64,000 nt of DNA from Gemmatimonadales bacterium (GTDB lineage: Bacteria > Gemmatimonadota > Gemmatimonadetes > Gemmatimonadales > GWC2-71-9): NCBI GenBank assembly GCA_041580775.1, contig JBFGDF010000003.1, positions 2,806 to 66,805 on the forward strand. Reading direction: 5' to 3'. Under the pieces are notes generated by a model. The model worked only from the letters and a program-made list of their open reading frames with translations. It was not told where the DNA came from and searched no databases. Each line of letters opens with the position of its first letter. Positions within the stretch are counted from its first letter, which is position 1. The translations under genes and the position numbers were made by a program. Positions 1 through 64,000 of the stretch are shown here, piece after piece.

Positions 1-773
1 CTGTCCTGGTTCTGCACCGTCCCCAGCATGGCCGGGTAGTCGAGATTGAACACCTCGGGGATCCGTCGGCGGTGTCCGCCGAACACCCAGCGCTGTGCCG
101 CCGTGGGCGACTCGATCACGTCCGCGGGATCACCGAGATACTCCCGCACGAGCTCGGGCTCCGGCATGACCATGGACTCGATCACGTGGCTCGTGAGGAA
201 CCCATCCTGCGCCACGATCCCCGGATTGAGCGACAGCTCGGCGATGCGGTGCGCGATGAGGTTCAGGTCGGCCGCTTCCTGCACGTTCTTGGCGAAGACC
301 TGGAAGAACCCCGTGTCGTCCACGGCGTGGTAGTCGTCGTGACCGGCGTGCACGTTGAGCGCGTGCTTGGTGATGGCCCGGGCCGCGATGTTCAGGACGT
401 AGGTGAGTCGCTTGCCGACGGCGGCGTAGAGCGACTCGTGCATGTACACGATGCCCTGGCCGCTGGAGAAGTTGGTGGCGCGGAGGCCGGTCATGCTCAT
501 GCCGGCCGTGACCGCGGCGGCGGCGTGCTCGCCCTCCGGCTCGAAGAACAGGAGCGACCGCCCGTTCACGTTGAGCTTCCCGGCCGCCACCGCCAGGGCC
601 CAGCCCTCGCCCATCTGCGTGGACGGGGTGATCGGGTACGCGCCGGCGCCTTCGCTCCCCGCGGTTTCCATCTCGACGATGGCACCGCTGCCGTCCGTGG
701 CCGTGCGCAGGCCGGGGTACTTGGGCTTCGCCTGCGCTGACACCCTGGGCTTCGCGTTCCTGGTCTTGATCAT
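1..773 (-). CDS. Pyruvate/2-oxoacid:ferredoxin oxidoreductase family protein, N-terminal part (partial; continues past the window start)
   Basis: It is absent from the ORF track because it runs off the window edge. My minus-strand translation from ATG 773..771 gives MIKTRNAKPRVSAQAKPKYPGLRTATDGSGAIVEMETAGSEGAGAYPITPSTQMGEGWA...SGQGIVYMHESLYAAVGKRL..., a PFOR/OFOR domain-I pattern. GC3 is high throughout. The start overlaps the upstream stop as ATGA (770-773). Confidence 0.75.
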   Translation of the reverse strand, partial: MIKTRNAKPRVSAQAKPKYPGLRTATDGSGAIVEMETAGSEGAGAYPITPSTQMGEGWALAVAAGKLNVNGRSLLFFEPEGEHAAAAVTAGMSMTGLRATNFSSGQGIVYMHESLYAAVGKRLTYVLNIAARAITKHALNVHAGHDDYHAVDDTGFFQVFAKNVQEAADLNLIAHRIAELSLNPGIVAQDGFLTSHVIESMVMPEPELVREYLGDPADVIESPTAAQRWVFGGHRRRIPEVFNLDYPAMLGTVQNQD

Positions 774-1633
774 CGTCCGGCTCCCTCTAGCACTGTCTCC
801 AGACGCTCGGGACCGAGCTGCTGAGCGCCGTCCACCCAGACGATGGCGCCCGTCGGGCACCGGGTGATGGCGTCCGGCGAGGCCGTCGCGTTCTTGTCGT
901 AGTCGATCACGGCCAGCCCGTTCACGATCTCGATGAGTCCCGGGGCGCCGTCGGCTGCGCAGCGGCCGCACGCGTTGCAGGCCACGGCGCAGGCCGTCGT
1001 GGCCTCGTCGCCCTCGAGCAGGTTCTTGCACTGCACGAGCAGCTTCTGCTCGAGCGGCATCAGGACGAACAGATCCTTGGGGCAGGCCTCGACGCAGTCA
1101 CCACACGCGGTGCACTTGTCGGGGATCACCACCGGCAGGTCCACCTCGTTCATGTAGATCGCGTCGAACGTGCACACCACCTTGCAGTCGGCGAGCCCGA
1201 GGCATCCCCAGGCGCAGGCCTTGCCGCCGCCCGCCACGGCGGCGGCGGCCCGACACGTCTGGAGTCCCAGATACTCGGCGTTGTTGGGGGCCACGTCGCA
1301 GCCGCCCGCGCACAGCAGCCGGGCCACGCGGGTCGCCGCCGCGCCGACGTCCACCCCCAGGAAGTCCGCGATGTCCGCGCGCATATCCGGCGACGCCACC
1401 GTGCAGTTGGCCGGCTGGATGGCTCCTTCCACGAGCCGCTCGGCGAACGCCCGGCAGCCCGCCAGCCCGCAGGCGCCGCAGTTGTTTCCCGGGAGCCGGT
1501 TGGCCACCGCCTCGATTCGGGGATCCTCCCACACGTAGAGCTTCTTCCGCGCCAGCGCGATCATCGTGGCGAAGAACGTCCCGACGCCGCCCAGAATGGC
1601 GGCGGAGACGACGAAGCTCGACGCGCTCAGCAT
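770..1633 (-). CDS. Membrane-anchored RnfB-like Fe-S protein (polyferredoxin)
   Basis: This is the internal ATG (M103) of ORF 770..1939. It has an N-terminal TM helix (SSFVVSAAILGGVGTFFATMIALA), an RnfB-type CGACGLAGC motif, and ferredoxin-type motifs CTACGDCVEACP and CNACGRC. The start lies 1 nt after the upstream stop. Confidence 0.8.
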   Translation of the reverse strand: MLSASSFVVSAAILGGVGTFFATMIALARKKLYVWEDPRIEAVANRLPGNNCGACGLAGCRAFAERLVEGAIQPANCTVASPDMRADIADFLGVDVGAAATRVARLLCAGGCDVAPNNAEYLGLQTCRAAAAVAGGGKACAWGCLGLADCKVVCTFDAIYMNEVDLPVVIPDKCTACGDCVEACPKDLFVLMPLEQKLLVQCKNLLEGDEATTACAVACNACGRCAADGAPGLIEIVNGLAVIDYDKNATASPDAITRCPTGAIVWVDGAQQLGPERLETVLEGAGR

Positions 1634-1634
1634 C

Positions 1635-2636
1635 TCACGCTCCCGAGAGATCCGCCTGCTGCAGCAGCCACGCCGCCAGCTTGTCGACCGGGTCGCCAGG
1701 GGCGACCGCCGCCGCCACGACCGGCACGGCCTCACCAGCCGCAGCCGCGCTCTGGAGCGCCTTGAGCTGCTCGAGCTCCTCCTCCTGCTGCGTCGCCGAA
1801 AAGGGACCGGCGCGCCGACGCCGATCGAGCGAGGGCACCTCGGTGACCGCGAGGCGCGCGCCGATCCCGCCGCCAAGGGCGGGGTCGTGGACGAAGCGCG
1901 CAGTACCGCCCGGGAAGACCCCGACGATGCCGGGCCCATGCCACGCCGCCAGACGGCTGACGACGGCCCCGTCCGTCGTCTGCGCCACGAAGGTCCGCGG
2001 CGTGATGAGCCGCACGAGTGGCGCCGGCGAGGTCTCGCCGTGGACCAGGAGGACGATCTTGGCGCCCCCGTCCAGGAATTCGGCGAGGCCGGCAGGCCGC
2101 AAGTCGCTGCCCTCGAGCTCGATCACCACCGGCGGCGCCAGTCGCCGCTCGGCCTGACTCCACAGTCCGAACGGGAAGGCGTCGAGCCAACGATCGTGTT
2201 CGGCGGGCCGGTACCGGCCACTGCGGGCCAGATCGGCGACGCGCCCCGCCCCCATGGCCCGCCCCAGCTCGGCAAACAGGCGGCTGGCGGCCTCGTAGAG
2301 GTTCTCGCCCGGGACCAGGGTCAGCAAACAGGCGTCGTCGCCGCGCACGGCCAGCGACTCGAGGACCGTGAGCGCCCGCTGAATGACCGCGTGCGCGGCC
2401 GGTTCGGGGGCCGCTTCGAGCGTGAGGACCCTCGCCAGTCGATCGACATCGATGTGCTGCACTCCCACAGGGCCGAGGCTGGCGGCGAGCTGCGCGTGCC
2501 GGTCCTCGGTGGCCTCGCGGTGCGTTTCCAGATACACGCGGACTTCGTCCAGCGTCGCCGCGAGGGCGGACCGGTAGGCGTCCCGCGGTGTCGCCAGGGC
2601 CGCCAGGATGGCGGCGGTGCGTTCGTCAGACGGCAT
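1635..2636 (-). CDS. Hypothetical protein (333 aa) embedded in the oxidoreductase operon
   Basis: ORF 1635..2636 has high GC3 and an ATG start. It overlaps the korB1 stop by 11 nt and ends 1 nt before the RnfB-like start. I recognise no family motif. Confidence 0.65.
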   Translation of the reverse strand: MPSDERTAAILAALATPRDAYRSALAATLDEVRVYLETHREATEDRHAQLAASLGPVGVQHIDVDRLARVLTLEAAPEPAAHAVIQRALTVLESLAVRGDDACLLTLVPGENLYEAASRLFAELGRAMGAGRVADLARSGRYRPAEHDRWLDAFPFGLWSQAERRLAPPVVIELEGSDLRPAGLAEFLDGGAKIVLLVHGETSPAPLVRLITPRTFVAQTTDGAVVSRLAAWHGPGIVGVFPGGTARFVHDPALGGGIGARLAVTEVPSLDRRRRAGPFSATQQEEELEQLKALQSAAAAGEAVPVVAAAVAPGDPVDKLAAWLLQQADLSGA

Positions 2637-3582
2637 ACTTCTCGAACTCCTCGTTCAGACGATCGATGCGCTCCTGCGCGGTGCGCACGCGCTGGCGACG
2701 CAGATCCTCGTACCGCTGGCGTGACTCGTCGCGGAAGAAGATCCCGAGGCGAATGCGGTCGGTGGGTTCCGACAGATGGCGTGCCATGTCGATGTCCTTC
2801 GGGTCGTGCACGCGCCGGTTCTTGAAGATCTTCTCCAGCTCGGGTGCGTCGACGCCGTCCGGGTGCACCAACAGCTCCACCAGGTTGGGGTTGCGCACGG
2901 CCTCCTGAAACAGGTCGTCCGTGTACTGCGGGCAGCGCTGGAGGATCCGCACGAAGGAGAACCCGCGGTGCCGGAACGCCGCGGCGACGGTCGCGTAGAC
3001 GTGCGCCGGCATCCAGTCGGCCGTCTGCGCCACGAACGACGCATTGGAGACGCCGAGGGTGGCGGACAGCGGATTCAGGGGGACCAGGTGGCTACCCTTG
3101 GGCTGCGTGTTGCTGGCATACCCTTGAGGCGTCGTGGGCGACGTCTGGTTCTTGGTGAGCCCGTAGATGCCGTTGTCGAGCATCAACGCCACCATGTCCA
3201 CGTTGTAGCGCACGGCGTGAATCCAGTGCCCGGCGCCGATGGAGCAGCAGTCGCCGTCTCCCATCACTGCGAACACGTGCAAGTCCGGCCGGCGCAGCTT
3301 CACGCCTGTCGCGATGGGCAGCGCGCGGCCGTGGATGCCGTGGAACCCGTAGGTCGTCAGGTAGTGCGGGAACCGGCTCGAGCACCCGATGCCCGAAACG
3401 AACACGGTGCGCTCAGGCGGCAGCTGTTGGGCCTCGAGCAGGCGTTCGACCGCGGCGAGGATCGCGTGATCGCCGCACCCCGGGCACCACCGGGGGACCG
3501 CCCCCCCGTAGTCTTCCATCGTCCAACTGCGGTCGTCGTCATCATAGCCGCAGCTCACGAACGAACACGAGGTATCGATCAC
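2626..3582 (-). CDS. korB: 2-oxoacid:ferredoxin oxidoreductase beta subunit (TPP-binding), copy 1
   Basis: Motifs present are WCPGCGDHAIL, SGIGCSSRF, MGDGDCCSIG (TPP GDG) and IYGLTKNQ. The longest start is a GTG overlapping the korA1 stop (GTGA, 3579-3582); an internal M22 start is also possible. Confidence 0.9.
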   Translation of the reverse strand: MIDTSCSFVSCGYDDDDRSWTMEDYGGAVPRWCPGCGDHAILAAVERLLEAQQLPPERTVFVSGIGCSSRFPHYLTTYGFHGIHGRALPIATGVKLRRPDLHVFAVMGDGDCCSIGAGHWIHAVRYNVDMVALMLDNGIYGLTKNQTSPTTPQGYASNTQPKGSHLVPLNPLSATLGVSNASFVAQTADWMPAHVYATVAAAFRHRGFSFVRILQRCPQYTDDLFQEAVRNPNLVELLVHPDGVDAPELEKIFKNRRVHDPKDIDMARHLSEPTDRIRLGIFFRDESRQRYEDLRRQRVRTAQERIDRLNEEFEKYAV

Positions 3583-5489
3583 GCGTGCCCCCCGGGCATC
3601 ATGCTCTCGATGCCCTCCAGAATGCCCTTCGGACGCAGCGGCTGCCCCGGCACGCGGGTCCAGCAGTCGACGTCCACCAGTGTGTGGGCCCGAAGCAGCC
3701 AGGCCAGCTGCCCGAGCCGCCGGTTCTCCACCGTGATGTACGGATCGCCCAGCCGATCGGAGTAGTTGATCTCGACGGTGGCCACCTTGCGGAAGCGGGC
3801 GAAGATGTCCTTGAGCCCTGGCTCGAACGGTGACAGCACCCGCAGGTGCAGCGCCGAGACCCGAAGGCCCTTGGCCCGGGCGGCATCCACCGCCTCGTGG
3901 ATCGCGCCCAGGGTGGATCCCCAGCCGACGACGAGCAGATCTCCCTCGTCGTCGCCATAGACGACCGGCGGCTTGAGCGTGCTCTGCAACACGGCGAGCT
4001 TGCGGCTCCGCATGGCGCAGCCGCGCTCATGCACGTCCGGGCTGTACGCCACCTTGGAGTCCTCGTCGTGGGACAGGCCGGTGAGCGTGTGCATGCCGCC
4101 GGGCTGGCCGGGAATGAGCCGCCGGGAGAGACCGGACTCCGGATCCCAGTCGTAGGGCTTCACGCCCTCGGGCACCGGACGCAGGTCCAGCGGAGCCGCC
4201 TGCCAGCGTGGATCGAGTTGCGGGCGCGGGAAGGGCTGGACGCCGGTCGCCAAGTTGGCATCGGTGAGGACCATCACGACGCAGCGCAACAGTTCGGCGA
4301 TCCGGCGGGCCGTGATCACCATATGAAAGCACTCTTCGATCGTGGCAGGCGCCAGGATCACCTTCGGCGCGTCGCCCGGCTGGCCGTAGAGCGCGGCGAG
4401 CAGGTCCGACTGCTCGACCTTCGTGGGGAGGCCCGTGCTCGGGCCGCCGCGCTGCACGTCGAGGACGACCAGGGGGACCTCCGACATCGTCGCGAGCCCG
4501 ATGAACTCGGTCTTGAGCGCCAGACCCGGACCGGAGGTTACCGTGAAGGCCACCTTGCCGGCGTACGACGCGCCAATCGCCACCCCGGCCGCCGCGATCT
4601 CGTCTTCGGCCTGGTGGACGATCCCCCCGAAGTCCTCGAAGATGTCCCCGAGATAGTGGGACACCGACGTGGCCGGGGTGATGGGGTACATGGCACACAG
4701 GTCCATGCCGGCGGCCACGGCCCCCATCGCCAGGGCCTGGTTGCCGTTCATCACGATCATCGGCGTCGTGGGCTTCTCGATCGGGACCTCGATCCGGAAG
4801 TCGAGGTGCTGCTCCGCCCACTGGTAGCCGAGTTCCATCAGCTGGATGTTCGAGCGCGCGACCGCCTCCGCCTTCTTGCGGAAGGACTGCTGGATGGCCT
4901 CGCGCACCAACTCGACGTCGCGGTCATAGATCCACGCGAGCAGGCCGAGCACGAACATGTTCTTGCCGCGGCGCGGGTTGTCGGTCACGGTGAGGCACTG
5001 CTCCTCCATCGGCACGCCGACGATCCGGTAGCGCCGCGTCGCGAGGACCTCCATGGCCGCCGCCCACTCACGCCGGATGTCCTCGTCTTCGTGGGTCGCC
5101 CACATGTTCTCGACCAGGACGATGGCGTCGTCGTGCAGCGCCTCGAGCTCGTGACGCGCCACGAGCGCCTGTTCGTTGAACGCGACGACGAGGTTGGAGG
5201 CATCACCCCAGTTGGTGACCGGCTTGGTGCCGATACGGATGCGATTGCCGGACGCGCCCGCACCCGAGCGGGCCGGCGGCTGGATCTCGGCCGGGATGAT
5301 CTCCACGGTCCACGCGCCGTTGCCCATCTTGGCGGAGACCTGGCCGAAGATCTGCCCGCACTTCTGGGCGCCCTCGCCGGAATCGGAAACGATTTCGACG
5401 GTGTGTTCAGGAACCCGGATGACGACGGGGCCGGCGGCGTTCGTGGCGGCCTTGGCCTTCTTCGTCACCGCAGGTGGAGAGCTGGACAT
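3579..5489 (-). CDS. korA: 2-oxoacid:ferredoxin oxidoreductase alpha subunit (fused gamma/alpha), copy 1
   Basis: Within ORF 3579..5609, the start was chosen at ATG 5489 (MSSSPPAVTKK...). Motifs present are MYPITPATS, HQAEDEIAAAG and QRGGPSTGLPTKVEQSDL. Confidence 0.9.
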   Translation of the reverse strand: MSSSPPAVTKKAKAATNAAGPVVIRVPEHTVEIVSDSGEGAQKCGQIFGQVSAKMGNGAWTVEIIPAEIQPPARSGAGASGNRIRIGTKPVTNWGDASNLVVAFNEQALVARHELEALHDDAIVLVENMWATHEDEDIRREWAAAMEVLATRRYRIVGVPMEEQCLTVTDNPRRGKNMFVLGLLAWIYDRDVELVREAIQQSFRKKAEAVARSNIQLMELGYQWAEQHLDFRIEVPIEKPTTPMIVMNGNQALAMGAVAAGMDLCAMYPITPATSVSHYLGDIFEDFGGIVHQAEDEIAAAGVAIGASYAGKVAFTVTSGPGLALKTEFIGLATMSEVPLVVLDVQRGGPSTGLPTKVEQSDLLAALYGQPGDAPKVILAPATIEECFHMVITARRIAELLRCVVMVLTDANLATGVQPFPRPQLDPRWQAAPLDLRPVPEGVKPYDWDPESGLSRRLIPGQPGGMHTLTGLSHDEDSKVAYSPDVHERGCAMRSRKLAVLQSTLKPPVVYGDDEGDLLVVGWGSTLGAIHEAVDAARAKGLRVSALHLRVLSPFEPGLKDIFARFRKVATVEINYSDRLGDPYITVENRRLGQLAWLLRAHTLVDVDCWTRVPGQPLRPKGILEGIESMMPGGHA

Positions 5490-5789
5490 GTGTGGTCCTG
5501 CGCTGGAGTCCGATGTCACGTCGCGTCGCGCGGGGGTGGCGTCACGCAAATCGCGACCGGGGAGGTCGCCCTCCGCAGCGGCGCACGCTGGCGACCGCCG
5601 GCTCCCCATGCGGCGTGGACGCGACTCGCGGTCGCGGTAAAACTACCGTGAATATGGTAGAGGAAGGCCCCGAAGCGGCGTCCTAGTTTTCTATGAAGAC
5701 ACCTTTAAGACATGAAGACCCGCAAGGCGCTACGGAGCAACGGGATGACGGGAAGACGGGGGACGGGATGGCCGTCACCCCGGATGCCC

Positions 5790-6806
5790 TCACCCCCCGA
5801 TCGCCCACGTCCGGCCCTTCCGCAGCACGACGTTGAGGTCGGCCGTGGCGAGTCCCTCGGTGCGGACCTGCGCCAGCGCTTCGCGCTCATACGTGGGGGC
5901 CGGGGCGCAGTAGATCACGCCGAGCGCCTGGGGGAACTCGGGCGGGTGCATCGCGACCAGCATCTGGGCGAGGGTGTGATCGGTCTCATCGTGCACGAGG
6001 AGCTCCGCGGGCGAGACGCCATCAGCACCGACGGTCACGACCTCGAGCTTGAGGGCCCCCGGCTTGATGCGGATCCCCTTCTCCTTCGCCTTGCCGAACA
6101 CCATCGGCTTGCCGTGCTCGAGGTGCAGTTGCTGATCAGGCGCGAGGCCTTTGTCGGTGAAGCTCGCAAACGCGCCGTCATTGAACACGACGCAGTTCTG
6201 AAACACCTCGACGAACGACGTACCGCGATGCTGGTGTGCCCGCTTGAGCGTCTCGACCAGGTGCGGCAGGAGCGTATCCACCGAGCGGGCCACGAATCGC
6301 GCGCCCACACCGAGCGCGAACGCCCCTGGCGCGATGGGGTTGTCCACGGAGCCCATGGGGGTGGAGGGCGACCGGAAGCCACGGCGTGACGTGGGCGAGT
6401 ACTGACCCTTGGTGAGCCCGTAGACCTCGTTGTTGAACAGGATCACCTGGAGATCCACGTTGCGCCGCAGGACGTGGAGCATGTGGTTGCCCCCGATCGA
6501 AAGCCCGTCCCCGTCGCCCGTGATGACCCAGACGTCGAGGTCGGGATTCGCCAGCTTGACGCCGGTGGCGATGGCCGGCGCGCGCCCGTGAATGGTGTGG
6601 AAGCCATAGCTCGCGACGTAGTACGGAAAGCGGGCGGCGCAGCCGATCCCCGACACGAAGACCGTGTTCTCGCGCCGGGCGCCGAGGTCGGCGAGCGCCT
6701 TCTGGACCGCCTTGAGAATCGCGTAATCGCCGCAGCCCGGACACCAGCGGACTTCCTGGTCGGACGCGTAGTCCTTCGGGCTCGACTGCGGGAGGGTCGC
6801 CGTCAT
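5790..6806 (-). CDS. korB: 2-oxoglutarate/2-oxoacid:ferredoxin oxidoreductase beta subunit, copy 2
   Basis: Motifs present are WCPGCGDYAIL, SGIGCAARF, TGDGDGLSIG and VYGLTKGQ. The start was chosen at ATG 6806 (MTATLPQ...), 4 nt after the korA2 stop. Confidence 0.9.
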   Translation of the reverse strand: MTATLPQSSPKDYASDQEVRWCPGCGDYAILKAVQKALADLGARRENTVFVSGIGCAARFPYYVASYGFHTIHGRAPAIATGVKLANPDLDVWVITGDGDGLSIGGNHMLHVLRRNVDLQVILFNNEVYGLTKGQYSPTSRRGFRSPSTPMGSVDNPIAPGAFALGVGARFVARSVDTLLPHLVETLKRAHQHRGTSFVEVFQNCVVFNDGAFASFTDKGLAPDQQLHLEHGKPMVFGKAKEKGIRIKPGALKLEVVTVGADGVSPAELLVHDETDHTLAQMLVAMHPPEFPQALGVIYCAPAPTYEREALAQVRTEGLATADLNVVLRKGRTWAIGG

Positions 6807-6810
6807 CGTC

Positions 6811-8673
6811 TCACGCCTCCAGGCGGTCACGGACCGCCCGCTCGATGTCACTCACCTTGAACGGCTTGCCGGTCACCTGGTTGATCCCCTCGGCGGGAAG
6901 CAGATACTGGGCGCGCAGCAGGTTCACGAGCTGGCCGGTGTTCATCTCGGGCACGAGCACCCGATCGTAGCGCCGCAACAGGTCCCCCAGGTTCTCGGGA
7001 AACGGCCAGACGTACCGCACGTGGATGTGGGCCACGTCCTGGCCCTCCGCCCGAAGCAGGCGGACGGCCTGGTGGATCGGGCCGTAGGTGGAGCCCCACC
7101 CGACGACCGCGACGGCGCCATGGTCCGGCCCCAACGCCACGCTCTGGGGCGGGATGTCGCGCGCGACCGCCGCGACCTTCGCCGCCCGGGCGTTCGTCAT
7201 GGCCTGATGGTTGTCGGGGTCGTAGGAGATGTTGCCCGTCTGCGCGCTGCGTTCCAGCCCGCCAATCCGGTGCTCGAGGCCGGGCGTGCCCGGGACGGCC
7301 CACGGCCGGGCGAGCGTCACGTCATCTCGCGCAAACGGCATGAATCCGTCGGGGTCGCTGTGATACGCAACGGGGAACTCGGGGACGAGGTCCACATTCG
7401 GGATGAGCCAGGGTTCGGCGGCATTTGCTAAGAAGCCGTCCGTCAACACGATAACCGGCGTCATGTACTTGGTGGCAAGCCGGACGGCCTCGATGCCGAC
7501 CTCGAAGGAATCCGACGGAGTAGCGGCAGCAACTACTACAAGCTGCGCATCGGCATTCCGGCCGTAGATCGCCTGGTAGAGATCCGACTGCTCGGTCTTG
7601 GTCGGAAGACCTGTCGAGGGCCCGGCCCGCTGGGCGTTCACGATGATCAGCGGCAGCTCGGTCGCGATCGCGAGCCCGATGGCTTCCCCCTTGAGGGCGA
7701 TGCCCGGACCGGAACTGGACGTCACGCCCAGCGCGCCGGCGTAGCTGGCTCCGATCGCGGCACACACGGCCGCGATTTCGTCTTCGGCCTGAAACGTCAC
7801 CACGCCGTAGTCCTTGAAGCCCGCCATGGTGTGGAGCAGGGGCGAGGCCGGCGTGATGGGATACGACCCGAGCACCAGCCGCGTCAGTCCCGCCTTCTTG
7901 ATCCCCACGAGCAGGCCCCACGCCAGTGCTTCGGTGCCGCTCACGGTCCGATACGTGCCCGATTCGAGTTCGGCGGCGGCCACGGAGTACCCCGAGACGT
8001 GGGACGGCATCTCGGCCGTCTCGCCGAAGGCGTGCCCGGCATTGAGCGCCCGGAGGTTCGCGTCCCGGATGGCCTCTTCCTTGGCGAACTTCTTCTTGAC
8101 CCACTCGACCGTCGCCTTGCGCGAGCGCCCGTACATCCAGAGCATGAGTCCGAGTGCCCACATGTTGCGGCACCGGAGTGCCTCCTTCTGCGAGAGGCCG
8201 AGCCCGTCCACCGCATCCAGGGTGTGCCGGGTCACGTCGAGCTTGAGCACCTGGAACGGCGCCAGCGTGTCGTCTTCGAGCGGATTCGCGGCGTACCCGG
8301 CCTTCTGGATGTTGCGGTCGCTGAACGCGCCGGTATCCACGAGTACCGAGCCGCCCATCCGCAGATCGGACAGGCTGACCTTGAGCGCCGCCGGGTTCAT
8401 CGCCACGAGCACATCGAGCTCGTCGCCGACGGACGTGATGTCCTTGGCGCCGAAGTGGATCTGGAACGCCGACACCCCGTAGGTGGTCCCGGCGGGAGCG
8501 CGGATCTCGGCGGGGTAGTCCGGAAACGTGGCCAGGTCGCTGCCCGCCAGCGCCGTTTCCTGGGTGAACTGTAGCCCCGTGAGCTGCATGCCATCGCCCG
8601 AGTCGCCCGCGAAGCGGATGACGACGCTGTCGCGCACCTCGCGCTCGGGGCGGGTGGCGGGGGGGGAACCCAT
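6811..8673 (-). CDS. korA: 2-oxoglutarate/2-oxoacid:ferredoxin oxidoreductase alpha subunit, copy 2
   Basis: Within ORF 6811..8988, the start was chosen at ATG 8673 (MGSPPATRPE...). Motifs present are FAGDSGDGMQLTG, SYPITPASP, FQAEDEIAAV and QRAGPSTGLPTKTEQSDL. Confidence 0.9.
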   Translation of the reverse strand: MGSPPATRPEREVRDSVVIRFAGDSGDGMQLTGLQFTQETALAGSDLATFPDYPAEIRAPAGTTYGVSAFQIHFGAKDITSVGDELDVLVAMNPAALKVSLSDLRMGGSVLVDTGAFSDRNIQKAGYAANPLEDDTLAPFQVLKLDVTRHTLDAVDGLGLSQKEALRCRNMWALGLMLWMYGRSRKATVEWVKKKFAKEEAIRDANLRALNAGHAFGETAEMPSHVSGYSVAAAELESGTYRTVSGTEALAWGLLVGIKKAGLTRLVLGSYPITPASPLLHTMAGFKDYGVVTFQAEDEIAAVCAAIGASYAGALGVTSSSGPGIALKGEAIGLAIATELPLIIVNAQRAGPSTGLPTKTEQSDLYQAIYGRNADAQLVVVAAATPSDSFEVGIEAVRLATKYMTPVIVLTDGFLANAAEPWLIPNVDLVPEFPVAYHSDPDGFMPFARDDVTLARPWAVPGTPGLEHRIGGLERSAQTGNISYDPDNHQAMTNARAAKVAAVARDIPPQSVALGPDHGAVAVVGWGSTYGPIHQAVRLLRAEGQDVAHIHVRYVWPFPENLGDLLRRYDRVLVPEMNTGQLVNLLRAQYLLPAEGINQVTGKPFKVSDIERAVRDRLEA

Positions 8674-8774
8674 CTTGGGACGGCCTTTCGTGCTGGGATA
8701 CGAAATATGGGGGAGGCGGGGGCCGATGGAAGGGGACGCGGCCGAGTCGCCCATCGGAGCAGCGCGGCGCCGGC

Positions 8775-9053
8775 TCAGCCCAACGTCCGGTCCTTCCAGG
8801 CCCACCACTTGAGGAGTTCCGGCCGGGGACGCGGGGTGCGGGCGAAGTACACGGCGCACCGGAACGCGTACAGGACACACGGGTCCTGCCGGACCCCCCG
8901 CAGCTGGCTCAGACGTGCGTAGAGGCGTTCGGGATCTCGGCGTCGGAGCGCGCGCACCGAGTGCACGCCGAGGGCGTGGAGATCGCACGCCAAGCTCGGC
9001 CCGATCCCCGGAATCCGTCGCAGCTCATCACCGTCGTCGTTCCTTTCGCGCAC
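8775..9053 (-). CDS. Helix-hairpin-helix protein (Cdd1 / 'pathogenicity locus' family-like)
   Basis: The sequence LRRIPGIGPSLACDLHALGVHSVRAL is an HhH motif. The GTG start is preceded by AGGAGG. Confidence 0.6.
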   Translation of the reverse strand: MRERNDDGDELRRIPGIGPSLACDLHALGVHSVRALRRRDPERLYARLSQLRGVRQDPCVLYAFRCAVYFARTPRPRPELLKWWAWKDRTLG

Positions 9054-9099
9054 CGACCCTCCTAGGTGAGCCCGCTCGGGGTTCAGTGGGGCCGTCGGC

Positions 9100-9747
9100 C
9101 TACCCCCGCAGCTGCTTCAGGCGTTCCTCGTACTTCTTCCGCCACCCCTCGGTGAGCGCCGGCGTCCGCGTCGCCCGTTCGAGGACCGCCACGTCGGGCC
9201 GCTTCGTGGTTTCCAGGATCGCCAACTCCGCGATCGTCGGGGCCGAGGGATCGCTACCCGCGCGGTGGACCATGTCGCCCGCGCGGATCACCCCCGCATG
9301 ACGCACGCGCAGGTAGAACCCCAGCCGGCGGCTCCGCAGAAACCGTCTTACCATGTCGGCGCGGCCGAACTTGATGCCGAGCTTGTGACACGGGAGGCGC
9401 GGTTGGGAGACCTCGAACTCGGCGGTGCCGATGGTAATCCGGTCGCCCACTCGGACGGTCGTCTCGTCGAGGCCTTCGGTGGTGAGATTCTCCCCGAACA
9501 TCCCCCACGACAGGTCCGACCGCCGCAGCGCGGCGCGCCAGAACGGATAGTGCTCGCCCGGATAGACATACACCGCCTTGTCGACCCCGCCGTGGACGGC
9601 GAGATCGGCCTGGCGGTCGCCGTCCAGGTTGGTGCGGCCCACGGTCACCGGGCCCGCAACCGGCTCCTTGAAGATGCTGGTCTCCACGGCGTCGCCTTTC
9701 CACTCGACGAGCCGCGGCTGACCGACGTTGACGGATATGAGGCGCAT
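9100..9747 (-). CDS. MOSC domain-containing protein (YiiM-like)
   Basis: This is the internal ATG 9747 of ORF 9100..10311. The sequence MRLISVNVGQPR...DRQADLAVHGG..KAVYVY...QPRLPCHKLG... is a typical MOSC/YiiM pattern. Confidence 0.85.
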   Translation of the reverse strand: MRLISVNVGQPRLVEWKGDAVETSIFKEPVAGPVTVGRTNLDGDRQADLAVHGGVDKAVYVYPGEHYPFWRAALRRSDLSWGMFGENLTTEGLDETTVRVGDRITIGTAEFEVSQPRLPCHKLGIKFGRADMVRRFLRSRRLGFYLRVRHAGVIRAGDMVHRAGSDPSAPTIAELAILETTKRPDVAVLERATRTPALTEGWRKKYEERLKQLRG

Positions 9748-10036
9748 GGGGACCGCGTTCGCGTGCTCCGCTCCTGACGAAGACGCACCGACTGCTCGGG
9801 ACACCACACTAGCATCGGGGGCCCGGGAAGGGCAGGGCAGGGCGGGTGGTGGACAGCCCGGCGGCGGGGCATCACATTTGCGCCTTGCCGGCCCAGCAGG
9901 CTGGCGGCCGCACTTCCCGAGATGGCGCGGGGAGCCCCGCCGACGGCTTGATACCGGTCCGCACGCCCCGGTGCGTCCGCGCACAGGGAGCGCGGGGCGG
10001 CCCTCGGTAACCACCACCCGGTGAAGGAGGATTCGC

Positions 10037-11032
10037 ATGCGTCCGCTCCTCGTGGTACCGCTCACGCTGGCGGCGGCCGTCGCCCCCCTGGGGCTCGCGG
10101 CGCAGGCCCCGCAGGGAGGACCCAAGGTCCGCATCGCGGTCATGGAGACCGAATGGGATCCCGGCGTGGTCCAGAGCGCCTGGATGAGCGGCGGCAACTC
10201 GCCGGACGTGTTCATGCGCGAACGGCAGACCTTCGCGCGTGGCCTCACGGAGATGATGGTGTCGGAGCTGCTCAAGACCGGGCGCTTCATCGTCGTGGAA
10301 CGCAAGGCCATCGACGACGTCTTCGCCGAGCAGAACCTGCAGCAGAGCGGCGCGGTGAATCAGGAAACGGCGTCGCAGGCCGGACGGCTCGTGGGCGCAC
10401 AGTTCCTCATCCGGCCCGAGATCACCGAGTTCTCCTACGGTCAGGCCGGCAGCACCAAGGGTGGCGCGGTCAAGGTGCCGGTGAAGGTCCCGCTGGCCGG
10501 GCGCGTGCGGGTGGGCGGCGGCAAGGCCAAGATCACGGCGCTGCTCGTGCTCGACAGCCGCATCATCGAGGTGGAGACCGGCCAGATCACCACCTCGGTG
10601 AAAAGTGAGGCCGAAGCCGAACAGAGCATGAACAACTTCGATCTCGGTACCGCCGTCTTCGACTACAACGCGGCCGATTTCGAGAAGACCCCCTTGGGCG
10701 CCGCAACCCGCGAGGCCGTGAGCGACGCCGTCGCGCAGATCGTCAAGGAGTTGGGCGACACCCCGTGGCAGGGGCGGGTGGTCACCGTCCGCAGCGGGCA
10801 GATCTACGTGAACGCCGGGGAAGACATGGGCCTCCGCGTGGGCGACGTGCTCGAGGTGTTCCGGCCCGGCGAGAAGTTGGTGGATCCCGAGACGGGCTTG
10901 TCGCTGGGAGCAACCGAAACGCGGCTCGGGAAGATGCGGATCGCGTCGGTGCAGGAGAAGTTCCTCATTGCCGAGCCTCTGGCGAGCTTCACCGCTCAAC
11001 GCAATGACATCGTGCGGTACGTCGGGCAGTAG
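10037..11032 (+). CDS. CsgG/HfaB-family secretion-channel-like protein
   Basis: A GGAGG Shine-Dalgarno (SD) sequence precedes the ATG and a signal peptide is present. The CsgG-like core is LTEMMVSELLKTGRFIVVERKAIDDVFAEQNLQQSGAV...GRLVGAQFLIRPEITEF. Confidence 0.75.
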   Translation: MRPLLVVPLTLAAAVAPLGLAAQAPQGGPKVRIAVMETEWDPGVVQSAWMSGGNSPDVFMRERQTFARGLTEMMVSELLKTGRFIVVERKAIDDVFAEQNLQQSGAVNQETASQAGRLVGAQFLIRPEITEFSYGQAGSTKGGAVKVPVKVPLAGRVRVGGGKAKITALLVLDSRIIEVETGQITTSVKSEAEAEQSMNNFDLGTAVFDYNAADFEKTPLGAATREAVSDAVAQIVKELGDTPWQGRVVTVRSGQIYVNAGEDMGLRVGDVLEVFRPGEKLVDPETGLSLGATETRLGKMRIASVQEKFLIAEPLASFTAQRNDIVRYVGQ

Positions 11033-11062
11033 CGCATCCCAGCGCCCAGGCCAACCACGCAG

Positions 11063-11091
11063 GAGGGCGGCGGGCCCGGGTCCGCCGCCTC
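11063..11091 (+). terminator. GC-rich hairpin downstream of the CsgG-like gene (possible terminator)
   Basis: GAGGGCGGCGG (11063-11073) pairs with CCGCCGCCTC (11082-11091), with one bulge and an 8-nt loop. There is no clear T-tract. Confidence 0.35.
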
Positions 11092-11170
11092 GTATGCCGC
11101 GGCTTTGGCCAGCACGTGACGCGCCCGCCGGGAACGGGGTATCCGGGGTACCCACGGACCGAGGCTCCTG

Positions 11171-11773
11171 ATGCGCCGCTCCTGTCTTCCCCTTCTCGCC
11201 GCCGGCTTGTTGGCGGCCTGTGCCACGGCCGACCCCACCGCTCCCTCCGACCAGCTCCCGTTGCAGCGTGTGGCCGGCGGGATCCGGATCGTCAACACGA
11301 CGGACGGGCCAATCGCCTACACGGTACTGGAGTACGAGTATTACTCCCGCGCTTTGGCCATCTGGGGTCCGTGTCCCAACCTCGACGACTGCACGCTCCG
11401 GCCGCAGGAAAGCGTGGTGGTACCCGACGCGGACATTGGAGGGTACGTCTCCGGAGCGAAGGCGGCGGTGGTCCTGTGGTGGTCGGTGGTCCCCGACGAG
11501 GCAGGCGGGAAGTCGGTGGTCGAGCCTCGATCGGCGTTGGTCCCGCTGGCGGCCGGAGCGTTCGTCCTCACGGCGGCCGTCCGCTTCGTGGACGTCGAGG
11601 GCGGCTGTTGGGCCCTGGACACGGACTCCGTGCGGTACGAGCCGCTTGGCCTTCCCGCGGAGTACCGGGTGGACGGGATGGCGGTGCAGACCGTGGTGGA
11701 ACCCGTCAGCGACGTGGGGACGATCTGCATGCTGGGCCGCCTCGTGAGGGTGCTCGCCATCGCGCAGCGGTAG
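11171..11773 (+). CDS. Hypothetical lipoprotein
   Basis: Signal peptide with lipobox (LLAACATAD). GC3 is high. No recognised domain. Confidence 0.6.
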   Translation: MRRSCLPLLAAGLLAACATADPTAPSDQLPLQRVAGGIRIVNTTDGPIAYTVLEYEYYSRALAIWGPCPNLDDCTLRPQESVVVPDADIGGYVSGAKAAVVLWWSVVPDEAGGKSVVEPRSALVPLAAGAFVLTAAVRFVDVEGGCWALDTDSVRYEPLGLPAEYRVDGMAVQTVVEPVSDVGTICMLGRLVRVLAIAQR

Positions 11774-11894
11774 CGGGGCCGGCCTCACGGAGTTCCCTGA
11801 AACCTCAACGTCCGTCCCCGCGTATAACTTACCTCCAGCGGGGAGCGCGCCCGGCCGCTCCCCGACCGCCGATGTCCCGCAACCCCAAGAAGGC

Positions 11895-12575
11895 ATGAGA
11901 GTCCCGGACGCCCCCTGGCACACCGCCGTGTTGCTCGCGGCGCTCAGCGCGACCGCCTGCGCCTCCCAAGCCGGCGTGGCGACGACCCCGCCACCATCCA
12001 CCGGCTCAGTGGCCGAGTTGGAGGCGATCGCCCGGGCTCGACGGGACAGCGCCCGACTGCGCTACACCGACGCCGACGTCCGCTTCATGACGGGAATGAT
12101 CGCCCACCACGCCCAAGCGCTGGTCATGGCGGGGCTCGCCCCCACCCACGCGGCCAGCCCGTCGGTGCGGATCCTGGCGGCGCGGATCATCAATGCCCAG
12201 CAGGATGAGATCGCCACGATGCAGCAGTGGCTCAGGGACCGCGGGGAGCCCGTGCCCGACGTGGACATCCGGGGCACGAGGATGACGGTACATGGCGCCG
12301 AGCACGCCAATCACATGCCGGGCATGCTCTCCGCCGAGCAGATGCGGCAGCTTGACGAAGCACACGGGCCGGCGTTCGATCGGCTCTTTCTCACGTTCAT
12401 GATCCAGCACCACCGTGGGGCCGTGGTCATGGTGCACGAGCTGTTCGCTACGGACGGCGCCGCACAGGACGGAGCAGTGTTCAAGCTGGCCTCCGACGTC
12501 CAGGTGGACCAAATGACGGAAATCGACCGGATGGAGCGTATGCTCGCCGCCCTGTCCGAGGGCCGCGCCCCATGA
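11895..12575 (+). CDS. DUF305 family protein (secreted/lipoprotein)
   Basis: It contains the duplicated DUF305 signature FMTGMIAHHAQAL and FLTFMIQHHRGAV, and an N-terminal lipobox-like LSATAC. Confidence 0.8.
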   Translation: MRVPDAPWHTAVLLAALSATACASQAGVATTPPPSTGSVAELEAIARARRDSARLRYTDADVRFMTGMIAHHAQALVMAGLAPTHAASPSVRILAARIINAQQDEIATMQQWLRDRGEPVPDVDIRGTRMTVHGAEHANHMPGMLSAEQMRQLDEAHGPAFDRLFLTFMIQHHRGAVVMVHELFATDGAAQDGAVFKLASDVQVDQMTEIDRMERMLAALSEGRAP

Positions 12576-14653
12576 TCGGCCGGGCAACGCCCATCCCTCG
12601 TTCCTTCATCGCCCTCACACAGGAACCCGTTATGGCTCTGGTACCTCCGACTTCGATCCCTCCAGCCGGACGGGTGATGGCGCCGTTCGGAGCGCTCGTG
12701 CTCGTGTCGGGGCTGCTCGGCGCGGCCGCGTGCGCGCCGTCGACCTCCACGTCCGGGGCGGGTGTCCCCACCCCTGCGGCGGGCATGACGGCGCCGAGCC
12801 CCGATCCGCGCATCGGGCTGGGGGCGGGAATGCTGGACGCCGAGGAGGCCGTCTGGAATCTGCGCGTCCTTTCGACGACCCCACCTCCGCGGGAGTTCCT
12901 CGGGGCCATGAACTCCGATCTCGCCTTCACCGGGCGCTACGCCATTCAGGGCAACTTCAACGGCATTCAGGTGTGGGACATCGCAGACCCCAGCCAGCCC
13001 GCCCTCGTGGTCAGCCACGTCTGTCCGGCGTCCCAGAGCGACGTGTCGGTCTACAAGCACCTGCTGTTCGTCTCGGGCGAGGGACTCGAAGGCCGCCTCG
13101 ACTGCGGCACGCAGGGCGTGCGGGAAGCCGTGAGCCATCATCGGCTGCGTGGGATCCGGATCTTCGACATCAGCGACATCCGGAACCCGGCGTACATCGG
13201 TAACGTGCAGACGTGCCGTGGCTCCCATACGCATTCCGTGCTCGTCGATCCCCAGGACCCCGACCACGTGTACATCTACGTGTCCGGCTCGGCCCCGGTA
13301 CGCCCCGAGGAGGAACTGCCTGGCTGCTCCAGCGCCCCACCGGACGAGGATCCGAACAGCGCGCTCTTTCGGATCGAGGTGATCAAGGTGCCGCTCGCTC
13401 ATCCCGAGCAGGCGGCGATCGTGAGTTCGCCGCGGATCTTCCACGACCTCGTCGCCCCCCCCACGCACGGCGAGTCGCCGGCCGACCGCGCCGAGATCGA
13501 GCGGGCGAGGGCGCGCGGCGCTTTCGTCGTGGAGGTGCAAGGCCGGCAGATGGTACTGCCGGAGCGCATGACCGTGCAGTTGCTCGCCGAGGTCGTGAAG
13601 GCGCGTGGCGGGACCGGCGCGCCGACGGCCGCGGACAGCGCCTCGTTGCGGCAGGCGCTGCCCGACATGGTGGCACGGATGGTCGGCACTCGTCCGAGCC
13701 CGGATGAAGGTCCGCGCCCGGGCCCCACGCAGTGCCACGACATCACGCTCTACCCGGCGATCGGCCTGGCGGGCGGCGCCTGTGGGGGGTACGGGCTTCT
13801 GCTCGACATCAGCGATCCCGTGAACCCGACGCGCCTCGCGGCGGTAAGTGACTCAAACTTCTCCTACTGGCACTCGGCGACCTTCAACAACGACGGCAGC
13901 AAGATCCTCTTCACCGACGAATGGGGCGGCGGCGGCCAGCCGAAATGCCGCGCCACCGACCCGAAAGAATGGGGTGCAAACGCAATCTTCACCGTCGCAG
14001 ACCGGCAGATGCATTTCAAGAGCTACTACAAGCTCCCCGTACCGCAGACGCCCGAGGAGAACTGCGTGGCGCACAACGGGTCGCTGATCCCGATCCCGGG
14101 GCGGGACGTGATGGTGCAGGGGTGGTATCAGGGCGGAATCTCGGTGTTCGACTGGACCGATCCCGCGAATCCCGTCGAAATCGCCTTCCACGACCGCGGC
14201 CCACTGGACGCCACCCGGATGGAGATGGCCGGCAGCTGGTCGGTCTACTGGTACAACGGCGTGCTCGTGAGCTCCGAGATCGCGCGCGGGCTCGACATTT
14301 TCGAGCTCGTGCCGAGCGCCTTCCTGTCGCAGAACGAGATCGATGCGGCGAAGACGGTGCACCTCGACTACCTGAACGCGCAGGGCCAGCCGCAGTTCGC
14401 CTGGCCACCGAGTTTCGCCCTGGCGCGCGCGTACACGGATCAGCTCGAGCGCTCCACCGGCCTGGCTACAGACCGGCTCCATGCGGTGCGTCAGGCGCTT
14501 GCCCGCGCCGAGCGGTCGTCGGGCGCCGTGCGAGGCGCGGCGCTGACGGCGCTGGCGACGCAACTCGATGGCGACGCGAGCACGTCGAGTGACGCCGCCA
14601 AGGTGCGCATGCTGGCGGGTGCGGTGCGGGAGTTGGCGGCGGCGTCGCGCTGA
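12572..14653 (+). CDS. LVIVD-repeat beta-propeller protein with C-terminal helical tail
   Basis: Repeated xxDISDPxxP units are present: IQVWDIADPSQPALV, IRIFDISDIRNPAYI, LLLDISDPVNPTRL, ISVFDWTDPANPVEI. The start overlaps the DUF305 stop (ATGA). A later start (M36, before lipobox LLGAAAC) is possible. Confidence 0.65.
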   Translation: MIGRATPIPRSFIALTQEPVMALVPPTSIPPAGRVMAPFGALVLVSGLLGAAACAPSTSTSGAGVPTPAAGMTAPSPDPRIGLGAGMLDAEEAVWNLRVLSTTPPPREFLGAMNSDLAFTGRYAIQGNFNGIQVWDIADPSQPALVVSHVCPASQSDVSVYKHLLFVSGEGLEGRLDCGTQGVREAVSHHRLRGIRIFDISDIRNPAYIGNVQTCRGSHTHSVLVDPQDPDHVYIYVSGSAPVRPEEELPGCSSAPPDEDPNSALFRIEVIKVPLAHPEQAAIVSSPRIFHDLVAPPTHGESPADRAEIERARARGAFVVEVQGRQMVLPERMTVQLLAEVVKARGGTGAPTAADSASLRQALPDMVARMVGTRPSPDEGPRPGPTQCHDITLYPAIGLAGGACGGYGLLLDISDPVNPTRLAAVSDSNFSYWHSATFNNDGSKILFTDEWGGGGQPKCRATDPKEWGANAIFTVADRQMHFKSYYKLPVPQTPEENCVAHNGSLIPIPGRDVMVQGWYQGGISVFDWTDPANPVEIAFHDRGPLDATRMEMAGSWSVYWYNGVLVSSEIARGLDIFELVPSAFLSQNEIDAAKTVHLDYLNAQGQPQFAWPPSFALARAYTDQLERSTGLATDRLHAVRQALARAERSSGAVRGAALTALATQLDGDASTSSDAAKVRMLAGAVRELAAASR

Positions 14654-14769
14654 CCACGCGGAATCCTCGCAACAGAAGCGGTGCTGACTGTGGTCGGCGC
14701 CGCCTCTGTCCGTTGCCCGGGCCATGGCCAACGCCCGATTCCCCGTCGCGGAGTCGCTTGCGCGCCGCG

Positions 14770-14787
14770 GCTGCCGCGCGGCAGTTT
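14770..14787 (+). terminator. Rho-independent terminator candidate
   Basis: A perfect palindrome CTGCCGCGCGGCAG (14770-14783) is followed by TTTT. It lies about 117 nt after the LVIVD gene stop. Confidence 0.45.
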
Positions 14788-14821
14788 TCCTCGTCGTCAG
14801 CCCGCGGATGGAGACCTGCCG

Positions 14822-16042
14822 ATGCACCGACGATTCGCTTCCGCCTCGGGGCGAGCCATCGCGCTGCTCGTCGCCGGCGTCGCCACGACCGGCCCGTGCC
14901 CGCTCGCGGCCCAGGCACCCTGGCCCACCAACGGGTGGGCGGTGGCCTCTCCCGAGTCCCGAGGGATGGACGGGTCACCGCTGGTCGCGCTGGACCGGGA
15001 GATCCGTGCCGGCCGGTTCGGGCACATCGACCGGCTCGTGATCGTGCGGCACGGATACCAGGTCGTGAGCGAGCGGTATCCCAGGGACTACAGCACCGTC
15101 AGTCGCGGAGTCCGCGGACCGATCGGCTGCGGCAGCGACGCGTGTCCCACGGCCAAGGACGTCCACGAGTACAACTACTTCCATCCCACGTTCCACCCGT
15201 ACTACCGCGGCCGGGACGTGCACACCCTCCAGTCGGTCACGAAGTCCGTGACCTCGGCGTTGATCGGCATCGCGATCCGGCGCGGTGAGATCGTGGGGAC
15301 CCAGGTCCCGCTCTTGTCCTTCTTCGCGGACTATGATCTGTCACACGTCGACCCGCGACTGCGCCGCGCGACCCTGGACGACCTCCTCACGATGCGCACT
15401 GGCCTCGAGTGGCACGAGACCGACCGGCCGCTCGATTCCACGAACACCACGCTGCAGCTCGAGTTGAGTCCGGACTGGATCCGGTTCACGCTCGCGCAGC
15501 CGATGGATGCCGATCCCGGGACGAAGTGGGCCTACAACAGCGGTGGCAGTCACCTGATGTCGGGGATCATCCGGCAGGCGACCGGCCAGACGGTCGACCG
15601 GTACGCCGAGGCCCATCTCTTCGGACCGCTCGGGATTCGGGACTACCACTGGAAGCGAACGCCGACTGGGCTGCCGGATACCGAAGGCGGCCTGTATCTC
15701 GAAACGGAGCAGCTCGCCAAGATCGGGTATCTGTACCTCCACGACGGCGTGTGGGATGGGCGGCGCATTCTGCCGGAGGGCTGGGTGCGGGCCTCCACAG
15801 CCCGTCGGGTGGACCGGGTGAGGTTCCGCGACTGGGGTTATGGCTACCAGTGGTGGCGGCTCGATCGGGACGGCGAGGATGTGTGGGCTGGCCTTGGATT
15901 CGGCGGCCAGTATCTCCTGGTGCTTCCCGAACATGATGTCGTGGCCGTGCTCAACAGTTGGAACGTGTTTGGCGGGCAATACCCGTCGGTACTCGACGCC
16001 CTGCTCGACGCGGTGCTCGCTGCGGTAGCACAGGGACCGTAG
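14822..16042 (+). CDS. Beta-lactamase-fold serine hydrolase (secreted)
   Basis: This is the internal ATG of ORF 14681..16042. It has a signal peptide and the SxxK motif in LQSVTKSVTSALIG, and is about 400 aa long, which fits the family. Confidence 0.8.
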   Translation: MHRRFASASGRAIALLVAGVATTGPCPLAAQAPWPTNGWAVASPESRGMDGSPLVALDREIRAGRFGHIDRLVIVRHGYQVVSERYPRDYSTVSRGVRGPIGCGSDACPTAKDVHEYNYFHPTFHPYYRGRDVHTLQSVTKSVTSALIGIAIRRGEIVGTQVPLLSFFADYDLSHVDPRLRRATLDDLLTMRTGLEWHETDRPLDSTNTTLQLELSPDWIRFTLAQPMDADPGTKWAYNSGGSHLMSGIIRQATGQTVDRYAEAHLFGPLGIRDYHWKRTPTGLPDTEGGLYLETEQLAKIGYLYLHDGVWDGRRILPEGWVRASTARRVDRVRFRDWGYGYQWWRLDRDGEDVWAGLGFGGQYLLVLPEHDVVAVLNSWNVFGGQYPSVLDALLDAVLAAVAQGP

Positions 16043-16098
16043 CCCGACGGAACCCCGGGGGGCTAGGTTGCGGTGTGACCTGGTAAGGAGTGGGCGAG

Positions 16099-16563
16099 AT
16101 GCCATGCTCGACGACACACCTCGTGATTCTCGCTGGCGCATTCGGTCTCGCAGGCTGGGCCACCCCGGTAGTCGGACAAACGAGCGGCGCCGACGCAACC
16201 GCCGTCGTGCGGGGATACGTGCAGGCAGTCGTGGACGGCGACTGGGACGCCGCCGCCACGTATTTTGCCGCCGACGCCGTTCGCCTCCCGATGAACGCGC
16301 CGGCGGTGCGCGGCCACGCCGCCATTCGTCAGAGTCTCGGCGCCGTGGACAGCGTGCCGGATTGGACGATCCACGCGATCGAGGTGGAGACCGGTCCGGC
16401 TTTGGCGTATGCCCGCTTCCACTTCACGATGACGATCTTCGTGAGGGGCTCGCCTCAGCCGTTCACGTACACCGGCAAACAGCTGAGCGTCCTGAAACGG
16501 CAGCCGGACGGTCGCTGGCTGATCTTGACGGACATGTGGAACACCGATTCGTTCGGGCCGTGA
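16099..16563 (+). CDS. NTF2-like (SnoaL/DUF4440-type) secreted protein
   Basis: AAGGAG lies 8 nt before ATG 16099. It has a signal peptide. VVRGYVQAVVDGDWDAAATYFAADAV ... KRQPDGRWLILTDMWN is a typical NTF2-like fold signature. Confidence 0.65.
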   Translation: MPCSTTHLVILAGAFGLAGWATPVVGQTSGADATAVVRGYVQAVVDGDWDAAATYFAADAVRLPMNAPAVRGHAAIRQSLGAVDSVPDWTIHAIEVETGPALAYARFHFTMTIFVRGSPQPFTYTGKQLSVLKRQPDGRWLILTDMWNTDSFGP

Positions 16564-17021
16564 CGCCAGCGCGCGTCCTGCGCCTGCTGGTCGGGACGGT
16601 CGCGCTTGCCGGCGCCGCCTGCGCGGACGGCGCACTCGAGCTGAACGCGCTCTTGGGCACCTACGCGCTCGAAACCGCGGCCGGACAGACCCTGCCGGCC
16701 GTGGTGCTCGACACCATCATCCCGGATCCGGCCCGGGATCTACAGGTCAAGGTGGTGGTGACCGGGGGATCGCTCGACGTGAACCCGGATGGAACGTACG
16801 AGCACCGGGTCGAGCGTCAGTTGCTCGTGTTCGACGAGCCGCAGCCGATCACCGCCTGGGTGGACCACGGAACGTTCGCCACCAGTGAGGTCGGTCTCCG
16901 GTTCGTGTCGACCTTCATCCAGAATGTGACGTTCACCGCCTTCCCGACCAACGGCCGGCTCACGATCGAACAGGATCTGTCGGGGGAGGGTCAGACGGCC
17001 GTCTATGTCTACCGCAAGTAG
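16560..17021 (+). CDS. Hypothetical lipoprotein
   Basis: The GTG start overlaps the upstream stop (GTGA, 16560-16563). The lipobox is VALAGAACADG. GC3 is high. This is the tail of track ORF 16068..17021. Confidence 0.55.
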   Translation: MTPARVLRLLVGTVALAGAACADGALELNALLGTYALETAAGQTLPAVVLDTIIPDPARDLQVKVVVTGGSLDVNPDGTYEHRVERQLLVFDEPQPITAWVDHGTFATSEVGLRFVSTFIQNVTFTAFPTNGRLTIEQDLSGEGQTAVYVYRK

Positions 17022-17547
17022 GCTCCCCACGATCGGGGCGTGCGGCCTCCTGGTCGCCACCCTGGCTGGCCCGCTCCGCGCGCAGGCACCGAGCGTCGCG
17101 CCGGCGCCGGCCTACGAGACCGCCGAGGGGACGGTTGGTCGGCTCTACGACCTAGTCTCGTTCGGCCCGGCCGCCACACCAGACTGGGACGCAGTGCGGG
17201 CGCTGTTTCTCCCGGAGGCCGTGATTGTCTTGCGCACCGGACGGACGGCGAGCACGGTGTTTTCGGTCGAGAGCTTCGTCGCGGATTTCGTGGCGTTTGC
17301 GCAGCGCGAGGACGTGCAGGCCGCCGGCTTTGTCGAGCGCATCGTCCGGCTGCGACCGCTCGTCTTCCGGAACGTGGCTCAGATCCTCGTCCTGTACGAA
17401 GCACACATCCCCGGGTCATCGAGGCCGCCGCAGCAGGGCGTGGACAGCTTCTCGCTGGTGCGACGTGATGGCCGCTGGCAGATTGCGGCGATCGTCAACG
17501 ACCTGCCGAGCCCCGAGCACCCGGTCCCGGCGGAGCTGCGCGAGTGA
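17005..17547 (+). CDS. NTF2-like secreted protein
   Basis: Signal peptide (LLVATLAGPLRAQA). The C-terminal GVDSFSLVRRDGRWQIAAIV is an NTF2-like pattern. It overlaps the upstream gene by 17 nt. Confidence 0.55.
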   Translation: MSTASRLPTIGACGLLVATLAGPLRAQAPSVAPAPAYETAEGTVGRLYDLVSFGPAATPDWDAVRALFLPEAVIVLRTGRTASTVFSVESFVADFVAFAQREDVQAAGFVERIVRLRPLVFRNVAQILVLYEAHIPGSSRPPQQGVDSFSLVRRDGRWQIAAIVNDLPSPEHPVPAELRE

Positions 17548-17870
17548 CCGGGGCAATCTCTTTCCTCGGGGGGGTCCTGCAGGAGGTGCCTACGCGTGCC
17601 CTCTGGCTGGCGGCGATCGGAGTCGCCTGTGTCAATCTCCCCTTCGGGTTCTGGCGGGCGGGGACGCGGCGGTTCACGCTTCCGTGGTTCCTGGCCGTGC
17701 ACGCACCCGTCCCCCTCGTTGTGGGGATACGATTGGCCACGGGCGAGGCGTGGCGGTTGACTACCGTCCCGATCCTGGTCGCCGCGTTCTTCACCGGACA
17801 GTTCTGTGGCGGGCGAATCCGCGTCTGGCACGGGCGGGGCCTTCCACCGTCCCCCGAGCCACCAGGATGA
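17544..17870 (+). CDS. Small polytopic membrane protein
   Basis: GTGA overlap with the upstream stop. About three hydrophobic helices are present (ALWLAAIGVACVNLPFGFW; WFLAVHAPVPLVVGI; VPILVAAFFTGQF). Confidence 0.5.
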   Translation: MTGAISFLGGVLQEVPTRALWLAAIGVACVNLPFGFWRAGTRRFTLPWFLAVHAPVPLVVGIRLATGEAWRLTTVPILVAAFFTGQFCGGRIRVWHGRGLPPSPEPPG

Positions 17871-18031
17871 CCTTCAAGCTCTTCGCCTGGATCGGTGCCG
17901 CGCCCGGCGGAGCGCTCGGCCGGTGGACCGGCGCGCCCGTCGGCGTCATGACCGCATTCCTCCTGAGCGTCATCGGCACCAGCGTGGGCGTCTATGCTGG
18001 ACGGCGGATCGCCGCGCGCGGCATGCCCTGA
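17867..18031 (+). CDS. 54-aa glycine-zipper-like membrane peptide
   Basis: It is not listed separately in the track (tail of ORF 17225..18031). ATG 17867 overlaps the upstream TGA (ATGA). The sequence is MTFKLFAWIGAAPGGALGRWTGAPVGVMTAFLLSVIGTSVGVYAGRRIAARGMP. Confidence 0.45.
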   Translation: MTFKLFAWIGAAPGGALGRWTGAPVGVMTAFLLSVIGTSVGVYAGRRIAARGMP

Positions 18032-18108
18032 GCGCGCATCCGGCACAATCCGGCTCGGCCGCGGTACGATTACCCACCCATCATCCCGTTCATCGAGGCC
18101 TCGATTCA

Positions 18109-20094
18109 ATGCGAAACACCCGGTTCGCCCTCCCGGTCGTTCTGCTCCTCGCGTGCGGCGCGACCTCGGTCGCTGCGGCGCAGAGCCCCGTGTCGGCCGA
18201 GCGCGCCCGTCCGCTCCCCTATCCGATCGATCTGCCCCGCGGATTCCAGCAGGCGATTGCCAACGGCACGCGGAGCACGACCGGCGCTCCGGGACCCACG
18301 TACTGGCAGAACTGGAGTCGCTACACGATCCGCGCGCGGCTCGATGTCGCGAACAAGCGAATCGACGGCACCGCGCGCATCGTCTACCTGAATCGGTCGC
18401 CGAAGCCGCTGCCGGTGCTCGCGCTTCAGCTCATTCAGAACGTCCACGCCGAGGGCGTCGTCCGGAACCGTCCCGCGGAAGTCACGGGCGGCATGGAGGT
18501 CAGGCGCGTCGTGGCGCAGGGCCGCGAGCTTCGCGCCGGCCAGGGTGGGGATTACCTCGTGCGGGGGACGGCGCTGCAGCTGCGGTTGCCGCGCCCGCTC
18601 GCCGCCGGGGACTCGGCGGTGCTGGAGCTCGACTTCGGCTACCGGATTCCCCAGGAAGGGGCCGGCGGGCGGATGGGCTGGAGTCGGGACAACCTCTTCT
18701 ACCTCGCCTACTGGTATCCGCAGATGGCCGTGTTCGACGACGTCGGCGGGTGGCAGACGGACGCCTTCCTCGGCAACGCCGAGTTCTACATGGGCTATGG
18801 CGACTACGACGTGACGCTCGAGGTCCCGGAGGGGTGGCTTGTCCAGGGGACCGGCCGGCTCGCGAATGCGGAAGCCGTGCTCCCCTCCACGATCGTGACC
18901 CGCCTGCAGGCTGCCCAGACGAGCGACACGGTCGTGCACGTGCTGACCGCGGCGGACTTCGGGCCCGGCACGGCCACCCGGCGATCGGAGTCCGGCATGC
19001 TCGCGTGGCGCTTCGCCGCCGACGCGGTGCGGGACGTGGCGTACAGCATCACGCGTGAGTCGCTGTGGGACGCGGCGCGGACCCCCGTGGGAGACCAGGA
19101 CGGCGACGGCCGACCCGATTACACGCTGGTGAACGCGATCTACCGCCAGACGGCGCCCGTCTGGGCCAGCGCGTGGCGCTACGCCCAGCACTCGATCGAT
19201 TTCCTGTCGCGCTGGACGGGGTATCCCTATCCGTGGCCGCACATGACCGCCGTCGAGGGCGAGGACATCATTGGCGGCGGGATGGAGTATCCGATGATGA
19301 CGCTGATCGGCGGGGCCTCGAACGACCGCGGGCTCTACGGCGTCACGGCGCACGAGCTGGCCCACATGTGGATCCCCATGATCGTCGGCAACGACGAGCG
19401 GCGGCACGCCTGGATGGACGAGGGCACCACCTCGTTCAACGGCGGCGCCGCCACCAACGACTTTTACGGCGGGCGTTCCGAGCTGGGCAATTATCGAGGA
19501 TATCTCCAGATCACCCGCACCGATCTCGAAGGCCCGATCATGACCTGGTCGGACTTCCACACGAACGGCTGGGCGTACGGCACGGCTTCGTACGCCAAGC
19601 CGGCTACGGTGCTCTGGACGCTGCGCGGATTGCTGGGCCCGGAGACGTTCGCCAAGGCATACCACACGTATGTCCGGCGCTGGGCATTCAAACACCCGCA
19701 GCCGTGGGACCTGTTCAACACCTTCAGCGATGTGAGCGGCCGGAACCTCGACTGGTTTTGGCGGTCGTGGTACTACGAGGCCTGGACGCTGGACCAGGCG
19801 GTGCAGGACGTGCGGGCGGGACGGAACGGCACGACGATTGTGGTCGAGGACCTCGGGCGCGTCCCGATGCCGGCGCGTCTCACGCTCACGCTCGTCAACG
19901 GGGACACGGTGCGCGCGGAGATTCCCGTGGAGCGGTGGCTCACGGGCGCGCGTCGCGCGGACATCACCGTTCGCACGTCGGCAGCCGTCGTCAGGGTGGA
20001 GATCGACGCCGAACAGGTCTTCCCGGATGCCGACCGGGGCAATAACCTCTGGACGGCGCCGCCGACCGCCGACCGGGCCCGCCCCCGGCCGTAA
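18109..20094 (+). CDS. M1-family zinc metallopeptidase (secreted)
   Basis: This is the internal ATG of ORF 17806..20094. It has a signal peptide and the HExxH-E motif HELAHMWIPMIVGNDERRHAWMDEG. Confidence 0.85.
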   Translation: MRNTRFALPVVLLLACGATSVAAAQSPVSAERARPLPYPIDLPRGFQQAIANGTRSTTGAPGPTYWQNWSRYTIRARLDVANKRIDGTARIVYLNRSPKPLPVLALQLIQNVHAEGVVRNRPAEVTGGMEVRRVVAQGRELRAGQGGDYLVRGTALQLRLPRPLAAGDSAVLELDFGYRIPQEGAGGRMGWSRDNLFYLAYWYPQMAVFDDVGGWQTDAFLGNAEFYMGYGDYDVTLEVPEGWLVQGTGRLANAEAVLPSTIVTRLQAAQTSDTVVHVLTAADFGPGTATRRSESGMLAWRFAADAVRDVAYSITRESLWDAARTPVGDQDGDGRPDYTLVNAIYRQTAPVWASAWRYAQHSIDFLSRWTGYPYPWPHMTAVEGEDIIGGGMEYPMMTLIGGASNDRGLYGVTAHELAHMWIPMIVGNDERRHAWMDEGTTSFNGGAATNDFYGGRSELGNYRGYLQITRTDLEGPIMTWSDFHTNGWAYGTASYAKPATVLWTLRGLLGPETFAKAYHTYVRRWAFKHPQPWDLFNTFSDVSGRNLDWFWRSWYYEAWTLDQAVQDVRAGRNGTTIVVEDLGRVPMPARLTLTLVNGDTVRAEIPVERWLTGARRADITVRTSAAVVRVEIDAEQVFPDADRGNNLWTAPPTADRARPRP

Positions 20095-20132
20095 AACGGC
20101 GACGTGGCGGCCGGACTTTTCGGGAGGAGTCC

Positions 20133-21776
20133 ATGATCCGCACACCCCTTCTCACGGCCGTGCTGGCCGCCGTGGCGGTGTGCCCCCTTGGGGCGCAGGC
20201 CCACGATCATCGACCGCAGAACGCGCCCGCCCCGGGCGCGGCGGTCCCGCTCTACGACAACCTCGGGAGCTACCACTACCCCGTCACGACGGTGGTTCCG
20301 CTTGCCCAACGGTTCTTCGACCAAGGCATCCGCCTGACGTGGGCCTTCAATCATGCGGAGGCCATCCGCGCCTTTGCCGAAGGTGAGCGGCTCGACTCGA
20401 CATGCGCGATGTGCGCGTGGGGCATCGCGCTCGCCGCCGGCCCGAACATCAACGCGCCGATGGACTCGGCGATGGGTGTGCTGGCCTACCAGGCCATCCA
20501 GCGCGCCCGCGCGGGAACGCGGCACGTGTCGCCGCGGGAAGGCGCCCTCATCACCGCGCTAGCCGAACGGTACGGCCCTGAGCCTCTCGCGAACCGCGCC
20601 GGCCGCGATTCCGCGTACGCCGCCGCCATGGCGCAGGCGGCGGGACGTTACCCCGACGACGTCGAGGCCCAGGTCCTTCACGCGGACGCCCTGATGAACC
20701 TGCGGCCGTGGGCCTACTGACTGCCGGACGGTGCGCCGGCCCCCGGCACCTCCACCCTGCTCGAGCGGCTCGAGCGCGCGCGCGCCCTGAACCCGGACCA
20801 TCCCGGTGCGTGCCACCTCTACATTCACGCCGTCGAGGCACGGGATCCCAAGCGCGCGGTGGCGTGTGCGGAGCGGCTGGCGACGCTGATGCCCGGCGCG
20901 GGGCATCTCGTGCACATGCCGGGACACATCTACATCCGCGTCGGGCGCTACGCGGACGCGATCGACGCAAACAAGCACGCCGTCCATGCGGACGAGTCCT
21001 ATCTCGAAGGACCGATGGTGAGTCGGGAGGGGCTCTATCCGCAGGGCTATTACCCGCACAACTACCACTTCATGAGTTTCGCGGCGTCTCTGGCGGGCGC
21101 GAGCCAGACCGCCATCGACGCGGCGCGACGGACCGCCGCACGCCTCGGTCCCGACGTGATCCGCCAGATTCCGTGGCTCGAGGCCGTCACGCCCATCGTG
21201 CCCTGGACACTGGTCACGTTCGGACGCTGGGACGAGGTCCTTGCCGAGCCCCTGCCACCCTCCGACCTGCGGTTCGCCACCGGGATGGCGTATTACGCCC
21301 GCGGAGTGGCGCTGGCCGCCCTCGGGCGTCGCGACGATGCGCAGACCACGCTCGACTCCGTGCGCGCAATCGCAGATCGCTTCCCGGACAATGACAACCG
21401 TACGGCCCTGCGGATCGCCGCGCACGCGCTCGCCGGTGAGATCGCGCTGCGCGGCGGCCGCCCTGCCGCGGCGGTCCGCGCGTTCCAGGCGGCGGCCGAG
21501 CTCGAAGACCGGCTCACCTACAACGAGCCGCCGACGTGGTATTACCCCATGCGCCACTCGCTCGGCAAAGCGTTGCTGGCGGCCGGTCGGCCCGTGGACG
21601 CCGAGCGGGTGTATCGGGAGGACCTGGAGCGGTTCCCCGAGAACGGGTGGTCGCTGTTCGGGCTCGTGCGGGCGCTCGAAGCCCAAGGACGCACGGCGGA
21701 GGCGCAACGTGTCGAGCGCCGCAGGGCGGCGGCGTGGAGCAGCGCCGATGTCGAGCTGACCGCTTCGCGGTTCTGA
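20133..21776 (+). pseudogene. TPR-like secreted protein interrupted by one in-frame TGA (20718-20720)
   Basis: Track ORFs 20133..20720 and 20859..21776 are in the same frame. Coding-like GC3 continues straight through the TGA (...NLRPWAY[TGA]LPDGAPAPGTSTLLERLERARALNPDHPGACHLYIHAVEA...). A GGGAGG SD sequence and a signal peptide sit at 20133. Confidence 0.7.
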
Positions 21777-21918
21777 CGCCTCGCTTCGCGAAGACCGACG
21801 GCGACGCTCCCGAATCTGCTTGACGGGTGGTGTCCCGTCGGTCCTCTTTCGGTCCGCTCGACTCCGTTCCAGAATCCGGCTCCGCATGGTGTGCGTGCCG
21901 CGCACCTAGGAGGCCCGC

Positions 21919-23154
21919 ATGCAGGCCGCCCTCGACCACCGCACGCTCTACCGACTCCCGTGGAGTCTCCCCGACAACGCCATCGCCTGGCTCGAGCCCA
22001 CCATGAAGTGCAACCTCGCGTGCGAGGGCTGCTACCGGGCCAACGTGGACGTGCACAAGTCGCTGCCGGAAGTGGCGGCCGATCTCGACGTCTTCGCGCG
22101 CGACCGCCGCGCAGATGGCATCTCGATCGCCGGCGGCGATCCGCTGACGCATCCGCAGATCGTCGAGATCGTGCGCCTGGTCACCCGTCGTGGGTGGAAG
22201 CCCATCCTCAACACCAACGGGCTGGCCCTCACCGACGAGCTGCTCCGGGAGCTCAAGCGGGCCGGACTCGCGGGCCTCACCTTCCACATCGACAGCAAGC
22301 AGGGCCGCCCCAAGTGGAAGGGGAAATCCGAGCAGGAGCTGAACGCCCTGCGGCTGGAGTACGCCGAGCGCGTGGCGCGGATCGGCGGGATCGCGTGCGC
22401 CTTCAACTCCACCGTGTTCGAAGACACGCTCGACGCGGTACCCGACCTGGTCGCGTGGGCGCAGGAGCACATCGACATCGTGCACGTCATGGTGTTCATC
22501 TGCTTCCGGGCCGCGGTGCTCGAAGGCGGGTTCGACTACTACGCTGGCGGGCAGCGCGTGGACATGGCCCCCTTGGCGTACGGGGAGCCGATCCCGAAGC
22601 AACGCACCGACATTTCGGCGCCGGAGGTCGTGGCCAGGATCCGCGAACGGTTCCCCGACTTCGAGCCGTGCGCGTACCTGAACGGCACGGAGAAGCCCGA
22701 CTCCTTCAAGTGGCTGCTGACGGCCAGACTGGGGACGAAGGACCGGATCTACGGCTACATGGGCCCGAAGCTGATCGAGCTGGCACAAACGGCGCATCAC
22801 CTCACGACGGGCCGGTACCTGGCGTACGCCGCGCCGCGCGTGCTGCGCAGCGGTCGATCGCTGCTGTGGCTATGGCCGTTCGATCGCGGAGTGCGCCGGG
22901 CGGCAGGGCGCGCGCTGCGGGATCCCCGGATTGCCGTCCGCCGGCTGCACCTCCAGTCCATCATGGTGATTCAGCCGATCGACGTCCTGCCGGACGGCCG
23001 ACAGAACATGTGCGACGGCTGCCCCGACATGACGGTCTGGAACGGACGGCTGGCGTGGTCCTGCCGGCTCGAGGAGTGTCTGCACTTCGGGCAGTTCGTG
23101 CGGACGGTACCGAAGGGGCGGGCGCTGCCACTGGCTACGGAGGGCTCGTCATGA
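21919..23154 (+). CDS. Radical SAM protein of unknown substrate
   Basis: An AGGAGG SD sequence is present. The CxxxCxxC motif occurs in LEPTMKCNLACEGCY, followed by ISIAGGDPL. The C-terminal Cys cluster is NMCDGCPDMTVWNGRLAWSCRLEEC. Confidence 0.85.
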   Translation: MQAALDHRTLYRLPWSLPDNAIAWLEPTMKCNLACEGCYRANVDVHKSLPEVAADLDVFARDRRADGISIAGGDPLTHPQIVEIVRLVTRRGWKPILNTNGLALTDELLRELKRAGLAGLTFHIDSKQGRPKWKGKSEQELNALRLEYAERVARIGGIACAFNSTVFEDTLDAVPDLVAWAQEHIDIVHVMVFICFRAAVLEGGFDYYAGGQRVDMAPLAYGEPIPKQRTDISAPEVVARIRERFPDFEPCAYLNGTEKPDSFKWLLTARLGTKDRIYGYMGPKLIELAQTAHHLTTGRYLAYAAPRVLRSGRSLLWLWPFDRGVRRAAGRALRDPRIAVRRLHLQSIMVIQPIDVLPDGRQNMCDGCPDMTVWNGRLAWSCRLEECLHFGQFVRTVPKGRALPLATEGSS

Positions 23155-23348
23155 AGCCAGCGGCCTTGGTCACCGGTCTCTTCTTGCTGCTGGTCTCCGC
23201 CGGTCATGTCCTGCGGCTGGTACTGCGCGTCGACGTGATCGTCGCGGACATCCCCATCCCGCTGTGGCCGAGCGTCGTCGCCATCCTCGTGCCGGCCGGG
23301 CTCGCCATCTGGCTCTGGCGCGAGCAGCAGGCGCCCGGAGGCCGCTAG
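23151..23348 (+). CDS. 65-aa two-helix membrane protein
   Basis: ATG 23151 overlaps the radical SAM stop (ATGA). The sequence is MKPAALVTGLFLLLVSAGHVLRLVLRVDVIVADIPIPLWPSVVAILVPAGLAIWLWREQ... Confidence 0.5.
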   Translation: MKPAALVTGLFLLLVSAGHVLRLVLRVDVIVADIPIPLWPSVVAILVPAGLAIWLWREQQAPGGR

Positions 23349-23366
23349 CGCCCTTGGAGCGGCCGG

Positions 23367-23543
23367 TCAGGACGTGCGGACGTCCCCCAGCTCCGCCCGC
23401 TCCTCCTCCTCGAGTTCGCGGATCAGGCAGTTGACGGTCTGTTGGACGAGCGACGTGAGAGCGACGCCCTGCCGCCGCGCCTCCCCTTCGTACGCGTGGA
23501 ACATCTCGTCGCTCAACTCGGCCCAGACGCGGACCTTGTGCAT
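23367..23543 (-). CDS. 58-aa ribbon-helix-helix (CopG-like) protein
   Basis: It falls below the ORF-track size cut-off; this is my own translation: MHKVRVWAELSDEMFHAYEGEARRQGVALTSLVQQTVNCLIRELEEEERAELGDVRTS. A GAAGGAGG SD sequence lies just upstream. It sits 13 nt downstream of the DUF35 gene stop. Confidence 0.55.
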   Translation of the reverse strand: MHKVRVWAELSDEMFHAYEGEARRQGVALTSLVQQTVNCLIRELEEEERAELGDVRTS

Positions 23544-23556
23544 GGGTCCCCTCCTT

Positions 23557-23949
23557 CTAGCCGATTGGCACGCCCTTGTGCCCGTAGCAGAGGATGCCGC
23601 TTTTGCCTTCCTTGCGGAGGCGCCGGAACTCGAGGGTCACCTCCATCCCCGGCTGCACTGCATCGGCCTCGCAGTCGGCAATCTGGACCATCAGACGGGC
23701 CCCTTCGGGAGTTTCGACCACGGCCATGGGATAGGGCGCTTCCATTTGAAACTCGGTCGGTGCCACGTGAATTACCGTCGAGGTCACGACGCGCCCCCGG
23801 CGCGATAGCGTTACTGGTTCCAACCCCTCCCCCCGGCACCCGGGGCAGACGGGACGCGTGGGAAACACCACCTTGCCGCATCCCCCGCACCGCCCGGCTT
23901 CCAGCCGATACCGCGCCGGGATTTCACGCCAGTATCTGGGACTCGGCAT
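23557..23949 (-). CDS. DUF35 Zn-ribbon/OB-fold protein (thiolase/HMGCS scaffold type)
   Basis: The Zn-ribbon motif is CGGCGKVVFPTRPVCPGC, followed by an OB-fold region. It lies immediately downstream of the thiolase gene. Confidence 0.85.
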   Translation of the reverse strand: MPSPRYWREIPARYRLEAGRCGGCGKVVFPTRPVCPGCRGEGLEPVTLSRRGRVVTSTVIHVAPTEFQMEAPYPMAVVETPEGARLMVQIADCEADAVQPGMEVTLEFRRLRKEGKSGILCYGHKGVPIG

Positions 23950-23952
23950 GGT

Positions 23953-25101
23953 TCACACCCTCTCGAGAATGTGGACGACGGCGCTGGCGCCGGAGCCGCC
24001 CATGTTCTGGGTGAGCCCGACGGCGGCATCGCGCACCTGGCGCTCGCCAGCTTCACCCCGCAGCTGCTCGAAGATCTCGATGACTTGCGCGATCCCCGTA
24101 GCGCCGACCGGGTGCCCCTTCGATTTCAAACCGCCACTGGTGTTTACGGGAATCCGGCCACCGAGCGCCGTCTCACCGGCCCGCGTCGCCTCGCCACTGC
24201 GGCCGCGCTCCGTGAAGCACAGCGCCTCCAGCACGCAGAGCTCCGCGATCGCGAAGCAGTCATGCACTTCGGCCACGTCGATGTCGGTCGGCGCGAGCCC
24301 CGCCATCGCGTACGCGCGTCCGCCGGCGACACTGACCGCGTCGAGAAACGCGGGATCGCGCCGGTCGGCGAGCGCCATCGAGGACGTCGCCATGCCGCTG
24401 GCCCGGATCCGTACGGGCCGATCCGTGAACTCCTTGGCGCGGGTCAGTGGGCAAAGCAGCACGGCGGCAGCCCCGTCGCTGACGGGCGAGCAGTGCAGCA
24501 GCCGGAGCGGATCTGCCACGAGCGACGACGCCATCACCTGTTCGGTCGTCACCTCGTGTCGGAACTGTGCCTTTGGATTGCGCGCGCCATGGCGGTGGTT
24601 CTTGACGGAGACTGCGGCGAGATCCGCTTCCGTGGTGCCGTGCGCGGCCATGTGGGCGCGCGCGATCAGCGCGTAGAGGCCGGGGAATGTGACGCCGTGA
24701 TAGACTTCGCTCTCCTGGTCCGCCGCACTGGCGAGCACACCCGTCACGTCGGCGCCATCGTTCATCTTCTCGACACCGGACGCGAGTACGAGATCGCTCA
24801 TGCCGCTCGCCACTTCCAGGAAGGCAGCCCGCAACGCGGCCCCCCCCGACGCGCAGGCCGACTCGACCCGCGTGGCCGGAACCCCAGCCATCCCGAGGTG
24901 GTCGGCCATCAGCGGGCCAAGGTGTTCCTGACCCACGAACTGCCCGCCGGACATGTTGCCCACGTAGATCGCATCGAGATGGTCGGCGCGGGCGTGTCGC
25001 AGGGTCTCGAGCGCCGCGTCGACGAAGAGATCTCGCAGACTCCGCTGCCACAGCTCCCCGAACGGCGTCATCCCCGCCGCGACGATGGCAACCTCGCGCA
25101 T
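23953..25101 (-). CDS. Thiolase-domain protein (archaeal-type acetoacetyl-CoA thiolase)
   Basis: Motifs present are [13 protein letters not shown] (nucleophile Cys region), [11 protein letters not shown] and [12 protein letters not shown]. Confidence 0.9.
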
Positions 25102-25117
25102 GGGACCTCCTGTGCGG

Positions 25118-26164
25118 TTACTCGTTCAGCAGGATCTTCTCGCGGTACTTCGCATACTCGCCGTACGTGAGGTAGCGCCGCCGGCCGTCCAGCATGGACC
25201 GCACCGTGGGCGCCCGGCCGCGCCGTTCGGGCAGCAGCTCCGTCGCCTTCAACACGAACGCATCACTGCCCGCCCCGGAGCCGAACGAGGTGATGAGAAT
25301 CAAGTCACCGGACGCAGCCACGTCGAGAATCGCCGCGAGTCCCGTGGGCGACGAGCCGGAATACGTGTTCCCCATCGTCGAGACGACCCACCCAGTCTCA
25401 AGCTGGGCTTTCGTAAAGCCGAGTTCCCTACCGACGGAGAGCGGGAATTTCCCGTTGGGCATGTGAAACACCGCGTACCGGAAATCCCGCGCCGAGAGCC
25501 CGGTGCGTTCGAGGATCGCCCGCGTCGCCGCGGTCACGTGCCGGAAATAGGCAGGCTCGCCCGTGAATCGCCCGCCGTGGCGTGGATAGAACTCGCCTTC
25601 CCGCCGCCAGAAATCAGGCGTGTCGCTGGTATAGCTGTACGTCTCGACCACCTCGGCCAGGAGGTGCTTCGCGCCGAACAGATACGCGGCGCCCCCCGCG
25701 GACGCCGAGAACTCGAGGGCGTCGTTCGGCGCCCCCTGGGACGTGTCGGCGCCGATCCCCATGGCGTAGGGTGCGCGCCCGGACTCCACCACGCTCAGCG
25801 CAACGAACATCGCCTCGGTTCCGGCCTTGCACGCAAACTCGAAGTCGGCGACATGCACCTCCGGACCGATCCCGAGCGCCTCCGCCACCACGGTACCGCT
25901 CGGCTTGACCGCGTACGGATGGGACTCGGAGCCGATGTACAGCGCGCCCACCAGCCGCGGGTCGATGCCCGCTCGCTCGAGAGCGGCGCGTCCGGCTTCG
26001 ACCGAGATCGTGATCGTGTCCTCGTCGAGGCCCGGCACCGATTTCTCCTCGAGCAGGAGACCCCGACGGATGACCGCAGGGTCCTTGCCCCACTGGTGCG
26101 CGATGACTTCGGTTTTGATGCGATTGCGCGGGATGAACGCCCCGTACCCCACTATCCCAGCCAT
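25118..26164 (-). CDS. Hydroxymethylglutaryl-CoA synthase (archaeal-type)
   Basis: The sequence [17 protein letters not shown]..., the catalytic Cys context [13 protein letters not shown], and [10 protein letters not shown] are all present. Confidence 0.85.
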
Positions 26165-26333
26165 GGGACACCTCGGTGGCTCGGGAGGATGCGCTGGCCG
26201 TCAGCCGGCGGGAACCCGGATCGTGCATCCAAGGAAGAGCCGGCGGTCTGAAGCGGAGATGAAGTGGGCCTGAAGACGTCTGGCGGGCGTGCCACGCGGG
26301 ACGTACCTCTCCGCAGAGACCGACGGTGAGGCA

Positions 26334-26660
26334 ATGATGAAGAAGCTACTCGGCTATCTCTGGTCGGTGGTCTTCGTCGCGTGGATCGTGATCGCGACGG
26401 TGCGCTGGCTCGAACATCCGGACGGCGTCCTGGGTGCCTTGACCCACTTGTGGCAGCACCTGCACGCGGACTGGATGCTGCTGCTGATCGTCTCGGACCT
26501 GCTGGTGTTCACGCTCTTGGCGATCGCCTGGCTCATCATCGACCTGCACCGGCGCGGCGCGTCCCCCGGGCGGATCGCGGCCTGGATCGCTCCGCTGTTC
26601 GTGCTTGGCAACGTCGTGCTGGTGGTGTACCTGCTCCGGCGTCCCACGCGAGCGTCATAG
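26334..26660 (+). CDS. Small integral membrane protein
   Basis: This is the internal ATG of ORF 26289..26660. It has three hydrophobic helices (LGYLWSVVFVAWIVIATV; WMLLLIVSDLLVFTLLAIAWLII; AAWIAPLFVLGNVVLVVYLL). Confidence 0.55.
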   Translation: MMKKLLGYLWSVVFVAWIVIATVRWLEHPDGVLGALTHLWQHLHADWMLLLIVSDLLVFTLLAIAWLIIDLHRRGASPGRIAAWIAPLFVLGNVVLVVYLLRRPTRAS

Positions 26661-26864
26661 GTGAAGACATCGTTGAGGGACCGCGAAAGGCACGCGGCGG
26701 GTATCGCACGGATGGTCAGCTGACGCCGGGGCTCGACTGCCTGCGGACGCCCCGCGACGGGGCGCGCCACGACGAATCCCGATCCCCGTGCGGTGAAGCG
26801 TCTTCCGGCGCATCTTTGGCTTGTCGCCCGGAGCTTCTCCCCTTGAGCACGGAGGCCACCCAGC

Positions 26865-27524
26865 ATGCCGCTCCGCATCGCCATCGTCACCCTTGCGGTG
26901 ACCGCGCTGTCCGCGCCGCTCGACGCGCAGCTCGCGACCCCGACGCACTGGCGCTGGATCACGGATGCCCCCGCCCAGCTCGTGACCGGCCAGGACGTGC
27001 CCGACTCGGCCTGGCGCTTCGTGACCATGGCACCGGGGTGGCATGTCACGACGGGACCAGGGGCCATCCTGTACGATCCGACGATCCGCGGGCAGGGGCG
27101 CTTCGGCATCGCGGCCGAGGTCTTCCTGTTCCCGGACTCCAAGAACGGCGAGTTCGGGCTCTTCTTCGGCGGCACCGAACTCGACGGCAGCCAGCGTCGC
27201 TACAGTGCGTTCGTGCTGCGGCGCGACGGCTTGGCCGCGGTGTACGTGCAGGATGGCGCGACCCGGCGATCCGTCGTTCCCTGGACCGCGTCCGACGCGG
27301 TCCAGCCACACCCCGGAACGGGCACGCTGAAGCACGTGCTCGGCATCGACGTAGAGCCCCGCGAGGTGACGTTCCGTGTGAACGGCGAGGCGGTCGCCAG
27401 CGTCCCGCGTGGGAGTGTGCCGGTCGAGGGCGCGATCGGGTTCCGGGCCGGTGCCGACGTCAACCTGCACTGGTCGACCCTCGATGTGACGTTCCGGCTC
27501 GCCGAGCCGCGTCCCCAGCGGTAA
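26865..27524 (+). CDS. Secreted hypothetical protein (possible concanavalin/DUF1080-like beta-sandwich)
   Basis: A signal peptide and high GC3 are present. The domain call is tentative. Confidence 0.5.
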   Translation: MPLRIAIVTLAVTALSAPLDAQLATPTHWRWITDAPAQLVTGQDVPDSAWRFVTMAPGWHVTTGPGAILYDPTIRGQGRFGIAAEVFLFPDSKNGEFGLFFGGTELDGSQRRYSAFVLRRDGLAAVYVQDGATRRSVVPWTASDAVQPHPGTGTLKHVLGIDVEPREVTFRVNGEAVASVPRGSVPVEGAIGFRAGADVNLHWSTLDVTFRLAEPRPQR

Positions 27525-27618
27525 GCGCGGTGTCGACGCGACTCCCGCCGTCCCACGGTGACGTCATGCGGATGTTCGTGCCGCCTCGCGCCACCCGAAT
27601 CCGTTCCCCGGAGGCCGG

Positions 27619-28083
27619 ATGACCGATCCCTTCTACGTCGCACGTGCCACGATCCACAAGATCGCCGGTACACACCGCCGGGCCGATCTGGAAGTCGGGC
27701 CGCCGATCGACTTCGGCGTGCATGGCACGATCAAGGCGCACTACAAGCTGGACGGCGAGAAGAACCTGCCGCTGCCGGTGGATTACATCGTGGCGGCCAC
27801 CGGCGGTTGAATGCTGGGAACCCTCAATGGCGCACTGGAGGTGCGCGGGATCAGCCTGCCCCCGGACGCGATCCGTGCCGACGTCACCGGCATCAACGAG
27901 GTGCGGGACCGCCTACCGGTCCTCACTGGCGTCGCGATCCACTACACGTTGCGGATCCCGGCGGGGTCGCGGGAAACGGTGGACCGCGCGCTGGCGACGC
28001 ACCAGGCGAAGTGCCCCACGGCCGCGTCGCTGCGCGCGGCCATCGAGATCACGTGGACGGCGGACGTCGAGGAGGCGGGATGA
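27619..28083 (+). CDS. OsmC/YhfA-family protein with in-frame TGA at the conserved Cys (candidate selenoprotein, or pseudogene)
   Basis: Track ORFs 27619..27810 and 27811..28083 share one frame and are separated only by TGA 27808-27810. Joined, they read ...VDYIVAATGG[TGA]MLGTLNGAL...HQAKCPTAASL..., matching the two-Cys OsmC/YhfA pattern (AAGGC...; ...KYCSV...). A GGAGG SD sequence precedes 27619. The stop overlaps the next gene's start (ATGA). Confidence 0.7.
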
Positions 28084-29906
28084 CGGACGGACGGAAGGAT
28101 GGAACGTCGAGGTGGGTGGCGTGTGTCGGCGCGCTGGTGCTGCTGGTCGCCGCACCGCTTCCGGCGCAGCAGCCGACCCTCGCCGCGGCACGCCGCTTCC
28201 TCGATCAGGCCGAGGCGCAGCTCGTGGAGCGGAGCGTACATCTCTCGCGCACCGAGTGGGTCGCGGCGACCTACATCACGCAAGACACCGAGTTGCTGTC
28301 CGCGACCGCCCAGGCCGAGTACGGGCAGCTCGTGCAGCGCTTGGCGACCGAGGCGGCGGGCTACGACGCGGTCCCCATGCCCGCTGACCTCCGGCGGCGC
28401 TTCCTCCTGCTCAAGCTCTCTCTCGCGGCTCCCCCGCCCGCGGATTCGGGGCTGGGCGTGGAGATGGCCCGGCTGCAGACCGGACTCGAAGCCGACTACG
28501 GGCGCGGAACTTACTGTCGGCCCGGTGCGGGTGGCACGCAGTGCCTCACGCTGAACGACCTGACGCGCATTCTGGCGGAGAGCCGCGATCCCGCGGAGTT
28601 GCTCGCGGTGTGGCGCGGCTGGCACGCGATTGCGCCGCCGATGCGGGACCGGTATGCCCGGTTTGTCGCCTTGGCGAACCAGGGAGCACAGACGCTCGGG
28701 TTCGGGGACGCGGGGGCCATGTGGCGCGCGGCATACGACATGCCGGCCGACGCGTTCGCGGCGGAGATCGAGCGGCTCTGGGAGCAGGTGCGTCCACTCT
28801 ACGTGGCGCTCCACGCGTACGTGCGGCATCGCTTGAGCATCTTCTACGGCCCAGCCATCGTGTCGCCCGACGGCGCGGTGCCCGCGCACCTGCTCGGCAA
28901 CATGTGGGCGCAGGATTGGGCGAACATCTTCCCGCTCGTGGCGCCGAGCGGCGTCGGCCCGGGGTACGATCTCACGGCGATCCTGCGCGAGCAGGCGCCC
29001 GACGCCCGGCAGTTGGTGCGCTACGGCGAGAACTTCTTCCTGTCCCTCGGGTTCGACTCGCTTCCCACGACCTTCTGGGAGCGCTCGCAGTTCACCAGAC
29101 CACGGGACCGGGACGTCGTGTGCCACGCGAGCGCGTGGAACGTGGACAACCGCGACGATCTCCGGATCAAGATGTGCATCGAGCCCACAGCCGAGGACTT
29201 CGTCACGATTCACCATGAACTCGGCCACAACTTCTACCAGCGGGCCTACAAGGACCAGCCGCTCCTCTACCAGACGGGCGCGCACGATGGCTTCCACGAG
29301 GCCATCGGCGATGCCATCGCACTGGCGATCACCCCCGACTATCTGGTGAAGGTGGGCCTGCTCGACCGCGCGCCCGCAGCGTCGGCCGACACCGTGCTGT
29401 TGCTGCGTCAGGCGCTGGACCGCGTGGCCTTCCTGCCGTTCGGCCTGCTGATCGACCAGTGGCGCTGGCGGGTGTTCAGTGGGGACATCGCGCCCCGCGA
29501 CTACAACCGGGTCTGGTGGGACCTGCGTATGCGATATCAGGGAGTGGCCCCGCCTGCTCCCCGCGGATCGGACGCGTTCGATCCCGGCGCCAAGTATCAC
29601 GTTCCGGCGAACGTCCCCTATACGCGGTATTTCCTCGCCGGGATCCTGCAATTCCAGTTCTACCGCGCGCTCTGTCAGGCGGCGGGCTACACCGGTCCGC
29701 TGCATCGCTGTTCGTTCTTTGGCAGCACGACGGCCGGCGAGAAGCTCGGGCGCATGCTGGCCCTGGGCGCGAGTCGGCCGTGGCCGGAGGCGCTGCACGC
29801 GCTCACGGGCCAGCGCGACATGGACGCGGGCGCGCTGCTGGAGTACTTCGCGCCGCTCAAGGTCTGGCTGGATCGCCAGAACGCGGGGGTCCCGATCGGT
29901 TGGTGA
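28080..29906 (+). CDS. M2-family peptidyl-dipeptidase (angiotensin-converting-enzyme-like), secreted
   Basis: This is the internal ATG of ORF 27558..29906 with a GGAGG SD sequence. It has a signal peptide and the motif HHELGHNFY...HEAIGDAI. Confidence 0.85.
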   Translation: MTDGRKDGTSRWVACVGALVLLVAAPLPAQQPTLAAARRFLDQAEAQLVERSVHLSRTEWVAATYITQDTELLSATAQAEYGQLVQRLATEAAGYDAVPMPADLRRRFLLLKLSLAAPPPADSGLGVEMARLQTGLEADYGRGTYCRPGAGGTQCLTLNDLTRILAESRDPAELLAVWRGWHAIAPPMRDRYARFVALANQGAQTLGFGDAGAMWRAAYDMPADAFAAEIERLWEQVRPLYVALHAYVRHRLSIFYGPAIVSPDGAVPAHLLGNMWAQDWANIFPLVAPSGVGPGYDLTAILREQAPDARQLVRYGENFFLSLGFDSLPTTFWERSQFTRPRDRDVVCHASAWNVDNRDDLRIKMCIEPTAEDFVTIHHELGHNFYQRAYKDQPLLYQTGAHDGFHEAIGDAIALAITPDYLVKVGLLDRAPAASADTVLLLRQALDRVAFLPFGLLIDQWRWRVFSGDIAPRDYNRVWWDLRMRYQGVAPPAPRGSDAFDPGAKYHVPANVPYTRYFLAGILQFQFYRALCQAAGYTGPLHRCSFFGSTTAGEKLGRMLALGASRPWPEALHALTGQRDMDAGALLEYFAPLKVWLDRQNAGVPIGW

Positions 29907-30757
29907 GGACGCTCGCGGGGCAGTCGGCCCTCGTCACCGGGACGTCGCGGGGCATTGGCCCTGTCATTGCCCGCGCGCTCGCCGGGGCAGGCGTTCGCCT
30001 GGCGCTGACGGCGCGCGACCGCACCGGCTTGGAGCGCGTGGCGGCCGGCCTCGGCGCGCCGGAGGGCACCACCCACGCCATCATCCCCGCCGATCTCCGC
30101 CACCAGATGCAGCGTGAGCGTCTGGTAGCGGAGGCCGAACAGCGCCTCGGCGGGATCGACATCCTGGTCAACAACGCGGCGATCGAGTCGGCGGGCGCGT
30201 TCCTCTCGGCGGACGCGGCGACGCTCGCGGAAACGATTGAAACGAATCTCACGGCGCCGGTGCAGCTCACCCGACTCGTGCTGCCCGGCATGCTCGCGCG
30301 CGGACGCGGCCACGTCGTCAGCCTCGCGTCACTCGCCGGCAAGAAGGGCACGCCCTACAACGCGGTGTACAGCGCGACCAAGGCGGGTCTCATCGAGTGG
30401 ACGCATGCCCTGCGGATCGAACTCGGGACGGAGCCGATCTCCCTTTCCGTGATCTGCCCCGGCTACGTGACCACAGTCGGGATGTTCGCCCGATTCGGGA
30501 TCGTCGCCCCGCGTTCCCTCGGTTCCTGCACACCTGAGCAGGTGGCGGATGCCGTGCTTCGGGCGGTGCGGCACGACAGGGCGGAACTGATCGTGAACTC
30601 GATGCCGGTCCGGCCATTGCTCGCCCTCAACGCACTCTGGCCGGGGCTCGGGGACCGCTGGATGACCCGCCTGGGGATCACCGCGTTCCAACAAAGGAAG
30701 GTCACCGGCCGCTCGGCGCGGCATCCCCCCGACACGGAGTCGGGCGACGCACGCTGA
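29903..30757 (+). CDS. SDR-family oxidoreductase
   Basis: The GTG start overlaps the M2 peptidase stop (GTGA). Motifs present are TGTSRGIG (cofactor loop), NNAA and YSATK. Confidence 0.85.
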   Translation: MRTLAGQSALVTGTSRGIGPVIARALAGAGVRLALTARDRTGLERVAAGLGAPEGTTHAIIPADLRHQMQRERLVAEAEQRLGGIDILVNNAAIESAGAFLSADAATLAETIETNLTAPVQLTRLVLPGMLARGRGHVVSLASLAGKKGTPYNAVYSATKAGLIEWTHALRIELGTEPISLSVICPGYVTTVGMFARFGIVAPRSLGSCTPEQVADAVLRAVRHDRAELIVNSMPVRPLLALNALWPGLGDRWMTRLGITAFQQRKVTGRSARHPPDTESGDAR

Positions 30758-30794
30758 CCGCTCGGCTGGGTGCGTCCGGCCGCGTTGCCCGAGC

Positions 30795-31040
30795 TTATTC
30801 CCCGGCGATCGTGTCGGCGGGCTGCAGGCACTCCTGCTCACACGTGATCGACGCGGCGCCGAACCGCCCGCACCACGTCACGGCCGGGCGCCCGCTCACG
30901 GGATCCACCGCAAGCCGCACGCGCTTGATCCCTCCCGTATGCGGACAGGCGACTCGCGTGGTCACGGCCGGCAGCGCCTGCGGCGCGAGGTCGGGCGTGA
31001 CCTGGGCGTACAGCCAGGCTTCGGTCATCATGGCGCACAT
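30795..31040 (-). CDS. Small Cys-rich hypothetical protein (81 aa)
   Basis: A GGAGG SD sequence lies 6 nt before ATG 31040. GC3 is high and the stop is TAA. Five Cys residues occur in ACPHTGG...TWCGRFGAASITCEQEC. Confidence 0.45.
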   Translation of the reverse strand: MCAMMTEAWLYAQVTPDLAPQALPAVTTRVACPHTGGIKRVRLAVDPVSGRPAVTWCGRFGAASITCEQECLQPADTIAGE

Positions 31041-31162
31041 GTCTACCTCCGGCGTGCTGTCACCATCGCCGGTCGCGGCTGAAGGCTCCATGAATTCCCG
31101 GTGAATCCGCTCCCTCTGGCGAGCCGGTGGCTCACGGCTGAAGTTCCCTGCGGAGCTCGGCC

Positions 31163-31753
31163 GTGGCTGCCTCCCGATTCGAACCGCTCCCGGGCCTGTC
31201 GGCCCACCACCGGACCTTGCTGCTGCGGGTGGCGCGGCAGGCGTTGGAGGATCACCTCAGCAAGGGCCGCCGCTCGACCCTCCACAGCGACGACCCCGTG
31301 CTGGGCGCGCCGCGCGCCACGTTTGTGACCCTGCGGCGCCGGGCGAACGGCGACTTGCGGGGCTGCCGCGGCGAGACGAGACCCACGCGGCCGTTGATCG
31401 AGGCCGTGGCGTACACGGCGATCGCGTCGGCCACGGACGATCCGCGCTTTGCGCCGGTCACCTCGCCCGAGATCCCGTCCCTCACGATCGAGATCAGTGT
31501 GTTGACCCCGCTCACACCCATCGGAGCGACGGACGTGATCGTGGGCCGTCACGGCCTCATGGTGGAGCACCGCGGACGGGCCGGTCTACTGCTGCCGCAG
31601 GTCCCGCTCGAGCAGGGCTGGGATCGCGAGACATTCCTCCGGTGGGTCTGCCGCAAGGCAGGGCTGCCGGACGACGCGTGGCGCGCCGAGGATACGACGT
31701 TGTTTGGCTTCGAGACGGTCGCCTGGGCCGAGGACGACGCAGCGGCGGTCTAG
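31163..31753 (+). CDS. AMMECR1-domain protein (AmmeMemoRadiSam system protein A-like)
   Basis: The sequence GCRGETRPTRPLIEAVAYTAIASATDDPRFAPV...IEISVLTPL...GRHGLMVEH..RAGLLLPQV is the AMMECR1 signature. Confidence 0.8.
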   Translation: MAASRFEPLPGLSAHHRTLLLRVARQALEDHLSKGRRSTLHSDDPVLGAPRATFVTLRRRANGDLRGCRGETRPTRPLIEAVAYTAIASATDDPRFAPVTSPEIPSLTIEISVLTPLTPIGATDVIVGRHGLMVEHRGRAGLLLPQVPLEQGWDRETFLRWVCRKAGLPDDAWRAEDTTLFGFETVAWAEDDAAAV

Positions 31754-31759
31754 CCGCCC

Positions 31760-32698
31760 CTAGAAGACGGCGAGGTCGGTCCCGAACACGACGCGGCCCG
31801 CGTACCCAGCGCGGACTTCGGCCACCAGCTCATCCGGCGACGTTCCCCACAGTAGTTGATGATAGAGCACCAGCACCTTCGGCCGCGCGCGGCTCGCGAG
31901 GGCCGCGAGGGCTGACGCCGACGTGTGGGCGGCCGCGTGGTACCGCTGCCACTCGGCGCTCCGCCGCGCAAATCCCGCGTCCGAATACACCTCATGAATC
32001 AGTACATCGCACCCCGCGCACGCCACGACGAGCGCGTTCGTCGGCCTGGTGTCGCCGGAGATGACGATGACGCGGTCCCGGCTGGCAAAGCGGTAGCCGA
32101 GCGCCTGCGGCCAGTCTTCGTGCGGTACGCCGACCGCGGTCACGGCCACGTTGGAGTCCTGGTATACCACACCGGGGCCGATGTCGTGCGCGACCACCTG
32201 CCACCCGGTGCCATTCTGCGGCTGGAGCCCCGCCGTCCGCCGCCGGATGTCGGCTTCGTAGGCCGCCAGCAGGTGCCGCACCATTTCGGTCGTCCCCGCC
32301 GGCCCGAACACCTCAAGCGGCCGTTCCCGTTCGAGCACCCAGGGAGTCAGGATCAAGTCGGGCAGACCAACCGTGTGGTCGCTGTGGAGATGCGTGAGGA
32401 AGACCCGGTCGAGACGATCGGGCTCCAAAGCAGTGATGCCGCGCCGCACGGCCGCCGTCGCCTGCCGCACGACACCGGGCCCGGCATCCACGAGGTAGGG
32501 CGTCCCGTCGACGATCACCGCACTGGCGGGCCCGGATCGATCGGGTTCTGCGTTGGGTGTCCCGGTACCGAGGAGGACGACATGGGTGCCGCGGGCGTAG
32601 GGGGTCGGCGCGCGCGGGGGCTCCGCTGAACGGACGGGCGCGGGCGCGCAGGCGAGGAGGGGAACGAGCACCGGCAGGGCAAGGCCCTTCCGGATCAC
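31760..32698 (-). CDS. MBL-fold metallo-hydrolase (lipoprotein)
   Basis: The GTG start overlaps the upstream stop (GTGA). The lipobox is LVPLLAC and the metal-binding motif is THLHSDHTVG. Confidence 0.8.
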   Translation of the reverse strand: MIRKGLALPVLVPLLACAPAPVRSAEPPRAPTPYARGTHVVLLGTGTPNAEPDRSGPASAVIVDGTPYLVDAGPGVVRQATAAVRRGITALEPDRLDRVFLTHLHSDHTVGLPDLILTPWVLERERPLEVFGPAGTTEMVRHLLAAYEADIRRRTAGLQPQNGTGWQVVAHDIGPGVVYQDSNVAVTAVGVPHEDWPQALGYRFASRDRVIVISGDTRPTNALVVACAGCDVLIHEVYSDAGFARRSAEWQRYHAAAHTSASALAALASRARPKVLVLYHQLLWGTSPDELVAEVRAGYAGRVVFGTDLAVF

Positions 32699-33135
32699 GT
32701 GTCGCGCTCCTCCATACGAATCACGAGCTTGAGCCCGGACCACGTCTCGTCGACCGCACAGACCTTGACGTCCACCAACCCGTGGGGCAGCGCAAGCTCG
32801 CGCACGACATCCTCGGTGACGTCGGTGGCCACCTCGGAGGCCTTCTTGGGCCACGACACCCAGATCATGCCCTCGGGCCGGATGCGGGGAATCGCTTTCG
32901 GCAGGGCGCGCGCGAGCTCGGCCTTCCGCTCGATGAAGATGTGGATCACGTCGAGCTTCCGCGCGCGGGGTCCCGTGACCGTCACCCCCTCCGGCAGCGG
33001 GTGGACGAGATCCCAGTAGCGGTCGGGGGGGTTCACCAGGGCGATGCGGAAGCCGGGCTTGATCCCGAGCTTCTTGACCAACGGACTCTCGGAGTAGTCG
33101 ACGAACTTGTCTTCCGGTGGGTGCCCCGCCGTCAT
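32695..33135 (-). CDS. DUF3052 family protein
   Basis: ATG 33135 overlaps the upstream stop (ATGA). The sequence KKLGIKPGFRIALVNPP...DVIHIFIERKAEL...GMIWVSWPKK...GLVDVKVCAVDETWSGLKLV matches my memory of DUF3052. Confidence 0.65.
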   Translation of the reverse strand: MTAGHPPEDKFVDYSESPLVKKLGIKPGFRIALVNPPDRYWDLVHPLPEGVTVTGPRARKLDVIHIFIERKAELARALPKAIPRIRPEGMIWVSWPKKASEVATDVTEDVVRELALPHGLVDVKVCAVDETWSGLKLVIRMEERDT

Positions 33136-33479
33136 GGTTCCCCTCCCGGTCCTCTTTTGTGCCCGGCCGGCGACGACGAGAGGTACTTCTCGCCTCGCAC
33201 CACATCCACGTCCGTCACCCACACCACCAGCGCGTAGTGGTCGAAGTACCGCTCGGCGAGATCCGCGAGCAGGCGATCGGCGACAGCCGGGCCAACCAGC
33301 GTCTCGATCCGTACGTTCTTGCCCTCGAACTCCGTGGCGCGCACGCCGCGGGAGCCGGCGCCCGTCACCTCGCCAAGTGTGTAGCCCGACGCGCCTGCGG
33401 CCGCGAGTTCATCCAGCAGCCGGCGCTCGAGTACGGCCTCCGCCACGATCGTCAGGAGTTTCATCCCTCTGGTGCGCAC
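33132..33479 (-). CDS. P-II-like signalling protein (SbtB-like partner of the SbtA-family permease)
   Basis: MKLLTIVAEAVLERRLLDELAAAGASGYTLGEVTGAGSRG... is a beta-alpha-beta P-II-like pattern. It lies 14-30 nt downstream of the permease gene. The start is ambiguous (GTG 33479 or ATG 33464). Confidence 0.6.
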   Translation of the reverse strand: MRTRGMKLLTIVAEAVLERRLLDELAAAGASGYTLGEVTGAGSRGVRATEFEGKNVRIETLVGPAVADRLLADLAERYFDHYALVVWVTDVDVVRGEKYLSSSPAGHKRGPGGEP

Positions 33480-33493
33480 GTCGTCCCCCGGGG

Positions 33494-34456
33494 CTACGCG
33501 CCCATCGCGCGAGCTACCACATAGAATAACGGTATCCCGATCGTCAGGTTGAACGGAAAGGTGAGGCCGAGGGCGGCCGTCAGGTAGAGACTCGGGTTGG
33601 CCTGCGGGAGCGCAATGCGCACGGCTGCGGGCGCTGCGATGTAGGACGCGCTGGCGGCGAGCACCCCCAGCACCGTCGCGCCTCCGACGGACAGTCCCGC
33701 CAGCCGGCCGACGGCAGTGCCCAGCAGGCCGTGGAGGATCGGCACCACCACGGCGAAGGCCACCAAGAACAGACCCGTATGCCGCAGATCGCGGAGCCGC
33801 CGGGCGGCGACCATCCCCATGTCCAGCAGGAAGAGCAGGAGCACCCCCTGGAACAGATCCACGAAGAGCGGCCGGACCCGCTCCAAGCCGTCCGCGCCCG
33901 CGAGATACCCGATGACCAGACCGCCGAGCAGCAAGAACACGCTGCGTCCCGCGATGACTTCGTGCGCGATCGTCCCCCAGCTGGTGCGTTCCAGCTGCCG
34001 ATGCGCAATCGCCAACGCCACCATGATGGCCGGGATCTCGAGCAGGACCACGAGCGTCGGCAGGAACGGTTCCGCCGGGACTGCCAACGCCTCCAGGAAC
34101 CCCAGGGCGGCAAAGAACGTCACGACCGACACGGATCCGTAATGCGCGGCGAGCGCCGCGGCATCAGCCACCTCGAGTCGTCCTCCGCGCCGTGCAATGA
34201 TGTACGCGATGACCGGCGTGACCAACCCGAGTCCGACGGTCACCGCGGCCGGGCGCCAGAACACCGCGAGCGACGTGCGGGCCAGTTCCGCGCCGCCTTT
34301 GAGCCCGATGGCGAGCAGCAGGTAGATGGAAAGCGCCGTATAGAGCTCGTCGGGGAACTTGAGGTCGCTCTTCACGGCCGTCGCGACGAGGCCGAGAGCA
34401 AAGGCCAGCACGACAGGGGAAAGGAGATTGAGTCGGAGGAGCTCGAGCGGATCCAC
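33494..34456 (-). CDS. Sodium-dependent bicarbonate transporter family permease (SbtA/DUF897-like)
   Basis: It is polytopic. The N-terminal LLSPVVLAFALGLVATAVKSDLKFPDELYTALSIYLLLAIGLKGGAEL matches the SbtA family signature. Confidence 0.8.
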   Translation of the reverse strand: MDPLELLRLNLLSPVVLAFALGLVATAVKSDLKFPDELYTALSIYLLLAIGLKGGAELARTSLAVFWRPAAVTVGLGLVTPVIAYIIARRGGRLEVADAAALAAHYGSVSVVTFFAALGFLEALAVPAEPFLPTLVVLLEIPAIMVALAIAHRQLERTSWGTIAHEVIAGRSVFLLLGGLVIGYLAGADGLERVRPLFVDLFQGVLLLFLLDMGMVAARRLRDLRHTGLFLVAFAVVVPILHGLLGTAVGRLAGLSVGGATVLGVLAASASYIAAPAAVRIALPQANPSLYLTAALGLTFPFNLTIGIPLFYVVARAMGA

Positions 34457-34496
34457 GCGTGGCTAGTATAGCACGGGCGCAAGAGGACCGGAATGC

Positions 34497-34532
34497 GGTG
34501 GGCCCGGTGCGCCAAGGCACACCGGGCCCGTC
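34497..34532 (-). other. Strong GC-rich hairpin between the upstream secreted-protein gene and sbtA-like gene (terminator or 5' leader structure)
   Basis: GGGCCCGGTG (34500-34509) pairs perfectly with CACCGGGCCC (34520-34529) around a 10-nt loop. The stem can be extended by G-U pairs. There is no T-tract. Confidence 0.4.
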
Positions 34533-34551
34533 ACCCACCGTGCCCCACGGC

Positions 34552-34947
34552 CTAGCGGTCGTACCGGTCGTCGTCCCAATCCGATCCCACGATGACGAGG
34601 CCCGCCGGCGCGTGATGGGACCGGTGCTTCCGGTAGGCCTTCTCGCGCTCACGCTCGAGCTGGCGATGGTATTTCGCGTGCTCCCGATCCAGCTTGCGCA
34701 ACCGCTTGGCGACCCCCCGGTGATCGTGACCGACGATCACGACCCCTCGGGGCACGACACGCACGGGGGCGGGGCGCACCACGACCGCGCGGTGCACGTG
34801 CGCGGGGTACGTCCCATAGTGCACGGTTCCCGCGAGGTGCTCGTTGACGCGGAACGAAACGGCGACGCGCAGGTCCTGCGCCTCCGCCGGGTAAAGGGCG
34901 AGCACCAGCAGACCCGCCGTGAACGCGCTGACCACGAAGCTGCGCAT
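34552..34947 (-). CDS. Secreted hypothetical protein with His/Arg-rich C-terminal half
   Basis: This is the internal ATG of ORF 34552..35142 with a GGGAGG SD sequence. It has a signal peptide (FTAGLLVLALYPAEAQ). Confidence 0.5.
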   Translation of the reverse strand: MRSFVVSAFTAGLLVLALYPAEAQDLRVAVSFRVNEHLAGTVHYGTYPAHVHRAVVVRPAPVRVVPRGVVIVGHDHRGVAKRLRKLDREHAKYHRQLEREREKAYRKHRSHHAPAGLVIVGSDWDDDRYDR

Positions 34948-35182
34948 CGCCACCTCCCTTGAGTGAGTCGGGCTGCGCTTCACGCCCCGAGAAACGCAGG
35001 GGTCGTGCCAATCGGCGAACTGCGACTGTAAGTGTCTGTTTTGTAATGAGTTGGGCTGCGCGGCGCGGTTTGAGAGCGGTGCCTGGTTGTCCTCTGTGGA
35101 GGACGGTTTCGAGCCGCGGCCACCTGCTAGATTCGCTCCCATCCCCCACGCGTCGAGCCACCCCGTGGCGAAAGGAACCCCC

Positions 35183-35509
35183 GTGCCGACCCACCCCCCG
35201 CTGGATCACCCGCAGCCGTTGGCGGCGCTCGTCGCCTACCAGGACGGCGCGATCGTCAGCCGCGTGCTCCTCAAGACCGCCGGTGGAAGCGTAACGGTGT
35301 TCGCCTTCGACACTGGGCAGGAGTTGAGCGAGCACACCGCGCCGTTCGACGCGCTCGTGCAGGTCCTCGATGGGGAAGCGGAAATCACGGTGGCGGGCGT
35401 CGTCCACCGCGTCCCAGCCGGGGAAGCGCTGCGGCTGCCGGCGAACCGCCCGCACGCGCTTCGTGCGGTCACGCGCTTCACGATGCAGCTGACGATGGTG
35501 CGCGCCTGA
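35183..35509 (+). CDS. Cupin-domain protein
   Basis: GTG start after AAAGGA. The cupin core is GQELSEHTAPFDALVQVLDGEAEITVAGVVHRVPAGEALRLPANRPHAL. Confidence 0.7.
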   Translation: MPTHPPLDHPQPLAALVAYQDGAIVSRVLLKTAGGSVTVFAFDTGQELSEHTAPFDALVQVLDGEAEITVAGVVHRVPAGEALRLPANRPHALRAVTRFTMQLTMVRA

Positions 35510-35534
35510 GGGTGCGCGACACCCACCGCGCGGT

Positions 35535-37856
35535 TCACTCCAGCGCCGGAGCGTCCAGGACGGTGCGGATCGTGGTGAGGAGCTCGGCCACGGTCCACGG
35601 CTTGTGCAGGAACGGATGTCGCGCGAGCACCGGTGTCTGCAGCCGGGTCTGCTCCATGGCGTAGCCGCTGGTGAAGATGAAACGCACGCGATTGCCGCCG
35701 GACCTCGCGATATCCAGCAGCTCGGGGCCACTCATGCGTGGCATCACGACGTCCGAGATCACGAGATCGATGTCGCCGCCATGCTCGCGCAGGAACTCCG
35801 CCGCGTCCTGCCCGTCAACCGCCACGACCACGTGGTAGCCAAAGCGCTCGAGCAGCCGCTTCGCCAGCCGCCGGATCGCCTCATCATCCTCCACCAGCAG
35901 GATGTTCTCCGTGCCGCCGACGAGATCGGCGGCCGGCTCCGCTTCCGCTTGCAGGCCGGCGGGGAACGTCGTGGGGAAGTAGAGCTGGAACCGCGTCCCG
36001 CGACGCGGGGTGCTCGAGACCGTGATGTAGCCCCCCTGCTGCTTGACCAGTCCGTACACCATGGCGAGTCCGAGACCGGTGCCCTTGCCCGGCGGTTTCG
36101 TCGTGAAGAAGGGCTCGAAGATCCTCGCCGCGACGCGTTCTTCCATGCCGACGCCCGTGTCCGATACCGTCACGCGCACGTACTGCCCGGGCGCGATCGG
36201 CGTGTTGACTCCGGCGAGCGATCCGGTCAGGGTGGTCGGTTCCGCCTCGATCCGCAGCGTGCCGCCCTCCGGCATCGCATCGCGCGCATTGGTGGCGAGA
36301 TTGAGCAGCACCTGCTCGATGGCGCTGCGGTTCAGCCGCGCCGTCCCGACATCCCGAACGCCGACCGCGACGGCGATGCTCTCGGGCAGCACGCGGCGGA
36401 ACACCCCCGCCATCTCGCGGATCAACTGTTCGATGTCGAGTGCCTCGAGCGCGAGGTGCTCCCGGCGACTGAACGCCATCAGCTTCTTGATCATCTCCGC
36501 CCCGCGGGTGGCGACGGCGGTGATGTCGCGCAGATCGGCCCGTAGGCCCACCGACTCCGGCGGCAGGTTGGCGGTCACGAGCTCGGCGTTGGCCACGATG
36601 CTCGTGAGGATGTTGTTGAAGTCGTGGGCGATCCCCGCCGTGAGCTGCCCGATCGCGTCCAGGCGCTGCGAGTGCTGGAGCTGAATCTCCAGATTCCGCC
36701 GGGCGGTCACGTCCTCGACGAGCACCTCGAAGTGCCGCACGCCGCCGTCGGGGTCGCGAATGGCCCGGCCGCTGAGGCGCGCCGTGAATTGGCCGGCGCC
36801 GCGGCGGTTCCAGGTCACCTCGGCCCCACGGATCGGCTCCTCGCCGGCGCGCTGCAGCACCTCCAGCGTGCGCCCCCCCTCAGCACACACGTCGCGCGCC
36901 AGGTCCAGCGCCAGCACCTCGTCTTCCGTCGCGTACCCCAGCAGCTCCACCAGCGCCGGATTCGCGAGGAGGAAGCGCCCGTCGGGTGCCGTGCGGAAGA
37001 TCCCATGCACCGTGTGCGCGATCAGCGCCCGGAACTGGGCCTCCGACTCGCGCAGGGCTTCCTCCGCGTGGCGGCGCTCGGTGATATCCAGTCCGACCCC
37101 GATGAGCAGTCCGTCCGGTCCCCGCGCGTCTGTCCACGCCATCCACCGGACACCGCCAGTGCGGTTGGTGACCTGACGCTCGTAGCTGCCCGCGGGCACG
37201 GGCAGGTCGCCGCCAGCCATGGCGGCGACGCGGGCGCGCTCCCGCGCGCGCTCTTCGGGATCGCCACCGGTCCGGAGCCACCAGCCGTCCCCGAGCAGAT
37301 CCGCGGGCTCGTAGCCGAGCAGGTTGCGCACCGACGGGCTCACATACTGGATCGCACCGGTCGCGTCAGCGACGATGACGAGATTGCCGACCGAAGCGAG
37401 GATGCTGTCGGACAGGCGCAGCTGGGCGTCGCTTTCGCGGCGGGCAGTGACGTCTCGCTGAATCGCGAGGAATCCCACCAGCGTCCCGTCGGCATCCACC
37501 ACCGGGTTTGCGGACGCCTCGACCGTGACCAGCCGACCGTCCTTCGTCCGATTCACGATCTCGCCGCTGATCGTGCGCTTCGCGAGCAGGACCTGCCAGA
37601 ACTCCCGGTACTCGTCCTGCGACATCAGCCCCGACTTGAGGATTCGGGGCGTCTGGCCGAGTGCCTCGTCCGCCCGGTATCCATAAACGCGCTCGAACGT
37701 CGGATTGACGTACGTGATGCGTCCCTCCGGGTCGGTGAGGAACACGATCTCCCCCGACCGCTCGATGCCCAGGCGCAGACGCAGCAACTCGCGGTCGATC
37801 CGCCGCTGATCGGTGGCGTCGCGCGAGTCATGCGGTGGCATGGCGGTCTCTCCCAT
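35535..37856 (-). CDS. Multi-PAS hybrid sensor histidine kinase with C-terminal receiver
   Basis: Several PAS modules are present (e.g. ITYVNPTFERVYGY). Other elements are the H-box AGIAHDFNNILT, the HATPase motif GKGTGLGLAMVYG, and the receiver ILLVEDDEAIR...DLVISDVVMP. Confidence 0.9.
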   Translation of the reverse strand: MGETAMPPHDSRDATDQRRIDRELLRLRLGIERSGEIVFLTDPEGRITYVNPTFERVYGYRADEALGQTPRILKSGLMSQDEYREFWQVLLAKRTISGEIVNRTKDGRLVTVEASANPVVDADGTLVGFLAIQRDVTARRESDAQLRLSDSILASVGNLVIVADATGAIQYVSPSVRNLLGYEPADLLGDGWWLRTGGDPEERARERARVAAMAGGDLPVPAGSYERQVTNRTGGVRWMAWTDARGPDGLLIGVGLDITERRHAEEALRESEAQFRALIAHTVHGIFRTAPDGRFLLANPALVELLGYATEDEVLALDLARDVCAEGGRTLEVLQRAGEEPIRGAEVTWNRRGAGQFTARLSGRAIRDPDGGVRHFEVLVEDVTARRNLEIQLQHSQRLDAIGQLTAGIAHDFNNILTSIVANAELVTANLPPESVGLRADLRDITAVATRGAEMIKKLMAFSRREHLALEALDIEQLIREMAGVFRRVLPESIAVAVGVRDVGTARLNRSAIEQVLLNLATNARDAMPEGGTLRIEAEPTTLTGSLAGVNTPIAPGQYVRVTVSDTGVGMEERVAARIFEPFFTTKPPGKGTGLGLAMVYGLVKQQGGYITVSSTPRRGTRFQLYFPTTFPAGLQAEAEPAADLVGGTENILLVEDDEAIRRLAKRLLERFGYHVVVAVDGQDAAEFLREHGGDIDLVISDVVMPRMSGPELLDIARSGGNRVRFIFTSGYAMEQTRLQTPVLARHPFLHKPWTVAELLTTIRTVLDAPALE

Positions 37857-37986
37857 AGCCCGGCGTCAGCCGTTGTGGCCCAGTCGCCGACCAGTTCAGC
37901 TCGCCGCGCACCGGCACGCGGCCCAGCCGTCGAATGCAAAGCGGTTCGCAGAGTAACTTACCCATCGACACGTCGGGGAGGACACG

Positions 37987-38862
37987 ATGAGCAACGCAGC
38001 CGAGCCCGTCGCGGCGGCCCGGCTCGCACGGCGTCCGTTCGGACGCACCGGATTGGCGGTCACGCCACTGGCGCTCGCCGCCTTTGCCGTCCGCGGCGCG
38101 GGGCCGCGCGGCCGTCGCCTTTCCCCCGACGACGTCGAGCGGGCCTTCCACGAGTACGGCATCAACACCTTTCTGTTTCATTGGGGCATGCGGGCGATGG
38201 TCGCGGGTTTGCGCCGCCTGCTCGCCTCCGGACACCGTCACGAACTTGTGCTCATCGCCGAAGCCGGCATCCACACGGGATGGGGAGTCCGCCGAGCGTG
38301 GCGGCGACACGCGCGCGCCCTCGGGGTCGACGTGATCGATGTGTTCCTGCTCGGCTGGGTGCGCTCTCGCTGGTCCGTGGCCGGCCGCACGTGGCCGGCC
38401 CTGCAGGCGCTGCGCGAAGCCGGAGAGGTCCGCGCCATTGGCTTCTCGTCCCACGACCGGCCGCTCGCCGCGATGCTGGCCCGGGAACTCGACGTGGACG
38501 CCCTCATGATTCGGTACAACGCGGCGCACCGCGGAGCGGAGTCCGACGTCTTCACGCCGCTCGGCGAGCGTCGACCCGCCATCATCGCCTACACGGCGAC
38601 CCGGTGGGGCATGCTCCTGCAGCCGGTGCCGGCCGCCGGATTCCCCAACGGGATGACCGCGGGCGAGTGCTACCGCTTCGCACTGTCCCACCCTGCGGTG
38701 GATCTCGTGCTGTGCGCGCCGCGCCACGCGGACGAGCTGCATCACGACGTCGCCGCTGCCCGACGCGGGCCGCTCTCCGCCGACCGGCTGGAGGAAGTCC
38801 GCCACTTCGGCGACGCCGTGCACGCCGCAGCCCGTGGTGGCCGTCGCTGGATGTTCCAATGA
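37987..38862 (+). CDS. Aldo/keto reductase family protein
   Basis: A GGGAGG SD sequence is present. The AKR-like pattern is RRPFGRTGLAVTPLAL...GINTF...IDVFLL...AIGFSSH...IRYNAAHRGAE. Confidence 0.75.
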   Translation: MSNAAEPVAAARLARRPFGRTGLAVTPLALAAFAVRGAGPRGRRLSPDDVERAFHEYGINTFLFHWGMRAMVAGLRRLLASGHRHELVLIAEAGIHTGWGVRRAWRRHARALGVDVIDVFLLGWVRSRWSVAGRTWPALQALREAGEVRAIGFSSHDRPLAAMLARELDVDALMIRYNAAHRGAESDVFTPLGERRPAIIAYTATRWGMLLQPVPAAGFPNGMTAGECYRFALSHPAVDLVLCAPRHADELHHDVAAARRGPLSADRLEEVRHFGDAVHAAARGGRRWMFQ

Positions 38863-39227
38863 CGCGACCCCTCCCCAAGACCCGCCGCCCGGTCGTGAGC
38901 GGGGGTGACCGGGATCACGTCAACAATGCGACCTGTATTACCCGGGAACTGTGAGCCGAATCACGCTTTGTGAGGTGGGTAAGCGCTGCCGGGGTCGAGC
39001 TCGCGCACGTTCAGGCAAGCGGCTCCCCGCCCGAGGCACTGGACTCGCGGGCCTCTCGTTGCTGGTCGACGCGGTCCTTCCGCCACAGAATCTCGACACG
39101 CACGAGCTCGGGCCGCCGCGCCGCAGCCCCCCTTCGCCGTCCCGACCCGCCTAGGTAAGTTGCGCGTTCGCGGCTCGTCAGATCCGCGACCAGGTTTCTA
39201 GGCATTTTGACCCAACAGGGGGCGGGT

Positions 39228-39755
39228 ATGCGGCTACAGGTAGCGGGATTCGGGATTGTGGCGCTCGCGGTGCTCAGCGCACCGGTCACGGCGCAGGAGC
39301 ATCAACACCACGGCGACAAGGACCCGGCGGCGCACGCGTCGGGCGAGATGATGGGCATGATGCTCCGGGCGTTCAGCCCCGCGCAGTTGCTCGAGCGGAA
39401 GGCCGATCTCAAGCTCACGGCCGAGCAGGTGACGAAGCTGGAACAGCTCCAGACCAGCGCCATGGCCAAGCACGACCAGGCCGTGAAGAGCCACGACACG
39501 CATCGCCAGCAGATGATGGAGGCCCTGCACGCCGCCGACGTGAATCCACAGGTGGTCCGCGGGCACTTCACGGGGGCCCACGACGCGATGGGCCAGGCGC
39601 ACTGGGCGCAGGTGGAAGCCGGCCTCGCGGCGATGGCGCTCCTGACCGCCGATCAGCGGGCCGCGGTCCGGAGCACGATGGGCGGCAAGGGCATGCGGGA
39701 AGGGCAGAGCTGCTGCCAGGGTGAAGGGAACGGCATGTCGCACGGCAAGCACTAG
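39228..39755 (+). CDS. Periplasmic LTXXQ-motif (CpxP/Spy-like) protein with His- and Cys-rich termini
   Basis: It has a signal peptide, LTXXQ motifs (LKLTAEQV, LLTADQRA), an N-terminal HQHHGDKD and a C-terminal SCCQGEGNGMSHGKH. Confidence 0.7.
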   Translation: MRLQVAGFGIVALAVLSAPVTAQEHQHHGDKDPAAHASGEMMGMMLRAFSPAQLLERKADLKLTAEQVTKLEQLQTSAMAKHDQAVKSHDTHRQQMMEALHAADVNPQVVRGHFTGAHDAMGQAHWAQVEAGLAAMALLTADQRAAVRSTMGGKGMREGQSCCQGEGNGMSHGKH

Positions 39756-40789
39756 CGGGCGCGACGCAGGACGTCGGGGCCGAGGCGGGCGATCCGTCCG
39801 CTCGGCCCCGCGACCCACCCTGCCGTACCCGTGGCCGTGAGACCGTAGGTGAACGCCGTGTCCACCGCCATCCAGGTCGCACCATCATCGTCCGACAGCC
39901 CAAAGCCCGTGGGGCCGCCGGCCATCACAGTCTCCGATCCCGGCACGTACACCGCGCCGTAGCGCACGCCGTGTGGCGCGGTCGTTCCCACGAACGCCCA
40001 CGTGCGCCCGCCGTCGACGGTCCGCAGGACGTTGGGCGCGGCGCTGCGGGGCTGCTGGTAGTTCCCTCCGACGGCGACGCCGTGCAGCGTATCACGAAAG
40101 GCGATCCCGAAGATTCCCGTCGCCGGTCCTGCCGCCATGGGCGTCGTGTGCACCGTCCAGGTTGCACCGCCGTCCGTCGTTTGCAGCACCCGGGCCACCA
40201 CTGCTCCTCCGGTTCCGATCCAGGCATGCTGCGCGCCGGCGACCGCGATCGCCGTGCCGCTCGCCGCGAAGCCCGCCTCGCCGTCGAGCGGGGCTGGCAG
40301 CTGGCCCCGCGGCACTTCGGTCCAGGAGCGGCACCCGTTGGTGGTACGGACCACGAGAAACGCGCCGTCGACCGGGTCACTGAACGCCACCCCCCGGTCG
40401 GCATCCCAGAACGCCATTCCGTCGAAGAACACCTGGGGATGGGCGAACTCGTACGCGACGTTCCAGCTCACCCCACCGTCGGGCGTCCGGTAGATGCGGC
40501 CGACGCCGGCATCGAAGCTCGTGGCCACGACGCACGCCACGCCCGCGTCGAGCACCTCGACATCTACGAGAAACAGCGTCTCTGCGCCGGGGATGACGCC
40601 CGCCTTCCATGTGATGCCCCCGTCGGTCGAGCGCGCGTACGTCCCCGCGCGCCCGCTCGCCCAGACTTCGTCACCGCGGGCCGACATCCCCCGGAACTCG
40701 CCAGCCACACCGGCCACGGAGGTCACGTCCTGCGCTCCGGCCGCCGTTGCCACGAGCATGGCGCCCACGATCCCCCGCACCCTGGTCAT
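39752..40789 (-). CDS. BNR/Asp-box repeat beta-propeller protein (Ycf48-like), secreted
   Basis: ATG 40789 overlaps the GNAT gene stop (ATGA). Six SxDxGxTW-type boxes are present: STDGGITW, TPDGGVSW, TTNGCRSW, TTDGGATW, TVDGGRTW, SDDDGATW. Confidence 0.75.
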   Translation of the reverse strand: MTRVRGIVGAMLVATAAGAQDVTSVAGVAGEFRGMSARGDEVWASGRAGTYARSTDGGITWKAGVIPGAETLFLVDVEVLDAGVACVVATSFDAGVGRIYRTPDGGVSWNVAYEFAHPQVFFDGMAFWDADRGVAFSDPVDGAFLVVRTTNGCRSWTEVPRGQLPAPLDGEAGFAASGTAIAVAGAQHAWIGTGGAVVARVLQTTDGGATWTVHTTPMAAGPATGIFGIAFRDTLHGVAVGGNYQQPRSAAPNVLRTVDGGRTWAFVGTTAPHGVRYGAVYVPGSETVMAGGPTGFGLSDDDGATWMAVDTAFTYGLTATGTAGWVAGPSGRIARLGPDVLRRAR

Positions 40790-41343
40790 GAGCCGTCGTA
40801 CTCCTCCCGCAGAATCGCGTACGTCACGGCGTCCTCCGCGCGGTCCCCACGCCGGAAATGTTGGCGCGCGACGCCTTCCAGTTGCATGCCCGCCTTCGCC
40901 ATCACCCGTCCCGACGCCGGATTGCGGGCGAAGTGGCACGCGTGGATCCGGTTCAGGTCGAGCGTCGCGAAGCCATAGCACAGCATCGCACGCACCGCCT
41001 CGGTCGCGTAGCCGCGGCCCCAGTACGGCCGACCGATCCAGTAGCCCAGTTCGGCGCGCGCGTGCCGGGGCGCTGATCGCAGCCCGACGGCGCCGAGGAG
41101 CGCACCACTCGCGCGGTCGGTCACCGCAAAGACGACCCCGTCGCCTCCCTCGTACAAGGTCGCGTGCTCGGCAATCCACTTGGCCGCGGCTCCGTCCGGA
41201 TACGGGTGCGGAATGTTGAGCGTCGTTTCCGCCACCTCGCGCTCGCCCGCGAGCCGCTGCACTTCGCTGGCATCGGCGGCGACGAACGGGCGGAGCCGGA
41301 GACGCGCCGTCAGGAGCTCGGGCTGCGGGCGCGCGCCGTTCAC
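40786..41343 (-). CDS. GNAT-family N-acetyltransferase (RimJ/RimL-like)
   Basis: The GTG start overlaps the PPIase stop (GTGA). Motifs present are LRLRPF...D and ELGYWIGRPYWGRGYATEA. Confidence 0.85.
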   Translation of the reverse strand: MNGARPQPELLTARLRLRPFVAADASEVQRLAGEREVAETTLNIPHPYPDGAAAKWIAEHATLYEGGDGVVFAVTDRASGALLGAVGLRSAPRHARAELGYWIGRPYWGRGYATEAVRAMLCYGFATLDLNRIHACHFARNPASGRVMAKAGMQLEGVARQHFRRGDRAEDAVTYAILREEYDGS

Positions 41344-41972
41344 TCCTGTGGCGCCGGCGGCTGGCTGGCCAATCGGTACGCACGCCGGATGATGGTCGGG
41401 TCGTTGGGGAACTCCCGATGCCGGCCCCGGGGCCCGCTGCCCGCCTTGGCGATCGCGTCCACGACATCCAGCCCCTCGATCACGCGGCCGAAGACCGCGT
41501 ACCCCCACTCGCGCGCCGTGGAGGCAGTGTAATCGAGCTTGGTGTTGTCCTTCAGGTTCACGAAGAACTCGCTCGTGGCGCTGTGCGGATCGAGCTGGCG
41601 CGCCATCGCGACCGTCCCGCGGAGGTTCTTGAGCCCGTTCGCGGCCTCGTTCTCGATGGGGAACACCGTGCTCTTCCGCTCGCCGAGATCCTCCGTGACG
41701 GCGCCCGCCTGGATCACGAAGTTGGGCGCGATGCGGTGAAAGATGAGCCCGTCGTAGAAACCCGCGCCCACGTGACGCAGAAAGTTGGCGACCGATACGG
41801 GGGCACGTGCGCGGTCCAGCTCCATCACGATCCGACCCTTGCTCGTTTCGAACACAACCGTATCGAGGGGCGCCGGCGCCGACGCCGCCGATTCAGGTTG
41901 GGCCTGTTCCCGGCCGGTGCAGGCCGCGAGCGCCAGCAGCACGACGAGTGAACCGAACGGGAGCGTCTGCAT
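41340..41972 (-). CDS. Cyclophilin-type peptidyl-prolyl cis-trans isomerase (lipoprotein)
   Basis: The lipobox is LLALAAC. Motifs present are FHRIAPNFVIQAG, GTVAMAR and SEFFVNL. Confidence 0.9.
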   Translation of the reverse strand: MQTLPFGSLVVLLALAACTGREQAQPESAASAPAPLDTVVFETSKGRIVMELDRARAPVSVANFLRHVGAGFYDGLIFHRIAPNFVIQAGAVTEDLGERKSTVFPIENEAANGLKNLRGTVAMARQLDPHSATSEFFVNLKDNTKLDYTASTAREWGYAVFGRVIEGLDVVDAIAKAGSGPRGRHREFPNDPTIIRRAYRLASQPPAPQE

Positions 41973-41983
41973 GGGTCACGTCC

Positions 41984-42361
41984 TCAAAACGGTTTGGTGA
42001 GCGCCACGATGGCCGCCACGAGGCCGAGCGTCGGCACCAGTACGAACACCCAGCGGGCGAACTGCGGCCGTCGGTAGGGGACGACGGCCACGGCGCCGAG
42101 CAGCACCCAGATCGCCACTTTGGCCCAGATCCACCCCGGCAGGGCAAACCCGCCCGGCGCTGCGAGCCGCGCGAGCATGCCGAATCCGCCCAGCAGAATC
42201 AAGAACAACGCGATCCCGTGGCTGCCGGAGACGAGCCGCCGCGTGAGCGACTCGCGGCGGACACCACCGTTCGCGGCGTGAATGGCGAGCCCACCAAGCG
42301 CGGCCATCAGCAGGAAGATGCCGAGCAGGTGAACGACTTTGTACACCGTGTAGGAGATCAT
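41984..42361 (-). CDS. Integral membrane protein (4 predicted helices)
   Basis: ATG overlaps the upstream stop (ATGA, 42358-42361). Hydrophobic segments run throughout. No family was recognised. Confidence 0.55.
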   Translation of the reverse strand: MISYTVYKVVHLLGIFLLMAALGGLAIHAANGGVRRESLTRRLVSGSHGIALFLILLGGFGMLARLAAPGGFALPGWIWAKVAIWVLLGAVAVVPYRRPQFARWVFVLVPTLGLVAAIVALTKPF

Positions 42362-43596
42362 GTCTGAGGTAACGCCTCCAGAAATTCCCGCAGTACGCGG
42401 CCGGTCGCGACCGGCTGCTCGATGGGAGCCAAGTGTCCGGCTGCGGGAATGCCGGCAAACTGCGCGCCGCGGATCGCGTCTGCCATGGCACGCGCCTCCG
42501 CCAGCGGAATCAACTGATCTTCGTTGCCCGCGACCACCAGCGTCGGCAGGTCGATCGTCGCCAGGAGGTCGCTGGCGTCGGTCCGGTCCCGCATCGCCGC
42601 GAGTGCACCGACGATTCCGTGTGGCCCACTGCTCGCCGCCATCGTCCGGACGTGCCGCACGACCTCCGGCATCGTCTGTAGGGACGGTGGCGCGATCAGT
42701 TTCGCGAGCAGTTCGTCGGCCAGAAAGCCCGTGCCGTCCCGCCGGACACGCGCCATCATCGCCTCCCGCCGGGCCCGCGCGTCACTCCCGTCCGCCGAGG
42801 CCCGCGTGTTCATCAGGACCAGAGCCCGTACCCGGTTGGCGTGCCGCCGCAGCAGCTCGAAGGCAACATACCCGCCCATGGAGAGCCCGCATACCACGGC
42901 GGCCTCGACGTGGAGCGCGTCCAGGAGCGCCGCCAGGTCGTCGGCGTACATCCCCATCGTGTAAGCTCCGTCCGGGGCCTCCGAGAGTCCCATGCCGCGC
43001 AGGTCGGGCACGATGCGACGCCAGCCGCTGAGCGTGGCCGCGACGGGCCGCCACAGCGTTCGGTCGAGCGGAAAGCCGTGCACGAGCAGCAGTGCCGGCC
43101 CGTCCCCGCTCACGTCGACCGCGAGCGACACCCCGCGCACGGTGTGCCGCTGGGTCGCGGTGGTGGCGCGGGGGGACCGGGCGCCGAAATACTCTGCTAC
43201 CTCGGCGGGCAGCGGGACCGGTCGACCGTCGCCGCCGACGCACACGAACACGAAGTCCGCCGCCGCCACCAGGTCCTCCGCCGTCGCGCGGCGGACCGTC
43301 TGCCGCAGGTCGAAGCTCGTGCGGCCCAGGCGGGTGAGCTCGAGCGCAAACCGCAGCCGCTCACCGGGAACGACCGGCTGCAAGTACTCGATCGTGGTCC
43401 TGCGCACGGCGGGCCATGCGCCGCTCCGCTCGAACACATCCATTCCCGGTCCGGCAGCGAGCGCCGCCCAGCGCGCGCGTTCGAACAACCGGAGGAAGCT
43501 CGCCTGGTTCAGATGCCCGAACGCGTCACAGTCGTCCGGGGACACGGTGCATTCGATCGGGACATCCTCCGCCACGGGCACCACCGCCAAGGCCAC
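42358..43596 (-). CDS. Fusion protein: 4HBT-type acyl-CoA thioesterase plus alpha/beta hydrolase
   Basis: The N-terminal hotdog signature is DCDAFGHLNQASFLRLFERARW. The C-terminal hydrolase region has LLLVHGFPLD and the nucleophile elbow GLSMGG. The start (GTG 43596) is uncertain. Confidence 0.7.
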   Translation of the reverse strand: MALAVVPVAEDVPIECTVSPDDCDAFGHLNQASFLRLFERARWAALAAGPGMDVFERSGAWPAVRRTTIEYLQPVVPGERLRFALELTRLGRTSFDLRQTVRRATAEDLVAAADFVFVCVGGDGRPVPLPAEVAEYFGARSPRATTATQRHTVRGVSLAVDVSGDGPALLLVHGFPLDRTLWRPVAATLSGWRRIVPDLRGMGLSEAPDGAYTMGMYADDLAALLDALHVEAAVVCGLSMGGYVAFELLRRHANRVRALVLMNTRASADGSDARARREAMMARVRRDGTGFLADELLAKLIAPPSLQTMPEVVRHVRTMAASSGPHGIVGALAAMRDRTDASDLLATIDLPTLVVAGNEDQLIPLAEARAMADAIRGAQFAGIPAAGHLAPIEQPVATGRVLREFLEALPQT

Positions 43597-43840
43597 CGAC
43601 GTGGTAAACTTACGTTCCGAGCGAGGCGCATCAAACCTCCGCAACCCGGTCCCTGAGACGGAATCGTGACGTCCCCGTAATGACTGGAACACACTTGCCC
43701 CCGACCTTCTCGTCCGGACTTGCCGGGAGGCCGGATGACACGGAGGCGGCGATCGCTGGCGCTCCAGTCCCTCACGACGCGGCTCTTGGACGTTGGCGAG
43801 GCAGGCGGCGGGACGAGAGGCGCGGGGGGCCGCGTCGTTG

Positions 43841-44983
43841 ATGGCGTCCAGCCCCACACCTCCGACGATGGTGCAGGACGCGGGCAGCCTCGCCGCTTTG
43901 GCGACGCGGCTCGCCAATGAACGACGTCTGGCCATTGACACGGAGGCCGCGTCTTTCCACCGCTACGTCGATCGCGTCTACCTGCTGCAACTCACCTCGG
44001 ACGGCGAAACGGCGCTGGTCGATCCCCTCACGGTCCCCGACCTCAGTCCAATCGGCCGGCTGCTGGCCGACCCCGCGGTGGAAGTCATCTTCCACGACGC
44101 GGACTACGACCTCCGCATCCTGGATCGGGACTACGGCTTCCGGGCCCGCCGTCTCTGGGACACCAAGGTGGCGGCCCAGCTCAGCGGAGAGGTTGCCTTC
44201 GGTCTCGGGGCACTGCTCGAAAAGTACTTCGGTATTCGACTGAGCAAGGCGCTGCAACGGGCCGATTGGTCCCGTCGACCGTTGACCGAGGCGATGATCG
44301 CCTACGCGGCCGCCGACACGGCGTACCTTCCCGATCTTCGCGACCTGCTGGACGCCCGCCTGCGCGAAAGCCACCGCCTGGCATGGGCGGAGGAGGAGTT
44401 CGTCCGTCTGGAAGCGGTGCGGTGGACCGAACGAGCGGCCGCGGGTGAGCAGTTCCTCGCCATCAAGGGCGCAAAGGCGCTGAGACCCGCGCAGCTCGCG
44501 GTGCTGCGCGCCGTGTGGGAGTGGCGCGAGCGGACGGCCGCCGACCTCGACCGCGCGCCCTTTCGCGTGCTCGCCAACGAGGCGCTGGTGGCGTTGGCCC
44601 GGGCGGCGCCCGCGACGCCGGAGGCGCTCGCGGCGGTGCCGCAGCTGCCGGCCAGCGTGGCCCGACGCCACGGCCCCGCGCTGCTCTCCGCCGTGGCCGC
44701 CGGTCGGGCGACACCGCAGGCCGACTGGCCCCGCGTGGAGCGTTCACCACGGGCGCGCCGGGACCCCGAGGAGGATGCCCGATTCCAACGCTTACGGGAG
44801 CTGCGCGCCCGCCGGGCGCCGGAGGTCGGCCTGGATCCGGGGTTGGTCTGTCCCAACGCCGTGCTGCAGGAGATTGCGCGTGTCGTGCCGCGGTCGCCGA
44901 CCGACCTGGAGGGGATCACCGATCTGCGCCGTTGGCAGCGCGAGGTGCTGACCGACAGGGCACTGCTCGAGGCCATCCGGTAG
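43841..44983 (+). CDS. rnd: Ribonuclease D (DEDD 3'-5' exonuclease plus HRDC)
   Basis: Motifs AIDTEA, FHDADYDL and AYAAADTAYL are followed by an HRDC-like region. The start choice (ATG 43841) is uncertain. Confidence 0.85.
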   Translation: MASSPTPPTMVQDAGSLAALATRLANERRLAIDTEAASFHRYVDRVYLLQLTSDGETALVDPLTVPDLSPIGRLLADPAVEVIFHDADYDLRILDRDYGFRARRLWDTKVAAQLSGEVAFGLGALLEKYFGIRLSKALQRADWSRRPLTEAMIAYAAADTAYLPDLRDLLDARLRESHRLAWAEEEFVRLEAVRWTERAAAGEQFLAIKGAKALRPAQLAVLRAVWEWRERTAADLDRAPFRVLANEALVALARAAPATPEALAAVPQLPASVARRHGPALLSAVAAGRATPQADWPRVERSPRARRDPEEDARFQRLRELRARRAPEVGLDPGLVCPNAVLQEIARVVPRSPTDLEGITDLRRWQREVLTDRALLEAIR

Positions 44984-44993
44984 CCCAAGAACG

Positions 44994-45024
44994 CAGCGCG
45001 GACGATCACTGACCGTCCGCGCTG
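44994..45024. terminator. Bidirectional terminator-like hairpin between convergent rnd and the DUF59 gene
   Basis: An 11-bp perfect stem, CAGCGCGGACG (44994-45004) with CGTCCGCGCTG (45014-45024), encloses a 9-nt loop. T-tracts are weak. Confidence 0.5.
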
Positions 45025-45048
45025 GACCTAGGGCGATTTCCGACCGGT

Positions 45049-45351
45049 CTAGAGTCCGAGAAACGCCCGTACCCGCGGGTCAATCCGCTCGGGCGTCCAG
45101 TAGGGTTCCCACACCAGTTCGATTTTGGCGTCGGTGACCCCGTCGATTCCCCGGACGGCCTGCTCCGCATCCGTCATGATCTCCGGTCCAGCCGGACAGC
45201 CCGGGGACGTCAGCGTCATCTTCACGTCGACCTCCCCGTCCTGCACGGCGATGTCGTAGATGAGGCCGAGATCGACGATGTTGAGGTTGAGCTCCGGGTC
45301 TTTCACCGATCGGAGCGTCTTCCGTACCAGGTCTTCGGTGATGGTGGCCAT
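45049..45351 (-). CDS. DUF59 (SufT/PaaD-like) Fe-S cluster assembly factor
   Basis: This is the internal ATG of ORF 45049..45591. The sequence is MATITEDLVRKTLRSVKDPELNLNIVDLGLIY...MTLTSPGCP. Confidence 0.8.
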   Translation of the reverse strand: MATITEDLVRKTLRSVKDPELNLNIVDLGLIYDIAVQDGEVDVKMTLTSPGCPAGPEIMTDAEQAVRGIDGVTDAKIELVWEPYWTPERIDPRVRAFLGL

Positions 45352-45400
45352 TTGGTGCCTCGCGGCTCCCGGTGAACGTCGTGACACCCGCGCCCTCAAC

Positions 45401-45811
45401 CTACCGCCCCCGGCCCCGGGGGCCAACCGGGCCCCAGCGGCGCGCAACCCATGTGTACAGGCGCTCGGCGACGGGAAGCGCGCCGGGCACGGCGAGCACC
45501 GCCCGAGGGAGGGCGCCGCCCGGCAGGTATTGGCACAGCGCCCGGAAGGCGGCCGCCCCCGCGAAAACCTCCCCGGAGGGGAGCACGGCATGCGCCGCGC
45601 GCTCGAGCGCGGGCCGCGGCCGGCCGGCGAGCGGAACCGCCCGGTCGTCCTGCAGCGGCAGCAGCGCGATCCGATCCCGCCGGTCCCACCGCTTGAGCCG
45701 GCGGACCCACCGCCGGCAGAACCCGCACGCGTCGTCGTAGATGAGCACCGGTCGCTGCGGTGCCGCGTTCGCCGTCAGCACGCGCCCGTCGGAACCGCTC
45801 CCGCCGCGCAT
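45401..45811 (-). CDS. DCC-family thiol-disulfide oxidoreductase (DUF393)
   Basis: VLIYDDACGFCRRWVRRL contains the DCC motif. The start is ambiguous (ATG 45811 or GTG 45781); either one overlaps the end of the upstream hydrolase gene. Confidence 0.75.
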   Translation of the reverse strand: MRGGSGSDGRVLTANAAPQRPVLIYDDACGFCRRWVRRLKRWDRRDRIALLPLQDDRAVPLAGRPRPALERAAHAVLPSGEVFAGAAAFRALCQYLPGGALPRAVLAVPGALPVAERLYTWVARRWGPVGPRGRGR

Positions 45812-46896
45812 CGGAGGCGCGCGGCTGCATCGGCGACCTCGCCGCGGACGGTCTTCAGTCGCGAGATCGACCGGCCGGTGCGGGGCGCAAACACGCGGTT
45901 GGTCAGGAGTACGACGAACAGATCCCGCTCGGGATCGATCCAGAGTGACGTTCCCGTATAGCCGGTGTGGCCATAGGTGGCGGGCGAGAGGATCCGGCCG
46001 GTGTTGTCGGTGCCGGTCGTGTCCCGCATCTCCCACCCGAGAGCGCGGTGCTCCGGGCCCCGCCGGACGAAGGCGTCCACCACCCCACCGCGCACGAGTT
46101 GCCGGCCGTGGGCGGTTCGACCGCGCCGCAACATGAACTGCGCGAAGCGGGCCAGATCGCGGCCGGTGGCGTAGAGCCCCGCGTGACCGGAGACGCCGCC
46201 GAGACGGACGGCGTTCTGGTCGTGCAATTCGCCGGCGATCGCGTGGCCGCGCCACCGACCCACCGGCATGGTCCGCGCACGCAGGGTCCGCGGCGGACGG
46301 AAGCGCGTGTCCCCCATGCCCAGCGGCTCCAGGATCTCACGGGTGACGAAACTGTCAAGCGACGTTCCGCCCACGGCTTCGATGACCCAGCTGAGCAGCA
46401 TGGCATTGAGATCGCTGTACTCCACGCGGGCCCCCGCCGGCCACCGCAGCGGCTCCGCGAGCACGAGCCGGCGCGCCTCCGCGGCATCCCGCGCGAGCGT
46501 GTCGAGCCGCAGGAAGGCTCGCAGTCCCGAGCGGTGCTCCAGGAGGTGACGCACCGTCACCGCGTCCTTGCCGGGGCCCACGAAGTCGGGCAGGTACGAC
46601 GAGACGGGAGCCGGCAGGGCCAGCGCGCCCCGGTCGACCAGCAGCATGGCCGCCGTGGTTGTCGCGACGACCTTCGTCACCGACGCCAGATCGAACAGGG
46701 TGCTATCCGGGTGCGGAACGGCGGTCTGGTCACTCCACGTGAAGTGCCCGTACCCTCGGGCGTACAGCACCGTGTCGGCGGTGCCGACCATGACGACCGC
46801 CCCGGGGTAGACGCCGGCCGTGATGCCGTCGCGCACGGCGCGATCGATGGCGGCCGGGTCCTGCGCCAGGGCGAGCAACGCGAGCAGCACGTGCAT
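45775..46896 (-). CDS. Beta-lactamase-fold serine hydrolase
   Basis: The SxxK motif occurs in FDLASVTKVVATT. The class C/esterase-like pattern includes HLLEHRSGL. Confidence 0.8.
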   Translation of the reverse strand: MHVLLALLALAQDPAAIDRAVRDGITAGVYPGAVVMVGTADTVLYARGYGHFTWSDQTAVPHPDSTLFDLASVTKVVATTTAAMLLVDRGALALPAPVSSYLPDFVGPGKDAVTVRHLLEHRSGLRAFLRLDTLARDAAEARRLVLAEPLRWPAGARVEYSDLNAMLLSWVIEAVGGTSLDSFVTREILEPLGMGDTRFRPPRTLRARTMPVGRWRGHAIAGELHDQNAVRLGGVSGHAGLYATGRDLARFAQFMLRRGRTAHGRQLVRGGVVDAFVRRGPEHRALGWEMRDTTGTDNTGRILSPATYGHTGYTGTSLWIDPERDLFVVLLTNRVFAPRTGRSISRLKTVRGEVADAAARLRCAAGAVPTGAC

Positions 46897-46946
46897 GTCA
46901 CTATCTTAGCTGCGATCCGCCACCAGCCGCCATTTCGGAGTGCCGC

Positions 46947-48392
46947 ATGTCCGCTCGCCATCGTCTGACGCTCGTCGGAGCGCTTGCCGCCGTCGCCTGC
47001 GCCCCGCGCCCGCTCACTCCCCCGACACCGGCCCCGCGCGGGATCGACACGCTGGCGTTGCGGGCGCACACGGCCTTCCTCGCGGACGACTTGCTCGAGG
47101 GACGCGGCACCGGCCGCCGCGGTGCCGAACTGGCGGCGCGCTACATCGAGGTGCAGTGCCGCGCGCTGGGACTGCGCCCGGTGGGGGCGACCTACGGGCT
47201 CGAGGTCCCCATGCTCGAGGCTGCCGTCCGCACCGACGCCACGGTCTTTCGGATCCGGCGGCCGCGCGACACCACGGCGTTTGCCGCCGGTCCCGACGTC
47301 CTGGTCGTCGGCGGGACGCGCTCGGCCCTCCAGGGCTTCGCTGGGGCGCCCGTGTTCGTCGGGACGGCGGAGGCCATGCGTCAGGCCCCGGAGGCGCTAC
47401 CGCCGCTGCATGGGCGGGTCGCGCTCACGGCGGGACCCGTGCAGGCGACCGTCGCGGGGCTGCTCGCCGCGCGCGGTGCCGTGGCGCTGGTGCACCTGCT
47501 GGAGGACGAGCGTGCCTATCGGCAGTATGCTGCGAGCCGGGACCTTCGGCTGACGCTTCTCGACGATCCCGGCGTTCCGTCGTCGTTCTTCCCCACGCTC
47601 CCCGCCGTGATCGCCTCACCGCGGGTCACGGCGGCCCTCGCGGACGCGCTCCGCGGCGGTCCAGTGACGCTCGAGCTGCGCGCCGCGTTCGACGAAACGC
47701 GCATCCCAGCGCGGAACGTCGCGTGCCTCCTGCCGGGCACCGATCGGCGGCTGGCCGATACCGTCATTGCCCTCACCGCCCATTACGACCACCTGGGGAT
47801 CAGCCTGCCCGACGAGCGCGGCGACTCCATTTACAACGGCTTCTCGGACAACGCGGCGGGCGTGGCGATGCTCCTCGCCATCGCGCAGCACCTGACGGCG
47901 GCACCCGTGGGGCCGCGCCATTCGGTCCTGTTCCTGTTCTTCACGGGGGAGGAGCGTGGGCTGCTGGGATCCGACTACTTCGTCGCCCACCCGCCGCTGC
48001 CGCTGGAGCGGATCCGCGCGGTGATCAACCTGGATGCCGGCGCGCCGCCCGCCCCGCCCTGGAGCTGGCGGGTGGCCGGCGGCAGCGACTCCCCTCTGGG
48101 CGCGCTGGCCGTGGACGTCGCGGCGGCGCGGGGCTGGAGTGCCACGCTCTCGCCGGCGACTCCCAACTCGGACTATTTCCCGTTCGCGCGGCGCGGCGTG
48201 CCCGCCGTGTTCCTGATTCCCGGATCGGCGCCCTACCAGGGTCTCTCGGCAGACTCCTCCCAGGCGCTGCGGCGGCGGTGGGACCGCTACCATCAGCCGG
48301 GCGACGAGTACCACGACGCGTTTCCGTTTTCGGGGCTGCAGCGGTACGCGGAGTTTGCGCTCGCGCTGCTGGGCGCGCTGGATGGGCGCTAA
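46947..48392 (+). CDS. M28-family aminopeptidase (lipoprotein)
   Basis: The lipobox is LAAVACAP. Motifs present are TAHYDHLGI, SDNAAGVAMLLAI and FFTGEERGLLGSDYF. Confidence 0.8.
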   Translation: MSARHRLTLVGALAAVACAPRPLTPPTPAPRGIDTLALRAHTAFLADDLLEGRGTGRRGAELAARYIEVQCRALGLRPVGATYGLEVPMLEAAVRTDATVFRIRRPRDTTAFAAGPDVLVVGGTRSALQGFAGAPVFVGTAEAMRQAPEALPPLHGRVALTAGPVQATVAGLLAARGAVALVHLLEDERAYRQYAASRDLRLTLLDDPGVPSSFFPTLPAVIASPRVTAALADALRGGPVTLELRAAFDETRIPARNVACLLPGTDRRLADTVIALTAHYDHLGISLPDERGDSIYNGFSDNAAGVAMLLAIAQHLTAAPVGPRHSVLFLFFTGEERGLLGSDYFVAHPPLPLERIRAVINLDAGAPPAPPWSWRVAGGSDSPLGALAVDVAAARGWSATLSPATPNSDYFPFARRGVPAVFLIPGSAPYQGLSADSSQALRRRWDRYHQPGDEYHDAFPFSGLQRYAEFALALLGALDGR

Positions 48393-48408
48393 GGGGTCGC
48401 GCGGCGGA

Positions 48409-49161
48409 TCACCGGGACCGGCTGCCGGTCACACCAAGCCGCAGCGACCCTGGCGGCACCGAATACAGCAGCCGGGCCGTATGCCGGTCACGCGCCGTGA
48501 TGTCATGGACGTCCGTCGACGGATACATGACGTCGCGCGCGTCGTCCGAATGCCCCAGGCCGAGCAGATGTCCGATCTCGTGCAGAGCGACGGTGTGCAC
48601 GGCATCCACGCTCAGCGGGAATCCGTCGGTCGTGTGGGTGGCGAGGGTGAGCGACGCTCGCAGAATCCACCCCTGGCCATTCCAGTGGATGTCGGCCTGC
48701 CCGGCCCGGCGGATGGGGAACCGCTCGATCCACCGCACGACGACCTCAGCCTCCGTGGAGTCGGCCACGAACTGAAACCGCACGGGGATGGCACCCACGC
48801 GTTCCCATCGAACGAACGCCCGGCGGGCCGCTTCCCGCTTGTCGCCGGTCGCGCCGGACGCACCGCCCACCGGCAAGTAGACCCTGAGGGGGGCCGTCAT
48901 GCGGTCCGGCCAGCGTTTGAGCACCGAATCGCCTTCGGCGAGCATCGCTGGTAGATAGGAGTCCGCGCCCGCAATATGCCGCAGCACGGCGGCGCGGGCG
49001 GTGCGAACCGAATCCAGGTCCACGCTGCCGCCGAGTGACGCGTCGGGCGCGGCCGTGGCCGGGTCCGGTCGCACCGGCACGAGGTACCGCCCGACCTGCA
49101 CGGCGACGACGAGGGCGGCCAGGACGAGCAGGGCCTTGAGGCTCCACAAGAGCGCGCGCAT
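48409..49161 (-). CDS. Matrixin (M10-family) zinc metalloprotease, membrane-anchored/secreted
   Basis: HEIGHLLGLGHS zinc motif. The start was chosen at ATG 49161 (MRALLWSLKALLVLAALVV...). Confidence 0.8.
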   Translation of the reverse strand: MRALLWSLKALLVLAALVVAVQVGRYLVPVRPDPATAAPDASLGGSVDLDSVRTARAAVLRHIAGADSYLPAMLAEGDSVLKRWPDRMTAPLRVYLPVGGASGATGDKREAARRAFVRWERVGAIPVRFQFVADSTEAEVVVRWIERFPIRRAGQADIHWNGQGWILRASLTLATHTTDGFPLSVDAVHTVALHEIGHLLGLGHSDDARDVMYPSTDVHDITARDRHTARLLYSVPPGSLRLGVTGSRSR

Positions 49162-49330
49162 GGGGGGCAATATACGAGGACCCGGCGCGGGACCCTACCG
49201 CCCGAGTCGCTGGCGCCTCGTGCGTCCCCGGTCTATGATTCGCCGCACTAAGCACTTGCGAGGCCGCCGCTCCCGGTGTCGGCGCGTCCCCTTGGCGGCG
49301 CAGCGGTTCTCCACCTAGGTCGGAGGTGGC

Positions 49331-51619
49331 GTGTTCGGATCTCCGGCGCGGGCGATCGTCCGCTTCCGGTACCTCATCATCGTCTTCTGGATCGCGGTGG
49401 CTGCCTTCGCGATTCCGCGGGCGTCGCGCGTCCACGACGTGCTGAACGTCGAGGGCCGCTCCGTCCTCGAAACGGAATCCCGCCGGGCATCCGAGTGGCT
49501 CCGCGAGGAGTTTCCCCAGCCCTTCACGCACTTCTTCGCCATCGCGATCGAGGGGCCCGTTCCCATCGACAGCGCGCCATACCGTGCCGCCATCAACGCG
49601 CTCGTCGCGGCCGCCGAGGCGGAGCCCTACGTCGCGCGCGTGTTTTCCCCGCTCAGTTCGTCGATCACGCAGCTGGTCAGCGACGACCGTCGTGCAGCGT
49701 TCATCGTGGCCGCCGTGGACATGGCCCACGCCGACAGCTCGACGGACCTGACCCCGGCGCTCCGCGGCGCGATCCATCGGGCCTCCGACCGGTTGCCGAA
49801 CCGGCGGGACTACCGGGTGAACGTGACTGGCGCGCCGGCGCTGGATTTCGACGTTCGCACGGTGAGCAAGGAGGACGCCGACTGGGGCGAGGCGCGCGCG
49901 CTGCCGCTCGCCGCAATTGTGCTCGTGGTGGCCTTCGGGGCGCTGGTCGCGGCCGCGCTGCCCATCATCGTGGGCGTCTTTGCCATCACGTGTGGGTTGG
50001 CGCTGGTGCACCTCGCCGCGGCGTTGCTGCCCATGTCCGTCTTCGTGCTCAACATCGTCACGATGATCGGCCTCGGGGTGGGCATCGACTACTCGTTGCT
50101 CGTGGTGACCCGGTTTCGCGAAGAGCTGAACCGCGGGCTGCGGCGCCGCGACGCCGCCACCCGGACCATCCAAACCGCGGGGCGCGCGGTCGTCACCAGC
50201 GGCCTGACGGTCGTCGTCGGGTTCGCTAGCCTCTTTGTCGCCCCGGTGATGGAGACCCGCTCAGTGGCGATCGGCGGGGTCATCGTCGTGAGCGTCGCGG
50301 TGCTCCTGTCCGTCACGCTGCTGCCCGCCGTGCTGGCCATTCTCGGGCGGGCGATCGACGAGCCGCGCGGGCTCGCGCGACGGTTGGCCTGGTACCACGC
50401 CCCCGCGGGATGGGAGCGGTGGGCCCGGTGGCTCGGCAACCACCCCTGGCAGGCGCTGCTGATCGGCCTGGCGACGGCAGCCGTCATCACCTGGCCGCTG
50501 GCCGGTATCCGCATCGGGCTGCCGCGGGCGGGCTGGTTCCCCAGCGGCACCGAGTCCGCGGCCGGCGTGGAGACGCTGACTCGCGTGGGCGCAGCGGGCG
50601 TGCTCCAGCCGATCACGCTCGTCGTGCGCGCGCCGGAGGGGGAGAAGGTGGTCGGCACGCGATACCTCCGCGGCCTCAAACGGCTCGCGGACTCGATCGC
50701 CACCGACCCCCGCGTGGCCGACGTCCGCAGCGTCGTCACGCTGGAGCCCGGGACATCGATGCTTCAGTACTCGATTCTGTACAGCGACGTCGACCGGGCG
50801 CGACAGCGCTATCCGGACCTGCTCGACACCTTCCTCTCGCGCGACGCACAGACGACGCGCCTGACGGTGCTGCTCCACGACACCACGTCCATCACTGGCT
50901 CGATGGACGTGGTGCGCGGGATCCGCGGGATCCGCGATGCCGGCGTCCGCGGACTCGATTCGGTGGAAGTGCTGCTGCAGGGCTTCCAAGCCGCGAGCGT
51001 GGATCTGCAGGACGAGCTGCTGCGGCGCTTCCCGCTGCTGATTGCCCTCGTGCTCGTCATCACCGCGATCGCGATGTTCGTCGCCTTCCAGTCGGTGCTG
51101 GTACCGCTCAAGGCAGTCGTGATGAACTGCCTGTCGGTGGCGGGCGCGTTTGGACTGATCGTGCTGGTCTTCCAGCACGGTCTCGGCAGCGGGCTGTTCG
51201 GCCTCGCCGGACCAACCGAGGCGATCTACGTGGTGGTGCCCGTGCTGGTGTTCGCGGTCGTGTTCGGCCTGAGCATGGACTACGAGGTGTTCCTCCTGGC
51301 CCGCATCAAGGAGGCGTTCGATCGGTCGGGTCGGAACAGCCAGGCCACCATGGAGGGACTCAGCGCCACGGCGTCGGTCATCACGAGCGCAGCCGCGATC
51401 ATGATCATCGTGTTCGGGACGTTCGCGTTTTCCCGGGTGTTGGCGGTCCAGTTGTTCGGCTTCGGCCTCGCGGCCGCCGTCTTCCTGGACGCGACGCTCG
51501 TGCGCATGGTGCTCGTGCCGTCGTTCATGCACATCGCCGGGCGCTGGAACTGGTGGCCGGGGGTCCGCACCATCCGCGAGGAGGAGCGGCCGCCGAAGGA
51601 CGGGCCGCGCGAGGACTAG
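49331..51619 (+). CDS. MMPL/RND-superfamily transporter
   Basis: GTG start with a GGAGG SD sequence. Two repeated six-TM halves carry GIDYSLLVVTRFREEL and GLSMDYEVFLLARIKE. Confidence 0.85.
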   Translation: MFGSPARAIVRFRYLIIVFWIAVAAFAIPRASRVHDVLNVEGRSVLETESRRASEWLREEFPQPFTHFFAIAIEGPVPIDSAPYRAAINALVAAAEAEPYVARVFSPLSSSITQLVSDDRRAAFIVAAVDMAHADSSTDLTPALRGAIHRASDRLPNRRDYRVNVTGAPALDFDVRTVSKEDADWGEARALPLAAIVLVVAFGALVAAALPIIVGVFAITCGLALVHLAAALLPMSVFVLNIVTMIGLGVGIDYSLLVVTRFREELNRGLRRRDAATRTIQTAGRAVVTSGLTVVVGFASLFVAPVMETRSVAIGGVIVVSVAVLLSVTLLPAVLAILGRAIDEPRGLARRLAWYHAPAGWERWARWLGNHPWQALLIGLATAAVITWPLAGIRIGLPRAGWFPSGTESAAGVETLTRVGAAGVLQPITLVVRAPEGEKVVGTRYLRGLKRLADSIATDPRVADVRSVVTLEPGTSMLQYSILYSDVDRARQRYPDLLDTFLSRDAQTTRLTVLLHDTTSITGSMDVVRGIRGIRDAGVRGLDSVEVLLQGFQAASVDLQDELLRRFPLLIALVLVITAIAMFVAFQSVLVPLKAVVMNCLSVAGAFGLIVLVFQHGLGSGLFGLAGPTEAIYVVVPVLVFAVVFGLSMDYEVFLLARIKEAFDRSGRNSQATMEGLSATASVITSAAAIMIIVFGTFAFSRVLAVQLFGFGLAAAVFLDATLVRMVLVPSFMHIAGRWNWWPGVRTIREEERPPKDGPRED

Positions 51620-51629
51620 CCGCGCGACC

Positions 51630-53087
51630 TCAGCGCTCCCGCCGCGTGCGGTCCGACCCTTCGCCCTCCGTCGGCCATCCCAGGAGGGCCAGCAGCCGCC
51701 GGTTCCACAGCGCGACTACCTCACCGCCCACCGCCGTGCCGCGCGCCACGAACAGCAGGCCGTCGAGGCCTACCGCGACGCCACCGATCGCCCCGCCCCC
51801 GATGGTCGACCGCCACACGAGGGCGCCCGTCGCGAGGGCCACGCCACAGACCTCGCCGCCACATGGGACCACCAGCACGTCGTCGCCAAGCAGCGTCGGC
51901 GCCCCCACGCCCAGCGTGGCGTCGCCGCCGCCGAGGGAGTCCGCCACCCAGCGGACGTCGCCGGCGGCGCTGTAGGACAGGAGTCCCGCCGGGGTCTGCA
52001 CGACGATGACGCCGTTCCGGTCCAGCACCGGGGACGACGGCACGGTGCCCGGCGGGATGGCGGGGTCGGCATCGCTCAACGCGCGACTCCAGACGACGGC
52101 CCCAGCCGTATCCAGCACCGTGAGCCCACTCTCGTGCGCCACGTACACCCGACCACCCACCACGGCGGGACTCGCGTGGCGCACCGGCCCGGGCAGCGCC
52201 ACCGTCCAGCGCCGCTGGCCCGCCGCACTCCACTTCGTCATCCGGCTGGAGTCCGCCGCCAGGCGCCACGGCACGTAGATGCTCCCGTCGGCGCCGATGG
52301 CCGGGGCGCTCGCCGGAGCGAGCGTGCCAGCCACCAGGGTGTCGCGCCACAGCACGGCGCCAAGGGGCGACACCCGGCTCAGCACGACGGCGTCGCCGCC
52401 CGCGCCCGACTCCACGGAGGTCACGAGCGTCGCCTCATCGGCGGCGAGGGCGACCCCGCCCTCCGCGTCGCCAAACCCGAGCGTCCAGATCGTGGACCCG
52501 TCCTGCGCCGTCCGATCCAGACAGCCGGCCCCGGTGGTATGCGCGTTCGTGCCGATCACACTCGGGCCCAGTGCCCCCGCGCACCGATTCTGCGTGCGCA
52601 CGGTATCGCCGCTCGCGCGGAGCACCACCAGCTGGCCCGCGGTGGTCGTCACGTGCACGCGATTGGAGTCGTCGATCGCGAGGTACCGGGTGGGGGCGGC
52701 GGCCAGCGGACGGCGCCACTTCACCGTGCCGCGCCCGACGACGGTCACCTTCGTGCTGTCCAGGAACTCCTCGTTGACCAGTCCCAGCACCCACGCGTCC
52801 CCGGCGGCCTTCGCCGTCACGGACGCGGTCAGGTCCGGCTGGGAGCCGATATCGAGAATCGCGGTGTCGCTCACGGCCCAGCGCATCGACTCCGGCGTGC
52901 CCGGGCCCACGGAGTAGATGGCCCGGGCGCGAAAGATGGCCGATTCCGTCACGATCAGAGTCGTGTCACCGTTGACCAACTCCCCGTCGATCGCCCGGGT
53001 CAGGTCCTCGAACGGCGACGTGGCACACGCGCCGACGAGCGCAGCCGCGAGCACGGTGGCAGGAAGGACGGCCGGATGCCGCACCAT
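51630..53087 (-). CDS. Lipoprotein with Big_2-like domain and PQQ-like (BamB-type) beta-propeller
   Basis: This is the internal ATG of ORF 51630..53189. The lipobox is LVGACA. Repeated units of the type ...G.VVW... are present (AVVWSRAL, DVRWVADS, ALVWRSTI). Confidence 0.6.
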   Translation of the reverse strand: MVRHPAVLPATVLAAALVGACATSPFEDLTRAIDGELVNGDTTLIVTESAIFRARAIYSVGPGTPESMRWAVSDTAILDIGSQPDLTASVTAKAAGDAWVLGLVNEEFLDSTKVTVVGRGTVKWRRPLAAAPTRYLAIDDSNRVHVTTTAGQLVVLRASGDTVRTQNRCAGALGPSVIGTNAHTTGAGCLDRTAQDGSTIWTLGFGDAEGGVALAADEATLVTSVESGAGGDAVVLSRVSPLGAVLWRDTLVAGTLAPASAPAIGADGSIYVPWRLAADSSRMTKWSAAGQRRWTVALPGPVRHASPAVVGGRVYVAHESGLTVLDTAGAVVWSRALSDADPAIPPGTVPSSPVLDRNGVIVVQTPAGLLSYSAAGDVRWVADSLGGGDATLGVGAPTLLGDDVLVVPCGGEVCGVALATGALVWRSTIGGGAIGGVAVGLDGLLFVARGTAVGGEVVALWNRRLLALLGWPTEGEGSDRTRRER

Positions 53088-53103
53088 AGCTTGAGTTCCC
53101 CAA

Positions 53104-53409
53104 TCAGGGCCGATGGTAGGGGACCTTCGGCGCCGCCAATGCCAGCGCCCGCGCGAGCCGCTCGCGCCGCAGGTCCCAGTGCCACGCATCTACCCGCTCC
53201 GCGGAGCGGGGGTCCTTGAGCGGGCGGTACTGCAGCCAGTGAGACGGCAGGTCGAGCACCTGTCCGGCGCGCAGCAGCGCGCTGCGGTTGGCGGACACGA
53301 GGTGGGCCCACGGCTCGCCCGACAGGGAGAACCGGTGGAGCCAGAGACCGCCGTCCAGCGCGTACGCCACGCCATCCCGCCAGAGCGCGAACTCGCGCCA
53401 GCCGCTCAC
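53104..53409 (-). CDS. DUF4031-like small protein coupled to polA
   Basis: The GTG start overlaps the polA stop (GTGA, 53406-53409). EPWAHLVSANRSALLRAGQVLDLP...HWDL..ERLARALA resembles the DUF4031 pattern as I remember it. Confidence 0.45.
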   Translation of the reverse strand: MSGWREFALWRDGVAYALDGGLWLHRFSLSGEPWAHLVSANRSALLRAGQVLDLPSHWLQYRPLKDPRSAERVDAWHWDLRRERLARALALAAPKVPYHRP

Positions 53410-56144
53410 GGCTTCGCGTCCATCCAGTTGTCGCCCACGCTGACGTCCGCCACGAGCGGCACCCGCAGGCGCGCGGCACCCTCCATGTGCTCGCGCACCA
53501 ACGCCCGCACCGTGGACACCTCGTCGTCTGGCGCTTCCAGCACGAGCTCGTCGTGCACCTGGAGCAGCAGGCCCGCCCGCAGGCGCGCGCCTCGCAGGGC
53601 CTCCGCCAGACGGACCATCGCGATCTTGATGAGGTCCGCGGCCGAGCCCTGCATCGGCGAGTTCATCGCGGTCCGTTCGCCAAACGCGCGCACGTTCCGG
53701 TTGCGGTCCTGCAACTCTGGAATGTAGCGTCGCCGACCGAACAGCGTTTCGACGAACCCCTGCGCCCTGCCCCGCTCGACCGTCTCGTCCAGAAACCGCC
53801 GAACCCCGGCAAACCGCTCGAAGTACGTGGCAATGAACGCGCGCGCCTCGTCCTGGGAAATGCCCAGCTGCCCGCTCAGCGCGAAGGCGCCCTGCCCGTA
53901 GATCGTCGCGAAGTTGATCGTCTTGGCACGCGCCCGCATCTCTGGCGTCACCGCTTCGACCGACACGTCGAAGATGATCGCCGCCGTCTCGCGATGGATG
54001 TCACCCCCCCGGCCGAACGCGGTAATGAACGCCTCGTCCCCGGACAGATGAGCCAGCACACGCAGCTCGATCTGGGAGTAGTCCGCCACCACGAGCCGAC
54101 GGCCCGGGGCGGCGACGAAGCAGCGGCGGATTTCTTCCCCGCGCGCCGTTCGCACGGGGATGTTCTGCAGATTCGGGTCGGCGGACGAGAGCCGGCCCGT
54201 CGCCGCGCCGGCCTGGTTGAAGGTCGTGTGGATGCGTCCGGTGGCCGGGTTCACACGCTGGGGCAATACGTCCACATAGGTCGACCGCAGCTTCGTGAGC
54301 TCGCGGTACTCCAGCAGCAGGGCCGGGGTCGTGAAGCCCATCCCGGCCAGCTGCGCGAGCACGTCGGCATCCGTCGACGCGCCGGTCTTGGTCTTCTTGA
54401 CGATGGGCAGCTGGAGCTTCTCGAACAGCACGTGGCGCAGCTGGGGCGTGCTGTTGATGTTGAAGTTCATGCCGGCATCGGCATGGATGCGCCGCTCGAG
54501 GTCCTGCAACTCCTCCCCGAAGCGGCGGGACAGGGCCGCAAGCCCCGCGAGATCCACGGCGATGCCGCGCCACTCCATGTCCACCAGCACGCGGACCAGC
54601 GGCAGTTCGATCTCCCGCAGGAGCCCGTCCAGCCCGGCGCTGGCGAGTTCCGGCTCCATCGCCACGGCCAGGCGGTGGATGGTGCGGGTCGCCGTCGCGA
54701 GCGCCCGCGCGGCCTCTGCCGGCGCCACCTCCGCTGCCGGGCGCTCTGACCGGCCCCGGCCCAGCAGATCGGCCGGCGTCTGGACGTGCTGGCCGAGGCG
54801 CTCGAGGGCCATGACGTCCAGCGCGTAGCTGCGCTTGCCCGGCTCGAGCAGGAACCCCGCCACCATCGTATCGCCCGCGACTCCCGCGAGCTCGACCGTG
54901 GCGCCGCGCAGCGTAAGGCAGTCCGCCTTGACGTCGTGGCCCAGCTTCGGCACCGCCGGATCGCCCAGCAACTCCCGCAGCGGTCGCAGCGCCTCGTCGC
55001 TGAGCGGAGGCAGGTTGTCCGGATCGGTGGCGCCAAGCTCCGCCGGCGCCCGATGCGCGAACGGGAAGTAGAAGCTCTGCGCCACGCCCGTGAGGCAGAG
55101 ACCGACCAGTCGCCCGGAGCGCCGGTCCAACCCGTCGGCCAGCGTCACGACGGCCAGCGGCGCCTCGCGCCGCAGGGTGGTCATCACGTCGGGCAGCGTG
55201 GCAGGGTCGGTGACGAGGTCACGGGTCACCGGCGGCGGCGCGGTGGGCGCCGCCAACTGCGGGAGCAGCGAGTGGAACTCGAGCTCCGTAAACAGCGCCG
55301 CCAGCGCCTCACGGTCCGGCGTGGCGGCGGCGAGCGCGGCCAGGTCGCCGCGCACCGGCACGTTGCGCCGGATCGTGACCAGCTCCCGGGACAGGCGCGC
55401 GTTGTCGGCGTAGGCGAGCAACGCTTCGCGCGGACGCTTCCCCGCCACCTCGCCCGCGTGGCGCAGGATGTTGTCCAGGTCGCCGTACGCCTCGATCAGC
55501 GCCCGCGCCGTCTTGTCCCCCACACCGCGGACCCCGGGCACGTTGTCGGACGAGTCCCCCACCAGGGCGAGGTAGTCCACCACCCGTTCCGGCGGGACGC
55601 CCAGTCGCTCGGCGGCGTTCCCGGCATCCACCCACACCTCATCCACGGCCGCCGGTCCGCCGCGTCCCGGGTTGAGCAGTGCGATGTGCTCCGAGACGAG
55701 CTGGTAGAAGTCCTTGTCGCCCGAGATGATGACCGCGTCCCACCCCTGGTCGACCGCACGCTGCGCCAGCGTGCCAATGACGTCGTCCGCCTCATACCCG
55801 TCTTCGACGACGAGCGGCACGCGGAACGCGGAGAGGAGTTGCTCGACCCGCTCAAGCGAGCGGTCGAACACCTCCTGCAACTCGGGCTCGAGCTTCTCCC
55901 GCGTCGCTTTGTACTCCGGGAACACCTCGTGGCGGAACGAGGTCCCTGCGTCGTGAACCCAGGCAAGGTAGTCGGGGTGATGCCCGCGCAGCAGGCGCAG
56001 GAGGAAGTTGGCGACGCCCCACGCTACGGAGGTGTTCTCGCCTTTGCTGGTGGTGAGCGGGCGGCCGATCATGGCGAAGAACGCCCGGTAGATCAGCGCG
56101 TATCCGTCGACGAGAAAGAGCCGTGGGCGCGCGGCGTGAGCCAT
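53406..56144 (-). CDS. polA: DNA polymerase I
   Basis: The 5'-nuclease N-terminus is LFLVDGYALIYRAFFA. Family-A polymerase motifs DYSQIELRVLAHLSGDE and LLLQVHDELVLEAP are present. Length is 912 aa. Confidence 0.95.
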   Translation of the reverse strand: MAHAARPRLFLVDGYALIYRAFFAMIGRPLTTSKGENTSVAWGVANFLLRLLRGHHPDYLAWVHDAGTSFRHEVFPEYKATREKLEPELQEVFDRSLERVEQLLSAFRVPLVVEDGYEADDVIGTLAQRAVDQGWDAVIISGDKDFYQLVSEHIALLNPGRGGPAAVDEVWVDAGNAAERLGVPPERVVDYLALVGDSSDNVPGVRGVGDKTARALIEAYGDLDNILRHAGEVAGKRPREALLAYADNARLSRELVTIRRNVPVRGDLAALAAATPDREALAALFTELEFHSLLPQLAAPTAPPPVTRDLVTDPATLPDVMTTLRREAPLAVVTLADGLDRRSGRLVGLCLTGVAQSFYFPFAHRAPAELGATDPDNLPPLSDEALRPLRELLGDPAVPKLGHDVKADCLTLRGATVELAGVAGDTMVAGFLLEPGKRSYALDVMALERLGQHVQTPADLLGRGRSERPAAEVAPAEAARALATATRTIHRLAVAMEPELASAGLDGLLREIELPLVRVLVDMEWRGIAVDLAGLAALSRRFGEELQDLERRIHADAGMNFNINSTPQLRHVLFEKLQLPIVKKTKTGASTDADVLAQLAGMGFTTPALLLEYRELTKLRSTYVDVLPQRVNPATGRIHTTFNQAGAATGRLSSADPNLQNIPVRTARGEEIRRCFVAAPGRRLVVADYSQIELRVLAHLSGDEAFITAFGRGGDIHRETAAIIFDVSVEAVTPEMRARAKTINFATIYGQGAFALSGQLGISQDEARAFIATYFERFAGVRRFLDETVERGRAQGFVETLFGRRRYIPELQDRNRNVRAFGERTAMNSPMQGSAADLIKIAMVRLAEALRGARLRAGLLLQVHDELVLEAPDDEVSTVRALVREHMEGAARLRVPLVADVSVGDNWMDAKP

Positions 56145-56172
56145 CGTCGCAACAACTTAATCGCAACGCAAA

Positions 56173-56203
56173 CGCCCCGCCTGCGCAGGACGGAGGCGGG
56201 GCG
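56173..56203 (-). terminator. Rho-independent terminator of the cold-shock gene
   Basis: On the minus strand, a 10-bp stem CGCCCCGCCT/AGGCGGGGCG with an 11-nt loop is followed by TTTGCGTT. It lies 27 nt after the csp stop. Confidence 0.55.
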
Positions 56204-56229
56204 TGGAGACTCCGGGGTGAAGCCCGGCG

Positions 56230-56427
56230 TCAGACGGACACGACGTTCTTGGCGTACAGCCCGCGGTCACGAGCTTCGACGTCGTACTCGACGTCCTGGC
56301 CCTCGCGGAGGGTGCGGAAGCCCTCCATCTGGATCACGGAGAAGTGGACGAAGACGTCCTCCCCCGTTTCCTGCGCGATGAACCCATAGCCCTTGGCGTC
56401 GTTGAACCACTTGATCTTCCCCCGCAT
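56230..56427 (-). CDS. Cold-shock protein (CspA family)
   Basis: The sequence is [30 protein letters not shown]..., containing the RNP1 and RNP2 motifs. An AGGAGG SD sequence is present. Confidence 0.95.
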
Positions 56428-56459
56428 CGCTACGGCCTCCTGGAAGGTGGCGACCGGCT

Positions 56460-56489
56460 ATTGTGGCACGGCAACTCGCGGCCTGTCAA
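56460..56489 (-). promoter_or_regulatory. Sigma70-like promoter candidate for csp
   Basis: On the minus strand, TTGACA (56489-56484), an 18-nt spacer, then CACAAT (56465-56460). AGGAGG (56441-56436) and ATG follow. Confidence 0.45.
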
Positions 56490-56507
56490 GCGCGCCGGGC
56501 AGGCGTC

Positions 56508-58646
56508 TCAGGGGCCGGTCGCCGGCGGGTAGAGCGCGCGGTAGATCGTGCGGTGACGCAGCACGGCGCGGACATATCCCTGCGTTTCGGGATAGCTGAT
56601 TGCCTCGATGAAGCGTGCCGGGTCGGCGGCCGGCGCGCGTCGGAGCCACCGGCTCACCGGCGTGCCGCCCGCGTTGTACGCCGCCAGCGCCGGCACGACG
56701 GCGCCGCCGAAGCGCGTGAGCAGCCCCGCCAGGTGGGTCGTGCCCAGGTGGATGTTGGCATCGCCCACCGTGGCCATGCCGTCGGCCCACGGGACGGCGA
56801 GCCGCCGTGCCACGTCGCGCGCCGTGGTGGGCATGAGCTGCATGTAGCCCTGGGCGCCCGCCCGGGAACGCGCCGTCGCCAGAAACCATGATTCCTGGCG
56901 GATCAGACCCGCGACGAGATACGGGTCGAGGTTGGCTTTCGCCGCTTCCGCCTCCACGAGCTCCCGATCGGGCCAGGGATAGATCGCCCGAAGGACGCGC
57001 GGGTGGTTGAGCGTCAGCTGTCCCGCCGCGCGCCAGCCGAGCCGGATGGCGAGATTCGCGCGCCCCTGGGTCACGAGACCCTCCGCGACGTCGAGCATCG
57101 TGTCGGGGTCGTCCCACGCCCGCTCGAGCACCTCGCCGAGCAGCAGGCGAGCCTCCGCGTCCAGCCCCGCCGCGTCGAGCAGCGCGAGCTGCTCGAGCAC
57201 GGCGCGGGCCGCCGGCGCCGGCGTCCGTGGCAGCGGAGGCGCCACGACGGGAGCGGGCAGTTGGAGCTGGTCCCGAGCCAGCACGCCGTAGTATCCGAGC
57301 GAATCGGAGCGGGCGACCGTGGCCAGGGCCTCGCGCCCGCCTGGATCTCGGGCCGCGATCCGCAGCTGCGCCCGATGAAAGCGGGCCGCCAGTGCCTCCC
57401 GTCCGCCAGCGGCGATCTCGGCGTCGTAGTGCCGCTGGGCGCCGGCCGTGTCCGCCGCGGCGAGCGCCGCCCGGGCCAGTCGGAGGCGTGCCCGCGACGC
57501 GTACTCGTGGGCCGGCCACGTGCGGGCCACGGCCTCGAGCACGCTGTCGCTGGCAGTCAGGTCGCCGGCCAGGTACAGCGCGACCGGCGCGGCGGGATCC
57601 TGGGGCTGGTCGCTGGCGAATGCCCGCAGCGCGCGATCCGCCTCCGCCCGCGCACCAAGCCGGAGCAGGGCACGCGCACGCGGGAACTGCCCCGCCCGGC
57701 CGGCCAGCGCGTACGCGCCGAGTGCTTCCCGGCGTCGTCCCGCGCGCTCGAGCCATTCGCCCCACGCGAGGATCGTCTCCACGGTACTGTCGCCCGCGCT
57801 GACCGCGGCGCCGGCAGCGTCCGCCGCGGTGCGCCACTCCCCCGCGCGCGCGGCCGCGCGGGCGAGCGCCACCCAGTCCCCCGCGTCGCGCGGCGCGAGG
57901 TGCTCTCGCCACAGCGTCAAGCCGATGCGAAGATCCGCGGTATCCGTCCCGACCAGCGCCGCGCGGGCATACGCCCGGGCCGCCGCCGAGTCCCGGCGGG
58001 CGAGCGCGAGCTCCGCGGCCCGGGCAGGCTGTCCGGCCCGGGCAAGATGGCGCTCGGCCCCCGCCATGTCGCCCAGTTCCAGACGGATGCGGGCCCGGAT
58101 GGCGTCAGCCATGCCGGCCGCGGCCACCGGGACGTAGGCCAACAGTGCCTCCACCTGGGCGCTGTCGGATCGGACGCCTGCCTCACGGAGGGCAAGCCAC
58201 CCGGCGAGCTCGGGCAGCACCGCGCGGGCCCGCTCGTAGTAACGGGCGGCGCTGTCGTTCCGACCGTCGATCTCGAATTGCGCCGCAGCGCGGGCGGCAA
58301 GCACGCCGGCCATTCGCCCCGCCGCCTGCTCGCTCGCGTCGGCAAACGCTCGCGCCGCACGGCGCGGACGGCCCTCGCGCACGGCCACCATGCCCGCGAG
58401 GGCAAGCCGGGTCGTGGCATCGAGCTGGCCCTCATGTCGCTCCAGCAGCAGGCGGGCCTGCGCCGTGCGACCGATGGCGAGCTCGGCCACGACCGCGTCC
58501 GCCGGCGCCGGGCGGGCCCCGGCCGGCGTGTTCGCGGCGCGCCACGCCTGCGCGACATGCCACGGCTCCGCCACTCGCCAGGGCCACACCGCACCGTCTT
58601 GGGCGGAAACGGCAGTGGCCCGGAGCATCAGCAGCCCTCCGACCAC
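56508..58646 (-). CDS. Soluble lytic murein transglycosylase (Slt70-like)
   Basis: The C-terminal SLT domain has LIRQESWF, AQGYMQLMP and AAYNAGG, preceded by a long superhelical Ala/Arg-rich N-terminal region. The start is uncertain (GTG 58646 or ATG 58628). Confidence 0.8.
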   Translation of the reverse strand: MVGGLLMLRATAVSAQDGAVWPWRVAEPWHVAQAWRAANTPAGARPAPADAVVAELAIGRTAQARLLLERHEGQLDATTRLALAGMVAVREGRPRRAARAFADASEQAAGRMAGVLAARAAAQFEIDGRNDSAARYYERARAVLPELAGWLALREAGVRSDSAQVEALLAYVPVAAAGMADAIRARIRLELGDMAGAERHLARAGQPARAAELALARRDSAAARAYARAALVGTDTADLRIGLTLWREHLAPRDAGDWVALARAAARAGEWRTAADAAGAAVSAGDSTVETILAWGEWLERAGRRREALGAYALAGRAGQFPRARALLRLGARAEADRALRAFASDQPQDPAAPVALYLAGDLTASDSVLEAVARTWPAHEYASRARLRLARAALAAADTAGAQRHYDAEIAAGGREALAARFHRAQLRIAARDPGGREALATVARSDSLGYYGVLARDQLQLPAPVVAPPLPRTPAPAARAVLEQLALLDAAGLDAEARLLLGEVLERAWDDPDTMLDVAEGLVTQGRANLAIRLGWRAAGQLTLNHPRVLRAIYPWPDRELVEAEAAKANLDPYLVAGLIRQESWFLATARSRAGAQGYMQLMPTTARDVARRLAVPWADGMATVGDANIHLGTTHLAGLLTRFGGAVVPALAAYNAGGTPVSRWLRRAPAADPARFIEAISYPETQGYVRAVLRHRTIYRALYPPATGP

Positions 58647-58663
58647 GATGCGCGCCCAGCGGC

Positions 58664-60034
58664 TCAGCTGCGGCTCCGGATGCTGTTGAGCACGCGCTGA
58701 TACTCCGCGCGCGAGGTGGGGGTGAGCCGGAAGCGGCCGAAGCCCGTGTCGTCGACGAAGTCGAGCGTGAGGCGCTGCCCGAGGTAGTTCCAGCGGACGA
58801 TGCGGCGCGTGCCCTGGAGGTCGGAACTCGAATCGAAGATCTCGTCCGGCTCGCCGAGCGTGATGAACACCTCGCCCCGGTCCGTCAGCCACCCCGCGTC
58901 TCCGGTCTCGCGGAAGCGGGTGTTCGCCTCCTGGACACGGCGAAAATAGAGCTCCAGGGCCTCGTTCTGCGGGGTGAGGGGGTTGGGATCGGTGGCCCGC
59001 CAAAACGCTCGCCACAGGGCCGGGCGCTCCGTCGGATCGGCGGCGCGCATCTCGCCGATCGCCCGGTCCTGTCCGAAATACCGTAGCAGCGACAGCACTT
59101 CATCGAAGTTGGTGATCGCCCACTGCTCCGAGAAGCTCACCAGCGCGGCCGCGACCCGGGAGGAATCGCCCGTGGCCTGGACGCGCGCCACGGCCCGAAG
59201 CTCGCCGACCGGGAGCTGGTCGGGGCTGAGGGTGACGACGGCCGCCGCCAGCTGTGGCGTGCCCGCGAGGGCCACCTCGCCCGACCACACTTCGAGGCCG
59301 CCGTCGACCGTCACGCGCACGGCCACCGGTGTCCCCGCTGGATACCCGTAGCCCTCGAGATACACCCGGAGCGTGTCGAGCCCGAAGGGCACCGTGGCCC
59401 GCGGGTTCAGCAGGACCCGGGGGGCCTCGGTACGCGCGGTGCGGGGCTCGACGCGATACACCGTGACGACATCGGAGAGTCCACGCGGACCGACGCGCGG
59501 CACGGCGATCTGGCGCTCGGCGCGGCCCACGGCCGTGCCGTACTCGTCCCGCACCGTCACCACCGCATCGTACGCCCCCGGCGGCACCTGCAGGAACTGC
59601 TGGAAGATGATGCTCTCGTCCGCGCGCCGCGCCTCGTCGCGCGACCCAACCCGAACGGTTTCTTGGGAGGCGGCCCGGGCGAGGACACTGCCGGCGCGCC
59701 GCAGCACAACCTCCGCCTGGTAGCGCGCTTCCAGCACCTGTCCCGCCTGCCGAAACGACAAGGCGCTGTTCGCCATGGAGAGCCCGAACAGCGCGAGCGT
59801 GGTATCGGGCGACGGGGTGGCCAGGTACCGGAGGCTCGCGACGAACGGCAGGGGTGGGCCCGCTGCGAAGAAGCCCATCCGGGTGTACAGTGCCGCGGGG
59901 TTGAACAACTGCGGCACGACGACCGACGGATCGGGTCGCGTGTCGCTACCCACGCGTTGCCACTGGCAGGCCGCGGTCGCGGCCACCGTCGCGAGCGTGA
60001 GACCGAGCACGTCGCGGCGCAGGAGGGGGCCCAT
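58664..60034 (-). CDS. GWxTD-domain protein (lipoprotein-like N-terminus)
   Basis: The signature GDAGWLTDRGEVFITLGEPDE is present. The N-terminus ends in TAAC. Confidence 0.85.
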   Translation of the reverse strand: MGPLLRRDVLGLTLATVAATAACQWQRVGSDTRPDPSVVVPQLFNPAALYTRMGFFAAGPPLPFVASLRYLATPSPDTTLALFGLSMANSALSFRQAGQVLEARYQAEVVLRRAGSVLARAASQETVRVGSRDEARRADESIIFQQFLQVPPGAYDAVVTVRDEYGTAVGRAERQIAVPRVGPRGLSDVVTVYRVEPRTARTEAPRVLLNPRATVPFGLDTLRVYLEGYGYPAGTPVAVRVTVDGGLEVWSGEVALAGTPQLAAAVVTLSPDQLPVGELRAVARVQATGDSSRVAAALVSFSEQWAITNFDEVLSLLRYFGQDRAIGEMRAADPTERPALWRAFWRATDPNPLTPQNEALELYFRRVQEANTRFRETGDAGWLTDRGEVFITLGEPDEIFDSSSDLQGTRRIVRWNYLGQRLTLDFVDDTGFGRFRLTPTSRAEYQRVLNSIRSRS

Positions 60035-60093
60035 GCTGGTATCTAAGCCCCCGACTTGCAGGAGTTCAAGACCGTGCAGTAGTTTCGGGCGCC

Positions 60094-61035
60094 ATGCCCG
60101 CTGAGAACCTCGCCGGTCGAACCATCGCGTCGTATCGCCTCCTCGAGCGAATCGGGGAAGGTGGGACGGCCACCGTCTATCGCGCCGAACACCCCGAGCG
60201 CGGCCAATGTGCCGTGAAGATCCTCCGGCAGCGCTCGCGGTCCGATCCCGTGGCCGTCAAGCGCTTCTTGCGCGAAGCCGGCTACGGCGCCCGGGTCCAG
60301 CACGCGAACGTCGTTTCCACGTTCGAGTATGGGGAGCAGGAGAGCCTCTACTACCTCGCGCTGGAATGGGCGGAGGGGGAGTCGCTGGCTGATTACGCGC
60401 AGCGCAACGGTCCCCTCAAGCCGGACGTCGTGGCGCCGATCATCAGCCAGCTCGCGGGCGCGCTCGCGGCTGCGCACGCCGCGGGCATCATCCATCGGGA
60501 CCTCAAGCCCGAGAATATCGTGTATGACCCCGCCACCGGGGTCGTGAAGCTGCTCGACTTCGGCATCGCGCGGGACCAGCAACAGCCGGAGCAGGAACGC
60601 CTCACCCGCACCGGGTTCTTCGTGGGCAGCCTCAATTACGTGGCCCCGGAGGCGCTCTCGGGCGCGCTGGTGGACGAAGCGGCCGACATCTACAGCCTGG
60701 CGACCATCGCGTACTTCCTGCTCACCAAGGAACACCCGTACGCCGGTCGCTCGCCGCGCGAGGTCTTCCAGGCGCTGCTCACCGAGCCGCCGGCGCCGCT
60801 CCGGACGACCCCGGCGGGGAGCCGGTTGTCCCCGGCCATCGAGGCGGCCGTGATGAAGGCGCTCGCCCGGGAGCCCGCGGAGCGGCATCCCACGGTCGAA
60901 GCGTTCGCCGCAGAGCTCGCACGTGCGGCCCGCGACGCGCCCGCGGCGCCGGCAGCCTCCAAACCGCCCCCGCCCGCCGGAGGTCTGCTCGGGTCGCTCC
61001 GCTCGCTTCTCGGGCGGAAGCCACCCGCCTCGTGA
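60094..61035 (+). CDS. Ser/Thr protein kinase (cytoplasmic, no sensor domain)
   Basis: Motifs present are GEGGTATVY, AVKIL, HRDLKPENIV, DFGIA and APE. Confidence 0.9.
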   Translation: MPAENLAGRTIASYRLLERIGEGGTATVYRAEHPERGQCAVKILRQRSRSDPVAVKRFLREAGYGARVQHANVVSTFEYGEQESLYYLALEWAEGESLADYAQRNGPLKPDVVAPIISQLAGALAAAHAAGIIHRDLKPENIVYDPATGVVKLLDFGIARDQQQPEQERLTRTGFFVGSLNYVAPEALSGALVDEAADIYSLATIAYFLLTKEHPYAGRSPREVFQALLTEPPAPLRTTPAGSRLSPAIEAAVMKALAREPAERHPTVEAFAAELARAARDAPAAPAASKPPPPAGGLLGSLRSLLGRKPPAS

Positions 61036-61592
61036 CACCCCCGGATCCCGCGCGGACCGAACTGATCGCCCTGCTTCGCGACCGCTCCTTCCGGCGGGGG
61101 GACTTCACCCTCGCGTCCGGTCGCCGGTCACCGTACTACATCGACGCCCGCCTCACCACGATGTCCGCCCGCGGCCTGTCCCTGGTGGGCACGCTCGGGC
61201 TTGCGGCGATCCGGACAGCGGGATGGACCCCCTCCCTAGTCGGTGGGCTGACCCTGGGGGCGGATCCTGTGGCCTATGCGATCGCCGCCGCCAGTGATCG
61301 CGACCCGCCGACGATCGACGGCTTCACGGTGCGCAAGGAAGCGAAAGCGCACGGTACTGGACGGCGTCTTGAGGGTCCGTTTCAATCCGGCGCGTCCGTG
61401 GTCGTGGTCGAGGACGTGGTCACGACCGGCGGGTCCGCCTTGGCCGCGATTACGGCGGTCACCGAAGCGGGCGGCGCAGTGGTGGGTGTCCTCGCGGTGG
61501 TGGACCGCGAGGAAGGTGGCCGCCAGGCCATCGAGGCCGCCGGCCACCCGCTCCTCGCTCTCGTTCGGCTCGCCGACCTCTCCGGCGTCTGA
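61032..61592 (+). CDS. pyrE: Orotate phosphoribosyltransferase
   Basis: FTLASGRRSPYYID and the PRPP loop VVVVEDVVTTGGS are present. The GTG start overlaps the kinase stop (GTGA). Confidence 0.9.
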   Translation: MTPPDPARTELIALLRDRSFRRGDFTLASGRRSPYYIDARLTTMSARGLSLVGTLGLAAIRTAGWTPSLVGGLTLGADPVAYAIAAASDRDPPTIDGFTVRKEAKAHGTGRRLEGPFQSGASVVVVEDVVTTGGSALAAITAVTEAGGAVVGVLAVVDREEGGRQAIEAAGHPLLALVRLADLSGV

Positions 61593-61615
61593 GCCGGGTG
61601 CCCCGCCCGGGCGAA

Positions 61616-62476
61616 CTACGGGCCGCGTCCGACGGCCACCCCGTTGTGGTTCAGAGGATGGAAGGCGCGCAGCGTCGCCCGGTACGGGGTGAACAACCGC
61701 TCCCGGAGTCCCTCGATGGCAGACGCGAGGCTGGTACGGCGCCGGAACTCGGACGCGGTCAGCCCCGTGATGGCCCGCAGGTGTCGGCCGAAGCTCTGCG
61801 GTGACGAGTACTCGAGCCGATAGGCAACGTCCGAGACCGAGAGGCCCCGCATCTCCAGCAGCGCGGCCACATAGGTCAGCCGAACGTGTGCGAGATACTG
61901 CTTGGGGGACGGCAGCCCGGCGCGGAAGAACCGTGACATGAAGGTGCTTGGGTGCAGCCCGAAGTGGCGACACAGACCCCGCACCGTCGCGACGCCTGGC
62001 GCGAGCCGGACGAGCGACTGGAAACAGAGGCGGCAGTCATCGGGCGCCTCGTCGAGTTCGGGCATGACGCGGGTGAGAATGGCCGCCGCCGTCGGCGAGT
62101 TGGGACGCGCCAGCAGCTCGCGGAGAGACGTCCAGCCCTCGCGCTGGCTCAGATCCAGCACGCGGCGCACCCCGGAGGCGCCAAGGTCGAGCAGCCGTTC
62201 GGTCGACCGGGGATCGTGGCGCGACACGACGGCCAGCGTGGATATCGCGGGAAACCCGTGGACGAGGCTCGCGACGTTCGGGATCTGATTCCGCGGGACG
62301 AACCCCGCCGAGAGCAGCACGGCATCGACCGGGCGCTCGCGCACGGCCCGGATCGCCTCCGGGACGGACTCCGTGTGGATGGTGCAGAACTTCCCGCCCG
62401 CCGCGGCATCGATCCGCGTGCGGCTCGGGGGCTCGAGCACCGTGGCGATCGTGGGAGTAACTGGGGCGGTTGGCAT
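61616..62476 (-). CDS. AraC-family transcriptional regulator with receiver-like N-terminal domain
   Basis: The C-terminal HTH is SVSDVAYRLEYSSPQSFGRHLRAITGLTASEFRR. ATG 62476 lies 8 nt after AGGAG. Confidence 0.8.
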   Translation of the reverse strand: MPTAPVTPTIATVLEPPSRTRIDAAAGGKFCTIHTESVPEAIRAVRERPVDAVLLSAGFVPRNQIPNVASLVHGFPAISTLAVVSRHDPRSTERLLDLGASGVRRVLDLSQREGWTSLRELLARPNSPTAAAILTRVMPELDEAPDDCRLCFQSLVRLAPGVATVRGLCRHFGLHPSTFMSRFFRAGLPSPKQYLAHVRLTYVAALLEMRGLSVSDVAYRLEYSSPQSFGRHLRAITGLTASEFRRRTSLASAIEGLRERLFTPYRATLRAFHPLNHNGVAVGRGP

Positions 62477-62603
62477 ACGCACGGCTCCTGGTGCATCCGG
62501 CGTGCAGACTGCCGCGCGCCGCTCAACCGGGCGTCAACGTCTGACCCGCACGGCTGAATACCGGGTGCCGTCCTTGCCGGGCGGCGCATTTGCGTGCCGA
62601 CGC

Positions 62604-62632
62604 TAGGCACGGCCCCCGGCACCGGCTATCTT
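62604..62632 (+). promoter_or_regulatory. Possible rnpB promoter
   Basis: TAGGCA (62604-62609), a 17-nt spacer, then TATCTT (62627-62632). The inferred RNA 5' end lies about 7 nt downstream. Confidence 0.3.
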
Positions 62633-62638
62633 CCCGGT

Positions 62639-63017
62639 GGAGGAGACCGGCGGGGTGTCACGGTCGCAGCCGGTTCCCACGGGAATCGGTTGAGGAAAGT
62701 CCGAGCTCCACAGGGTTGGCTGCCAGGTAACGCCTGGGCGCCGCAAGGCGACGGACAGGGCCACAGAAAACAGACCGCCCGCACAGTGCGGGTAAGGGTG
62801 AAACGGTGGGGTAAGAGCCCACCGCACGCCTGGTAACAGCGCGTGGCACGGTAACCCCCAGCCGGAGCAAGGCCAAATAGGCGGCGAGGTCCGACCCGGA
62901 CCGATCGAGCCGCGGGTAGGCCGCTAGAGGTGCCGGGTGACCGGCATCCCAGAGAGATGACCGTTGCGCCCCTCGGGGCGAACAGAACTCGGCTTACGAC
63001 CCCGCCGGTCGCCCTCC
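62639..63017 (+). ncRNA. rnpB: RNase P RNA, bacterial type A
   Basis: Universally conserved P4 strands are present: GAGGAAAGTCCGAGCTCCACAGGG (from 62692) and ACAGAACTCGGCTTA (62982-62996). GGGTAAGGGTGAAACGGTGGGGTAAGAGCCCACCG is also present. The ends GGAGGAGACCGGCGGGG and CCCCGCCGGTCGCCCTCC pair as P1. Boundaries are good to a few nt. Confidence 0.92.
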
Positions 63018-63086
63018 ACATCGCCATCCTGCTCGGCGATCACCGACCCGCTTCCTCGTCGCGGCATCCCGCCGCCCCGGACCGCC

Positions 63087-63899
63087 ATGCGCCTACGAAC
63101 TCCATCCCTGTGCCTCCTCGTGGCCGCCTGTGCGGGTACGCAGCCGGGCGTCGCGCCGCTGCCGCCACCGCCGGCGGCGCTCACCTACGGCCCCTGGACC
63201 GGGCGGTACGTCTTCGTCCGGCACCGCCACGTCGAGCAGGTGTTTCAGGGCCAGCCCCTCGTGAGCGACGTGACGAGCCACCTGTGGCTCTCGGTCACGA
63301 CGTCGGCCGGCGACCCAGGGCTCCGATTGGAACTCCTGGTGGACTCGGCGCGCGTGCGCGGGTCGGGACTCCCGCCCGGTGCGGCGGAGGGCGCGCGTGG
63401 CCGTCGCTTCGAAGCGAACCTGCAGCCCGACGGCCGGCTCGAGCACGTGATCCGGCCGTCGGTGACCAACCCGCTCATTGATCAGCTGGCGTTCGACCTC
63501 GTGGACCTGCTGCCCCTGCTGCCCCCTGGCGGGGCCCGACCGGGCGCCACCTGGACCGACACCACGCACGGCGCCGGTGCCATGCAGGACATGACACTCA
63601 CCGTCCAGTCGGTCAACACGCGAAGTACTGCGGACTGGTCCATCGTGGAGGGAGCGCGGGGCCTCGAATTCACCACGGCCGCACGGTTCACGGTCACCGG
63701 AAGCGGCGAACAGGCCGGACAGCCGTTCACGCTCTCCGGCGAGGGGCAGGGAACCGCGCACCACTGGCTCACTGCGGGCGGGCGGCTACTCCGCCTGATC
63801 CGCGGGGATTCCACGCGGATTGACGTGGACCTGCCGGGCGTCGGTCTGGTCATTCCCGTCACGCAACAGACGACCGACACCGTGCGGGCAGTCCTGTGA
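63087..63899 (+). CDS. Hypothetical lipoprotein
   Basis: This is the internal ATG of ORF 62964..63899; the upstream part of that ORF overlaps rnpB. The lipobox is LLVAACAG. GC3 is high. Confidence 0.55.
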   Translation: MRLRTPSLCLLVAACAGTQPGVAPLPPPPAALTYGPWTGRYVFVRHRHVEQVFQGQPLVSDVTSHLWLSVTTSAGDPGLRLELLVDSARVRGSGLPPGAAEGARGRRFEANLQPDGRLEHVIRPSVTNPLIDQLAFDLVDLLPLLPPGGARPGATWTDTTHGAGAMQDMTLTVQSVNTRSTADWSIVEGARGLEFTTAARFTVTGSGEQAGQPFTLSGEGQGTAHHWLTAGGRLLRLIRGDSTRIDVDLPGVGLVIPVTQQTTDTVRAVL

Positions 63900-64000
63900 G
63901 GCAAGCCTCTCCGTTCGCCCTGGGCCTGCTCTTCCTGGGCCTTGGCGCGCCCGCCCATGCCCAATACCGCACCCCCCGCTCGGCGGACTACCTGTTCGCG
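63896..64000 (+). CDS. Secreted hypothetical protein, N-terminal fragment (continues past the window end)
   Basis: The GTG start overlaps the upstream stop (GTGA). My translation VRQASPFALGLLFLGLGAPAHAQYRTPRSADYLF looks like a signal peptide. Confidence 0.4.
   Translation, partial: MRQASPFALGLLFLGLGAPAHAQYRTPRSADYLFA

Follow-up and report, generated by a model that had tools for sequence, protein, structure and literature searches.

Introduction

OsmC-like selenoproteins were first reported in 2005 from the Sargasso Sea, where three selenocysteine (Sec)-containing sequences assigned to COG1765 shared the motif UxxT (Zhang, Fomenko and Gladyshev; PMC1088965). Five Sec sequences against 161 with Cys were subsequently counted in the GOS data in 2008 (PMC2398784), and a 2026 review carries an entry for an OsmC-like selenoprotein with the domain PF02566 and the motif UxxT (PMC13188914). 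All three sources bear out the statement in the initial annotation of this locus that metagenomic surveys of selenoproteomes include OsmC-like proteins. The same review sets out a consensus model of the bacterial SECIS (bSECIS) element: an apical loop of 3–9 nt with a G within its first two positions (N1-G-[G/U]-N-N2), a stem of 4–16 bp, a distance of 16–37 nt between the UGA and the loop, and a minimum free energy no higher than -7.5 kcal/mol (PMC13188914). Acidobacteria are documented users of selenoproteins (PMC1794560, Table 2), and aerobic bacteria rarely retain them (PMC13188914); we found no published statement on Sec decoding in Gemmatimonadota in the literature searched.

Here we describe a locus in which an OsmC-like reading frame is interrupted by a UGA codon at the position of a catalytic Cys, followed closely by a small RNA hairpin. 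Comparative sequence analysis leads us to propose, with a probability of about 90%, that positions 27619–28083 are an intact gene for a 154-residue selenoprotein of the OsmC/Ohr superfamily.

Results

The reading frame and its surroundings

The candidate gene lies at 27619–28083 on the forward strand of the window, by which we mean the whole 64-kb stretch of DNA that was analysed (G+C 70%). Its 154 codons are closed by a terminal TGA at 28081–28083, and translation shows a single internal stop, the TGA at 27808–27810 (codon 64), which is preceded by VDYIVAATGG and followed by MLGTLNGAL and is predicted to be read as Sec (U64) at the peroxidatic position. The two ORFs at 27619–27810 and 27811–28083 are therefore one frame broken by this codon, as the initial annotation had read them. 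It had also pointed to a good Shine-Dalgarno sequence and to an overlap with the start of the next gene, and both are present: GGAGG at 27610–27614, read from the sequence, stands 4 nt before the ATG at 27619, and the ATG of a Peptidase_M2 (ACE-like) gene at 28080–29906 on the same strand (PF01401, E=1.1e-215) overlaps the terminal stop as ATGA at 28080–28083. The N-terminus, MTDPFYVARA, agrees with those of full-length relatives. With Cys placed at the internal stop, residues 48–146 match the Pfam OsmC model PF02566 (E=1.8e-12; 48 bits against a cut-off of 27.5 bits), and the predicted tryptic peptide spanning U64 is NLPLPVDYIVAATGG-U-MLGTLNGALEVR. The full-length product would have a mass of about 16.5 kDa.

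The nearest relative is a Gemmatimonadota MAG (JAOTWJ010000003.1), with 94% identity in the selenoprotein and 88% in the M2 peptidase. We considered the peptidase as a functional partner and rejected it, the arrangement being present only in the closest relative (L001) and the gene lying on the other side in L128; no conserved operon partner emerges across the loci. Several Longimicrobiales loci have the OsmC selenoprotein gene about 4 kb upstream of infB. A COX15/CtaA gene adjoins the gene in four loci with a Cys form, and at two Cys-form loci, L081 and L082, ctaB and cytochrome c oxidase genes can be seen alongside as well.

Position of the UGA in the predicted active site

When aligned with proteins of solved structure, position 64 coincides with the first conserved Cys of OsmC from Thermus thermophilus (1ukk, AAHAGC), OsmC from Escherichia coli (1nye, AAHAAC) and Ohr from Pseudomonas aeruginosa (1n2f, AGYSAC), which is where the initial annotation had placed the TGA. 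The second conserved Cys had likewise been described as intact, in agreement with the alignment of Cys132 (TGC at 28012–28014, motif HQAKCPTA) with the GCPVS and VCPYS motifs of the OsmC/Ohr structures; Cys132 is invariant across the family. Following published work on Ohr and OsmC, we take the first and second conserved Cys of these proteins to be the peroxidatic and resolving cysteines respectively, and Cys132 is the putative resolving residue. The similarity of the sequence to PDB chains is remote (E about 1e-3), and the fold was assigned from an AlphaFold model of a Cys-form relative (P0009, 59% identical; pLDDT 81) rather than of the window protein itself; the PDB matches to this model are all OsmC, Ohr or OsmC-like. 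Model and alignments together indicate an OsmC fold that includes both catalytic Cys positions.

The UGA is conserved among relatives

We collected 168 related loci from Gemmatimonadota, Acidobacteriota and other groups, and of the 161 whose codon at this site could be scored, 157 have TGA and four TGC. The encoded proteins are 61–94% identical to the window protein, and the loci therefore represent independent lineages and not copies of a single error. A protein search gave 1,622 relatives. Among the best 120 of these, 27 are full-length proteins of about 153 aa with Cys at the TGA site (AATGGCMLGTL), and 92 are fragments of 89–97 aa whose first residue is exactly Met65, as results when a gene caller breaks the frame at this stop; the fragments are annotated as "OsmC family protein" or "hypothetical protein". 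We found no full-length Sec-form annotation for any close relative, and matches above about 63% identity are all fragments. A Sec/Cys pair among homologues, which the initial annotation had recommended looking for, is thus found at exactly this codon; the finding that it had named as damaging, TGC or TGT in close relatives together with the lack of a conserved hairpin, is the reverse of what is seen, with TGA in 157 of 161 loci and the hairpin kept.

A scan of one genome per species gave a similar picture, with 195 relatives and a stop at the site in all 80 of the best 80 loci; most of these belong to Gemmatimonadota (among them Longimicrobiales and the sponge-associated 'Candidatus Palauibacter'), with about a dozen Acidobacteriota and one Eisenbacteria. 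Even a metagenome scan seeded with Cys forms only returned a majority of TGA forms. Complete genomes with the TGA form include NZ_OZ253465.1, NZ_OZ250143.1, OY970342.1, CP070670.1, OZ220691.1 and OZ242312.1; further complete or near-complete ones are OZ241352.1, OZ243123.1, OZ244217.1 and BEIJ01000001.1.

The regions on either side of the TGA are similarly constrained. In 151 TGA-form genes the amino-acid identity is 0.60 for the N-terminal half and 0.64 for the C-terminal half, and pN/pS is 0.49 and 0.46 respectively, with pS saturated. The N-terminal half is open in every one of these relatives, and a start codon lies 62–63 codons 5' of the TGA in 139 of the 151. TGA also serves as the gene's own terminator in 107 of 155 relatives; it is therefore a normal terminator in these genomes, and a reassigned genetic code is excluded. 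We conclude that both halves are under purifying selection and are translated in one frame, in line with the initial suggestion for this locus that the distal half is translated.

A conserved hairpin downstream of the UGA

The initial annotation had described a 6-bp GC stem with a G-containing loop at a SECIS-like spacing from the TGA, and our coordinates and distances agree with it. The hairpin occupies 27830–27846 of the forward strand (GCGCAC-UGGAG-GUGCGC), with its 5' arm at 27830–27835, the apical loop UGGAG at 27836–27840, and its 3' arm at 27841–27846; a seventh pair between U27836 and G27840 is possible and would reduce the loop to GGA. It begins after a gap of 19 nt from the TGA, the gap to the loop is 25 nt, and the hairpin alone has a dG of -9.7 kcal/mol. 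Comparison with the bacterial SECIS model, in keeping with another of the checks recommended at the outset, gives a positive answer, as the loop of 5 nt, the stem of 6–7 bp, the G at loop position 2, the 25-nt spacing and the folding energy all lie within the published bSECIS limits (PMC13188914). No Rfam SECIS family gave a match, and at a permissive E-value only noise was seen around the hairpin.

Conservation of the hairpin in relatives had also been suggested as a check, and the structure proves to be both intact and co-varying. All six stem pairs are kept in 129 of 132 distinct Sec-form sequences (97.7%), compared with 7.6% expected from resampling of synonymous codons with the peptide fixed and the family's own codon usage; when a G at loop position 1 or 2 is required as well, the observed and expected values are 95.5% and 3.8%. 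Codon choice within the hairpin is strongly skewed to pairing: the Ala codon at the stem site is GCA in 72% of cases (5.6% family-wide), the Val codon is GTG in 83% (46% family-wide), and the Leu codon is CTG in 95% (43% family-wide). Three of the stem pairs carry changes on both sides. In ten sequences a G-C pair is replaced by C-G, a Gly to Ala (GCC) substitution always accompanying a change of Arg from CGC to CGG; in 21 an A-U pair is replaced by G-C, Ala changing from GCA to GCG together with Val GUG to Ala GCG; and in three a C-G pair is replaced by U-A or G-U. Overall, 98.4% of the alignment cells are paired and 34 are compensatory, compared with 6.6 in shuffled alignments, none of 500 shuffles scoring as high. 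Sliding the 3' partners by 1–3 columns as a control lowers pairing to 21–70%, and RNAalifold, run without a given structure, returns exactly the 27830–27846 helix and nothing else. The folding energy of the whole region departs weakly from that of synonymous resamplings (mean z = -1.4; p<=0.05 in 32% of sequences), and tests specific to the stem took the place of this measure. We conclude that the hairpin is a selected RNA structure of the bacterial SECIS type.

The Cys forms provide a natural control. Ten Cys-form loci carry TGC or TGT at the site, and the six stem pairs are kept in three of these despite the same or nearly the same peptide, a significant difference from the Sec forms (Fisher p = 7e-8); none of the ten uses the GCA codon. 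As the hairpin is mostly lost when the codon encodes Cys, it goes with the UGA and cannot be put down to the GALEVR peptide that it encodes. A rough neighbour-joining tree divides the Cys forms among about four clades, and the Cys forms that retain the hairpin (L081, L085 and L165) may be recent switches between Sec and Cys.

Searches for Sec-decoding genes and for other selenoproteins

Searches of the 64-kb window with ARAGORN, Rfam and Pfam (the last on about 50 ORFs) revealed no selA, selB, selD or tRNA-Sec, and none was found in approximately 1.6 Mb of sequence flanking the 168 related loci. ARAGORN identified no tRNA-Sec at any of the 168 loci, and three "tRNAs" of 96–98 nt that it reported were rejected, Rfam giving them no confirmation. 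Motif scans of the flanks for SelA, SelB and SelD matched IF-2 only, and RNase P RNA is the sole Rfam match at gathering score in the window. Genes for Sec decoding need not be linked to those of their client proteins, and their absence from the window and flanks is therefore not evidence against Sec insertion. We also scanned for in-frame TGA codons with coding signal on both sides, and no convincing second selenoprotein gene was found in the window or flanks; a TGA at 20718–20720 in a TPR-like gene (20133–21776) was considered and rejected, the site being Trp in 84 of 86 scorable homologues.

Alternative explanations for the UGA

The initial annotation had itself raised the alternative that the TGA is a nonsense mutation of a TGC or TGT codon, or a sequencing error; a pseudogene in decay and a fault of assembly are rivals of the same type. 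One window alone cannot discriminate between these and a genuine Sec codon, and the window does contain one such case, in the TPR-like gene. The comparative data speak decisively on this point: the same TGA recurs at 157 independent loci, which are spread over several phyla and a large number of assemblies and whose identities exclude copies of a single erroneous sequence, within a gene whose two halves are both open and under purifying selection, and upstream of a co-varying hairpin. Mutation or error can consequently be given a vanishingly small probability, and its dismissal follows from the conservation of the TGA itself.

Two further explanations accept the stop as real and conserved. Translation might end at the UGA and restart at the adjacent AUG (UGAAUG), such that chains of 63 and 90 aa form an OsmC-like fold without its first catalytic residue. 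The codon after the TGA is indeed ATG in 150 of the 157 loci, and annotation pipelines call the 89–97 aa ORF as a gene; however, the unsplit Cys forms (GGCMLGTL) conserve Met65 to the same degree, as expected of a structural residue rather than an acquired start, and CTA or CTG follows the TGA in the other seven loci. A split gene would moreover lack the peroxidatic nucleophile even though the resolving Cys is invariant, and would leave unexplained a co-varying hairpin that sits at SECIS spacing and decays in the Cys forms. We regard such an arrangement as highly improbable. Alternatively, the UGA could be read through without Sec, a near-cognate tRNA inserting Trp, Cys or Arg, possibly with stimulation by the hairpin. 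That no Sec machinery was found in the window or searched flanks would accommodate this, and downstream hairpins do stimulate read-through in some systems. The site, however, is that of a redox-active residue which is Cys in relatives, and the hairpin fits constraints specific to bSECIS elements (the loop G, the spacing and the stem length); furthermore, read-through of this kind would yield mostly truncated product, unlikely to be kept in about 150 lineages when one change from TGA to TGC would repair it. Read-through without Sec is thus also very unlikely, and decoding of the UGA as Sec is the reading that we adopt.

Discussion

We infer insertion of Sec at 27808–27810 because three standard computational criteria coincide: the UGA is conserved, homologues form a Sec/Cys pair, and a bSECIS element follows; the position is that of a redox-active residue which is Cys in relatives, the classic Sec/Cys signature. 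By analogy with bacterial Sec decoding, the hairpin at 27830–27846, 19 nt past the UGA, would act as a SECIS element as the ribosome nears, its G-rich apical loop UGGAG recruiting SelB-GTP and Sec-tRNA(Sec), such that selenocysteine is incorporated and the ribosome continues past the codon. By analogy with Ohr/OsmC chemistry, the selenolate of Sec64 at the peroxidatic position would then attack a hydroperoxide (ROOH to ROH), the resulting selenenic acid would be resolved by Cys132 to give an intramolecular selenenylsulfide, and a dithiol reductant would regenerate the enzyme. For Ohr and OsmC the reductant is a lipoylated protein or thioredoxin. SelB binding, selenium incorporation, activity as a peroxidase and the nature of the reductant are accordingly proposed here from those two precedents.

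A broader proposal is that these genes constitute a previously uncatalogued and Sec-dominant OsmC subfamily, with members in about 80 or more species-level genomes from Gemmatimonadota, Acidobacteriota and a small number of further phyla, and misannotated in public databases as fragments of 89–97 aa; we consider the odds of this to be roughly even. Many of these lineages are probably aerobic. If the proposal is correct, Sec decoding would be common throughout these lineages, which are abundant in soils and the sea and for which we found no published record of it, and if they are indeed aerobic this would be at odds with the rarity of selenoproteins in aerobes (PMC13188914). Gene callers split the gene in every source examined and the NCBI curated selenoprotein model misses the subfamily; its recognition would correct hundreds of annotations, and the gene could become a convenient marker for Sec decoding in Gemmatimonadota and Acidobacteriota. 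The natural Sec/Cys pair within the OsmC/Ohr fold makes the contribution of selenium to a hydroperoxide reductase testable. The locus also illustrates how a SECIS element can be accommodated in a highly conserved peptide, GALEVR, in which the substitutions of Val by Ala and of Gly by Ala are coupled to synonymous changes that keep the helix.

Comparison with known systems

The window protein is predicted to share with the OsmC/Ohr reductases (1ukk, 1nye, 1qwi and 1n2f) the same fold, as judged from the model, the first catalytic site lying on a long helix (U64) and a CP motif containing the second (C132). The mechanism expected by analogy, in which the peroxidatic residue attacks and then forms an intramolecular bond with the resolving Cys, would also be common to both; the window protein differs in the predicted presence of Sec in place of the peroxidatic Cys. 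No Ohr-named model is among the profile matches of the window protein, and its score against the model for OsmC proper, TIGR03562, is 16.9 bits, below the cut-off of 85.8. A Sec nucleophile acting on peroxides would, by the same reasoning, be a feature in common with the Sec-containing peroxiredoxins and glutathione peroxidases, which likewise have Sec/Cys pairs among their homologues (PMC1088965, Table 3). Those enzymes have a thioredoxin fold, in contrast to the OsmC alpha/beta fold, and their resolving and reducing partners differ.

The closest counterparts are the published OsmC-like selenoproteins (among them AACY01145085 and MCS5647933.1), which similarly belong to PF02566, have Sec in place of a redox Cys with Cys-containing homologues, and carry a bSECIS element just past the UGA. 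Several differences are nonetheless apparent. Comparison by reported motif gives UxxT for the published proteins and UxxxT (U64-M-L-G-T68) for the window protein and essentially all members of its subfamily. The published family is rare and consists mostly of Cys forms, whereas the subfamily described here is mostly Sec (157 loci against four, and 92 clusters against 27 among the best 120 of 1,622 relatives); and the published proteins are from marine metagenomes, whereas the subfamily described here has its hosts among Gemmatimonadota and Acidobacteriota of soils, sediments and sponges. The NCBIfam model NF041052, 'OsmC-related (seleno)protein', which we do not equate with the published Sargasso Sea and GOS family, scores 25.7 bits (E=8.8e-6) against the window protein, below its cut-off of 95 bits. 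Judged by motif and profile scores, the window protein thus belongs to a distinct subfamily of an already known selenoprotein type, the OsmC-like proteins, and falls outside the curated family NF041052.

Decoding of the UGA and the downstream hairpin

The codon directly after the UGA of the OsmC-like selenoprotein gene is usually ATG, but in seven related loci it is a Leu codon, either CTG (L071:209 and L073:3458) or CTA (L148:3190, L161:220 and three other loci). Termination at the UGA followed by restart is therefore disfavoured as a general mechanism.

The candidate SECIS hairpin varies in one subclade, and in six loci (L014, L020, L043, L065, L070 and L144) an alternative 7-bp stem is possible (columns 22–49 of the alignment of loci), with its 3' arm located further downstream. 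The arms read GGUGCAC and GUGCACC, or GGCGCGC and GUGCGCC in L020, although L014 forms only 5 of the 7 pairs and L144 only 6; three further loci, L134, L143 and L147, are placed with this group by peptide. An Ala codon (GCA or GCG) apparently changes together with a downstream His or Arg codon in the alternative-stem loci, both the stem and this co-change being judged by eye only. Within this subclade, the SECIS appears to have been reshaped.

The full hairpin is still present in three of the ten Cys-form genes (L081, L085 and L165, compared with L082, L083, L163, L164 and L166–L168), and this persistence suggests that Sec and Cys were exchanged recently in these genes. A rough neighbour-joining tree groups the Cys forms into about four clades.

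A second in-frame TGA and other features of the window

A TPR-like gene (20133–21776, + strand) also has a frame that continues across an internal TGA, at 20718–20720 (...LMNLRPWAY*LPDGAPAPGT...). Trp occupies the site in 84 of the 86 homologues that could be scored, within the motif PWNYW. The TGA is not a Sec codon but an ordinary TGG-to-TGA disruption, explained by nonsense mutation, pseudogene status or an error in sequencing.

ARAGORN calls tRNAs of 96–98 nt in three related loci, at L023:126–221, L026:6347–6444 and L047:19049–19144 (Leu-aag, Ile-gat and Arg-tct). None has a UCA anticodon, and the calls are probably false positives because Rfam does not confirm them at the gathering score. 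In the window itself the sole Rfam match at the gathering score is a class A bacterial RNase P RNA (62647–63012, + strand; RF00010, 292 bits).

Elsewhere in the window, two tandem pairs of genes for the alpha and beta subunits of 2-oxoacid:ferredoxin oxidoreductase (2626–8988, − strand) have POR_N, POR and TPP_enzyme_C domains, and an ORF at 770–1939 has an Fe-S/ferredoxin domain.

Gene neighbourhoods of the OsmC-like gene

Just upstream of the selenoprotein gene are two + strand ORFs with high third-position GC (26289–26660 and 26865–27524) that share one frame, with a TAG and about 200 nt between them. Neither has a Pfam or NCBIfam match, and in the closest relative, L001, a homologue exists for the second ORF (219 aa) only.

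Downstream lies a 98-aa ORF lacking a family match (30795–31091, − strand), homologues of which directly follow the OsmC-like gene, in convergent orientation, in L012, L124 and L128. The M2 peptidase gene separates the two in the window and in L001, suggesting that an insertion took place in this lineage.

Neighbourhoods differ between the Cys forms compared (L081, L082, L165 and L166) and the Sec forms (L014, L018, L020, L038, L043, L046, L060 and others). A COX15/CtaA gene adjoins the Cys-form genes of one clade, and in L081 and L082 genes for ctaB, cytochrome c oxidase and GHL15 can be seen as well. In Longimicrobiales-type loci, infB lies about 4 kb downstream of several Sec-form genes, and the genes called downstream of the Cys-form relative P0002 are rimP, nusA and infB.
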